A program made the translations under genes and the position numbers. Source: Comamonadaceae bacterium (GTDB taxonomy: Bacteria > Pseudomonadota > Gammaproteobacteria > Burkholderiales > Burkholderiaceae_C). Taken from it: a DNA stretch of 53,403 bases. Shown here one piece after another: positions 1 to 53,403 of the stretch (position 1 is the stretch's first letter; the number at the start of each line of letters is the position of its first letter). The stretch covers positions 1-53,403 of the forward strand of contig CANBQX010000001.1 in assembly GCA_947371775.1 (NCBI GenBank), written 5' to 3'. The notes beneath the pieces were generated by a model that was not told the origin of the DNA, did not search any database, and saw only the letters and a list, made by a program, of their open reading frames with translations.

Positions 1-16
1 GCCTCTGCGCTGGCGA

Positions 17-1360
17 CTATTTCGCGAGCAATGCGTTGACCGGCTGCAGGTCGGCTTCGGCCAAGGTGCCGCTGGCTTGGCGCAAACGCAGGCTGCCCAT
101 CAGCACGTCATAGCGCGCCTTGGACAATTTGGCTTTGGTATCAAAGACCTGGCTTTGCGCGTTGAGCACATCGATGTTGATACGCACACCCACTTGGTAG
201 CCCAGCTTGTTGGCGTCCAAAGCACTTTGGCTGGACATATCGGCGGCTTCAAAGGCCTTGACCTGGCCCAGCCCCGACTCCACACCGTAAAACGCAGCAC
301 GTGTGCCCTGTGCCACCGCGCGCTGGGTTGACGCCAAATCCGCGCGGGCTTTTTCCTCCAAAGAGACCGTTTCTTTCTCACGGTTTTGAATGGCATAGCC
401 CGCAAACAGCGGCAAGGTGAAGTTCACACCAATGGACGTTGCATTGCTGCCGTAGTTGGTTCCGAGGGTGGCAGATCCATTGTTGGTAGCCGCTTGGTAG
501 CCTGCCACCAGGTCAAGGGTTGGCAAATGACCCGCACGGGCTTTGCGCGTTTCAAGCTGCGCGATGTCCAAGGCCACTTGCAGCTGTTTGATTGCCGGGT
601 GCTCTGACTGGGAACGGCTGACCCAGGCGTCCACGTCGGTCGCTGCAAACGTTTCTAAGGCCACCGGCTCCACCAGCGGCTTGGGCTGTGCGGTCTGTTG
701 GCCCACCAGGTTTGCTAACGCCAGTTTCTTGACGCGCAGGTCGTTGTCGGCCGCAATTTCCTGGGCTGTGACCAGGTCGAAGCGCGCCTGGGCTTCGCGG
801 GTATCGGTGATCGTTGCAGTGCCGACTTCGAAATTGCGCTTGGCGGAGGCGAGCTGCTCTTGCACCGCCGCCTTTTGGGCCTTGACAAAGGCGAGGCTGT
901 CGGTCGATGTCAGCACATCGAAATAGGCCTGGCTCAGGCGCACGATCAGGTCTTGCTCAGCGGCTTTGAGGGCCGCAGTGGCCTGGTCATTGGCACGCAG
1001 GCTTTGTTGGTAACTCGCATCGTCCGCGGGGTGGTACAGCGGGTGCGAAGCGCTGATACCTATGGTTTGCGTCGTGTAGCCGCGATCGTTCGAGCCAGCG
1101 CCTGGCATCGATTTGCTCTCGTAATTGGAGCCCGAATAAGCTGAAGACAGGCCTACTTTGGGCAGCACCAGCGCACGCGCCTGGTCCGCTTTGTAGAGCG
1201 TGGCGTCGTACTGGGCTTTGGCCGATTGGTAGCTCGCGTCGTAGGCCCGCGCAGCGGTGTAGAGGTCTACCAGGCTTTGTGCCTGTGCAGAGGCACCTAA
1301 GCCCAGTGCAAGCAGCAGAGGCAGGAGGCGGAACTGGGGGCGAAATGGAATGCTGGACAT
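17..1360 (-). CDS. tolC: TolC family outer membrane efflux channel
   Basis: Signal peptide (LLALGLGASAQA), two OEP repeats (RLSQAYFDVL; GYQVGVRINIDVLNAQ), 447 aa, last gene of the RND-pcm-rhodanese run. Confidence 0.92.
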   Translation of the reverse strand: MSSIPFRPQFRLLPLLLALGLGASAQAQSLVDLYTAARAYDASYQSAKAQYDATLYKADQARALVLPKVGLSSAYSGSNYESKSMPGAGSNDRGYTTQTIGISASHPLYHPADDASYQQSLRANDQATAALKAAEQDLIVRLSQAYFDVLTSTDSLAFVKAQKAAVQEQLASAKRNFEVGTATITDTREAQARFDLVTAQEIAADNDLRVKKLALANLVGQQTAQPKPLVEPVALETFAATDVDAWVSRSQSEHPAIKQLQVALDIAQLETRKARAGHLPTLDLVAGYQAATNNGSATLGTNYGSNATSIGVNFTLPLFAGYAIQNREKETVSLEEKARADLASTQRAVAQGTRAAFYGVESGLGQVKAFEAADMSSQSALDANKLGYQVGVRINIDVLNAQSQVFDTKAKLSKARYDVLMGSLRLRQASGTLAEADLQPVNALLAK

Positions 1361-1430
1361 AGGGGAGTCTCTGGTGAAGGAAGTCGTGTCTTAGGCGAAC
1401 GGGGATGGAGCTTGCAGTCGGCGTAAAAAA

Positions 1431-1793
1431 TCAATAGCGGGCCACAGCCGGATCCACTTGCAGGGACCAGGCATCGATGCCACCGGCAATATTGCTGACC
1501 TCGGCAAAGCCGTTGCTCACCAGAAAGCGGGCAACCTGCATGCTGCGGGCTCCGTGGTGGCACAGGCAGGCAATCGGCTGGTCGGGATCCAGCTCGTTCA
1601 AGCGGGCGGGCAATTGCCCCATGGGAATGGCGACCCATTGAAACCCCAATTGCGCCGCACTGGGTGCGATGCTGGCCCATTGCAGCTCGTGCGGCTCGCG
1701 CACGTCCAAGACGACCGGGCGGTCCAGCGGGTGCGACAGGGCTACGCTGGCGATCCAGCGCGCAAAGTCGGACGGTGCAATGTGGTCGATCAT
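1431..1793 (-). CDS. Single-domain rhodanese-like sulfurtransferase
   Basis: VLDVREPHE, active-site CHHGARS and GGIDAWS motifs; start placed at MIDHIAP (1793). Confidence 0.88.
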   Translation of the reverse strand: MIDHIAPSDFARWIASVALSHPLDRPVVLDVREPHELQWASIAPSAAQLGFQWVAIPMGQLPARLNELDPDQPIACLCHHGARSMQVARFLVSNGFAEVSNIAGGIDAWSLQVDPAVARY

Positions 1794-1820
1794 CCCAGGC
1801 ACGGCTCGCAACAGGTGCGC

Positions 1821-2483
1821 TTAAAAGTGGAATTGCGAGTGTTCTGCAAAACCGTGCAGGCGATCGGCATTGGCGTCCCACAGCTTGGTGGTGCGCACAT
1901 CGGTGGCTCCCACGCGGGTGACCAGTGTCGCGCTCATGATGGGTTTGTCGCCAACAATGGAAATCAGGCGTCCGCCCACGGCGAGCTGGTCGAGCAGGTG
2001 CTGGGGAACTTCAGCGACCGAGCCGCTTAGCAAAATGGCATCAAACGGGCCTTCGCCGCGCAGGGGTTTGGCACCGTCGGCCACGCGCACTTCGGCGTTG
2101 TGCACGCCGGCCCGCTGCAGGTTGGCGCGGGCGGTGGCAGCCAATTCGGGCTGAGTTTCAAGTGACAACACACTGGCAGCCCGGCGTGCCAGCAGGGCCG
2201 TCAGGTAACCCGAGCCGGTGCCGATTTCGAGCACGCGCTCATGCGACTGCACTTGCAGGTCTTGCAGCAGACGCGCTTGCAGACGCGGCGCGAGCATCGA
2301 TTCTCCGTGCCCGATGGACACTTCCATATCGGCAAAGGCCAGCGCGCGCTGCGCCTCAGGCACAAACTCCTCGCGGGCGACCTCGGCCAGCAAGCCCAAA
2401 ATTTCGGTGTCCAGCACGTTCCACGGCCGGATCTGTTGTTCGATCATGTTGAATCGGGCTTGGGCGACATTGCTAAGGTTCAT
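1821..2483 (-). CDS. pcm: Protein-L-isoaspartate O-methyltransferase family
   Basis: ARFNMIEQQIRPW N-terminus and SAM motif VLEIGTGSGY; start placed at MNLSNVAQ (2483). Confidence 0.9.
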   Translation of the reverse strand: MNLSNVAQARFNMIEQQIRPWNVLDTEILGLLAEVAREEFVPEAQRALAFADMEVSIGHGESMLAPRLQARLLQDLQVQSHERVLEIGTGSGYLTALLARRAASVLSLETQPELAATARANLQRAGVHNAEVRVADGAKPLRGEGPFDAILLSGSVAEVPQHLLDQLAVGGRLISIVGDKPIMSATLVTRVGATDVRTTKLWDANADRLHGFAEHSQFHF

Positions 2484-2527
2484 ACAGCGTCTCACTGGTT
2501 TATCGGGTAAAGGAAATAGCGCCAATT

Positions 2528-5500
2528 TTACTGGTGGGGTGTGTCAGACGATGCTTGCCCGGCGCCCAGCCCCAAAATTTTGCGCCCCCACTGCGCCAGA
2601 TCATCCATGTAGCAGTACACCACCGGCACCACGACCAGCGTCAGCAGTGAAGAGGTGATAACGCCGCCGATCACGGCCTGGCCCATGGGCGCACGCATTT
2701 CTGAGCCCTCGGTCAAGGCAAAAGCCAGCGGAATCATGCCGAACACCATGGCCAGCGTGGTCATCAAAATCGGGCGCAGCCGCACTTTGGCTGCCAGCAG
2801 CAAGGCGGCATTGCGGTCCAGGCCCGGCACCAAACTGCCATCGGCTGCGACACTGGGTTCGCGCGAACGAATGGCAAAGTCGACCAGCAAGATCGCGTTT
2901 TTGGTGACCAAGCCCATCAGCATGATGACGCCAATCACCGAAAACATCGACAAGGTGGAATTGAACATCATCAGCGCCAGCACCACGCCAATCAGCGTCA
3001 GCGGCAGGGCGGTCATCAGTGCCATGGGCTGCAAGAAGCTTTTGAACTGGCTGGCCAGAATCATGTAAATGAACACGATGGCCAGTGCCAATGCCGATAT
3101 GGCGTAGCCAAAGGCTTCGGCCATGTCTTTGGTCGAACCGCTGAACTTGTAGCTGTAGCCTTGGGGCAAGGCGATCTGGTCCATCACCTTTTTGATGTCA
3201 GCCGATACCTCGCCCGCAGAGCGGCCGGACACGTTGGCGCTGATGGCGACTTCGCGCGTCATATCGCGGCGGTTGATTTGGTTGGAGCCGGTGCTCTCGG
3301 CGACGGTGGCGACCTGGTTCAGCCGAACAATGCGGGTGCTTCCATCAGCAGCGCTTGTAAGGGCGAAGGGGATCCGTTCCAGGTCTTGTGGTGTGTTGCG
3401 CGCTTCGGGTTGGAGCCTGACGTTGATGTCATAGGTTTGGTCGTCGGGTGCGCGCCAGTTGCCCACGGTTTGACCGGCCACCAAGGTGCGCAGACTGGTG
3501 CCAATTTGCGCCACGCTGAGTCCCAGGTCCGATGCCGCGTCGCGGCGCACCGCCACATTGAGCGTCGGTTTGTTGGGCTTGAAGCTGGAATCCAAATCCA
3601 CCAGGCCGGGCACATTTTTCAGCTGAACCAGGGCGGTTTGGGTCAGGCGCTCCAGCGTGGGGGTGTCTGCCCCTTGGATCGAAAACAAAATTTGCTTGCT
3701 GCCGCCGACCGAGTCCATCAGGCCGATGTGGGTCACGGTGATGCCCGGCACTTCTTGCAGGCGCTTGCGCAATTTGACCGACATTTGATCAATGCTGAGA
3801 TTGCGTTCCTTGCGGTCCACCATGCGGATGTAAATGCTGGCGTACATCTTGCCCTGCGCATTGCCGGTGTTGATGGTTGCCAGCGTGTACTTCACTTCGG
3901 GGAAGGCGCGGACGATGGCCTCGACCTGCCGCGCCTTGGCCTCGGTCACCTCCAGCGAGGTGCCGGTGGGGGTGTTGAAGTTCAGCGTGGTCTCCGAAAA
4001 ATCTGACTTGGGCACGAACTCCGTGCCCAGCAAAGGCACCATCGCCACACTGAGCACGAAGACGCCCACTGCCAACAGCACGGTCTTGACCTTGTGCACC
4101 AAGGCCCAGGCCAGGATGCCTTGGTAGCCATCGGCCAAAGACTCGGTCGTGCGTTCAAACCAGCCCGTGATGCGGCCCAAGGTGCGGTCGTAGAGGGTGA
4201 TGGGCGGGCCGCGCCGGCTGTGGTGCTCCACCGCCGGGTCGTGCCAGATGCTCGACAGCATTGGGTCCAGGGTAAAGCTGACAAACATGGATATCAGCAC
4301 AGCGGCCACGATGGTCAGACCAAACTCGTGGAAGAACTTGCCGATGATGCCGCCCATGAAACCAATGGGCAAAAACACCGCGACGATCGACAGGGTGGTG
4401 GCCAGCACCGCCAGACCAATTTCCTGGGTGCCATCGAGCGCCGCTTGGAAGGGCGTTTTGCCCAATTGCACATGGCGCACGATGTTTTCCCGCACCACGA
4501 TGGCGTCATCGATCAGCAGACCCACGCACAGGCTCAGGGCCATCATGGTGATCATGTTGATGGTGAAGCCGAACACGTACATGAAGAAAAAGGTGCCGAT
4601 CAAGGCAATGGGCAGCGTCAGCCCAGTAATCACCGTGGAGCGCCAGGAGTTCAGGAACAGGAACACGATCAAGACGGTGAGCAGCGCCCCTTCGATCAAG
4701 GTGCGGCGCACGTTGTCCACCGAGACACGAATTTGCCGTGATCCATCGGTGATCGGCGCCAATTTGATGCCGGGCGGCAGTTGCTTTTGAACTTCCGCCA
4801 AGGTTTTTTGCAGACCGTCGACCACCGCAATGGTGTTCTCGTCTTGCATTTTTTGCACGGTAAGCATGAGTGTGCGCTCGCCGTTGTACAGCGCCAGGCT
4901 GTCGATTTCCTGTGCACCATCGCGCACCTGGGCGAGTTGGCCGACCCGCACCGCTGCACCGTTTTTGCGCGCCACGATGATGTTGGCAAAGTCTTCCGGG
5001 CGTTGCACGCGCGCCGCGATTTGGATGGTGCGCTCTTGCTGTAGGGAACGAATGCTGCCGACCGGCAGGTCTTGGTTTTCATTGCGCACCGCGTTGGCCA
5101 CCTGGTCGGGTGTGATGCCAAACGACTCCAAGGCTTTGGGGTCGAGGTAAATATTGATTTCGCGCTTGGTGCCGCCCACGATGGTGGCAGAACCCACGCC
5201 GCGCACGTTCTCCAGCCGCTTTTTAAACACCTGGTCGGCCCAGTTGGTCATTTCTACGGCGCTCAGACGGGGTGCGCCCGCGCTGGTGTCTGGCAACACA
5301 GCGACCGACCAGACCGCCTTGGCAGACGGGTCAAAGCGCAACACGCGGGGCTCTTTGACCTCGGTGCGAAGCAGGGGTTTGACCGAGGCGACTTTTTCGC
5401 GCACATCGTCTGCCGCTTTGCGGCCATCGATGTGCAGACCAAATTCGATCACCACCACCGATTGTCCCTCGTAGCTGCGCGAGGTCAGGGCGTTGATGCC

Positions 5501-5725
5501 GGCGATGGAATTGACGCCTTCCTCCATTTTTTTGGAGACTTCGCTCTCCACAATTTCAGGCGATGCTCCGGGATATTCGGTGATGACCACCACCACGGGA
5601 AAGTCGATATTGGGAAACTGGTCGACCTGCAGGCGCTGCAACGAAAAAACGCCCAGCACCATCAGTGCCACCATCATCATGGTGGCGAACACCGGGTTGT
5701 GGATGCTGACGCGTGTGAACCACAT
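2528..5725 (-). CDS. RND efflux permease (AcrB/AcrD/AcrF family)
   Basis: 1065 aa; DQFPNIDFP N-terminus; proton-relay motifs LIDDAIVVREN, VTKNAILL and RLRPILMT are intact. Confidence 0.95.
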   Translation of the reverse strand: MWFTRVSIHNPVFATMMMVALMVLGVFSLQRLQVDQFPNIDFPVVVVITEYPGASPEIVESEVSKKMEEGVNSIAGINALTSRSYEGQSVVVIEFGLHIDGRKAADDVREKVASVKPLLRTEVKEPRVLRFDPSAKAVWSVAVLPDTSAGAPRLSAVEMTNWADQVFKKRLENVRGVGSATIVGGTKREINIYLDPKALESFGITPDQVANAVRNENQDLPVGSIRSLQQERTIQIAARVQRPEDFANIIVARKNGAAVRVGQLAQVRDGAQEIDSLALYNGERTLMLTVQKMQDENTIAVVDGLQKTLAEVQKQLPPGIKLAPITDGSRQIRVSVDNVRRTLIEGALLTVLIVFLFLNSWRSTVITGLTLPIALIGTFFFMYVFGFTINMITMMALSLCVGLLIDDAIVVRENIVRHVQLGKTPFQAALDGTQEIGLAVLATTLSIVAVFLPIGFMGGIIGKFFHEFGLTIVAAVLISMFVSFTLDPMLSSIWHDPAVEHHSRRGPPITLYDRTLGRITGWFERTTESLADGYQGILAWALVHKVKTVLLAVGVFVLSVAMVPLLGTEFVPKSDFSETTLNFNTPTGTSLEVTEAKARQVEAIVRAFPEVKYTLATINTGNAQGKMYASIYIRMVDRKERNLSIDQMSVKLRKRLQEVPGITVTHIGLMDSVGGSKQILFSIQGADTPTLERLTQTALVQLKNVPGLVDLDSSFKPNKPTLNVAVRRDAASDLGLSVAQIGTSLRTLVAGQTVGNWRAPDDQTYDINVRLQPEARNTPQDLERIPFALTSAADGSTRIVRLNQVATVAESTGSNQINRRDMTREVAISANVSGRSAGEVSADIKKVMDQIALPQGYSYKFSGSTKDMAEAFGYAISALALAIVFIYMILASQFKSFLQPMALMTALPLTLIGVVLALMMFNSTLSMFSVIGVIMLMGLVTKNAILLVDFAIRSREPSVAADGSLVPGLDRNAALLLAAKVRLRPILMTTLAMVFGMIPLAFALTEGSEMRAPMGQAVIGGVITSSLLTLVVVPVVYCYMDDLAQWGRKILGLGAGQASSDTPHQ

Positions 5726-5728
5726 AAC

Positions 5729-6862
5729 TTACTTTGCGCCCGCAGCCAGGCTGACTTCGGTGTTGGCCTGCACCGGGCCCACGCCGCCAATGAGCACCAC
5801 AGTGCCTTGCGGCACACCCGTCACCGCCACCATGGTTTGCTCACCTTGCGCACCCCGTGTGCCCAAAGTGACCGGCACATGCTGCACGCGTCCATTGACG
5901 ACAGCTTGCACATACGGCTGCGGTTTGTCCGTGCGCACGGCACTCAGCGGAAGGGCCGGTGCGCTCACCGTGCCCGTCGCAAGCAAGCCTTCGGCATACA
6001 GACCCTGTCGCAAGGCATCGGTGCTCGCAATCGTCAGGTAGACCAGCACCGCGCGGCTGCCCGTGGTGGCGGTGGGGTTGATGCGAGCCACCTTGGCGGC
6101 GACCGGGTTCGCCGCGCCATCAAAACGCAGGGAGGCACTTTGCCCCACGCGCACTTGCATGGCGTCTGCCACGGCGATGGTGGATTCGAGTTCCAGTCGA
6201 CGCAGATCCACGATTTCCAAAATGCGGGCATCCACCGACACGCGTTCGCCGTTTTGTGCCAAGCGCTGCGAGACCTGCCCGGCAATGGGTGCGCGCAGCA
6301 CCGCATCGTCCAGAGATTTTTGCAGTACTTCGACACCGGCCTGCGCCGCCAGATAACTGGCTTGGGCGGCAGCCAAGGTGGAGGCCGATGCTTCCAAACT
6401 GGTTTTAGAAATAAAGCCCTGGTCGACCAGTGAGCGGTTGTTGTCATTGCTGCGCTGGGCAATCTCGACCTGCGCTTTGGCGGCTTGTGCCTGTTGTTGG
6501 GCTTGGCGCAAGCGGGCGACAAACTCGGTGCTGTCCACCCGGGCCACGATTTGTCCGGCTTTGACGAAATCACCCTCGCGCAGCTGCAAGTCTTGCAATT
6601 CACCGGCCACACGGGCTTTGACAAATGCCGAATCCACCGCTTTGGTCTGGCCAGAAATGGGCAGTCCTTGGGACAGTTGCAGGGTCTGCACGGTCACCAC
6701 ATCGCTGGGTGCCAATTGCATCGCGAGCCTGTTTTTCTGATCTTCTTGCTGCGCTTCAATCAGTTGCTTTTGTTGTTTTCGCGATTGGTAGGTGTGCCAT
6801 CCGCCGGCGGCAAGAGCGCCGACGGTCGCCGCCAGCAAGATCCATTTGAGTGGGAGTTTCAT
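5729..6862 (-). CDS. RND periplasmic adaptor (membrane fusion protein)
   Basis: N-terminal TM, lipoyl half motifs (EGDFVKAGQ; LRAPIAGQV), coiled coil; adjacent to the RND gene. Confidence 0.93.
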   Translation of the reverse strand: MKLPLKWILLAATVGALAAGGWHTYQSRKQQKQLIEAQQEDQKNRLAMQLAPSDVVTVQTLQLSQGLPISGQTKAVDSAFVKARVAGELQDLQLREGDFVKAGQIVARVDSTEFVARLRQAQQQAQAAKAQVEIAQRSNDNNRSLVDQGFISKTSLEASASTLAAAQASYLAAQAGVEVLQKSLDDAVLRAPIAGQVSQRLAQNGERVSVDARILEIVDLRRLELESTIAVADAMQVRVGQSASLRFDGAANPVAAKVARINPTATTGSRAVLVYLTIASTDALRQGLYAEGLLATGTVSAPALPLSAVRTDKPQPYVQAVVNGRVQHVPVTLGTRGAQGEQTMVAVTGVPQGTVVLIGGVGPVQANTEVSLAAGAK

Positions 6863-6874
6863 TGAAATGGCGCC

Positions 6875-7567
6875 TTAGGGCGCTGTTGCGGAGTCAGGAG
6901 GGGTATTGGCGGTGCGCACACCCATGCCATACAAAAGAACGTCGATTTGTTTGTCTAAAAACGCGGGGCCATCCAAGGCCATGGCGCCAGACAAACCAGG
7001 CGCGCTGTTCCACAGCATCAGAAACAAAATCGGAGCGAGCAGCGTGTACACGCTGTGGGTGGAGACGGGGCCATGCAATTCGCCGCGCTGCACGCCGCGC
7101 TCCAGTACCCGCGAGATCACCTGGCAAGCGGGGTCAATGACCTCCGTGCGGTAGAACTCCGCCAGCTCCGGAAATTGCCGTCCCTCGCTCACCATGAGTT
7201 TGCAAATGCCTGCGCTGTGTGTGGCGCCCACGCGGGCCCACCACGCCGCCATAAAACCGCGCATCAAGGACTCGGTGCTACCGGTGTAGCTGTCCAGTGC
7301 CACGTTGAATTCAGAGAATTGCCCGGCGATGTTTTCGCGCACCACCGCTTTGAAGAGTTCTTCTTTGGAGCCGAAATACAAAAACAAGGTGCCCTTGGAT
7401 ACCCCTGCGCGCTTGGCCACGTCTTCGGCCTTGGTGGCGGCGAAGCCTTGCTCGACGAACAGCGCAAGGGCCGCATCGAGCAGCTCTCGGGGGCGCGCGT
7501 CTTTGCGCCGCTCGCGCTTGGGGGCAGCGGGGCAGGCGAGGTCTCGAAGGCGGGTGCGGAGGTTCAT
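6875..7567 (-). CDS. TetR/AcrR family transcriptional regulator
   Basis: [29 protein letters not shown]. Confidence 0.93.
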
Positions 7568-7571
7568 GTTT

Positions 7572-7591
7572 TACTGACTGGCAGGTTAGTA
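7572..7591. promoter_or_regulatory. Putative TetR operator (imperfect palindrome TACTGAC-N6-GTTAGTA)
   Basis: Inverted repeat with one mismatch, 4 nt upstream of the tetR start codon. Confidence 0.6.
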
Positions 7592-7731
7592 GTGTAGGTC
7601 TGCGCCCCCGGTGAGTCAACGTGGCCCCCATGTCCCTGAGGTAAAGTTGCCGTGGATTTGCGCACTTTATGCAGGGGAAACCCGGGCGGCTTATGCTCGC
7701 GTTCTCTACAGGTCAACCTAAGCCCATCACC

Positions 7732-8274
7732 ATGCAACATTCCACCCAAACCCTCGCCCTGGGCGCTGGCTGCTTCTGGTGCAGCGAATCGGTCTATCTG
7801 CAAGTGCGCGGCATGCAGTTGGTGGAATCCGGCTACTGCAATGGCCACCTGCCCGACCCCAGCTATGACGATGTGTGCACAGGCACCAGCGGGCACAACG
7901 AAGTGGTCAAGCTCGAATTCGACACTTCGGTGATCAGCGTGCGCGAAGTGCTGGAGATTTTTTTCCTGATCCACGACCCCACCACCCTGAATCGCCAAGG
8001 GCACGACGTGGGCACCCAGTACCGCAGCGGCATCTACTGCACCACGCCCGAACAACTGGAAGTCGCCCAAACACTGGTCGCGGAAGTGAATGCCAGCGGC
8101 GTCTATGCCGATCCCATCGTCACTGAAGTGCAGATGCTGAAGAACTATGCCCGCGCCGAGGAGTACCACCAAAACTTCTTTGCCCGCAACCCTACGCAGG
8201 GCTATTGCGTGGCGGTGGCTGCGCCCAAGGTGGCGAAATTCCGCAAGACCTTTGCCCGTTTGGCCAAGGCCTAG
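7732..8274 (+). CDS. msrA: Peptide-methionine (S)-S-oxide reductase
   Basis: GCFWC, HDPTTLNRQG, GTQYRS and AEEYHQ motifs; start placed at MQHSTQ. Confidence 0.95.
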   Translation: MQHSTQTLALGAGCFWCSESVYLQVRGMQLVESGYCNGHLPDPSYDDVCTGTSGHNEVVKLEFDTSVISVREVLEIFFLIHDPTTLNRQGHDVGTQYRSGIYCTTPEQLEVAQTLVAEVNASGVYADPIVTEVQMLKNYARAEEYHQNFFARNPTQGYCVAVAAPKVAKFRKTFARLAKA

Positions 8275-8298
8275 GTATTTTTTTGACAGGAGGCATCC

Positions 8299-8859
8299 AT
8301 GCCTGCAACTCTCTCTTCAAATCCACATCTCAACCTGGCCGCTCATGCACTCGCTGTGTGCCTTGGCGCGGCGGTGGCCTTGTCAGTGCCCCGTCCAGCA
8401 CAGGCCCAATTGAGCGCACCGGTGGGTGAGGGCGTCATTCCCCAGGGCAGCGGCGCGGGTTACCACAGCCCCAACAGCCCCTTTGCGCCCTTGGCCGAAC
8501 GCAGCGACGTTCTGCCATGGTCGCTGCTGACGGCGGTCAAAACCAAGGCGGATAAAAACCACGTGTTGCCGGTGTTCAGCGCCAACTTGCAGGCACTGAA
8601 TCAAAAAAATCAACGGGTGCAGGGATTCATGATGCCCTTGGATCCCGGCGAAAAACAGAAGCACTTTATTGTGAGTTCCGTGCCCCTGACCTGCGCGTTT
8701 TGCCTGCCGGGCGGTCCGGAAAGCATGGTGGAGGTGCGTACCAAAACGCCGGTGCGTTACACCTTGGAACCTGTGGTCATTGAAGGCAAGTTCGCGGTGC
8801 TTGCCGACGACCCCTATGGCCTGTACTACCGGATGACGGACGCAACGGCCGTCAAGTAG
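8299..8859 (+). CDS. Exported DUF3299-like protein
   Basis: Signal peptide; GFMMPLD and CAFCLPGGPESMVEV (CxxC) pattern typical of this family. Confidence 0.7.
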   Translation: MPATLSSNPHLNLAAHALAVCLGAAVALSVPRPAQAQLSAPVGEGVIPQGSGAGYHSPNSPFAPLAERSDVLPWSLLTAVKTKADKNHVLPVFSANLQALNQKNQRVQGFMMPLDPGEKQKHFIVSSVPLTCAFCLPGGPESMVEVRTKTPVRYTLEPVVIEGKFAVLADDPYGLYYRMTDATAVK

Positions 8860-8872
8860 CCCGCCTCGGCGC

Positions 8873-9511
8873 TCAGGGCGCTAATCGTTCCCGCACCCAT
8901 TGCTGATCGTCGTTCAGGCGATAACGCAGCCGGTCGTGCAGTCGGCTCTTGCGTCCCTGCCAAAACTCCCAGGTGTCGGGTTGGAGCCGGTAACCCCCCC
9001 AATGGGGCGGGCGCGGTGGATTGAGCATAAATTGCGCTGCAAATTTGGCGGCATTGGCCACCAGCACGCCGCGGCCACTGATGACCTCGCTTTGCGGCGA
9101 GGCCCAGGCCCCAATGCGCGAATCCAAGGGGCGGCTGTGGAAGTAGGCGTCTGCTTCTGCATCGTTCACCTTTTCCACCACGCCTTCAATGCGAACCACC
9201 CGCTCCAGCTCCACCCAGTGAAACTGCAGGGCGGCATAGGGGTTGCCCGCCAGCTCCTGGCCCTTGCGGCCGGCGAAATTGGTGTACCACACAATGCCTT
9301 GGGCGTCGTAGCCCTTGATCAACACCACCCGGGTGGAGGGACGCAGATTGCTGCCCACCGTGGCCAAGGTCATGGCATTGGGCTCAGGCACCTCACCGGC
9401 GATGGCCTCGGTGAGCCACTGGTCAAACTGGTCCAATGGATGGGCCTGCGAGGCGCCTTCATTGAGCTCGGCGCGCTCGTAGCTTTTGCGAATGTCTGCG
9501 ATCGATGTCAT
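8873..9511 (-). CDS. pdxH: Pyridoxamine 5'-phosphate oxidase
   Basis: [29 protein letters not shown] and C-terminal ERLAP; start placed at MTSIADIR. Confidence 0.96.
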
Positions 9512-9683
9512 GTAGTGCCCTGAAGTTTTCTTAAGTGTGCCACCGTCCGGTCGGCGACACCCTGCCACGGCTAATGTGCCTGAAACAGGGAATACCCTAG
9601 CCTGATTTTGGTGGTTTTTGCAATTTAATCGGTGGGTGATCCGTATTGAGTGTGCGTCATAAGTAATAACCTGGAGAACTCTG

Positions 9684-10148
9684 ATGAGTGTTAATTTTCA
9701 AATTAACGGTAAAGCCGTTACTGCCAAGGCCGAGGGTGATACACCGCTGTTGTGGGTGATCCGCGACGAGCTGGGCATGACCGGAACCAAATTTGGTTGT
9801 GGCGCAGGCCTGTGCGGCGCTTGCACCATTCATGTGGATGGCAAGCCGGTACGCTCTTGCCAGACCCAGACCTCCAATGTGGCTGGTAAAAACGTTGCCA
9901 CGGTCGAAAGCCTCTCCAAGGACAACAGCCACCCTCTGCAAGCGGCTTGGGTCAAACATGATGTCCCCCAGTGCGGCTACTGCCAGTCGGGCCAGTTGAT
10001 GAGTGCTGCCGCGCTCTTGGCCACCAACAAGAACCCCAGTGACGCAGATATTGATGCAGCCATGAGCGGCAACATTTGCCGCTGTGGCACATATTCGCGC
10101 ATCAAGGCAGCCATCAAAGATGCAGCCTCCACCATGAACAAAGCATAA
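9684..10148 (+). CDS. 2x[2Fe-2S] small subunit, IorA/CoxS-like
   Basis: [24 protein letters not shown] and NICRCGTY. Confidence 0.93.
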
Positions 10149-10159
10149 GGAGCATCAAC

Positions 10160-12289
10160 ATGACGACTTCACGCCGCGACTTTCTGAAAACAACGTCCGT
10201 CACCAGTGGTGGCCTGCTCATGGGCTTGGTGTTGCCTGCCAGCACAGCCGTGCAAGCAGCCGGTACGCTCTACACCCCCAACGCTTGGGTGCACATTGCC
10301 GACAACAACGCCATCACATTGCTGACTGCCCGCTCTGAAATGGGCCAAGGCGTATTCACCTCGATGCCGATGCTGATTGCGGAGGAGTTGAACGTAGACC
10401 TCTCTCAAATTTCGGTGCAAAACGCGCCCGCCAATGCTGCGGCTTACACCAACGACCTGCTGGGCGCCCAAATTACCGGTGGATCGACCTCGGTGCGTGA
10501 TGGCTGGGAAAAATTGCGTACAGCAGGTGCCCAGGTGCGCGAAATGCTCATCAGCGCCGCAGCTGCTCGCTGGAATGTGGACCGCAGCACCCTGCGCGCT
10601 GACAAAGGCGTTGTTCACGGACCCGGTGGCAAGTCCGCGACCTACGGCTCCTTGGCAGCCGACGCTTCCAAGCTGCCCGTGCCTGAAAAAGTCGCACTGA
10701 AAGATCCGAAAAACTTCAAGATCATCGGCAAGCCCACCAAACGCCTGGACACCCCGGCCAAGGTTAACGGCTCTGCCCAATTCGGTATCGACGTGACCTT
10801 GCCTGGCATGGTTTACGCCGCAATCACCCAGTGCCCCGTCATTGGCGGCAAAGCCAAGTCCTTTGACGCCGCCAAGGCCAAATCGATGCCAGGCGTTCAA
10901 AATGTATTGGACATTGACGGCAGTGTGGTGGTGGTCGCCGATACCTACTGGCATGCCAAAAAAGCGCTGGAGACCGTCAGCGTGGTGTGGGACGAAGGCG
11001 CAGGTGCATCCATTGACAACGCCAGCATGCTCGCGGGCAACCGCAATGCCGCGAAGAACGGCAAGGTCTTGCCCATCGGTAAGCCCGCAGGTGACGTGGC
11101 GGCAGCCATGAAAACAGCTGCCAAAGTGGTGGAGGCCGAGTACATCAGCCCCATGCAAGCGCATGCTCCGCTCGAACCCATGAACTTCACGGCCAACTAC
11201 AAAGATGGCAAGTGCGAGGTCATTGGCTCCACCCAATTCCAGCAGGGTGCGCAAGGTGCGACCGCTGCAGTCCTGGGCATCAAGCCTGAGGATGTGACCG
11301 TCAAGACCACCTACCTCGGTGGGGGTTTCGGTCGCCGCTTGGAGCTGGACTTCATTACGCAGGCTGCTTTGACCTCCAAAGCGGTGGGCAAGCCGGTCAA
11401 GCTGATCTGGTCGCGCGAAGAGGACATGACGCATGACTTCTACCGTCCCATGGGTGTCAACAACCTCAAGGCTGGTTTGGATGCGTCCGGTAAGCCGGTG
11501 GCGATGCACTTCAAGGTGACTTCGCAGTCGGTGACCCAGCGTGCCTTTGGTCTGCCTGTGGACACCTTTGACCCCTTCATGGGTGAAGCGGCGGTAGCGC
11601 CTTACGGCATTGCCAACACCCAGCACGATTTGGTGATTCATGACACCGGTTTCCGTGTCGGCTACTGGCGTGCGGTGAGTCACAACATGAACGCTTTCGC
11701 CAACGAAAGCTTTGTGGATGAGATGGCCAAAGCTGCAGGCAAAGACCCCTACGAGTACCGCATGGCCATGTTGAAGGACCAGCCGCGCTTTGCCAATGTC
11801 TTGAAGCTCGCGGCGGAAAAAGCAGGCTGGGGCAAGCCCCTGCCCGCAGGCCGTTCGCGCGGCATTGCACTGATGGAAGGCTACGACGGCATGATGGCGC
11901 AAGTGGCGGAAATCTCGCTCAAGGATGGCCACGTCAAGGTGCACAAAGTGACTGTCGCTGCCGACGTGGGTCATATCGTGAACCCCGAGACGGTGGAAGC
12001 GCAAATCAAATCCAGCGTGGCTTTTGGCATGAGCGCGGGCCTGATGCAGGAAATTACCTTGTCCAAAGGCCGTGTGGAGCAAACCAACTTCCACAACTTC
12101 CCCGTCGTTCGCATGAGCGACTATCCGCAAGTCACCGTGATCTTGGTGCCTAGCACCGAGAAGCCTGGCGGTATCGGCGAGCCCGCAACGGCCTTGGTGG
12201 TGCCCGCCATCGCCAACGCGGTGGCTGCGCTCACCGGCAAGCGCGTGCGCAAGTTGCCGCTGACGGCTCAGGCCATCGCGCAAGCCTAA
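10160..12289 (+). CDS. Molybdopterin-binding large subunit, isoquinoline 1-oxidoreductase beta (IorB-like), xanthine dehydrogenase family
   Basis: Tat motif SRRDFLK; SEMGQG, TGGSTS, GGGFGRR and GGIGEP; AGGAG SD before the ATG at 10160. Confidence 0.9.
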   Translation: MTTSRRDFLKTTSVTSGGLLMGLVLPASTAVQAAGTLYTPNAWVHIADNNAITLLTARSEMGQGVFTSMPMLIAEELNVDLSQISVQNAPANAAAYTNDLLGAQITGGSTSVRDGWEKLRTAGAQVREMLISAAAARWNVDRSTLRADKGVVHGPGGKSATYGSLAADASKLPVPEKVALKDPKNFKIIGKPTKRLDTPAKVNGSAQFGIDVTLPGMVYAAITQCPVIGGKAKSFDAAKAKSMPGVQNVLDIDGSVVVVADTYWHAKKALETVSVVWDEGAGASIDNASMLAGNRNAAKNGKVLPIGKPAGDVAAAMKTAAKVVEAEYISPMQAHAPLEPMNFTANYKDGKCEVIGSTQFQQGAQGATAAVLGIKPEDVTVKTTYLGGGFGRRLELDFITQAALTSKAVGKPVKLIWSREEDMTHDFYRPMGVNNLKAGLDASGKPVAMHFKVTSQSVTQRAFGLPVDTFDPFMGEAAVAPYGIANTQHDLVIHDTGFRVGYWRAVSHNMNAFANESFVDEMAKAAGKDPYEYRMAMLKDQPRFANVLKLAAEKAGWGKPLPAGRSRGIALMEGYDGMMAQVAEISLKDGHVKVHKVTVAADVGHIVNPETVEAQIKSSVAFGMSAGLMQEITLSKGRVEQTNFHNFPVVRMSDYPQVTVILVPSTEKPGGIGEPATALVVPAIANAVAALTGKRVRKLPLTAQAIAQA

Positions 12290-12310
12290 GCCAGTTCGAT
12301 CGCTGACCAG

Positions 12311-12341
12311 CGCCCTGTGCCGCAAGGCACGGGGCGTTTTT
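12311..12341 (+). terminator. Intrinsic terminator after the iorB-like gene
   Basis: CGCCCTGTGCC-GCAA-GGCACGGGGCG followed by TTTTT. Confidence 0.8.
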
Positions 12342-12419
12342 CATTGCAGAGGCCGATTTGGTTACCGGTCTGTAACCGCCTTCCGTGCACGCAGGGCCGT
12401 CGCCGGTTACCATGGAGTC

Positions 12420-12434
12420 TGTAATTTTGTTACC
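12420..12434. promoter_or_regulatory. Putative HexR-type operator TGTAATTTTGTTACC
   Basis: Two mismatches to the HexR consensus TGTAATwwwATTACA; 7 nt upstream of the edd ATG. Confidence 0.6.
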
Positions 12435-12441
12435 AAATCAT

Positions 12442-14289
12442 ATGAAACTCCATGCCGTCGTTGTAGAGGTGACCCGTCGCATCCAAGAGCGCAGTGCGGA
12501 CGCGCGTTCGGCCTACCTGACCCAAGTGCACGCCATGGCTCGCCGACCGCCGGGTGCCCAGCGCATGGGATGTGCCAATGTGGCCCATGCCTTTGCAGCG
12601 ATGGAGCCCGGCGACAAGCGCCGCGCCAGTGCGCTGGACAAATTTCAACCTGTCACCCAGCGCGCGCCCAACATCGGCATCGTCAATGCCTACAACGACC
12701 TGTTGTCGGCCCATGCGCCGCTGCAGCATTACCCGGACCTGGTCAAAGACGAGGCCCGCAAATGGGGCGCCACGGCCCAGGTCGCCGGCGGCGTGCCTGC
12801 GATGTGCGACGGCGTGACGCAGGGCAATCCTGGTATGGAGCTGAGTCTGTTCTCCCGCGATGCGATTGCCATGGCCACCGCGGTGTCACTCAGCCACGAT
12901 GTGTTTGACTGCGCCTTGATGCTGGGCGTGTGCGACAAGATCGTTCCGGGCTTGCTGATTGGCGCCTTGCATTTCGGTCATCTGCCCACCGTGTTTGTGC
13001 CCGCCGGCCCCATGACCTCGGGCCTGCCCAACAACGAAAAAGCCAAAGTCCGTGAGCAGGCAGCGCAGGGTCTGGTGGGCCGCGCCGAATTGCTACAGGC
13101 CGAGTCTGCGGCCTACCACGGCGAAGGCACATGCACCTTTTATGGCACAGCCAACAGCAACCAAATGCTGCTGGAAGCCATGGGCCTGCATGTGCCGGGT
13201 ACGGCGTTCGTCAACCCCGGCGCCGACATCCGCGCCGAGCTCACGCGCGAAGCTGCACGCACCGTGCTGGGTCACAGCACCAGCGGTGCTGCCACCTGCA
13301 CACCGATTGGCGAACTGGTGGACGAGCGCTGCATCGTCAACGCGATGGTGGCTTTGCTGGCGACGGGCGGTTCTACCAACCATTTGATTCACTGGGTCGC
13401 CGTGGCCCGCGCGGCTGGCATCACGATTGACTGGAACGATTTTTCAGACCTGTCCGATGTGGTGCCATTGCTCACCCGCGTCTACCCCAATGGCAGCGCA
13501 GACGTGAACCAGTTTCAAGCCGCAGGCGGGCCGGGTTTTGTCATCCGTGAGCTGTTGGATGCCGGGTTCATGCATGCCGATGTGATGACCGTGCGACCCG
13601 GTGGCTTGCGCGAGTTCACCCAGATCCCCCATGCCGCAGCTGGCGTGCTGGCCTGGCAGGACGCAGGCGCGAGCAAAGACGAGACAGTGGTTCGCCCGGC
13701 GACCAAACCGTTCAGCACGAGTGGCGGCTTGCGCCTGCTCGCGGGCAACCTGGGGCGCAGCGTGATCAAGGTGTCTTCTGTGCCGGATGACCGGCACGTG
13801 GTGGAGGCACCCTGCCGCGTATTTGATTCGCAAGACGCCTTGCACGAGGCCTTCAGCGCGGGCGAGTTGAACCGCGATGTCGTGTGTGTGGTGCGCTGGC
13901 AAGGCCCGCAAGCCAATGGCATGCCCGAGTTGCACAAACTCACACCGCCACTGGCGGTGCTGCAGGGCAAAGGTTTCAAAGTGGCGCTGGTCACCGATGG
14001 CCGCATGAGTGGGGCGTCGGGCAAAGTGCCTGCGGCCATCCATGTCTCGCCCGAGGCCGCCGCGGGCGGCCCCCTGGCCAAAGTTCGCGATGGCGACCTC
14101 GTGCGCATGGACGCCACTGCGGGCACCTTGGAGGTGCTGGTGCCAGTGGCGCAATGGGACGCGCGCGAAGTCGCCACGATGCCGACTGAATTGCGGGCCG
14201 CCAATGGCATTGGCATGGGCCGCGAGCTGTTTGCGGGTATGCGTCGCAACGCACTGACCGCCGAGCAGGGCGCTTGCAGCTGGCTGTAA
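12442..14289 (+). CDS. edd: Phosphogluconate dehydratase
   Basis: [33 protein letters not shown] and [10 protein letters not shown]; start placed at MKLHAV. Confidence 0.96.
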
Positions 14290-14331
14290 ATCGCTCGCCT
14301 TTTCATCAATACCAAACAAGAGGACGACACC

Positions 14332-14985
14332 ATGAGCTCCACGACTTCCACCAGCGCCGGTTTGACCGCCCTCCAGGTCATGCAAGACGCCCCGGTCATT
14401 CCGGTGATCGTGCTCAATGACGTGGCCCACGCCGTGCCCATGGCTCGCGCCCTGGTGGCCGGAGGGGTGCGCATGCTGGAAGTCACGCTGCGTACGCCCC
14501 AGGCATTGGCTTGCATTGAAGCCATCGCGCGCGAAGTGCCCGAAGCGGTGGTGGGCGCGGGGACGGTGCGCTCCCGCGCCGACGCGCAGTCGGCGGCCCG
14601 CGCGGGTGCCCGCTTTGCGGTGAGCCCCGGCTATACCAGTGCCGTGGGCCAGGCCTGCCGCGATGTGGGGCTGGCGCTGTTGCCCGGCGTGGCCACCGGT
14701 AGCGAAATCATGATGGCGCAAGAGGACGGCTTCACCGAACTCAAGTTCTTTCCGGCCATGCAAGCCGGTGGGCCCGGCATGCTGAAGGCCTGGAGTGGTC
14801 CCTTCTTCGACGTGCGTTTTTGCCCCACGGGTGGCGTGAGCCTGCAAAACGCGGCCGAGTTTCTGGCATTGCCCAACGTTGTGTGCGTGGGCGGCTCCTG
14901 GCTGGTCCCCGCCGACGCCATGGCCGCTGGGGATTGGGCGCGCATTACCCAGCTCGCGGCCGATACCGCCGCACTGCGAAAGTAG
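14332..14985 (+). CDS. eda: KDPG/KHG aldolase
   Basis: LEVTLRTP, LKFFPA and FCPTGGV. Confidence 0.96.
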   Translation: MSSTTSTSAGLTALQVMQDAPVIPVIVLNDVAHAVPMARALVAGGVRMLEVTLRTPQALACIEAIAREVPEAVVGAGTVRSRADAQSAARAGARFAVSPGYTSAVGQACRDVGLALLPGVATGSEIMMAQEDGFTELKFFPAMQAGGPGMLKAWSGPFFDVRFCPTGGVSLQNAAEFLALPNVVCVGGSWLVPADAMAAGDWARITQLAADTAALRK

Positions 14986-15027
14986 GGCGCTCGCCACAGG
15001 CCTTGCGCCTGTGCACAATAGGCGGCT

Positions 15028-15531
15028 ATGGCGAAAAAAGACTCTCGCAGCGACCGCGTCAGCGAAACCCCTGCCACCCAGTTCCTCAAAGCGCACAAGG
15101 CCGATTTCACCGAGCACCCTTACGAATACCTGGAGCACGGTGGGGCCCAGCACAGTGCCCAGGTGCTGGGCTGGGATCCGTTTCAGGTGGTCAAGACGCT
15201 CATCATGGAAGACCAGGACGCCAAGCCCTTGGTGGTGCTGATGCACGGCAACCGCAAGGTGTCGACCAAAAATCTGGCGCGCCAGATCGGTGCCAAATCC
15301 GTGGCACCTTGTGCACCTGAGACGGCCAACCGGCACAGCGGCTATCTGGTGGGCGGAACCTCGCCCTTTGCCACGCGCAAAACGATGCCGATTTATGTGG
15401 AATCCACCATTCTCGAGATACCGAAAATCCTGATCAACGGCGGACGACGTGGCTACCTGGTCGGCATTGCGCCAGGGCTGCTTATGGCCTTGCTGGGGGC
15501 AAAGGCGGTACAGTGCGCTCTTGAAGAATAA
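15028..15531 (+). CDS. ybaK: Cys-tRNA(Pro) deacylase, YbaK/EbsC family
   Basis: VVKTL (catalytic Lys), GYLVGGTSP and NGGRRG. Confidence 0.88.
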
Positions 15532-15587
15532 GGTGCTGCGGCGGCGACTGGCGGCACGGCACACGCCACCCACTCTGGAGACTTTTT

Positions 15588-16220
15588 TTGGACGCTCTTA
15601 TCCCGTTTTACCCCGCGCTGGCCACGGTGGCCGCTTACCTGCTCGGGTCTTTGTCTTTCGCCGTGATTGTCAGCAGCGCCATGGGCCTGAACGATCCGCG
15701 CAGCTACGGTAGCAAAAACCCGGGCGCCACCAATGTATTGCGCTCGGGCAACAAGCTGGCAGCGGTCTTGACCCTGGTGTTGGACGCCTTCAAAGGCTGG
15801 CTGGCCGTGGCGCTGGTGCAAACCTGGGGCGGCTCCTTGGGGCTGGAGGCGGGCAGCGTGGCGCTGGTGGGCTTGGCCGCGTTTTTAGGCCATTTGTATC
15901 CTGTGTTTTTCCGCTTTGCCGGTGGCAAGGGCGTGGCCACGGCGCTGGGGGTGGTGCTGGCCGTGAACCCCGTGCTGGGCCTGGCTACAGGCCTCACATG
16001 GCTTTTGATTGCGTATTTCTTCCGCTATTCCTCGCTGGCAGCCTTGGTGTCGGCGGTGTTTGTGCCGGTGTATTACCTGATGGCAGACGGCGTCTTCTGG
16101 CGTGCGGACAATGGCATCGCATTGTCTTTGGTGATCATCAGCGGCCTGCTGGTCTGGCGCCACGCAGAAAACCTGTCGCGCCTGGTCAAAGGCACGGAAT
16201 CCAAGATCGGTAAAAAATAG
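15588..16220 (+). CDS. plsY: Glycerol-3-phosphate acyltransferase
   Basis: [30 protein letters not shown] and RHAENLSRL. Confidence 0.95.
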
Positions 16221-16244
16221 GCGCAGCCCCGCAGCCCCAGGGGC

Positions 16245-16730
16245 TTAGTCGCGGAAGTTGTTGAAACTCAGCGGCACGTCGGTAATGTCTTTTTTCAACA
16301 GGGCCATGGCGGTTTGCAAGTCGTCACGCTTGGCACCTGTGACACGCACCGAGTCGCCCTGAATCGCCGCCTGCACCTTGAGCTTGCTGTCTTTGAGAAT
16401 GCGTTGGATTTTTTTGCCCAGCTCGGTCTCAATGCCGTTGCGCACGGTGATGACTTGTTTGACCTTGTCACCGCCCATTTTCTGCACGTCACCCAAATCC
16501 AAAAAGCGCACATCGACGTTGCGTTTGGTCATTTTGTTACGCAACACGTCTTCAATTTGCGCCAATTGAAACTCGGCGTCGCCGATCATGGTGATCTCTT
16601 TGTCCTTGATCTCAATGCTGGCAGAGGTGCCTTTGAAGTCAAAGCGGGTGGTGATTTCCTTGACGGTGTTTTCGACCGCGTTTTTGACATCGACCAGGTT
16701 GGCTTCGCAGACAGTATCAAATGAGGGCAT
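16245..16730 (-). CDS. yajQ: YajQ family nucleotide/c-di-GMP-binding protein
   Basis: MPSFD start, [23 protein letters not shown] and FNNFRD end. Confidence 0.95.
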
Positions 16731-16792
16731 GGCGTAATTCTCGGTGTGCTGGAGGGAAGTTCGGCATCCGGCCCGGATGCGACAATCCAGGG

Positions 16793-17848
16793 ATGTTAGT
16801 CGAGAACAATGTGGCCCTGCAGGCGCTCAACACCTTTCACATCGTGGCAAAGGCGCACCGCCTGGTACGCATCCACAGCGAAGCGGACGCCTCTGCCTTG
16901 TGCGCTGATCCGCAATGGCGGGATGTGCCCAAGTTTGTGTTGGGTGGCGGCAGCAATTTGGTGATCACGGGCGATGTCAAACCGCTGGTGCTCAAGGTGG
17001 AGGTCATGGGTCGGCGCCTGTTGCGCGAGACACCCAAACACTTTGTGATCGAGGCTGGTGCGGGCGAAAACTGGCATGACTTCGTCGCCTGGACGCTGGA
17101 GCAGGGCCTGCCGGGTCTGGAAAACCTCGCCATGATTCCGGGCACGGTAGGCGCCTCGCCAGTGCAAAACATCGGTGCATATGGTGTGGAGTTGCAAGAC
17201 CGGTTTGAGTCGCTGGACGCCATCGATTTACAGACCGGCCAGGTCTTTACCCTGGACGCGGCGCAGTGCGGTTTTGGCTACCGCGACTCGGTGTTCAAAC
17301 ATGCGGCCGGAGACAAGGGCTTGGGCCTGAAAGACCGTGCCTTGATTTTGCGGGTGCGCTTTGCCTTGCCCAAGGCTTGGAAGCCGGTGTTGGGCTATGC
17401 GGATCTGGACAAAAAACAGGCCGAATACGGCGGGGTGCAGCCCACAGCGCAGCAGCTCTTTGACTGGGTCTGCCAAATCCGTCGCGCCAAACTGCCCGAC
17501 CCGGCGGTGATCGGCAATGCCGGGAGTTTTTTCAAAAACCCCACGGTGAGCGCGGAGCAGTGCGCCGACATCATTGCCCGCGACCCCAAGGTGGTGCATT
17601 ACAAGCTGGCTGATGGAAGTTTCAAGCTCGCGGCGGGTTGGTTGATTGACGCCTGCGGCTGGCGTGGCAAATCGATCGGGCAAGCCGGTGTCTATGAGAA
17701 ACAAGCCTTGGTGCTGGTCAATCGCGGCAGTAACAGTGGTGCGCAAGGTGCCACGGGTGGCGAAGTGATGACCCTGGCGGGCGCCATTCAGACCAGCGTC
17801 TATGAGCGCTTTGGCCTGCGACTCGAGACAGAACCCGTCGTCTTGTAA
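16793..17848 (+). CDS. murB: UDP-N-acetylenolpyruvoylglucosamine reductase
   Basis: [31 protein letters not shown] and [10 protein letters not shown]; start placed at MLVENN. Confidence 0.96.
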
Positions 17849-17903
17849 ACCGCATTGACCCTGCGCAAGCGTCGCAAAAGGCGATACAGATAAAGTCGTT
17901 CAC

Positions 17904-18920
17904 ATGAAACATATTTTGGTATTGGGTGGCACCGGATTTGTCGGCGCCCACGTGTGTGAAAAGCTGGTGCGTGCGGGCTTTCGTGTGAGTGTTCCCACGC
18001 GCCGAGCGGTGAATGCCCGCAATATTCAACATTTGCCCGGGCTGACTGTCTTGGAATGCAATGTGCACGACGAGACCGCATTGACGCAGGCCATGGCGGA
18101 CGTCGATGGGGTCGTGAATCTGGTCGCCATCTTGCATGGCACACCGGAGTCCTTTGACCGGGTGCATCGCCTATTGCCCGACAAAATAGCCCGCGCTTGC
18201 AAAGCCCAAGGCGTGCGCCACGTGGTGCATGTCAGCGCGCTGGGCACCGACTGGCGCACGCCCCAAAGCTGCCCTTCACACTACTTGCGCAGCAAAGGTC
18301 AGGGCGAAGCGGCGCTCATGCAGCGGCTGGGTTGGCCATTTGCCTGGGATGACAGCGGCCGTGAACCCGCACGTACCGGCCTGACTGTGTTGCGTCCCAG
18401 TGTGATCTTTGGTGCCCGAGACAAATTTTTGAATGTGTTTGCCGCTTTGCAAAAAGTGTTTCCCGTGATGCCGCTGGCCGGGGCGCAGGCGAAGTTTCAA
18501 CCGGTGTGGGTAGAGGATGTGGCAGGCGCAGTGGTGCGCAGCGTGGAGCGCGGTTTTTCGGGTCCGCCGTCTTGGGATGTCTATGAACTGGTCGGCTCCA
18601 GGGTCTATGCGCTTCGGGAGTTGGTGCAGTTGGCTGCAAAGCTCAGTGGCGTGGGTCAGGGCCGAGGGCGTCCAGTGATTGGCTTGCCTCGCTGGATGGG
18701 GCAGGTGCAAGCGGTGATCCTGGGTCTGATGCCGGGCGAGCCTGTCATGAGTTTGGACAATTTGGACTCGATGCGTGTGGACAACGTGGCCAGTGGACAT
18801 CTGCCGGGGTTTGAGGCTTTGGGCATGAGCCCAAGCGCCTTGGCGGCGATTGCACCGACCTATTTATTGTCTGATCGTTCCGGTGAGGGTTTGCTCGGCG
18901 TGCGCCGCCACGCACATTAA
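17904..18920 (+). CDS. NAD-dependent epimerase/atypical SDR, complex I NDUFA9-like
   Basis: GGTGFVG, YLRSKGQGE and FQPVWVEDVA. Confidence 0.85.
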   Translation: MKHILVLGGTGFVGAHVCEKLVRAGFRVSVPTRRAVNARNIQHLPGLTVLECNVHDETALTQAMADVDGVVNLVAILHGTPESFDRVHRLLPDKIARACKAQGVRHVVHVSALGTDWRTPQSCPSHYLRSKGQGEAALMQRLGWPFAWDDSGREPARTGLTVLRPSVIFGARDKFLNVFAALQKVFPVMPLAGAQAKFQPVWVEDVAGAVVRSVERGFSGPPSWDVYELVGSRVYALRELVQLAAKLSGVGQGRGRPVIGLPRWMGQVQAVILGLMPGEPVMSLDNLDSMRVDNVASGHLPGFEALGMSPSALAAIAPTYLLSDRSGEGLLGVRRHAH

Positions 18921-20797
18921 GCGGTTTTCAACGCTTTTTGCTGTTTACGCCGCAGCGACATGCAGCGTTCAATCGCGTCTTGCAGACCGGCGATTTGCAC
19001 CGGTTTGGTAACAAAAAAGTTCACACCAGCAGCGAGGGCCTCTTCTTGGGCGCTGTTCATGGCATCGGCAGTGAGCGCAACGATAGGAATGTTTTTTACC
19101 GAGCTGCTCAGTGCTCTGATCGCACGTGTCGCCGCCAAGCCATCCATGACCGGCATGTGAAGGTCCATCAGCACCAAATCAAATTTCTCTCGCTGCACCG
19201 TGTCAAGCGCCAATTGGCCGTTCTCGCAAAAGCTTGCCTGGCAGTGCATTCGGTCGAGCAGGATGCCGACAAACTTTCGGTTCACCGGGTTGTCCTCTGC
19301 AACGAGCACGCGGCGTCTGTTGGCACTCGAAGGGCGCTCTGCAGGCGCAAGGGGTGGCAGGAAGGCAGAGACTGCGGACGGTGGCTCACACAGTCGCAGC
19401 GGCAAGTCCAGTGTGAAGCACGACCCCGCGCCCTGGGTGCTACGAACCTCAATGTCGCCACCCATCATCTGTGCCAGCGAGCGAGAAATTTCCAACCCCA
19501 GGCCAGAGCCACCAAACTGCCGCGCTACCGTGTTGTCGGCTTGATAAAAGCGCTGGAACAAACTTTCCACGGCCTTCGGACTCATGCCGATCCCGGTGTC
19601 TTCGACCTCAATCAGCAAAATAGGCCCGAGCGGTGGCGCCGCACCCTTGAGTGCGCCGCGGCTGCGTCGCACCGACACGGTCACCGCGCCTTGGTGGGTG
19701 AACTTGAGCGCGTTGTTGATCAGATTGAACATGATCTGTTTGAAGCGCGTTGCGTCGATCAAGCCCCACACCGGCACCTCATGGCTTACTTCGAACACAA
19801 AGTCCAGCCCCTTGGCGGTGGCCTGCGGGCGCATGGCGTTCTCAACCTGCTGTAGCAATTCCTGCAAGTTTGCAGGCTCGGGGTGGATGGAAATTTTCCC
19901 TTCCTCGAGGGCTGAGATATCCAGAATATCGTTGAGCACATTGAGCAAATGGTTCGCCGAATCATTGGCCGTGTGCACGTAGTCTGCTTGCTGTGCGGTG
20001 AGGGTGGTGGTGCTGAGCAGGCCCAGCATTCCCAATATGCCATTGAACGGTGTGCGCAGTTCGTGGCTCATATTGGCCAAAAATTTACTCTTGCTGCGGT
20101 TGGCCCGCTCGGCTTGCATTTGGGATTCCTGAAATTGCGCATTCAGTTCCTTGGATTTCTGCACCGCATTGGCTTGTTTGCTGCTTTGGCGCCATACCGC
20201 CACCGCCGCGCCCACCAGCAACAAGAGCAGGAGAGCTGCCAGTCCCGCCATGGATCGCCCCTGGGACTGGAGATGGTCGCTGAGTTGATCCATGTGCATC
20301 ATGGTCGAGTCTTCAGCTTGTTTGACCAGGTGCTCCATCCCTGGAATCAGGGTTTCCGACTGCAGCGCCAAGGACTGCAACTTGTCATACGGAGTCGCCA
20401 AAGAGCCCTCCAGGGCAGCGGTTTCCTCGGCCATGCTTTGAAGTTGGCCAAGCAGGGTGGCATTGGCAGGTTCACTGACCAAAATGGCCATTCCAGAAGA
20501 CTGGCGGGTGATCATGACCCGGGTTCGCAGCAAGGTGGCACGTTCTGCCAAGGCCTTCGGATCGGCATCCTCACGCTCAATCAGCTGGTGCAAGAGCGCA
20601 TGGTGGAAATGCGAAAACTCCCGCGCCAGCGCGTAAGCGGTCTCGCATGCGGCAGTGCTGCTACCCGCAACGTCTGCTTTGATGGCCTCCTGGTGCTGCC
20701 AGAGCAAGGCCAATTGGGCTACGCCCGCAAACGCCATCGCCACGGCCAGCACACGCAGCCAAACCAACATGGAAATACGGGGGAGGAACTTTTTCAT
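18917..20797 (-). CDS. Membrane hybrid sensor histidine kinase (HisKA-HATPase-REC)
   Basis: Two TM segments around a helical periplasmic domain; H-box FLANMSHELRTP; NNALKFT, DTGIG and GSGLGL; REC VLMDLHMPVMDG. Confidence 0.92.
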   Translation of the reverse strand: MKKFLPRISMLVWLRVLAVAMAFAGVAQLALLWQHQEAIKADVAGSSTAACETAYALAREFSHFHHALLHQLIEREDADPKALAERATLLRTRVMITRQSSGMAILVSEPANATLLGQLQSMAEETAALEGSLATPYDKLQSLALQSETLIPGMEHLVKQAEDSTMMHMDQLSDHLQSQGRSMAGLAALLLLLLVGAAVAVWRQSSKQANAVQKSKELNAQFQESQMQAERANRSKSKFLANMSHELRTPFNGILGMLGLLSTTTLTAQQADYVHTANDSANHLLNVLNDILDISALEEGKISIHPEPANLQELLQQVENAMRPQATAKGLDFVFEVSHEVPVWGLIDATRFKQIMFNLINNALKFTHQGAVTVSVRRSRGALKGAAPPLGPILLIEVEDTGIGMSPKAVESLFQRFYQADNTVARQFGGSGLGLEISRSLAQMMGGDIEVRSTQGAGSCFTLDLPLRLCEPPSAVSAFLPPLAPAERPSSANRRRVLVAEDNPVNRKFVGILLDRMHCQASFCENGQLALDTVQREKFDLVLMDLHMPVMDGLAATRAIRALSSSVKNIPIVALTADAMNSAQEEALAAGVNFFVTKPVQIAGLQDAIERCMSLRRKQQKALKTA

Positions 20798-20825
20798 TGC
20801 CAGTTGCCTCCGGGTATTTACATGC

Positions 20826-22169
<1,344 letters not shown>

Positions 22170-22198
22170 TTATCGTGGTGAATCGTGAGAGCCGGCGA

Positions 22199-22516
22199 TT
22201 AGGCGTAATGGCAGATGTAATGAAAAGCTTCGGTCACCCGAATCTGGAATTTGCTGTTTGCAGGCACGCTAAAGCTTTGCCCGGCGCTGACGCTGTGCCA
22301 CTGTGTTTCGCCGGCGAGTTGGTATTCGCAGCTGCCCGCCACGCATTCCATGATTTCTGCTGCGGCGGTGCCAAAGGTCAATTCAGCGGGCAGCACCACG
22401 CCTACGGATTTTTTGCTGCCATCGGCCAAGGTCAGGCTGTGGCTGACGCATTTGCCGTCAAAGTAAACGCTGGCCTGGGTGGCGACAGTGACGCCAGAAA
22501 TGTGGGAAGTGGTCAT
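22199..22516 (-). CDS. ppnP: Pyrimidine/purine nucleoside phosphorylase (DUF1255)
   Basis: VYFDGKCVS, FGTAAAEIME, FSVPANSKF and YICHY. Confidence 0.88.
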   Translation of the reverse strand: MTTSHISGVTVATQASVYFDGKCVSHSLTLADGSKKSVGVVLPAELTFGTAAAEIMECVAGSCEYQLAGETQWHSVSAGQSFSVPANSKFQIRVTEAFHYICHYA

Positions 22517-22602
22517 TTGAAAATGGCTTGGTAAAAAGAGGGATGGACTGCCGGTAAGGTGAGGCCATCGTGACTGAACCTATTTTAGGTCAGCCAAGCT
22601 GC

Positions 22603-22974
22603 TCACTGCGCCGCTTGCAAAGCCTCAAATTGTGCAGGGCTGAAGCCCACACTCAAGCGGCCGTCGCTCCAGCGCACCACAGGGCGTTTGATCACGCTGG
22701 GGTGTGCACGCATCAGAGCTGCGGCGCTGGAGGCGTCCACGGTGGCAGCCTGCAGTGCGGGGTCGAGCTTGCGCCAGGTCGTGCCCTTGCGATTCACCAG
22801 CGTTGCCCAATCCAGCGCGGCCAGCCAGGTTTGCAGGGCGTCTTCGGGTACGCCGGCCTTCTTGAAATCGTGAAAGTGGTACTCAATTCCCGCTGCACTG
22901 AGCCAGTCGCGGGCTTTTTTGACCGTGTCGCAGTTGGGGATGCCGTAGACGATGGTGTTGGCAGAGGGGTGCAT
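22603..22974 (-). CDS. ArsC/Spx/MgsR (YffB-like) family protein
   Basis: YGIPNCDTVKKAR, LVNRKGTTWRKL and PSVIKRPV. Confidence 0.9.
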   Translation of the reverse strand: MHPSANTIVYGIPNCDTVKKARDWLSAAGIEYHFHDFKKAGVPEDALQTWLAALDWATLVNRKGTTWRKLDPALQAATVDASSAAALMRAHPSVIKRPVVRWSDGRLSVGFSPAQFEALQAAQ

Positions 22975-23071
22975 AGCGAGAAAGTGGGGGCGTTCGTGGC
23001 GGGTTGGAGGTCGCCATCATGCCACCGGCACGCCGGTTCAGGCCTGCGCGCTGGGTGACAATGCGGGGCTT

Positions 23072-24370
23072 ATGAAAAACCTTTCGGACTGGCTGGCGTA
23101 TTGCGAGCAGATTCACCCGGTCAATATTGACATGGGGCTGGAGCGGGTGCGTGAAGTCGCCACCCGCATGAACTTGGCGCTCACGTGTCCGGTCATCACG
23201 GTGGCAGGCACCAATGGCAAGGGCTCGACCTGCGCCATGCTTGAATCCATCCTGATGCAAGCGGGCTACCGCACGGCGGTGTACTCGTCTCCGCACCTGG
23301 TGCACTTCGAGGAACGGCTGCGCCTGCAAGGCCAGCCGGTGCAGGCAGACGCCCTGGTCGGTGGATTTGCCGCTGTGGAAACCGCGCGCACCCAAGGCCC
23401 CGGGGTATCGCTCACCTATTTTGAGTTTTCGACGCTGGCGATTCTGGACGTTATCCGCCACACGCCGCTGGATGTTGTGATCCTGGAGGTCGGCCTGGGC
23501 GGCCGTCTGGACGCCGTCAACATCGTGGACCCCGATTGCGCGGTGATTACCAGCATCGACCTGGACCACATGGAGTTTTTGGGCACCGACCGCGAAGCCA
23601 TCGGCTTGGAAAAAGCCGGCATCATGCGCGCGGGCCGCCCCGTGGTGGTAAGCGACCCGGTGCCGCCACAAAGCGTGCTTGACCATGCCAGGCGCCTGGG
23701 TGCCGACCTGTGGCAGGTGGGGCAGGACTTCAACGTGGCGGGCGACCCGCAGCAGTGGAACTGGGCGGGGCGCGGGCGTCGCTACAGCGGTCTGGCCTAT
23801 CCCGCGCTGCGCGGCGCCAACCAACTGGTGAACGCCGCGGGCGTGCTGGCTGCGCTCACCGCTTTGCGCGAGGTGCTGCCCGTTACCGCGCAGGCGATTC
23901 GCAATGGGCTGGCCTTTGTGGAATTCGCCGGGCGCTTTCAAATCATTCCCGGCAAGCCGACCTTGGTGCTGGACGTGGCCCACAACCCGCATTCGGTGGC
24001 GGCGCTGGCGGCCAATTTGGACGCCATGGGCTACTTTCCGTGCACCCATGCCGTGTTCGGCGCCATGGCTGATAAGGACCTGGCGCCCATGCTGGCGCGC
24101 ATCAACCCCGTGATCGACCGCTGGTATTTCACCGATTTGCCCACTGCGCGTGCGGCAAGTGCCGCGCAATTGCAAACCCGTTGGCTGGCGCAAAATCCAC
24201 CTGCCACGGCCCGCAGCGCCACCTTTTCCGACCCCGCTGCCGCACTCGCTGCGGCGGTGGCTGCAGCAGACCCCGCTGATAGAATTGTGGTCTTTGGATC
24301 GTTCTACACGGTAGGCGGCGTGATGCAGCAAGGCCTGCCGCGGCTGCACGGCGAGCACCTGAGCCCTTAA
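23072..24370 (+). CDS. folC: Dihydrofolate/folylpolyglutamate synthase
   Basis: GTNGKGST, LEVGLGGRLDAVN, LDVAHNP and FGSFYTV; start placed at MKNLSDW. Confidence 0.96.
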   Translation: MKNLSDWLAYCEQIHPVNIDMGLERVREVATRMNLALTCPVITVAGTNGKGSTCAMLESILMQAGYRTAVYSSPHLVHFEERLRLQGQPVQADALVGGFAAVETARTQGPGVSLTYFEFSTLAILDVIRHTPLDVVILEVGLGGRLDAVNIVDPDCAVITSIDLDHMEFLGTDREAIGLEKAGIMRAGRPVVVSDPVPPQSVLDHARRLGADLWQVGQDFNVAGDPQQWNWAGRGRRYSGLAYPALRGANQLVNAAGVLAALTALREVLPVTAQAIRNGLAFVEFAGRFQIIPGKPTLVLDVAHNPHSVAALAANLDAMGYFPCTHAVFGAMADKDLAPMLARINPVIDRWYFTDLPTARAASAAQLQTRWLAQNPPATARSATFSDPAAALAAAVAAADPADRIVVFGSFYTVGGVMQQGLPRLHGEHLSP

Positions 24371-24384
24371 GAATCTACCCCGCT

Positions 24385-25197
24385 ATGGCCTTTTTTAAAT
24401 TTCGCAAAAATGGCGCTGAGCAGTCCGGTCCCGCCCCTGCGCCCGAAAGTCTCGACGTCCTGCGCAAGCGCGCCCGCCACCGCCTGATTGGCGCCAGCGC
24501 TTTGGTGTTGCTGGGCGTGGTCGGATTTCCTCTTTTGTTTGACAACCAGCCGCGTCCGGTGGCCGTGGACATCGCCATCGACATTCCTGACAAAGCCAAG
24601 GCCCCCGCGCTGACGGCCGCGCCTGCCAGTGCACCCGCGCCAGCGGCCGCTCCTGTCGCCTCCAATGCGCCAGCTGCCGCCAGTGCATCGTCTCCTGCGA
24701 CGAGCAATTCGATGGCCGTGGGTGCCGGTGTGGCGGCAGTAGGCGCGGTGGTCTCCAAGGCAGCGCCGGCAGCCCCTGTATCGGCCAGCGGCCCTGCAAG
24801 CATTGCCCCCGAACCAAAGGCATCGCCCAAGCCTGAGCCCAAGGCGTCGGCGAAGCCTGAACCCAAGGTGACGCCTAAACCCGCAGCCAAGGCAGACGAC
24901 AAGGCACAGTCGTCCAACAAAGCGCAAGCTTTGCTCGAAGGCAAAGACGCCAAGGCCAATGCCTCGGGCAAGCGCTATGCCGTGCAGGTGGGCGCGTTTG
25001 CCGACGACAAAAAGGCGCACGAGGTGCGCAGCACCTTAGAAAAAGCGGGCATCAAAACCTACACCCAGGTGCTGACGACCGCCGAGGGCAAGCGCACCCG
25101 GGTGCGCGTGGGGCCGTGGGAAAACAAGGCGGAAGCCGACAAAGCGGCAGAAAAAATCAAAAAGCTCAACCTGTCCGCATCGGTGTTGGAACTCTAA
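24385..25197 (+). CDS. dedD: SPOR-domain cell division protein DedD
   Basis: RHRLIGA TM, Ala/Pro linker, SPOR motifs VQVGAF and RVRVGP; lies between folC and cvpA. Confidence 0.85.
   Translation: MAFFKFRKNGAEQSGPAPAPESLDVLRKRARHRLIGASALVLLGVVGFPLLFDNQPRPVAVDIAIDIPDKAKAPALTAAPASAPAPAAAPVASNAPAAASASSPATSNSMAVGAGVAAVGAVVSKAAPAAPVSASGPASIAPEPKASPKPEPKASAKPEPKVTPKPAAKADDKAQSSNKAQALLEGKDAKANASGKRYAVQVGAFADDKKAHEVRSTLEKAGIKTYTQVLTTAEGKRTRVRVGPWENKAEADKAAEKIKKLNLSASVLEL
24808..24879 (+). repeat. Three degenerate 24-bp tandem repeats encoding PEPKxxxK in the DedD linker
   Basis: cccgaaccaaaggcatcgcccaag / cctgagcccaaggcgtcggcgaag / cctgaacccaaggtgacgcctaaa. Confidence 0.7.
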
Positions 25198-25209
25198 GCC
25201 CCGCGCCCC

Positions 25210-25695
25210 ATGGCTGATCTGGACTGGATTTTCGGTGCCGTGATGGTCGCGTCCACGGTGTTGGGCATGGTGCGAGGCCTGGTCAAAGAGGTACTGTCGT
25301 GGCTGAGCTGGGTCGCCGCTTTTTTGTTGGCCCAGCGTTTGGCACCCGAGGTAGCGCAATGGGTTCCCCTGGCGGGCGCCAGCGAAACATTGCGCTTTGC
25401 TGCCGGTTTTGTGATCGCGTTTATCGCCACCTTGATGGCTGCAGGTCTGGTGACTATGGCGATTCAGCGTTTACTCTCGATTGCAGGATTGAGTCCCATG
25501 GACCGCTTGCTCGGTGGTGCGTTTGGCATGGCACGCGGGGTGGTACTTTTATTGGCCGTCACGGTCGTGGTGGATATGACGCCTTTGCATGTACATCCTG
25601 CCTGGATCGAAGCGCAGGGTCCGCAGATCAGCCAATGGGCGCTCAACGGCCTGAAGCCGCAGTTGCCTCCCGAATTCGCAAAATTTTTGCCTTGA
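25210..25695 (+). CDS. cvpA: Colicin V production protein family
   Basis: RGLVKEVLS and DRLLGGAFGMARG; directly upstream of purF. Confidence 0.92.
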   Translation: MADLDWIFGAVMVASTVLGMVRGLVKEVLSWLSWVAAFLLAQRLAPEVAQWVPLAGASETLRFAAGFVIAFIATLMAAGLVTMAIQRLLSIAGLSPMDRLLGGAFGMARGVVLLLAVTVVVDMTPLHVHPAWIEAQGPQISQWALNGLKPQLPPEFAKFLP

Positions 25696-25710
25696 ACGAG
25701 TAAACAAACC

Positions 25711-27213
25711 ATGTGTGGAATCGTCGGCGTTGTCAGCAACGCACCTGTTAATCAGCTCATTTATGACGCCCTGTTGCTGCTGCAACACCGGGGCCAGGAC
25801 GCGGCGGGCATCGTCACGCAGCAAGAGCGCAAGTTCTTTATGCACAAGGCCAAGGGCATGGTGAAAGACGTGTTTCGCACGCGCAATATGCGTTCGCTGC
25901 CCGGTAACTGCGGTCTGGGCCAGGTGCGTTACCCCACGGCGGGCAATGCCTACAGCGAGGAAGAGGCGCAGCCGTTTTACGTCAACGCGCCCTTTGGCAT
26001 CGTGCTGGTGCACAACGGCAACCTGACCAACGCCCACGCACTCAAGCGCGAGCTGTTCAACGACGACCACCGCCATATCAACACGGACAGTGATTCGGAG
26101 GTGCTGCTCAACGTGCTTGCGCACGAGCTCGAGCGCACCAGCCGCGGTCAAGCATTGTTGCCCGAGCACCTGTTTGCGGCGGTTCGCAATGTGCATGCGC
26201 GGGTCAAGGGCTCGTACGCCGTGATCGCACTGATTGCAGGCCACGGCGTGCTGGCGTTCAGAGACCCGCATGGCATCCGTCCCCTGTGCATTGGCCGCAA
26301 CGCGACCGACGTGGTGCTGGCCAGCGAATCGGTGGCACTCGAAGGCACCTTGCATACCTTTGAGCGCAATATCGATCCCGGTGAGGCGGTGTTTGTGAAT
26401 CTGCAAGGCGAGGTGCTGGCCCAGCAGTGCGCTGACGCGCCACGGTTGAACCCTTGCATTTTTGAGTACGTGTATTTGGCCCGCCCCGACTCGGTGATGG
26501 ACGGCATCTCGGTCTACCAAGCCCGTTTGAATCTGGGCGAGACCCTGGCCAAGCGCGTCATCTCCACCGTGCCGCCCAATGAGATCGACGTCGTCATTCC
26601 CATCCCTGAGTCCAGCCGCCCCAGCGCTGCGCAACTGGCTCAGTTGCTGGGTTTGCCCTACCGTGAAGGCTTTGTCAAAAACCGCTACGTGGGCCGCACC
26701 TTCATCATGCCGGGGCAGTCGGTGCGCAAAAAGTCGGTGCGCCAGAAGCTCAATGTGATTGCCAGCGAATTCAAAGGTCGCAATGTGCTCTTGGTGGATG
26801 ACTCCATCGTGCGCGGTACGACCAGCAAAGAGATTGTGCAAATGGCGCGCGACGCCGGAGCCCGTCGCGTGTATCTGGCCAGCGCCGCGCCGCCGGTGCG
26901 CTACCCCAATGTGTATGGCATCGACATGCCCACCAGCAACGAGCTCGTGGCCCACAACCGCAGCGTGGAAGAGATCCGCGACATCATCGGCTGCGACGCA
27001 CTGATTTACCAGGACGTCGCCGGCATGAAAAAAGCCGTGGGTTCGCTCAACCCCGCGATTGCCGACTTTGACGCCTCGTGTTTTGATGGCGTCTACGTGA
27101 CGGGTGACATCACCAGTGACGACATCACTCGCCTCAGCGCCACGCGCAGCGGCAGTGAAGAAGAGCAAGAGGATGCCTCGCGCCTGGCCTTGCCCAACCA
27201 CCAAGACTCTTGA
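25711..27213 (+). CDS. purF: Amidophosphoribosyltransferase
   Basis: MCGIVG (Cys1), QHRGQDAAG and VDDSIVRGTT. Confidence 0.97.
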   Translation: MCGIVGVVSNAPVNQLIYDALLLLQHRGQDAAGIVTQQERKFFMHKAKGMVKDVFRTRNMRSLPGNCGLGQVRYPTAGNAYSEEEAQPFYVNAPFGIVLVHNGNLTNAHALKRELFNDDHRHINTDSDSEVLLNVLAHELERTSRGQALLPEHLFAAVRNVHARVKGSYAVIALIAGHGVLAFRDPHGIRPLCIGRNATDVVLASESVALEGTLHTFERNIDPGEAVFVNLQGEVLAQQCADAPRLNPCIFEYVYLARPDSVMDGISVYQARLNLGETLAKRVISTVPPNEIDVVIPIPESSRPSAAQLAQLLGLPYREGFVKNRYVGRTFIMPGQSVRKKSVRQKLNVIASEFKGRNVLLVDDSIVRGTTSKEIVQMARDAGARRVYLASAAPPVRYPNVYGIDMPTSNELVAHNRSVEEIRDIIGCDALIYQDVAGMKKAVGSLNPAIADFDASCFDGVYVTGDITSDDITRLSATRSGSEEEQEDASRLALPNHQDS

Positions 27214-27225
27214 ACTTCGAACCCC

Positions 27226-28437
27226 ATGACAGAAGCCCACCCGCCCCATCCCTTGCACCCCGATACGCTGGCCGTGCGTGAGGCCGTAGCCCGCAGCCAG
27301 TATGGAGAGAACTCAGAGGCGCTGTACCTGACCAGCGGCTACGTGCAACCGTCGGCCGCCGCCGCCGCCGCCCGCTTTGCGGGTGAAGAAGACGGTTTTA
27401 CCTACGGCCGTTACGGCAACCCGACCGTCGCCAGTTTTGAGAAACGCCTGGCTGCCATGGAAGGCACCGAAGCCTGCCTGTCCACGGCCTCGGGCATGTC
27501 CGCCATCCTCATGATGTGCATGGGCTTGCTCAAGTCTGGCGACCACGTAGTGTGCTCGCAGTCCATGTTTGGCTCGACCATCAAACTGATCGGCTCTGAC
27601 CTGGCCAAGTTTGGCGTGGAGTCCAGCTTTGTGCCTCAAACCGATGTGGCGGCCTGGGCCGCTGCGGTGCGGCCCACCACCAAGTTGCTGTTTGCCGAAA
27701 CCCCGACCAACCCCTTGACCGAGGTGTGCGACATCCGCGCACTGGCAGACATTGCCCATGCCGCAGGCGCTTTGCTGGCGGTGGACAATTGCTTTGCCAC
27801 ACCCGCCTTGCAGCGCCCGGTGCAATGGGGTGCGGACATCATCATGCACTCGGGCACCAAATATCTGGACGGCCAGGGCAGGGTGATGGCCGGCGCACTG
27901 TGTGCCAGCCAGCAGTTGGTCACCGAGAAGTTTTTGCCCGTGCTCAAGAGCGCAGGCATGACGCTGGCGCCGTTCAATGCCTGGGTGGTGCTCAAGGGGC
28001 TGGAGACTTTGGACATTCGCATGCGCGCGCAAAGCGCCAACGCGCTGAAACTCGCGCATTGGCTCGAACAATCCGCGGCGGTCAAGCGCGTCTTCTACCC
28101 GGGCTTGGCCAGCCATCCGCAGCATGCCTTGGCGATGGCGCAGCAATCTGCTTGCGGCGGTGCCGTGCTGTCGTTTGAAGTGAACGCAGACGGCCCGGAG
28201 CAAGCCCGCACGCGTGCTTTCCATGTGCTGGACGGCATGCAAACCCTATCGCTCAGCACCAATCTTGGCGACACCAAAACCCTGGTCGCGCACCCCGCCA
28301 GCACTTCGCACGGTCGATTGACCGAGGAGCAGCGTAGCGCGGCGGGTGTGACCCAAGGCCTGATCCGCGTGGCCGTGGGCCTGGAACATATTGACGACAT
28401 CACGGCCGATCTGGCCCGTGGACTGGACACTTTCTGA
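27226..28437 (+). CDS. metZ: O-succinylhomoserine sulfhydrylase
   Basis: [20 protein letters not shown] lysine in [19 protein letters not shown] and [10 protein letters not shown]. Confidence 0.9.
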
Positions 28438-28439
28438 CT

Positions 28440-29843
28440 ATGAGCAAAACCCGCACGCGCTTTGCGCCTTCGCCCACGGGCTTTATCCACCTGGGCAACA
28501 TCCGCTCGGCGCTGTATCCCTGGGCCTTTGCCCGTGCGACCGGCGGCGACTTTATTTTGCGCATCGAAGACACCGACCAGGATCGTTCTACCCAGGCCGC
28601 GGTGGATGTGATCATTGAGGGCATGCGCTGGCTGGGACTGGATTACGACGAGGGTCCGTTCTACCAAATGCAGCGCATGGACCGCTACAAAGAAGTGCTG
28701 CTGCAGCTGCAAGCCGACGGATGGGTGTACCCCTGCTACATGTCGATGGAAGAGCTCGACGCCCTGCGCGAGCGGCAAATGCAGGCCAAAGAAAAGCCGC
28801 GTTACGACGGTACCTGGCGCCCCGCGCCTGGCAAGGCCTTACCGCCTGTGCCCGAAGGCGTGCAACCGGTGCTGCGCTTCAAAAATCCGCAAGGCGGCAG
28901 CGTGGTGTGGGACGACAAGGTCAAGGGCCGCATTGAAATCAGCAACGACGAGCTGGATGATCTGGTGATCGCCCGCCCTGCACAGCCGGGCGAGGCGGTG
29001 GGCACACCTACTTACAACTTCTGTGTGGTGGTGGACGATGTGGACATGGACATCACCCACGTCATTCGCGGTGACGACCATGTGAACAACACACCACGTC
29101 AGATCAACATCTTTCACGCGCTGGGAAAGACACCGCCTGTCTATGCCCATCTGCCCACGGTGCTCAACGAGCAGGGTGAAAAAATGAGCAAGCGCAACGG
29201 CGCCAAGGCAGTGACGCAATACGCCCTGGAAGGCTATCTGCCCGACGCGATGGTCAACTACCTGGCCCGCTTGGGCTGGAGCCATGGTGACGCTGAAATT
29301 TTCAGCCGCGCGCAATTTTTAGAGTGGTTCAACCTGGATCATCTTGGGCGCAGCGCTGCGCAGTTTGACGAAGCCAAACTGCGTTGGGTCAACGCCCAGC
29401 ACCTCAAGGCGATGTCTGGCGACGCGCTGGCACCTTTGGTGCAGGCGCACCTGGAGCGCATGTCGATCTCTGCCGACGACAAGCTCCCCGCTTTGTGCGA
29501 GTTGCTCAAAGACCGCTGCGACACGACGGTGGTCTTGGCTGATTGGGTGGCGCGCTTTTATGCCGATGTGCAGGCTGATGCCACCGATCTGGCCCAACAC
29601 GTCACGCCTGCCGTGCGCCCGGCGTTGGAGTTGCTGCGCGAGCAGCTGACGCATTGCGCATGGGACAAGTCCAGCATTGCCGCAGTGCTCAAAGAAGTGC
29701 TCAGCCAAACCGGCCTGAAAATGCCCCAGTTGGCCATGCCCGTGCGCGTGTTGGTGATGGGTACAGCGCAAACGCCATCGCTTGATGCGGTGCTGGCCTT
29801 GTGCGATAAAGAAAAAGTTCTGAGCCGACTTGCCAGAGCCTGA
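28440..29843 (+). CDS. gltX: Glutamate--tRNA ligase
   Basis: [12 protein letters not shown] (HIGH), IRGDDH and KMSKR. Confidence 0.97.
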
Positions 29844-29859
29844 TTTTTCTGGCTATAAT
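29830..29859 (+). promoter_or_regulatory. Sigma70 promoter of the tRNA operon
   Basis: TTGCCA-N18-TATAAT followed by a GC-rich discriminator, about 47 nt before tRNA-Ala. Confidence 0.65.
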
Positions 29860-29906
29860 TGAGGGCTCGGAAGTAACGCGCACCGCTTGCGGTGTTCGTA
29901 GGTTTA

Positions 29907-29982
<76 letters not shown>

Positions 29983-30017
29983 CATACTTTTGAGAAAACG
30001 GATTAGTCCAAGGTTTT

Positions 30018-30093
30018 GACCCCATCGTCTAGAGGCCTAGGACATCACCCTTTCACGGTGAGTACCGGGGTTCGAATCCCCGTGGGGTCGCCA
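30018..30093 (+). tRNA. tRNA-Glu(TTC)
   Basis: GACCCCA...TGGGGTC-G-CCA; anticodon arm TCACC-CTTTCAC-GGTGA. Confidence 0.97.
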
Positions 30094-30149
30094 GATTCAT
30101 CGCAAGATGATGAAAGCAAGAGCAGACAACGGCAACGTTGTCGCTACCA

Positions 30150-30226
30150 GGAGTGGTAGTTCAGTTGGTTAGAATACCGGCCTGTCACGCCGGGGGTCGC
30201 GGGTTCGAGTCCCGTCCACTCCGCCA
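30150..30226 (+). tRNA. tRNA-Asp(GTC)
   Basis: GGAGTGG...CCACTCC-G-CCA; anticodon arm CCGGC-CTGTCAC-GCCGG. Confidence 0.97.
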
Positions 30227-30239
30227 AATTTTCCTTGTC

Positions 30240-30252
30240 AATCAAGGACTTA
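30240..30252 (+). promoter_or_regulatory. IHF consensus match AATCAAGGACTTA
   Basis: Exact match to WATCAANNNNTTR, 13 nt after the tRNA-Asp 3' end. Confidence 0.45.
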
Positions 30253-30253
30253 C

Positions 30254-30286
30254 AAAAAGCCCGCTGCGCAAGTTGCGGGCTTTTTT
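30254..30286. terminator. Bidirectional intrinsic terminator between the tRNA operon and the cupin gene
   Basis: AAAAAGCCCGC-N10-GCGGGCTTTTTT. Confidence 0.85.
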
Positions 30287-30293
30287 GTTGGGT

Positions 30294-30677
30294 CTAAAAG
30301 TGGTACTCCACCTTGCTGAAGTCGCTGATGGCGAACGCATAAAGAATCGTGAGCGCTTCGTCATGCGCATTGTTGATCTGGTGCGTCGCATTACCGGGGA
30401 TAAAGAGCATTCTTCCGGGTGTCACCTCGTGCACCACACCTTCAATGGTGACGGTGCCGCGGCCTGACAGCGTGAAATAGGTTTCGGGCTGCGCATGGCG
30501 GTGTGGCTCCAGAGATTCGCCCTTTTGCAGCCGTACCACCCCCATCGTCATGTCGTTTTGGCAGCCCGTGGCGCTGCCGAGCAGCTCTTTCCACTGCGCT
30601 TTGCCGCGTACAGCGATTTGGTCGGAGGGCCAGGTGGTCCACTCGAGGTCATCGAGGTGCTGGGAGGCTGCTTGCAT
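30294..30677 (-). CDS. Cupin protein, DddW/DddK (DMSP lyase)-like
   Basis: 127 aa from MQAASQ; cupin motif 1 PHRHAQPETY, motif 2 IPGNATH, C-terminal FSKVEYHF. Confidence 0.75.
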   Translation of the reverse strand: MQAASQHLDDLEWTTWPSDQIAVRGKAQWKELLGSATGCQNDMTMGVVRLQKGESLEPHRHAQPETYFTLSGRGTVTIEGVVHEVTPGRMLFIPGNATHQINNAHDEALTILYAFAISDFSKVEYHF

Positions 30678-30724
30678 AGTGAGATTTCTTTTTTCAAAGG
30701 GAGTTAACGCGGGGGAATGCCAAG

Positions 30725-32935
30725 TCAATGGTCGAAGCGGGTGACGCCGTCCCAGTCGGCAGGCAGCACGGTTGCGTGGCGCTGCGCAATGCGGTCCAAG
30801 TAAAGCTGGGCAAGCGCCAAGCCGCCATAAGCCTGCACAAAGTACTCGAATTTCTCGGCGCTGGCGTCCCACTGTTGTGTGCGGAACTCCTGCAAGGCCT
30901 CGCTCCAGCGCTGGTGGTCGGCGCTGTGCGGACTGAAAACGATGGGGGCAAGGAAGTCGGTGTAAATCGTCACCGCCTCCTCTTTGCCTTTGACTTTGAC
31001 GCGGTCTACCTCGAGCAGGGGTATGCCGGGCAGCGCGCGCTGGGTGGCTTCGCCAATGAGGATGGCCACGCCGTAATGCTTGGTCAAGGATTCGAGGCGC
31101 GAGGCCAGGTTGACCGAATCGCCCATCACGGTATAAGAGCGACGCACGTTAGAGCCCATATCCCCCACGGTCATGGGCCCGGTGTTGATGCCCACACCAA
31201 ACTGCAGGCGCGGCCAGCCTTTGGCAGCAAAGCGTTCGTTGAGTGCTGGCAGCGCCTGCACCATGGCGCGCGCGCTCTGCAGTGCGTGTTGGGCATGGAG
31301 GCTGTCCGCCACCGGTGCGCCCCAAAAGGTCATGATGGCGTCGCCAATGTATTTGTCCAGCGTGCCCTCGTGGGAGCGGATCACCATGCTCATCTCGGTC
31401 AGGTACTCGTTGATCAAGAGCGCTAATTCTTTGGCCGGCAGTTTTTCAGAAATACTGGTAAAGCCCCGGATGTCGGAGAACAGCACGGTCAACACCTCCG
31501 CGCGGCCTTCCATGGAGTAGTGGCTGGGGTTCTGCGCCATTTTTTGCACCAGCTCGGGTGGCACGTACTGGCCAAACAAGTCTTGCATCTGCAGCTGAAT
31601 TTTCGCCGCCGCCAAGTAGTTGAACCACAGCTGTGTCAATGTGGGGGCGGCCAAGGCCAGACTGGGCGCAGCCAAGGGGACGATCCAGCGACCCTGGATC
31701 CAGGCCCACCATGCCGCGCCGAACAGCGCAGACAACAACAGCACCAGCAGCGTCACCGAGTGCAGCGGTCCGAGTCGCGGCAGTACAAAGTTGCCCAGCA
31801 CGAGCAGGCAGACGACCATCAGAATTTCAATCCACGGGGCTTGGGGTAGGGCTTTCGGAACGGTGCCGTCCATGATGCCGCTGACCATGTTGGCGTGAAT
31901 CTCCACGCCCGGGTACACCTCGCCCACCGGCGTGCTGCGCAAATCCAGCAGGCCCGAGGTGGAGGAGCCCACGATACCGATCAAGCCTTCCAAGGCGTGG
32001 GGGTCGACTTTTTTGTCCAGCACATCGGCAAGCGAGATATAGCGGTAGCTGCCTGCCACACCACGAAATGGAATCCAGGCCGAGCCATCAGGCATGAGCG
32101 GCACCTGCATGCCCGACAGGCTGAGAGACTGCAGGACCGGGCCATCGTGCAAATAGCGAGTGCCAAGCTTCAACTCCACCGGCTCAGACCCCGTGAGCAA
32201 ACGCACCAGGGCCAGCGATAGGGACTCAAAGTAATGGTCTTGGTATTCGGACAGTACCCAGGCCCGGCGCACCACGCCATCCGGGTCCAGCAGGCCTTGA
32301 AAGTGGCCAGCGGCTTGGTTTGCGTTTTGAAATTGCGCCAAGTTGCCGCCATACGAGGCCCACGGTGGCGCCAGGTTCAAGCCCGCCGGGGCGGCCATCA
32401 GGGGCACGGGCAGGGCGCCAGAAGGCGGTGTATTGGTGCGCTGGGTGAAGTAATAGCCCAGCACCACGGGGTACTTTTGCAGCGCCGCTTCAAACTGCGC
32501 ATCATTCGAGCCCGCAGGTCGGTAACTTGCCAAGGCCTGATCGATAGCGGTTTGGTGTTGGGGTGATGCTTTGGCAAATGCCTGCAGCGCCTGCAGCCCG
32601 TCAGACCGGTCGGACTCTGCGTGCACCACATCAAACCCGACCGCTGCCATGTGGTACTCGGTGAACAGCAGGTCCATCAGCTGGGCCAGACGGTCACGTC
32701 CCCAGGGCCAACGGCCGAGTCGGGGGTGGGCCAGGCTTTTTTCGTCGATATCCAAAATCACAATACGGGGGTCCACCTCGTTGATCAAGGTCGTACGCAC
32801 TCGCAGGTCGTACAGGCCCGCCTCCATGTGTTGGAGCCAGGGGCTGTTCCAAACGCCGCCCGCGTGAAGGAGCAGCGCCAAGCCGATGGCAAACCCGCTG
32901 ATCCACCGCAAGGCGGTCATGGAGAGTTGCGTCAC
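30725..32935 (-). CDS. CHASE2-domain class III adenylate cyclase
   Basis: CHASE2 (IVILDIDEKSL, WPWGR, DPDGVVRR, TPVGEVYPGVEIHA), 3 TM, cyclase motifs FSDIRGFT, DKYIGDAIM and YTVMGDSVNLASRLE, C-terminal WDGV tail. Confidence 0.93.
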   Translation of the reverse strand: MTQLSMTALRWISGFAIGLALLLHAGGVWNSPWLQHMEAGLYDLRVRTTLINEVDPRIVILDIDEKSLAHPRLGRWPWGRDRLAQLMDLLFTEYHMAAVGFDVVHAESDRSDGLQALQAFAKASPQHQTAIDQALASYRPAGSNDAQFEAALQKYPVVLGYYFTQRTNTPPSGALPVPLMAAPAGLNLAPPWASYGGNLAQFQNANQAAGHFQGLLDPDGVVRRAWVLSEYQDHYFESLSLALVRLLTGSEPVELKLGTRYLHDGPVLQSLSLSGMQVPLMPDGSAWIPFRGVAGSYRYISLADVLDKKVDPHALEGLIGIVGSSTSGLLDLRSTPVGEVYPGVEIHANMVSGIMDGTVPKALPQAPWIEILMVVCLLVLGNFVLPRLGPLHSVTLLVLLLSALFGAAWWAWIQGRWIVPLAAPSLALAAPTLTQLWFNYLAAAKIQLQMQDLFGQYVPPELVQKMAQNPSHYSMEGRAEVLTVLFSDIRGFTSISEKLPAKELALLINEYLTEMSMVIRSHEGTLDKYIGDAIMTFWGAPVADSLHAQHALQSARAMVQALPALNERFAAKGWPRLQFGVGINTGPMTVGDMGSNVRRSYTVMGDSVNLASRLESLTKHYGVAILIGEATQRALPGIPLLEVDRVKVKGKEEAVTIYTDFLAPIVFSPHSADHQRWSEALQEFRTQQWDASAEKFEYFVQAYGGLALAQLYLDRIAQRHATVLPADWDGVTRFDH

Positions 32936-34665
32936 TTGGCGAACCCGACGATGCCGCTGGCCGATGCGGTCAAAGGGTTGCTGGCCGATACCGGCAGCGC
33001 AGATGCCGTGTTGTTAAACACAAAGCCGGTCAAGACCCGGTTGCCGCCCGCCAGAAAACTGCCTGCGATCTGCGAGCCGTTGTTGTTGCGCACGGCCACG
33101 TTGTTGTAGCTTAATGCCAAGGCTGGGGTACCGGGGTTGCTGGGTGTGCCGGCACAGTTTTGCGTGCAGTTGTCCACTCGAAACTGTCCGTTTTGAATGG
33201 CCACGTTGGCATAGGAGGCGGTCCAAGTGGCTTCTTGCGCGGTGTTGGAGCCAGGGAAGAAGACAGTGAGGTTGGACGAGGCCAACAGTGCGCCGTAGTT
33301 GCTGGGTGCGGTACTGGTCGTTACCGTAAAACTGGCGTTGGTGTAAACGCCCGCGTTGCCATGGGTATCTATGGGATTGGTGCTAAGGATGGGGCTGTAG
33401 GTGAAGCTGCCCTGTGCAGGCAGTTCATTGGCGCCCAGTGGCTTGAAAAACGCGCTGTGCAGGTCTGCTGCGGGGTGGCTGGTACTGGTGGTGCCACGCG
33501 TTTGCACCAGCTGATCCACCGCGATGGTGCCCAGTGAAAAAAATTCGTCGGACGACAAATTCATGGACAACCAGTCTTGAACGGCTCGAGGATGGGTAGT
33601 GGTTTGCAGGTAGCTGTCAGTCGCCACGCTTTGGGAATTCGCGACAGTTTTTCCCGCAAGCCCGGTGAGTACGGTGCCGCTGTTGTCCAGGTAAATGGAC
33701 AGGGTGCTAAAGCTGTCTTGCGTCAGGCTGCGCGGGCGGGTCGGGTCGGTCGGTGCCACGATTTGCAGTCCACCATAACCCACCAACTTGTAGGTCGGAG
33801 GCGGTCCGGTGTCTGACACCGAGGGTGGAATGATGATGGGAATAGACGCCACGTTGATCGCTACGGCGGCGAAGTTTGAGGCTGCGATGTCTGCGGACGA
33901 AGTCGACGGAGCTGTTACGTCGGACGAGACCGACGTTCCATCTCCCGCGTCGCTGCTGTTGCCCGATGGCGCTCCAGCGTCTGTCACTGCGCCACTGGGG
34001 CCGGCCTTGGCCACTGCTTTTCTGCCCGGGGCATTGGAGGCCAGCAGCATCAGAGAAACCGGCGGACTGATTTTTTGCGGGAATTGTCCAGCACGAACTT
34101 GGATGGCTTCGCCCGCGTTGCTCAGAAGGGTGATGGTTTTTCCAGCGGCGTCCGTCGCGCTCACAGTGTGTTGGCCGGTGATCGTGTAGTTGACCGTGGT
34201 GTTATCGGACGCGACGTTGGTCACATTCCCAGTGCCTCGAATGCCGATGGTCGCCGTGGGTGTTTGGAATTTCACTGCGCTCGGCATCGCCTTACCCAGA
34301 TCGCCGGTAAACGACTTGAAGGTTCCTTCTTTGAGCGCAATCACGATGTCATTGCTGGCGTCGCCTTTGCTCTCTACGCGGTAGCGCTGGATTTCCAAAA
34401 TACTGGACGGCCGGATGTTCACAAACGCGCCGTCTTTCATTCGGAAATGCGCGGTACCGCTTTCACGACTCTCGAGTCGGTCGCCTTCATACAGTGCATT
34501 GCCTCGCGCCAGCTTGAGGGTTTCGGTGGCGCGCTTTGCGACCACCTCGCCGACGATAAATTCGACTTTCCCGGCAAGAATGGCCTGGGCACAGGCCAGG
34601 CCTTGCAAACCAGCAATCCCGACCAGCAACACCATTTTTTTCCAAGCATGCAGCCGACATGTCAT
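32932..34665 (-). CDS. Exported FecR-domain protein with S/T/A/P linker and beta-rich C-terminal domain
   Basis: Signal peptide; FecR-like EGDRLES...MKDGAFVNIRPSS...TPTATIGIRGT; low-complexity linker; C-terminal LPAQGSFTYS...GSFLAGG...SGIVGFAK. Confidence 0.82.
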   Translation of the reverse strand: MTCRLHAWKKMVLLVGIAGLQGLACAQAILAGKVEFIVGEVVAKRATETLKLARGNALYEGDRLESRESGTAHFRMKDGAFVNIRPSSILEIQRYRVESKGDASNDIVIALKEGTFKSFTGDLGKAMPSAVKFQTPTATIGIRGTGNVTNVASDNTTVNYTITGQHTVSATDAAGKTITLLSNAGEAIQVRAGQFPQKISPPVSLMLLASNAPGRKAVAKAGPSGAVTDAGAPSGNSSDAGDGTSVSSDVTAPSTSSADIAASNFAAVAINVASIPIIIPPSVSDTGPPPTYKLVGYGGLQIVAPTDPTRPRSLTQDSFSTLSIYLDNSGTVLTGLAGKTVANSQSVATDSYLQTTTHPRAVQDWLSMNLSSDEFFSLGTIAVDQLVQTRGTTSTSHPAADLHSAFFKPLGANELPAQGSFTYSPILSTNPIDTHGNAGVYTNASFTVTTSTAPSNYGALLASSNLTVFFPGSNTAQEATWTASYANVAIQNGQFRVDNCTQNCAGTPSNPGTPALALSYNNVAVRNNNGSQIAGSFLAGGNRVLTGFVFNNTASALPVSASNPLTASASGIVGFAK

Positions 34666-36056
34666 CTGAAATCCCTCCGGATGAAAACGCTGATTTCCCG
34701 CCGCTCAAACTCAAACAGCGGGATGTTGGAGCTGTTCTGGGACGCCATCATTTGGCCTTTGATGGACCAATCTGCACCCACAGCGATTTGTGCGCCGACG
34801 ACCCAATCGATGAGCGTGTCTTTGCCATATTCAACGTTCTGCTGCCCGCGCGCGAAGCTCGCGCCATCGTCTCGCATGGACCAACCCAGTCCAAAAAAGA
34901 GGTCTGCACGCTGCGGGCCATTGGTTTGTCCGAATACGCGCAAGCCCTGGGTGACTTTGCCAGGATTGTAGGTTTCGAGGGGTGCCAGGGCCGTGTCTTT
35001 GGCGTATTGGTAGGACACGCGCACAAATTGTCGGTCGTTGCGCAGGTTTTTCCACACCACACTCGCGCCCAGCTGCACTTGCTCGGTCTCCTGTGCCCTG
35101 AAATCAGGGACTTCGTTTTTGGCGTAGCTGGTAGAAAGTGCGGGCAGCAGCTCTCCACTGAGGGTTGGCCGGTATTCCGCCAAGATTCCCCAGGACTGCT
35201 TGTTGTTGGTGGTTTTGGGATCCGTCATGGATTCGCCTTCTTGAGCAAACTGCACCAGATTGAGCCCGAGACGGATGCTCGAATCGGCTTGTTCCCACAC
35301 GGATCCACCTGAGAAACTCAGGCTCATGGCATTGAATGCCTGGGCACTTGCGTAGTAATTGCGGCGCTGAGCCTCGGCGCTGGCATACAAAATCTGACCC
35401 GGCTGGTACCGATAACTCCCTTGAAGCCCAGCATTCCATCCTTGAAAAGGGGCAGGCTGCAACACGGAGTTCCCGATTGGGGGCGAGGCCTCCATACCCA
35501 GGTCACGAAACATCGGGTAAGTGTTCAGCAGCGCAGATTGGTAGCCCTCGGTTGAACTAATGGCCGACGACACATTGGAATCGTGGCCTATTTGGTACTC
35601 CAGGTATCCGGAGAGGTATTGCTTTTGCTTGGTTTGGCTTGCGTCAATCTGCTGTATTTGCTGCTGGATATCGGTTTTCAAGGACTCCGACACATCGAGT
35701 TCCAGTGCGCGCTTGAATTCTGTCTTGGCGAGGTCGAAGGCACCCAAGGCGTACAAAGCGCGCGCCGATTGAATGCGTGCCCCCGCGTGGCTAGGGTTGA
35801 TCGAAAGCACACGGTCAAAGGCCACCAAGGCCTCCTGGTAGTGCTGACTCAATGATGCGGCATAGCCGTACAGAAAATCGAACTCCACATCATCGACTTG
35901 CTCTTCGACCAAGGGCTGGAGTTGCTCGAAGGCGGCCTGCGCCTGGTGGGCCTTGAGCAGCTCACGTGCCTGCGTCAAATCCGCCGCGCCCGCCATGTGA
36001 CAGTACACAAGGCCTGCCGCAGCCAACAGGGGGGGCAGCCGTGGGTTGCGGTCCAT
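34662..36056 (-). CDS. TPR plus outer-membrane beta-barrel protein (Slam/DUF560-like)
   Basis: Signal peptide, TPRs (AFDRVLSINPSHAGARIQSARALYALG), GHDSNV at the barrel start, amphipathic strands, terminal EISVFIRRDFR; start placed at MDRNPRL. Confidence 0.78.
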   Translation of the reverse strand: MDRNPRLPPLLAAAGLVYCHMAGAADLTQARELLKAHQAQAAFEQLQPLVEEQVDDVEFDFLYGYAASLSQHYQEALVAFDRVLSINPSHAGARIQSARALYALGAFDLAKTEFKRALELDVSESLKTDIQQQIQQIDASQTKQKQYLSGYLEYQIGHDSNVSSAISSTEGYQSALLNTYPMFRDLGMEASPPIGNSVLQPAPFQGWNAGLQGSYRYQPGQILYASAEAQRRNYYASAQAFNAMSLSFSGGSVWEQADSSIRLGLNLVQFAQEGESMTDPKTTNNKQSWGILAEYRPTLSGELLPALSTSYAKNEVPDFRAQETEQVQLGASVVWKNLRNDRQFVRVSYQYAKDTALAPLETYNPGKVTQGLRVFGQTNGPQRADLFFGLGWSMRDDGASFARGQQNVEYGKDTLIDWVVGAQIAVGADWSIKGQMMASQNSSNIPLFEFERREISVFIRRDFR

Positions 36057-36117
36057 GAAGGGTCGCAGCGTGCGCAGGGCGATGAGGAGGGCAGCGGTCA
36101 CAGCAAATGGGTGGCGA

Positions 36118-36909
36118 TTACAGGGGCAAGCTTGCAATTTCTGCGGTGGTGAAGCCGGCCGCTTTTCGTGCGCTGATATTGAACGGAGGTTTCAGGGTGG
36201 GTGCATGGTAGCGCCGTGCGGCCTCGGGGTAGAAGGTGAGCGGGTCTACAGAGTCCCGTTTGCAAAGCCATTGGAACCAATGGTTGCCGATGGCCACGTG
36301 GCCCACTTCGTCGGCCAGGATGGTGTCAAGAATCGCCACGGCCGCCAGCGCCGCCGGTGTCGATACTTTGCGCAGCTTGGCCTGGATCAGCGGTGTGGCA
36401 TCCAAGCCCCGCGCTTCCAGGGTGCGCGGTACCAAGGCCATGCGCGCCAGCACATCGTCTTTGGTCGCTTCGCACATGGTCCACAGACCATCATGGGCCG
36501 TGAAGTCACCATAGGTGGTGCCCAAGGACTGCAGATGTTCTTGCAAGAGCCCAAAGTGCTTGGCCTCTTCCATTGCGACCCGAAGCCAATCGCGGTAATA
36601 AGTCTCGGGCATGCCCGCAAAGCGCCATACAGCGTCCAGCGCGAGGTTGATGGCATTGAACTCAATGTGGGCAATGGAGTGCGTCAACGCTGCGTGGCCT
36701 GCCGCGGTAAACGCAGAGCGGAGGGGCACCGAGCCGGGTTCCACCAAAAGGGGGTGCGCAGGGCGTCCGGGTGCAATGGGTGCGACAAAGGCGCGTTCGC
36801 AATCACAGGGCATGGCACTGCTTGACTGCCACAGTGCATGCACTGCAGCGGCTTTTTCCTGCGGATCGGTCAGCATAAATGCATCCTGTGCACAGTGTCG
36901 GAGTTCCAT
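36118..36909 (-). CDS. Ferritin-like DUF455 protein
   Basis: HSIAHIEFNAINLALDA, EEAKHF, LEARGLD and DEVGHV di-iron motifs; start placed at MELRHC. Confidence 0.9.
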   Translation of the reverse strand: MELRHCAQDAFMLTDPQEKAAAVHALWQSSSAMPCDCERAFVAPIAPGRPAHPLLVEPGSVPLRSAFTAAGHAALTHSIAHIEFNAINLALDAVWRFAGMPETYYRDWLRVAMEEAKHFGLLQEHLQSLGTTYGDFTAHDGLWTMCEATKDDVLARMALVPRTLEARGLDATPLIQAKLRKVSTPAALAAVAILDTILADEVGHVAIGNHWFQWLCKRDSVDPLTFYPEAARRYHAPTLKPPFNISARKAAGFTTAEIASLPL

Positions 36910-36955
36910 CCCTACAATTCTAGGGATGCAACAAGGTATTTCATGAGGATGGGCC

Positions 36956-37480
36956 ATGGCAATTTACGAGTTAGAACAAGTTTCCCCTACCCTGGCCGAC
37001 TCGGCTTGGGTGGCTGACAGCGCCCAGGTCATGGGCCGGGTGGACCTGGCCGCGGACACCAGCATATGGTTCGGTGTGGTCATCCGTGGCGACACCGAGA
37101 GCATCTCCATTGGCGAAGGCAGCAACATCCAGGATGGCAGCGTTTTGCATGCCGACATCGGCCAGCCCTTGCGCGTGGGTAAGCACGTGACCGTGGGCCA
37201 CAAGGTGATGTTGCACGGCTGCACCATTGGTGATGAGTCGCTCATTGGCATTGGTGCCATCGTGCTCAACGGCGCAAAAATCGGCAAAAACTGTTTGGTG
37301 GGCGCTGGCTCGCTGGTGACCGAGGGCAAGGAGTTTCCCGATGGATCGATGATCATGGGCACCCCGGCCAAAGTGGTGCGCAGTTTGAGCCCTGAGCAAA
37401 TCCAGGGCTTGAAGCTGAGTGCCCAGCACTACATCGAAAACGCCAAGCGCTTCAAATCCGCGCTGCACAAGATCGCCTGA
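36956..37480 (+). CDS. Gamma carbonic anhydrase family (YrdA-like)
   Basis: [13 protein letters not shown] and [10 protein letters not shown] hexapeptide repeats. Confidence 0.92.
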
Positions 37481-37560
37481 TCTGAGGATTTATTTATTTT
37501 GCGGCTTGCCCGCAACCACCCCCCGCCAAGGGCAAACACTTGGCATTTACGGAGTAGTGC

Positions 37561-38550
37561 GTGTCTGAATTGCACAAGTTTATTTTTGACGGTTTGCCGG
37601 TGCGCGGCATTCTGGTTCGTCTCACCGACACATGGACCGAGGTGTTGCGTCGCCGTGCCTCCAACAGCGAGCACGGTCCTTACACAAGCTCCGTGCGCAC
37701 TATGCTGGGTGAGATGGTGGCGGCTGGCGTGTTGATGCAGTCCAGCATCAAGTTTGATGGCGCTTTAGTGTTGCAAATCATGGGCGACGGGCCGGTCAAG
37801 CTGGCGGTGGTCGAAGTGCAGTCCAACCTGGAGCTGCGCGCTACCGCCTCGGTGACACAGGTGGTGCCGGAGGGCGCTACGCTGAGCCAGATGGTCAATG
37901 TCAACAACCAGGGGCGCTGTGCGATCACGCTGGATCCGCAAACCAAGTTCCCCGGGCAGCAACCCTACCAAGGTGTGGTGCCGCTGTTTGACGACCACGG
38001 CAAGCCTATCGACAAGCTCAACGCGGTGCTGGAGCACTACATGCTGCAAAGCGAACAACTCGACACCACCCTGGTGCTGGCTGCGGACGAGCATGTGGCC
38101 GCGGGCCTGTTGATTCAGCGCCTGCCGGTGCAGGGCGAAGGCAATTTGTCAGGCAGCCTGGTGAGCAAAGACAATGAAGACCAGATCGGTTTGAACGAGC
38201 ACTACAACCGCATTGCCATTTTGGCCAGCAGCCTGCAGCGCGAGGAGTTACTGACCTTGGACGCCGACACCGTGCTGCGCCGTTTGTTTTGGGAAGAAAC
38301 GGTCACGCGCTTTGAGCCACAGCAGGGAGATGCCGCACCGCGTTTTGCCTGCAGCTGCAGCCGCGAGCGGGTGGCACGCATGATTGTGGGCCTGGGGGCC
38401 GATGAGGCGCACAGCATCTTGCAAGAACGCCCCAATATCGAGGTCGCCTGCGAGTTTTGCGGCGTGCAATACCACTTTGACCCGGTGGACACTGCACGCT
38501 TGTTTGTGCCCAGTACGCAGCAACTCGACGGCGGCGCTACGGCCCACTGA
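37561..38550 (+). CDS. hslO: Hsp33 redox-regulated chaperone
   Basis: YMLQSEQLDT, AGLLIQRLP and zinc centre CSCS...CEFC; GTG start with GGAG SD. Confidence 0.93.
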   Translation: MSELHKFIFDGLPVRGILVRLTDTWTEVLRRRASNSEHGPYTSSVRTMLGEMVAAGVLMQSSIKFDGALVLQIMGDGPVKLAVVEVQSNLELRATASVTQVVPEGATLSQMVNVNNQGRCAITLDPQTKFPGQQPYQGVVPLFDDHGKPIDKLNAVLEHYMLQSEQLDTTLVLAADEHVAAGLLIQRLPVQGEGNLSGSLVSKDNEDQIGLNEHYNRIAILASSLQREELLTLDADTVLRRLFWEETVTRFEPQQGDAAPRFACSCSRERVARMIVGLGADEAHSILQERPNIEVACEFCGVQYHFDPVDTARLFVPSTQQLDGGATAH

Positions 38551-39093
38551 TCAGGCGTTTTGGGGCGCTTTGCCTAGCAAAGCGCTGAACAGCTGGTGCT
38601 CACACTGTGCATCCGAGCATTTGTCGCACACCCATTGCCAGCGTGGCTGTCCCTCACCCAGGTCCCAGGAGCTGGGGCTTTCCCACTGTTCAATGGCAGC
38701 CAGAGCGCAGGCCAGGCGCTGATCGCCCCTCCCGTACACCACGCTGTAACGCAGACCATGGGCTTGCAACACCTCGCGCAAGCGGGCGTCCACTTGCTGC
38801 TGGATACCGCTATGGTCCTGTAGCAGATCCAAGCCCATCAACAGGGTGAGGTCACATTTCGCCTGCGCGGCGACTGCACCGGGCAAGAGCGACTTGTCCT
38901 GCAACGCGATGTCGTGTTGTACCGCCGCTACCAGTGCCGTGGCGTCAGCGATGGCATAGTCACACGCGGTGACCGCCCGTTCAGACGAGGTCAATACTTG
39001 GGCGCTATGCCCGCGCGTTTGCAGTGCCGCCTGCAGTGCTTGTGCCAGCCATGTTTTGCCAGTGCACGGGGCACCGAGCAGTGCAATTTTCAT
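38551..39093 (-). CDS. P-loop NTPase (AAA_28/NadR kinase-like) with C-terminal Cys/His motif
   Basis: KIALLGAPCTGKT Walker A, TLLMGLDL and WVCDKCSDAQCEH; start placed at MKIALL. Confidence 0.75.
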   Translation of the reverse strand: MKIALLGAPCTGKTWLAQALQAALQTRGHSAQVLTSSERAVTACDYAIADATALVAAVQHDIALQDKSLLPGAVAAQAKCDLTLLMGLDLLQDHSGIQQQVDARLREVLQAHGLRYSVVYGRGDQRLACALAAIEQWESPSSWDLGEGQPRWQWVCDKCSDAQCEHQLFSALLGKAPQNA

Positions 39094-39138
39094 GTGACAG
39101 TGCGCAGGCCGCGCGGCGGGCAAGCTTGCCGCAAGGGC

Positions 39139-39414
39139 TTATTTGCTGACTTGTACAAAAATCTCATTGGGCTTGACCATGCCCAATTCGGAGCGGGCCT
39201 TTTCTTCCACCATCTCCAAGCCTTCGCGCAAATCACGGATTTCAGCCTCGAGGCGGGCGTTGACCTGCGCGGCTTCGGCGTTATTGCGCTGTTGGGCCGC
39301 CAGCTCGCTGCCCAGACGGGCTACGTTGGGAAGGCTGCCGCGGCCAAACCACAGCTGGCCCTGCAAGACCAGCAGCAGCAAGAGCAGGGCAGCAGGAAGC
39401 AGTCGACGACCCAT
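39139..39414 (-). CDS. ftsB: Cell division protein FtsB
   Basis: TM-LWFGRGS, coiled coil, EEKARSELGMVKPNEIF; directly downstream of eno. Confidence 0.93.
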   Translation of the reverse strand: MGRRLLPAALLLLLLVLQGQLWFGRGSLPNVARLGSELAAQQRNNAEAAQVNARLEAEIRDLREGLEMVEEKARSELGMVKPNEIFVQVSK

Positions 39415-39422
39415 CACGGTGG

Positions 39423-40724
<1,302 letters not shown>

Positions 40725-40777
40725 TTAATGTCAAAAATCGGGTGTCGCCCAAAGCTGGGTGCGCTGTTGTACGTCGA

Positions 40778-43353
<2,576 letters not shown>

Positions 43354-43414
43354 CTACATTGCGCTCGGGGCACGGTTCGGCGCCCCGAATCTGATTTCGA
43401 CGAAGGCCAGGTGC

Positions 43415-44626
43415 ATGGAATTAAGCGGCAAACACATTGTTTTGGGACTCAGCGGCGGCATTGCCTGTTACAAGGCTGCCGAACTGTGCCGTGCGCTGAT
43501 CAAAGAAGGTGCGACAGTGCAGGTGGTCATGACCGAGGCCGCAGCCCAATTTATCACGCCCGTCACCTTGCAGGCCCTGAGCCAGCGCAGCGTGTACACC
43601 TCGCAGTGGGACGCGCGCGAAGCCAACAACATGGCGCACATCAACCTGAGCCGCGAGGCCGACGCCATTCTGATCGCACCCTGCAGTGCCGACTTTATGG
43701 CCAAGCTCCTGCACGGGCGGGCCGACGACCTGCTGAGCCTGATGTGTCTGGCCCGCCCCCGGGAGTCGGTGCCGCTGCTGCTGGCCCCTGCCATGAACCG
43801 AGAAATGTGGTCGCACCCGGCCACGGTGCGCAATGTGGCGCAACTGCGCGCCGACGGCTCTACGGTGCTGGACGTGGGCAGCGGCGACCAGGCCTGTGGC
43901 GAGACTGGCGACGGCCGCATGCGCGAGCCGGACGAACTCTTGCACGATGTGATTGCCTTCTTCCAGCCCAAAGCGTTGGCAGGACAGCGGGTGCTGATTA
44001 CCGCCGGCCCGACCTTTGAGGCGATTGATCCGGTGCGCGGCATCACCAACCGCTCCAGCGGAAAAATGGGCTTTGCACTGGCGCGTGCGGCGCAAGAGGC
44101 GGGAGCCGATGTCACTTTGGTGGCAGGGCCGGTGGCTCTGCCAACACCCAAAGGTGTGCGCCGCATTGACGTGCAAAGTGCGCAAGACATGCTGCAGGCC
44201 TGTTTGACACACGCGGACCATGCGGGTGTGTTCATTGCCACGGCGGCGGTGGCGGACTGGCGACCGGTGGTGCAGACTGCACAAAAAATTAAAAAGGACG
44301 GGTCGGGGCAGGTGCCCAGCCTGGCGCTCGAAGAAAACCCCGATATTTTGGCGACCCTGGCGCAGTCGGAGCGCGGTCGCAGCGGCGCGCTGTTTTGCGT
44401 GGGCTTTGCTGCCGAGAGCCACGATTTGCTGGCGCACGCCACAGCCAAACGCCTTCGCAAGGGCGTGCCGCTGTTGGTGGGCAATATCGGCCCCGCCACC
44501 TTTGGTCAAGATGACAACGCGCTCTTGCTGGTGGACGCACAGGGCGCGGTGGACATTCCCCGTGCCAGCAAATTGAGCCTGGCCCGCATGCTGGTTGGCG
44601 AAATTGCCCGGCGCCTGCACCCCTGA
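43415..44626 (+). CDS. coaBC: Phosphopantothenoylcysteine decarboxylase/ligase
   Basis: [48 protein letters not shown] and GFAAES. Confidence 0.96.
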
Positions 44627-44651
44627 ACCTCGAATACCTCATTTCAACGCT

Positions 44652-45098
44652 ATGAAACTTGACGTCAAAATTCTCGATCCCCGCCTGGCCGACCAGTTGC
44701 CTTCCTATGCCACACCGGGCAGCGCGGGCCTGGATTTGCGGGCGTGCTTGGAGGCACCGCTGACGCTGCAAGCCAATGCCTGGCAGCTGGTGCCCACCGG
44801 CATGGCGATCTACCTCAAGGACCCGAACTACGCGGCGCTGATCCTGCCGCGCTCAGGTTTGGGCCACAAACACGGCATCGTGCTGGGCAACCTGGTGGGT
44901 TTGATCGACAGCGATTACCAAGGGCAGCTGATGGTCAGTGCCTGGAACCGCAGCAGCACGGCCTTCACGATCGAACCGATGGAGCGCATTGCGCAGCTGG
45001 TGATCGTCCCGGTGGTGCAGGCTGAATTCAACATCGTCCACGAATTTGCCGCGTCTGAGCGCGGCGAGGGCGGTTATGGGTCTACCGGCAAGGCCTGA
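44652..45098 (+). CDS. dut: dUTP diphosphatase
   Basis: [22 protein letters not shown] and [10 protein letters not shown]. Confidence 0.97.
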
Positions 45099-45119
45099 GG
45101 CGGACTTGCGACAACGCTA

Positions 45120-45653
45120 CTAGTGCAGCGGCGCGTCGCCGCGGTCCGCAGCAGGCAGCGCCTCGATGCGGAAAAATCCGGTGCCGGTCGAACCGCGCTC
45201 CAGCTCCTCTTCGGTGGCTTCGCGCACGCCTTCCACCCGCATGCTCAGGCGAATCGCAATACCCGCCAAAGGGTGGTTACCGTCCAGCACCACATGCTCG
45301 GGGTAGATATCGGTGACAGTGAACAGCGCATCTTTGGGCGCGGCCGGGTTGCAGCCTGCGGGCAGGGCGCTGCCTTCCAGCGTCAGGCCTACTTGCAATT
45401 CGGCGGGGAACAATGCACGAGGCTCCAAAAACAGGAGCTGGTCGTTGAAGTCGCCAAAGGCTTCCTCGGGTTCGATTTGGATTTGCAGTTTGTCGCCGAC
45501 ACGGTGGCCTTGCAGCGCCGCGTCGATGGCCGGCAGCAGGTCTTTGCCGCCGAGCAAGAACTCCACCGGCTCGTCCAAAACGTCCAATTCTTCCCCCAAA
45601 GTGTCTTGAAGGACCCAGGTCAAAGCGACCACGCAGTTGTCATAGATTTCCAT
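45120..45653 (-). CDS. FKBP-type peptidyl-prolyl isomerase (SlyD-like, no His-rich tail)
   Basis: PEEAFG, VLDGNHPLAG and VREATEEE; start placed at MEIYDN. Confidence 0.85.
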   Translation of the reverse strand: MEIYDNCVVALTWVLQDTLGEELDVLDEPVEFLLGGKDLLPAIDAALQGHRVGDKLQIQIEPEEAFGDFNDQLLFLEPRALFPAELQVGLTLEGSALPAGCNPAAPKDALFTVTDIYPEHVVLDGNHPLAGIAIRLSMRVEGVREATEEELERGSTGTGFFRIEALPAADRGDAPLH

Positions 45654-45709
45654 CGGACAATTGTCGCAGTTTCTCCGTATCCCAATTCTCTGCCCAGGAC
45701 CTACCGCAA

Positions 45710-46846
45710 ATGAACATTGACCAGCCCCTACAACTCCTGGGCGGACTGTCGCCTGCAACTTTTATGCGCCGCCATTGGCAAAAAAAGCCGCTGGTCATCC
45801 GCCAGGCGATTCCCGGCCTGACGGCGCCGCTGGATCGCGCCGAACTGTTTGACCTGGCGGCGCAAGACGACGTGCAGTCCCGCCTGGTGATCCAAACACC
45901 CGCCACACCGCTCAAGCCCTGGCGGCTCAAACAAGGGCCTTTTGGTCGCAAAAACCTGCCTGCACTCAAGCAAGCGGGATGGACGCTGCTGGTGCAAGGT
46001 GTGGATTTGCACGATGCGCGGGTGCGCGCCTTGCGCGACCAGTTCCGTTTTGTGCCGGATGCCCGTTTGGATGATGTGATGGTGAGCTACGCCAGCGACG
46101 GCGGTGGGGTGGGGCCGCACTTTGACAGCTACGACGTGTTTCTATTGCAAGCGCAGGGGCAGCGACGCTGGCGCATCGGGCGGCAAAAAAATCTTGATTT
46201 GCAGCCAGGTATGCCGCTCAAAATATTGGCCGACTTTGAGCCCGAACAGGAGTTTGTTCTCAACGCGGGCGACATGCTGTATCTGCCCCCGCGCTACGCC
46301 CATGATGGTGTCGCTTTGGGCGAGTGCATGACCTACTCCATTGGCTTTCGGTCTCCGGCGGCGGGTGAGCTGGCGCAGGAAATTTTGCAGCGCATGGCCG
46401 AGCAGGCCTGCGACGAAGTGGGTGACGCCTTGTACCGCGATCCCGCTCAAGCCGCCCAGGCGCAATGCGCCAAAATTCCAGAGGGTTTGGTCGCATTTGC
46501 GCGCCAAGCCTTGGATAAGTCACTGCGCGACCCGTTGGCGCTGCAACGCGCATTGGGCGAATACCTGAGTGAGCCCAAGGCGCAGGTGTGGTTCGAAGGC
46601 GGTCAAAACCAGGGTGACTTAGGTCAGGGTGTGCGTCTGGACCGGCGCACGCAAATGCTGTACGACGAAGCACATATTTTTATCAACGGGGAGAGCTTCT
46701 TGGCGCGGGGACAGGATGCCAAGGTGATGCGCACGCTGGCCGACCAGCAATATTTGACTGCCAAGGAGTTGAAGAAGCTCAGCCCGGATGCACGCGAGTT
46801 GCTGGATCAGTGGCTGGACGATGGTTGGCTGCAATCGGAGGTTTGA
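45710..46846 (+). CDS. roxA: JmjC/cupin ribosomal oxygenase (RoxA/YcfD-like)
   Basis: HWQKKP, WTLLVQ, GPHFDSYDVFLLQ, GDMLYLPPRYAH and YSIGFR. Confidence 0.85.
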   Translation: MNIDQPLQLLGGLSPATFMRRHWQKKPLVIRQAIPGLTAPLDRAELFDLAAQDDVQSRLVIQTPATPLKPWRLKQGPFGRKNLPALKQAGWTLLVQGVDLHDARVRALRDQFRFVPDARLDDVMVSYASDGGGVGPHFDSYDVFLLQAQGQRRWRIGRQKNLDLQPGMPLKILADFEPEQEFVLNAGDMLYLPPRYAHDGVALGECMTYSIGFRSPAAGELAQEILQRMAEQACDEVGDALYRDPAQAAQAQCAKIPEGLVAFARQALDKSLRDPLALQRALGEYLSEPKAQVWFEGGQNQGDLGQGVRLDRRTQMLYDEAHIFINGESFLARGQDAKVMRTLADQQYLTAKELKKLSPDARELLDQWLDDGWLQSEV

Positions 46847-47069
46847 GCGCTTTCCAAGCACCTTAATCAATAAGGAATTTTTGGGTTTTGGCACGAATTC
46901 GGTGCCAGTGGGTGCTGAAATGAGGGTTTACCCGCAAGCTGTATGCACCATCTTGTATACTTAGGGGCTCTGGCGAAATCGCTTTGTAAGTCTTTGTCAG
47001 GGTTTGGTCGGTTCGCCGCCCAGGCATTTTCCGGAAATTGTTTCGTTAACTTACTCTATTTTTTCAATC

Positions 47070-47240
47070 ATGAACAAAACTCTCATTTTGGCAGCTGTGA
47101 TCGCTGCTGCTGCCCTGGCTGCTTGCGGTAAAAAAGAAGAAGCTGCTGCTCCCGCCGCTGCACCTGCTGCCGCTGCTCCTGCTGCTGACGCATCTGCTGC
47201 ACCCGCTGCTGCTGCTCCTGCACCCGAAGCATCGAAGTAA
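47070..47240 (+). CDS. Small Ala/Pro-rich lipoprotein (56 aa)
   Basis: MNKTLILAAVIAAAALAAC (lipobox LAAC), then GKKEE and AAP repeats; GCT/GCA-rich codons; followed by a terminator. Confidence 0.85.
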   Translation: MNKTLILAAVIAAAALAACGKKEEAAAPAAAPAAAAPAADASAAPAAAAPAPEASK

Positions 47241-47251
47241 ATTCTTGATTG

Positions 47252-47285
47252 CGAAAAAAAACCACCGCAAGGTGGTTTTTTTTCG
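47252..47285. terminator. Bidirectional intrinsic terminator (lipoprotein/bamC)
   Basis: CGAAAAAAAACCACC-GCAA-GGTGGTTTTTTTTCG perfect hairpin. Confidence 0.9.
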
Positions 47286-47301
47286 TCTGTTGGGGGTTGA
47301 A

Positions 47302-48384
47302 TCACTTCAAGTCGTCGGCGAGTACTTTCACAATCTTCTTCGCAACCTCGGACAACTCCGGCGCGCCTAATTCGTTCAACACCGTTACGGTTGATTTGTC
47401 CCCTGTGCTACGTACGGAAATTTGATATTTCCCCGCATCGTTAGATTTTGATGCGCCGCCAAACAGTTTTTTGAACCAGCTGTCGTCACCGGTTTGGGTG
47501 TCCGAGCTCCTGTATCTCACGAAATACAGACCTTTGTTGCGGTCACGGTCTTCCACCGTAAAGCCGGTACGGTCTAAGGCAAGACCCACACGACGCCAAG
47601 CGCGGTCAAAGCCATCGGTAATGATCAATTCTGTCTGTCCGTCAACCGATGTCATGGTTGACGTCAGGGGTGCCTGGGATGCCGCGGCGACTTGGACCGT
47701 TTCTTGTTTGCTGGCACCGAGTTTGAGCATCAAACGCCGCAGAAATTCAGCCTCCAACTCCGAGTCGGATGCCCGTGGCTGCCATATCGTGCGCTTCTGG
47801 TCATCGCTGGCATACACCTCTTGCATGCCGCGGTGGGAAATGTAAATTTCGGTGCCACCGTCGGAACGGCTTTCCAAGCGGGTACGGTACTTGTCGCGCA
47901 ATGAGGTGGAATAAAGAGAATCTAAAACGCTACCCAGGTAGCGGCGGATCACGTCTTGCGGAATGTTTGCACGGTTTTCATTCCATTCGGTTTCCATGAT
48001 TCCCACATCGGCTTGGTCCATGCTCAGGGTAAAGCCGTTCTCTTGCCAAAAACTCTTCAAAGGTAGCCACAAACTCGCAGCACTGCGGTTGACGACCAAC
48101 CAGCGCTGGTTGCCAAGGCGTTCGACCCGAATATCGGCAATGGCGCCCACGGCCACGATCTCGGGGCTGGCGCTTGTTGTAGTTTTTGCCGAATTGGCGG
48201 CCGAGAAGCCACCATTGACCACCGAGTAACGCGTGTCCTTGGACAGCTGGGTTAAATCGGGCGGAACCGCCAATGACGGTGCCTTGATATTGGACTTGTA
48301 GTCCACTTTTTCACCGTCGAGCACCGAACACGCACTCAGTGCGACCGCGCCGGCCAAAACCGTTAATTTCAATGAAAAATTCAC
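47302..48384 (-). CDS. bamC: Outer membrane assembly lipoprotein BamC (NlpB/DapX)
   Basis: Lipobox LSAC, LAVPPDL, METEW and FDRAWRRVGLALDR; downstream of dapA. Confidence 0.9.
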   Translation of the reverse strand: MNFSLKLTVLAGAVALSACSVLDGEKVDYKSNIKAPSLAVPPDLTQLSKDTRYSVVNGGFSAANSAKTTTSASPEIVAVGAIADIRVERLGNQRWLVVNRSAASLWLPLKSFWQENGFTLSMDQADVGIMETEWNENRANIPQDVIRRYLGSVLDSLYSTSLRDKYRTRLESRSDGGTEIYISHRGMQEVYASDDQKRTIWQPRASDSELEAEFLRRLMLKLGASKQETVQVAAASQAPLTSTMTSVDGQTELIITDGFDRAWRRVGLALDRTGFTVEDRDRNKGLYFVRYRSSDTQTGDDSWFKKLFGGASKSNDAGKYQISVRSTGDKSTVTVLNELGAPELSEVAKKIVKVLADDLK

Positions 48385-48405
48385 AAGATGCCTTTGTATG
48401 GGGGA

Positions 48406-49299
48406 TTAAATTAAACCGGTGCTTTTCAGCAATTGCTCTAAACCGGGGCGATTGCCTTCGGTAAAAGGCGTCAGAGGCAGGCGGATCGCCTCTCCGCACA
48501 TGCCCATGCGGGACACAGCCCACTTCACGGGGATAGGGTTCGCTTCCACGAACAGACCTTTGTGCAGCGGCAGCAACTTGAACTGGATGTCCATCGCTTT
48601 GCGCACATCACCTGCAATGGCGGCCATGCACAGTTCGTGCATCAAGCGGGGTGCCACGTTGGCCGTGACGCTCACATTGCCGTGGCCACCGCACAGCATG
48701 AGTGCTACGGCGGTGGGGTCGTCACCCGAATAAATCGAAAACCCCTGGGGTGCTTCTTTGATGAGCCACTGCGCACGTTCAATATTGCCGGTCGCTTCTT
48801 TGATGCCAACGATGCCAGGTACTTGGGCCAAACGAATCACCGTTTCGTGGGCCATATCGGCCACTGTGCGGCCGGGCACGTTGTACAGCACCACCGGGAG
48901 GTCGACCGATTCGGCGATGGCCTTGAAGTGCTGGTACTGGCCTTCTTGGGTGGGCTTGTTGTAATAGGGAACGACCTGCAACTGGCAGTCTGCTCCGACT
49001 TTTTTGGCGAAATGGGCCAGCTCAATGGCCTCTTTGGTGGAGTTGGCGCCACAGCCGGCCATGATGGGTACGCGACCAGCCGCTTGTTCGACGGACACGC
49101 GAATGATTTCGCAGTGTTCGTCCACGTTCACCGTCGGTGACTCGCCGGTGGTACCCACTACGCCAATGCAGTCGGTGCCTTCGGCGATATGCCAATCGAT
49201 CAGGCGACGTAGCGCGGGGTAGTCCACGGCACCGTCGTCGAGCATGGGGGTCACCAGCGCGACGATGCTGCCCCGAATGGGAGTGAAAGAAGGATTCAT
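48406..49299 (-). CDS. dapA: 4-hydroxy-tetrahydrodipicolinate synthase
   Basis: [27 protein letters not shown] and NPIPVK. Confidence 0.97.
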
Positions 49300-49335
49300 G
49301 GGGCGCTTGAGCGTGGTTAAAAAGATGGATTTTAC

Positions 49336-49914
49336 CTAGAGCGGGTAATTTGCATGAACGTCTTGGGGCGCCTTTGCGCTGACCTTGCGAATGGCGGCAA
49401 TGCGCTGCACAAAGCGCGGTGGATTGGCCAGTGTGCCGTTTTCATAGGCAACGATCTGTAAATCAGCGCACACCTGCAGCAGTTCGCCGCTTTGTAGCAA
49501 AAAGTCAGGCCGACGGGGGCGGCCGACCGTTTCATTTCCCGAGGCAAAGGTTTCGTAAATGAGCACACCGCCCGGGGCCAGGCTGCCCAAAATCTTGGGC
49601 CAGAGCGGGCGCCACAGGTAGTTGGTGACCACCACCACACCAAACTGTCGCAGCGCGCTGGAGTCGCCGGGCGCTGTCAGCGGCCATGGGCCTGACTCGA
49701 TGTCTGCACAGACCCATTCAACGTTGGGCAGGCGCGCGCTGGCTGCCGAAATGTCGCGGTCTACCCCGGTGACAGGGTGGCCCTGCTGGGCAAACCAATG
49801 CAGATGACGTCCACTTCCGCAGGCCACATCGAGCACCGTGGTGCCAGGCTCCGCCAGATGAGACCAGCGTTGCACCCAGGGCGAGGCCGCGTCCAGCGCG
49901 TCGTGTGGCAGCAC
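49336..49914 (-). CDS. Class I SAM-dependent methyltransferase
   Basis: VLDVACGSGRH, NYLWRPL and GGVLIYETF. Confidence 0.85.
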   Translation of the reverse strand: MLPHDALDAASPWVQRWSHLAEPGTTVLDVACGSGRHLHWFAQQGHPVTGVDRDISAASARLPNVEWVCADIESGPWPLTAPGDSSALRQFGVVVVTNYLWRPLWPKILGSLAPGGVLIYETFASGNETVGRPRRPDFLLQSGELLQVCADLQIVAYENGTLANPPRFVQRIAAIRKVSAKAPQDVHANYPL

Positions 49915-50064
49915 CTAGAAACACGCCCACATTTGTTGGGCCAACTGCACCATGAAGTCTGGCCACGCGTACAGGCCAAACACTGCAGCCAAGACCGTGA
50001 TGCCAAGCGCAAATGCCAGTGCCTTGGCGATTTTCTGAGTCGGGGGACGGCCTTGCAGGGTCAT
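49915..50064 (-). CDS. Small single-TM protein (49 aa), not in the ORF track
   Basis: MTLQGRPPTQKIAKALAFALGITVLAAVFGLYAWPDFMVQLAQQMWACF*; fills the gap between the MFS stop (50072) and the methyltransferase GTG (49914). Confidence 0.7.
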   Translation of the reverse strand: MTLQGRPPTQKIAKALAFALGITVLAAVFGLYAWPDFMVQLAQQMWACF

Positions 50065-50071
50065 GGCGCGA

Positions 50072-51310
50072 TCAAGCTGAAGCAGGCACCAGACGCGGCG
50101 TGCGTTCGATGGGCGACTCTTTCACCGGCAAATTCACCAAGCCCGCAAATACACCCAGGGCAATCGCGATATACCAAACCACGTCATAGCTGCCCGTGCG
50201 GTCATAAAAATACCCACCCAGCCACACGCCCATGAAGGAGCCGACCTGGTGGCTCAAAAAGACAAAGCCGCTGAGCATGGACAGGTGGGCTACGCCAAAA
50301 ATTTGGGCCAGGGCGGCGTTGGTAGGCGGTACCGTGGAAAGCCACAAAAAGCCCATGACTGCAGAGAACAGGTACACGCTGCCGGGGCTCAGCGGCGCCC
50401 AGATGAAGAGGGCGATGACCACCGCCCGGGCGAAGTAAATAAAGGCCAGGATGTGGCGCTTGGGCAGGCGCTGGCCCAAGGCCCCGGCGGTGTAGGTGCC
50501 GAACACATTGAACAAGCCGATCAAGGCCAGGGCATAACTGGCCACCTGCGGCGACAGACCGTGGTCTTTCAGGTAACTGGGCATGTGTACGCCGATAAAC
50601 ACGACCTGAAAACCGCAGACAAAGTAGCCCGCCATGAGCAACTGGAAACTGCGGTACTGAAACGCTTCGCTCAGTGCGTGAAAAATCGTCTGCTCACGGG
50701 GGGCGCTGGCCTGGTTGCCTGCCAGGTGGGGTTCGCGCAGGCCCCAGGCCAGGGGGGCGATCAGCAAAGCGGCCATGCCCAAGACGCCCAGTGCGCCTTG
50801 CCATCCCACGGTAGCAATCAGCTGGCCTTCAATCGGCACCATCAAAAATTGACCGAAAGAGCCCGCGGCGGCCGCCATGCCCATGGCCCAGGATCGGCGT
50901 TCGGCCGGCACATTGCGTCCGATCACGCCGTAGACCACGGCATAGGTGGTGCCTGCTTGCGCCACCCCCAGCATCACGCCAGTGGAGAGCATCAACATCA
51001 AGGGGGTGTCGGCCTGCGACATGCCAAAGAGCCCCAGGGCATACATGACGGCACCCACCACCAGCACCCGGAAAGCGCCAAAACGGTCCGCCGCCATGCC
51101 CGCAAAAATGCCGGCAATGCCCCAGGAAATATTCTGGATGGCCATGGCCAGGGCATAGGTTTCGCGCGTCCAGCCGCGGGCCTGGGTCAGTGGCTGCATC
51201 CACAGGCCAAAGCCATGGCGAATGCCCATCGACAAGGTCACGATGGCAGCCCCACAGGCCAAAACCTGAAACAAGGACAAGGGTGGGCGGTCAGGGTGGG
51301 CGTTTTGCAT
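50072..51310 (-). CDS. MFS transporter
   Basis: 12-TM pattern, GMAADRFG motif A and GFVFLSHQVGSF; start placed at MQNAHP. Confidence 0.92.
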   Translation of the reverse strand: MQNAHPDRPPLSLFQVLACGAAIVTLSMGIRHGFGLWMQPLTQARGWTRETYALAMAIQNISWGIAGIFAGMAADRFGAFRVLVVGAVMYALGLFGMSQADTPLMLMLSTGVMLGVAQAGTTYAVVYGVIGRNVPAERRSWAMGMAAAAGSFGQFLMVPIEGQLIATVGWQGALGVLGMAALLIAPLAWGLREPHLAGNQASAPREQTIFHALSEAFQYRSFQLLMAGYFVCGFQVVFIGVHMPSYLKDHGLSPQVASYALALIGLFNVFGTYTAGALGQRLPKRHILAFIYFARAVVIALFIWAPLSPGSVYLFSAVMGFLWLSTVPPTNAALAQIFGVAHLSMLSGFVFLSHQVGSFMGVWLGGYFYDRTGSYDVVWYIAIALGVFAGLVNLPVKESPIERTPRLVPASA

Positions 51311-51398
51311 CCTCCAAATATAGCGAAGTAATAGGGATTGCGTGGTCACCAAGGGAAAAGTTGCCTGGGAACGGCAGGGGCCAGCCTGGTTCATAATG

Positions 51399-51414
51399 CT
51401 GTGGTTTCGTACAG
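51399..51414. promoter_or_regulatory. LexA (SOS) box CTGT-N8-ACAG
   Basis: CTGTGGTTTCGTACAG, 34 nt upstream of the parE ATG and overlapping the expected -35 of a TACAAT -10 (51435-51440). Confidence 0.7.
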
Positions 51415-51448
51415 TAAATTGCGTCTTGCAGGTCTACAATCGCTCTCT

Positions 51449-53403
51449 ATGTCTGTTCCCAAATCTCCCTCTGCCGCCACACCTGCCTACTCCGAGTCGT
51501 CGATCCGGGTCCTCAAAGGGCTGGAGCCCGTCAAGCAGCGCCCGGGCATGTACACCCGCACCGACAACCCCTTGCACGTCATCCAGGAGGTGCTGGACAA
51601 CGCCGCCGACGAGGCTTTGGCGGGCCACGGCAAAAAAATCAAGGTCACACTGCACACCGATGCCTCGGTCACCATCGAGGACGACGGCCGGGGCATTCCG
51701 TTTGGCATGCACCCCGAAGAAAACGCCCCGGTGATTGAACTGGTGTTCACCCGGCTGCACGCGGGTGGCAAATTTGACAAGGGCAAGGGCGGCGCCTACA
51801 GCTTCTCGGGCGGTCTGCACGGCGTGGGCGTGAGCGTGACCAACGCCCTGGGCAAGCGCCTGGAGGCCACCAGCTACCGCGATGGATCGGTAGCCCGCAT
51901 CGTGTTTCAAAGCGGCGATGTCACCGAGCCCTTGCAGGTGCGCAAGGCGGGCGAGGGCGACCGCAAATCGGGCACCACGGTGCGCGTCTGGCCGGATGCC
52001 AAGTACTTTGAGTCGGCCGCTCTGCCCATGGCCGAGCTGGTGCACTTGCTGCGCAGCAAGGCGGTGCTCATGCCCGGCGTGAGCGTCTCGCTGCTCAATG
52101 AAAAGACCAAAGACAGCCAAACCTGGCTCTACAAAGGCGGCCTGGCGGACTACCTGATGCAGTCCCTGCAAGCCGATCCGGTGATTCCACTGTTCAGCGG
52201 CGAAGGCTTTGCGGACGCCCAGCACGACAGCTTTGCCGAAGGCGAGGGCGCCATGTGGTGCGTGGCCTTTACCGAAGACGGCAGCCCGGTGCGTGAGAGC
52301 TATGTCAACCTGATTCCTACCAGCGCAGGCGGCACGCATGAGAGCGGTTTGCGTGACGGCTTGTTTACCGCGGTCAAGAGCTTTATTGACATGCACAGCC
52401 TTCTGCCCAAGGGCGTCAAGCTGATGCCCGAGGACGTGTTTGCCCGCGCCAGCTATGTGCTGTCGGCCAAGGTGCTTGATCCGCAGTTTCAAGGCCAGAT
52501 CAAAGAGCGCCTCAACTCGCGCGACGCAGTGCGCCTGGTCTCGGGCTTTGTGCGGCCGGCGCTGGAGCTGTGGCTCAACCAGCATGTGGACTACGGCAAA
52601 AAGCTGGCCGAGCTGGCCATCAAGGCGGCGCAAACCCGGCAACGCGCCGGCCAAAAAGTCGAAAAGCGCAAGAGCTCGGGCGTGGCCGTCCTTCCCGGCA
52701 AGCTGACCGACTGCGAAAGCCGCGACCTGGCCTACAACGAAGTATTTTTGGTCGAGGGTGACTCGGCCGGTGGCAGCGCCAAGATGGGCCGCGACAAAGA
52801 AAACCAGGCCATCCTGCCCCTGCGCGGCAAGGTCCTCAATACCTGGGAGGTGGACCGCGACCGCTTGTTTGCCAATACCGAAATCCACGACATTTCGGTC
52901 GCCATCGGCGTCGATCCGCATGGCCCCAACGACACGCCTGACATGAGCGGCCTGCGCTACGGCAAGGTCTGCATCTTGAGCGATGCTGACGTGGACGGCT
53001 CGCACATCCAGGTGCTCTTGTTGACGCTGTTTTTCCGCCACTTCCCCAAGCTGATCGAAGCAGGCCACGTGTTTGTGGCGCGCCCCCCGCTGTTTCGGGT
53101 GGACGCTCCCGCGCGTGGCAAAAAGCCGGCGTCCAAAGCCTATGCGCTGGACGAGGGCGAACTCACCGCCATCCTGGACAAGCTGCGCAAAGAAGGCGTG
53201 CGCGAGGGCGCATGGAGCATCAGCCGCTTCAAGGGCCTGGGCGAGATGAACGCCGAGCAACTGTGGGACACCACGCTCAACCCCGACACGCGCCGCTTGC
53301 TGCCCGTGGCCCTGGGCGCAATCGACTTCGGCCAGACCGAGGCCTTGATCACCAAGCTCATGGGCAAAGGCGAGGCCGCCGCCCGCCGAGAGCTCATGGA
53401 AAT
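51449..53403 (+). CDS. parE: DNA topoisomerase IV subunit B (runs off the window end)
   Basis: Read directly: MSVPKSPSAATPAYSESSIRVLKGLEPVKQRPGMYT, EVLDNAADE, GGLHGVGVSV, VEGDSAGGSAK, DADVDG and RFKGLGEM; no stop before 53403. Confidence 0.96.
   Translation, partial: MSVPKSPSAATPAYSESSIRVLKGLEPVKQRPGMYTRTDNPLHVIQEVLDNAADEALAGHGKKIKVTLHTDASVTIEDDGRGIPFGMHPEENAPVIELVFTRLHAGGKFDKGKGGAYSFSGGLHGVGVSVTNALGKRLEATSYRDGSVARIVFQSGDVTEPLQVRKAGEGDRKSGTTVRVWPDAKYFESAALPMAELVHLLRSKAVLMPGVSVSLLNEKTKDSQTWLYKGGLADYLMQSLQADPVIPLFSGEGFADAQHDSFAEGEGAMWCVAFTEDGSPVRESYVNLIPTSAGGTHESGLRDGLFTAVKSFIDMHSLLPKGVKLMPEDVFARASYVLSAKVLDPQFQGQIKERLNSRDAVRLVSGFVRPALELWLNQHVDYGKKLAELAIKAAQTRQRAGQKVEKRKSSGVAVLPGKLTDCESRDLAYNEVFLVEGDSAGGSAKMGRDKENQAILPLRGKVLNTWEVDRDRLFANTEIHDISVAIGVDPHGPNDTPDMSGLRYGKVCILSDADVDGSHIQVLLLTLFFRHFPKLIEAGHVFVARPPLFRVDAPARGKKPASKAYALDEGELTAILDKLRKEGVREGAWSISRFKGLGEMNAEQLWDTTLNPDTRRLLPVALGAIDFGQTEALITKLMGKGEAAARRELME

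Follow-up and report, generated by a model that had tools for sequence, protein, structure and literature searches.

The locus lies in a window of 53,403 nucleotides (the whole stretch of DNA that was analysed) and consists of three minus-strand open reading frames, here called gene 1 (barrel, ATG start), gene 2 (partner) and gene 3 (cyclase, GTG start), followed by a cupin gene. Its features are:

34662-36056, minus strand: gene 1, Slam/DUF560-like outer-membrane protein of 464 aa (AlphaFold2 model, HHalign to Slams)
34662-34665, minus strand: ATGA stop/start overlap of barrel and partner genes
32932-34665, minus strand: gene 2, partner and putative cargo of 577 aa, with a putative signal-peptidase-I signal at residues 1-26
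34054-34587, minus strand: FecR-like head, residues 27-204 of the partner (PF04773, fold matches, NsrA homology)
33796-34053, minus strand: Ala/Ser/Pro/Gly-rich linker, residues 205-290, predicted to be disordered (composition, pLDDT)
32935-33795, minus strand: predicted TbpB-like lobe of handle and barrel, residues 291-577 (fold and family profile)
32932-32935, minus strand: GTGA stop/start overlap of partner and cyclase genes
30725-32935, minus strand: gene 3, CHASE2 class III adenylate cyclase of 736 aa (Pfam, motif positions, conservation)
30294-30677, minus strand: cupin gene (PF07883, E 1e-16)
30260-30278, no strand assigned: terminator-like hairpin, each strand carrying T runs (hairpin scan), between the cupin gene and a tRNA-Asp gene

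The two 4-bp overlaps, which an earlier note on this DNA had described, are present in the sequence. The ATGA junction is the same in all five relatives inspected (G005, L073, L074, L075 and L077), and the GTGA junction is kept in both relatives that extend that far (G005 and L074). The GTG start of the cyclase is favoured because L074 has ATT where the alternative ATG, five codons on, would be. Compared with G005, the dN/dS values of barrel, partner and cyclase are 0.139, 0.143 and 0.135, which points to purifying selection on all three genes; the corresponding synonymous divergences are 0.97, 0.74 and 0.31, and the higher values for barrel and partner suggest that the three genes have not always travelled together. 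The cupin gene starts 47 bp downstream of the cyclase, has the same position in G005, and is possibly the last gene of the triad transcript. The hairpin beyond it is weak by itself, as 12 such sites were found where 8.6 were expected; a promoter scan was uninformative (4 sites, 2.3 expected).

A scan of 11 flanking genes shows housekeeping functions or unrelated ones. A profile search found neither an ECF sigma factor (Sigma70_r4_2) nor a TonB-receptor barrel on the triad contig, as the earlier note had it for the neighbourhood; genome-wide there are 3 and 8 such matches, respectively. Within this 80%-complete genome, partner and cyclase hold the only FecR and the only CHASE2 matches. The triad is missing from the corresponding site in all five congeners checked. 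Barrel and partner have a GC3 of 0.68, compared to 0.74-0.78 in housekeeping genes; as DUF455 is similarly low (0.66), this does not demonstrate recent transfer. Putative readers of cAMP in the genome are two cNMP-GGDEF proteins and one Crp-like protein; the assembly, at its 80% completeness, yielded no class II phosphodiesterase, and neither a Crp nor a phosphodiesterase gene adjoins the triad.

Gene 1 comprises a putative signal peptide (~1-24), a TPR domain (28-143) and a β-barrel (146-463). The AlphaFold2 model predicts 14 strands (mean pLDDT 93.4) and the TPR helices, and Pfam finds TPR_19 (E 3e-8) and TPR_Slam (E 0.037). The closest solved barrels are CymA (Z 22.7, rmsd 3.6, 289 residues aligned) and OmpG (Z 20.5); sequence and fold searches with gene 1 listed no Slam entry among solved structures, so that the barrel was compared only with other 14-strand barrels. 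Among plasmids it has no match. Ten canonical Slams are colinear with gene 1 at 19% identity, and HHalign relates them to it with a probability of 97.7% (E 1.4e-12, 370 columns) when 8 close homologues are used, and of 100% (E 6.5e-44) with a profile of 134 homologues. The 14-strand Slam-like barrel read from the sequence in the earlier note is thus upheld, but the DUF560 profile itself, PF04575, does not match gene 1 (whole protein at E≤0.1, isolated barrel at E≤0.5), while canonical Slam templates pass it at E 1e-18 to 1e-99. Of the 6 nearest representatives of the family that were scanned, 4 pass PF04575. These alignments identify gene 1 as a diverged homologue of Slam/DUF560 proteins, and it would be the pore through which the tail of the partner crosses the outer membrane.

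The partner begins with a basic n-region, a hydrophobic stretch at 12-30 and A-X-A before Q27, judged by eye; the signal peptides of barrel and partner were both assigned by eye and from the models. Since Cys25 is not conserved, no lipid anchor is expected. The head scores 23.7 bits against PF04773 (cut-off 24), and 26.7 bits when the genome was searched. The first half of the head is similar in fold to the retention domain of MpIBP, 5ix9 (Z 8.5, rmsd 2.2, 74 of 76 residues aligned), and NF033682 (retention_LapA) matches at E 0.0023 with 18.1 bits, far under the cut-off of 50. This likeness to 5ix9 may be common to the FecR fold, as the head also occurs in short FecR proteins encoded next to OmpA-like genes, where there is no pore. 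The linker corresponds to the long flexible tether proposed earlier: pLDDT is about 27-33 over residues 201-290, identity among 8 homologues is 65%, the lowest of any partner segment, and its 86 residues would measure ~30 nm at full extension, by simple arithmetic. Within the partner, constraint is strongest on the head (dN/dS 0.066) and weakest on handle (0.18) and linker (0.26).

For the tail, the top fold match is the TbpB C-lobe 5kkx (Z 10.7, rmsd 4.5, 193 residues aligned), from a model with a mean pLDDT of 53; two 8-strand membrane barrels come within 1 Z of it, aligned over 130 residues. The family profile also finds TbpB (E 6e-5) and LbpB (E 1e-3), and the Atlas features of the homologue P0018 agree with such a lobe; the TbpB-like C-terminal domain that had been suggested is therefore retained as a prediction. 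PF01298 does not match the partner at E≤0.5 (residues 291-577 or 411-577), and scores 25.6 bits in its relative P0029 (cut-off 26) and 30.3 bits in L250. Foldseek with the partner model gave nothing at E≤0.001, its weak list being led by TbpB, fHbp and 5ix9, and the only shorter proteins matching the tail were three truncated close homologues. Across 61 genomes, 12 of 17 PF04575 matches lie immediately upstream of a head-family match. All 37 proteins under 800 aa that combine FecR and TbpB have a long linker, with 136-467 residues between the profile matches (handle included).

Gene 3 consists of a CHASE2 domain (21-381), membrane helices and a catalytic domain (479-656); CHASE2 (E 3e-53) and Guanylate_cyc (E 3e-23) are both above the Pfam cut-off. 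Its catalytic positions are D488, K528, D532, T602, N609, R613 and K649, with conservation checked in 40 homologues; following the class III cyclase literature, we take D488 and D532 to be the metal-binding aspartates, K528 and T602 to select adenine, and N609 and R613 to act in the transition state. The catalytic set of an adenylate cyclase is intact, in line with the earlier assignment, and activity is predicted. Sequence searches of solved structures gave no relative of the CHASE2 domain. In a quick IQ-TREE phylogeny, from which CHASE2 matches shorter than 240 or longer than 420 residues were left out, gene 3 falls in a 19-row clade, 14 rows of which lack a neighbouring FecR gene within 3 kb. 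The closest paralogues of gene 3 (38-44%) are mostly in a kinase/PP2C/FHA/phosphodiesterase/GAF-ATPase locus. Slam-neighboured CHASE2 domains require 5 changes on this tree, at least 4 of them forced by well-supported branches, which suggests that the linkage of CHASE2 and Slam was gained or lost repeatedly.

A FecR-head gene lies within 3 kb in 27 of 60 CHASE2 regions, compared to a background density of roughly 0.4 heads per Mb (a hand estimate from 87 matches across 61 genomes). The anchors of these CHASE2-adjacent heads are OmpA-like, LysM, two-partner secretion, fused TPR-barrel and Slam pair. CHASE2 is present in 39/39 genomes with the head family versus 9/22 without it, counts in which kin are not independent. 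A non-CHASE2 kinase control (2/7 near FecR) was set aside as confounded, as its kinases were drawn from regions chosen for CHASE2. The recurrence of the triad that had been anticipated is borne out in a phylum sample, where CHASE2 accompanies 11 of 23 barrel+FecR loci and none of 17 barrels without FecR. In a mostly betaproteobacterial GTDB survey it lies within 2.5 kb of only 1 of 46 barrel+FecR pairs (0 of 22 with full flanks). In 7 of the 11 phylum triads the partner has only a low-complexity tail; the C-terminal domain for which the earlier note proposed surface display is thus predicted here but dispensable in many triads, which need no TbpB-like lobe for sensing.

The proposed FecR-CHASE2 contact was modelled as a complex of head and CHASE2 domain, which scored 0.44 (runs 0.00, 0.46 and 0.44), compared to 0.00 for the best of 3 controls; agreement between runs was at least 0% of contacts, and the pLDDT of the partners was no lower than 77. 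The mark we use for a complex takes in 116 of the 157 solved pairs and 2 of the 215 mismatched ones, and at scores of 0.60 or less there are only 18 of the 157 solved pairs and both mismatches. The models lend the predicted contact weak support.

Among known systems, NsrA of the NsrA-CyaK (and CyaD1/D2)-Clr relay of Sinorhizobium meliloti combines FecR (66-160), TPR and barrel, is encoded directly upstream of cyaK, and shares these part types with the triad. Profile comparison of the head family with the NsrA N-terminus gives 97% (E 7.6e-11, 161 columns), and gene 3 is 41% identical to CyaK over 270 aa. NsrA is, however, a single protein of 1200 aa whose barrel, at 600-1200, is larger (accessible text of PMC7529298), whereas the triad has its head on a separate TbpB-tailed protein. 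The barrels of gene 1 and NsrA have no detectable homology, with the TPR stretch alone aligning (probability 21.7%), and for this reason we rejected the identification of the triad as a split NsrA; the link to NsrA drawn in the earlier note is supported by the shared head and by the adjacency of nsrA and cyaK. The same text reports that CyaK signalling needs NsrA and proposes the NsrA loops as the ligand site, and SMc02177, an extracytoplasmic FecR-domain protein of S. meliloti, is dispensable for signal perception (accessible text of PMC5498481).

In type 11 secretion (T11SS/Slam; Slam1-TbpB, HrpB-HrpC), as in the triad, a TPR and 14-strand barrel gene lies beside one for a handle and TbpB-like barrel, and the putative signal-peptidase-I type signal of the partner is like that of the soluble branch. 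Unlike in PF04575/PF01298 pairs, triad barrel and tail are under both Pfam cut-offs, no TonB receptor is on the contig, and a CHASE2 cyclase follows. A cargo with FecR head and long linker is not among the 10 architectures in the accessible text of 10.1101/2024.09.26.615229. The TbpB-type barrel has been proposed as the T11SS targeting domain, and soluble cargo is released whole (PMC8406197); Slam translocates only unfolded substrate (PMC9090332). No description of a retained T11SS cargo was found in the accessible literature.

We found no paper describing the triad, but its neighbourhood is known from Campylobacterota, where a cluster of CHASE2 cyclase, phosphodiesterase, FecR-domain outer-membrane protein and TPR protein has the same three domain types and was proposed to form one pathway (PMC9239204, accessible text). 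That text, the basis of our comparison, names no Slam barrel, TbpB-like tail or mechanism. A Burkholderia operon of LysM-FecR and CHASE2 histidine kinase genes (PMC5192318) likewise places a periplasmic FecR gene beside a CHASE2 sensor, but with a peptidoglycan (LysM) anchor, kinase output and no barrel. The retention module of RTX adhesins (MpIBP RIN, 5IX9; LapA) superposes on the first half of the head and, as in the partner, precedes a region capable of spanning a pore; the 5ix9 domain is too large for TolC passage, which prevents release (PMC5550230). RIN has ~76 aa and the triad head ~178 aa, and RTX adhesins leave through type 1 secretion and TolC, with no Sec step; in the accessible literature we found no signalling role described for RIN. 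With FecA-FecR-FecI the head shares the periplasmic fold of FecR (PupR 6ovm, Z 7.6), but the partner has neither an anti-sigma cytoplasmic part nor a membrane anchor beyond its signal peptide, and FecIRA-type iron signalling was rejected for want of an ECF sigma factor or TonB-dependent transducer on the contig.

Based on sequence comparison, the triad is a putative variant of the NsrA-CyaK kind of signalling that is assembled from components of type 11 secretion; its head and the NsrA head are homologous, and FecR heads recur beside CHASE2 genes with several envelope anchors. We tentatively propose, as a reading with somewhat less than an even chance, that the three genes form one surface-to-cAMP relay. 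The partner would be exported by Sec to the periplasm, and its TbpB-like tail would pass through the Slam-like pore of gene 1, while the FecR-like head would stay folded in the periplasm, arrested at the pore like the MpIBP/LapA plug. The linker would then span pore and periplasm, the head would bind the CHASE2 domain and set the cAMP output of the cyclase, and a binding or pulling cue at the surface lobe could be relayed inwards. More doubtful is the wider idea that a branch of T11SS holds its cargo threaded by a folded FecR/retention-type head as a trans-outer-membrane antenna, with this head serving CHASE2 sensors in general as their periplasmic input and being exchanged between five or more envelope anchors (Slam thread, NsrA-type barrel, two-partner secretion locus, LysM and OmpA-like) and several outputs.

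The same co-occurrence of head and CHASE2, and the weak complex score, would fit equally well if the partner were secreted whole, like hemophilin, and its periplasmic pool bound CHASE2 through the head, so that cAMP reflected the load on export or the state of the envelope instead of a ligand outside the cell. The putative signal peptide without a conserved Cys and the release of soluble T11SS cargo (PMC8406197) agree with this, yet it leaves unexplained the long linker of all 37 FecR+TbpB proteins and the triads whose partners have disordered tails, and NsrA carries such a head fixed beneath a barrel; we consider it rather unlikely. Somewhat less probable still is that the modules are independent: the T11SS pair would display a protein for adhesion or scavenging, and the cyclase would have become its neighbour in one small lineage, with cAMP at most controlling the operon. 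The single CHASE2 gene beside 46 betaproteobacterial pairs, the cyclase clade mostly without FecR neighbours, the five congeners lacking the triad at this site and the unequal synonymous divergence all speak for such independence. The conserved 4-bp overlaps, however, argue against it, as do the repeated gain or loss of Slam-CHASE2 linkage, the phylum counts (11/23 versus 0/17) and the adjacency of the only FecR and CHASE2 genes found in the genome.

A further arrangement, which we judge improbable, dispenses with translocation: the barrel would be the surface receptor, and a wholly periplasmic partner, its tail docked on TPR or barrel, would bridge to CHASE2 as a two-chain analogue of NsrA. 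NsrA holds FecR, TPR and barrel in one chain with loops as the proposed ligand site (PMC7529298, accessible text), many partners have no foldable tail, and the gene 1 barrel is distant from canonical Slams, all of which would suit this arrangement, but the partner tail is of the kind that Slams export, and variation is greater in handle and linker than in head and tail barrel, which is what an exposed part would show.

The input of CHASE2 was described as unknown in 2016 (PMC5192318), and in the accessible literature we found no account of the route from NsrA to CyaK across the periplasm. The triad points to the FecR-like head as a small shared part of CHASE2 signalling, in a compact three-gene system that could be rebuilt in a laboratory strain without a cyclase of its own. 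If the proposed surface-to-cAMP relay is true, type 11 secretion, so far associated with nutrient capture, adhesion and immune evasion, would gain a role in signalling and a cargo that is kept threaded in the pore.

Coordinates of the three genes and the neighbouring tRNA cluster in the window are as follows:

34662-36056, minus strand: gene 1, Slam-like barrel
32932-34665, minus strand: gene 2, partner or cargo (FecR head, residues 27-204; linker, 205-290; TbpB-like tail, 291-577)
30725-32935, minus strand: gene 3, CHASE2 cyclase
29907-30226: tRNA-Ala, -Glu and -Asp, just past the cupin gene

Inspection of the sequence agrees with the earlier note on the three reading frames, their strand and both 4-bp overlaps. 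Of the relatives inspected, 5/5 keep the ATGA junction, and the two whose sequence reaches the GTGA junction keep that one as well; dN/dS against G005, a congener carrying the triad, is near 0.14 for each gene. The triad's FecR and CHASE2 domains are the sole such matches in the 80%-complete, 2.1 Mb assembly, and matches to ECF sigma factors and TonB receptors, said to be absent nearby, indeed occur only on other contigs of the genome. The TonB-receptor genes stand on near-duplicate contig pairs (C212/C213 and C216/C217), which suggests strain variants in the assembly. Triad and cupin gene are placed between the tRNA cluster and a DUF455 gene; because the triad was not found behind this DUF455 gene in any of five well-assembled congeners checked, the site is lineage-specific. 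Synonymous divergence from G005 is unequal (barrel 0.97, cargo 0.74, cyclase 0.31, hsp33 0.20) and suggests that the barrel-cargo block was exchanged.

Gene 1 had been read as a Slam-like barrel, Slams being TPR proteins with a predicted 14-strand DUF560 barrel (PMC5449769). The model of its product, built from 134 homologues (pLDDT 93.4), has a TPR domain and 14 strands, and the best solved structures for the barrel are CymA (Z 22.7, rmsd 3.6, 289 aligned), then OmpG. A Pfam profile search found TPRs only, PF04575 being unmatched by the whole product or by the barrel alone; this profile is passed by 4/6 nearest family representatives scanned. A profile of eight close homologues aligns with ten canonical Slams (97.7%, E 1.4e-12, 370 columns), and a deep barrel-family profile reaches E 6.5e-44 against canonical Slams. 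The reading thus stands for the 14-strand model and the profile alignment, and fails for a direct PF04575 match; profile comparison makes the product a divergent Slam homologue and putative transporter.

Overall, the partner model has low confidence (pLDDT 53). In it, the best fold match of residues 296-577 is the TbpB C-lobe (Z 10.7, rmsd 4.5, 193 aligned), with HpuA, fHbp, NHBA and hemophilins lower, and with two membrane barrels that tie with it over the last 130 residues. Independently of the fold search, a 33-sequence family profile matches TbpB (E 6e-5) and LbpB, and for a homologue of 79% identity the Atlas features indicate clusters of PF01298, with low family shares; the predicted TbpB-like C-terminal domain is supported. 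The linker is low-complexity and predicted to be disordered. Matches to the head are PupR, a periplasmic anti-sigma domain (Z 7.6), and, over its residues 28-125, PDB 5ix9 (Z 8.5, rmsd 2.2, 74/76 aligned; profile E 1e-5), the periplasmic retention domain of MpIBP, whose size prevents passage through the TolC pore and which holds the adhesin on the cell (PMC5550230). Because the NCBIfam retention model scores far under its cut-off on the head, this relation is one of likeness, not membership.

The gene 3 product passes Pfam for CHASE2 and class III cyclase domains and retains the catalytic residues D488, K528, D532, T602, N609, R613 and K649; among 40 cyclase homologues, no change is seen at D488 or D532, and hardly any at N609 or R613. 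The Lys/Thr pair points to adenylyl specificity. Possible readers of cAMP in the genome are a Crp-like protein and two cNMP-GGDEF proteins. The latter two are near-identical (G000:C7:5751-6878, G000:C122:4500-5753) and could provide a route from cAMP to c-di-GMP in the source organism. A second class III cyclase, soluble and with a P-loop region behind, lies at G000:C27:6063-9242.

In Sinorhizobium meliloti, nsrA lies directly upstream of cyaK, its product comprises a FecR domain (66-160), TPRs and, at the C-terminus, a barrel, and NsrA and CyaK are each needed for signal perception (PMC7529298, PMC13001267); SMc02177 carries a FecR domain and is dispensable for signal perception (PMC5498481). 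Fused FecR-TPR-barrel proteins of 1110-1424 aa adjoin CHASE2 cyclases in five relative loci, and one of them matches this annotated nsrA gene. The first 178 residues of NsrA align with the cargo family (97%), whereas the NsrA barrel and the gene 1 barrel do not align; generic TPRs aside, the head is the sole domain common to the upstream genes of the two systems.

A draw across the phylum gave 53 barrel matches in 39/201 genomes. In 23 of the 40 regions fetched a FecR-head gene stands beside the barrel, and a CHASE2 gene is present in 11 of these 23 vs 0/17 barrel regions without FecR. With barrel, FecR and CHASE2 together in 11/40 phylum regions, and in three loci of the order that have a different gene order and an adjoining Crp-like gene (L045, L049, L204), the triad does recur in other genomes, as had been thought possible; a further locus of this kind, L037, stops at a contig end ahead of any barrel. 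The 11 phylum cases comprise five cyclases (four from one genus), five kinases and one apparently split kinase; the tail of seven of their partners is disordered and has no TbpB-like barrel. In a sample of 61 genomes from the order, 12/17 PF04575 matches stand immediately upstream of a head-family match. CHASE2 is present in 39/39 genomes with the head family vs 9/22 without it, kin not being independent; genome size alone is no explanation, since both are found in genomes of 1.2-2.3 Mb, and both are missing from genomes as large as 3.1-4.9 Mb. In a CHASE2 survey (60 regions from 121 matches, hand-picked in rank order with the FecR list known beforehand), a FecR-head gene lies within 3 kb in 27/60 regions, and by gene type at 15/38 cyclase genes, 5/7 kinase genes and 7/25 others; the anchors of these heads are an OmpA-like partner (nine loci), LysM, two-partner secretion, a fused barrel and the Slam pair.

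Related arrangements were seen elsewhere. Short stand-alone FecR heads of some 150-200 aa adjoin CHASE2 sensors together with an OmpA-C-terminal protein (L157, L160-L162, L165, L168, L169, L189, L192), which amounts to the module in minimal form, anchored to peptidoglycan. Two-partner secretion loci hold FecR-head genes, some two-headed, several with a CHASE2 gene adjoining (L040, L046, L047, L056, L057, L109, L121, L150, L154, L155, L176, L181), which connects the head to another secretion system. Two small congener genomes (L034:4584-7947, L035) pair a single CHASE2 cyclase with a FecR-head protein whose C-terminal domain lacks a Pfam match and is not TbpB-like. In L038, L050, L081, L088 and L100, a TPR protein comes after the pair of barrel and FecR-TbpB protein; in L038 and L050 this is a family 41 glycosyltransferase, and the Ser/Thr-rich cargo may therefore be glycosylated. 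Behind the Slam-like barrels of L079, L120, L133 and L152 the partners are giants (1600-2300 aa) that combine a single FecR head with 3-5 TbpB-like repeats, and in L241, L245 and L255, beside a Slam-like barrel, the head is fused to TPRs and a last domain that looks CsgG-like. A conserved locus of CHASE2 Ser/Thr kinase, PP2C, FHA protein, CHASE2 cyclase, class II phosphodiesterase-like protein and GAF-containing pilus-type ATPase (L170, L172, L175, L180 and related; L175:7194-16856) holds the window cyclase's closest paralogues and is without a FecR gene.

In the threaded relay, the mechanism that we tentatively prefer, the partner would be exported by Sec, its tail would lead the way through the Slam-like pore, the head would be held back in the periplasm, bound to CHASE2, and a cue at the surface would be turned into cAMP. 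Slam moves unfolded substrate (PMC9090332) and soluble T11SS cargo is released (PMC8406197); retention therefore requires the head to fold first, and this is the main difficulty of the relay. For the proposed FecR-CHASE2 complex, prediction with the head (27-204) and two CHASE2 domains (30-364) scored 0.44, vs 0.00 for the best of three controls. Its runs scored 0.00, 0.46 and 0.44 and share at least 0% of their contacts, with a partner pLDDT of 77 or higher. The calibration mark was reached by 116/157 solved and 2/215 mismatched pairs, which this job does not resemble; with a score of 0.60 or under, only 18 of the 157 solved pairs and both mismatches reached it. The prediction shifts the odds only slightly, as weak support for the contact.

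A GTDB scan, mostly betaproteobacterial, gave at least 603 pattern matches, 494 of them confirmed; the best 80 of the 494 hold 46 barrel and FecR pairs (in 43 loci), with a TbpB-like tail in 22/35 complete partners and CHASE2 within 2.5 kb of only 1/46 pairs (0/22 with full flanks). In a tree from a quick run on 88 CHASE2 domains, the 16 Slam-neighboured rows require five changes, at least four forced by well-supported branches, and the window cyclase and that of G005 fall inside a 19-row clade with 14 rows lacking a FecR neighbour within 3 kb. The Slam-CHASE2 linkage has thus been gained or lost repeatedly, which fits repeated recruitment, or a role in trans like that of NsrA for CyaD1/D2, but also a chance neighbour. 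Of the readings other than the relay, an export checkpoint seems to us rather unlikely. That the parts are independent modules is, in our judgement, slightly less probable than the checkpoint, and a periplasmic bridge is the least probable of all. With all readings weighed, it is quite likely that head and cyclase are functionally coupled in some way.

A CHASE2 and FecR cluster is reported in Campylobacterota without a mechanism (PMC9239204). A LysM-FecR protein with a CHASE2 kinase is described in Burkholderia (PMC5192318), and in a hemophilin preprint FecR is named as an iron regulator encoded nearby (10.1101/2023.03.15.532718). FecR or cyclase does not occur in the main text, as available, of the T11SS papers PMC8406197 and 10.1101/2024.09.26.615229; the supplement to the journal version of the latter has 201 entries for FecR next to cluster 1 barrels (FDR 0.24) and none for CHASE2, and both FecR and CHASE2 are absent from the supplements of PMC5449769. 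A full-text search, covering subscription journals thinly, did not find the cargo architecture in print. The triad is real and conserved; it would be a system made of type 11 secretion parts that acts in the manner of NsrA-CyaK.
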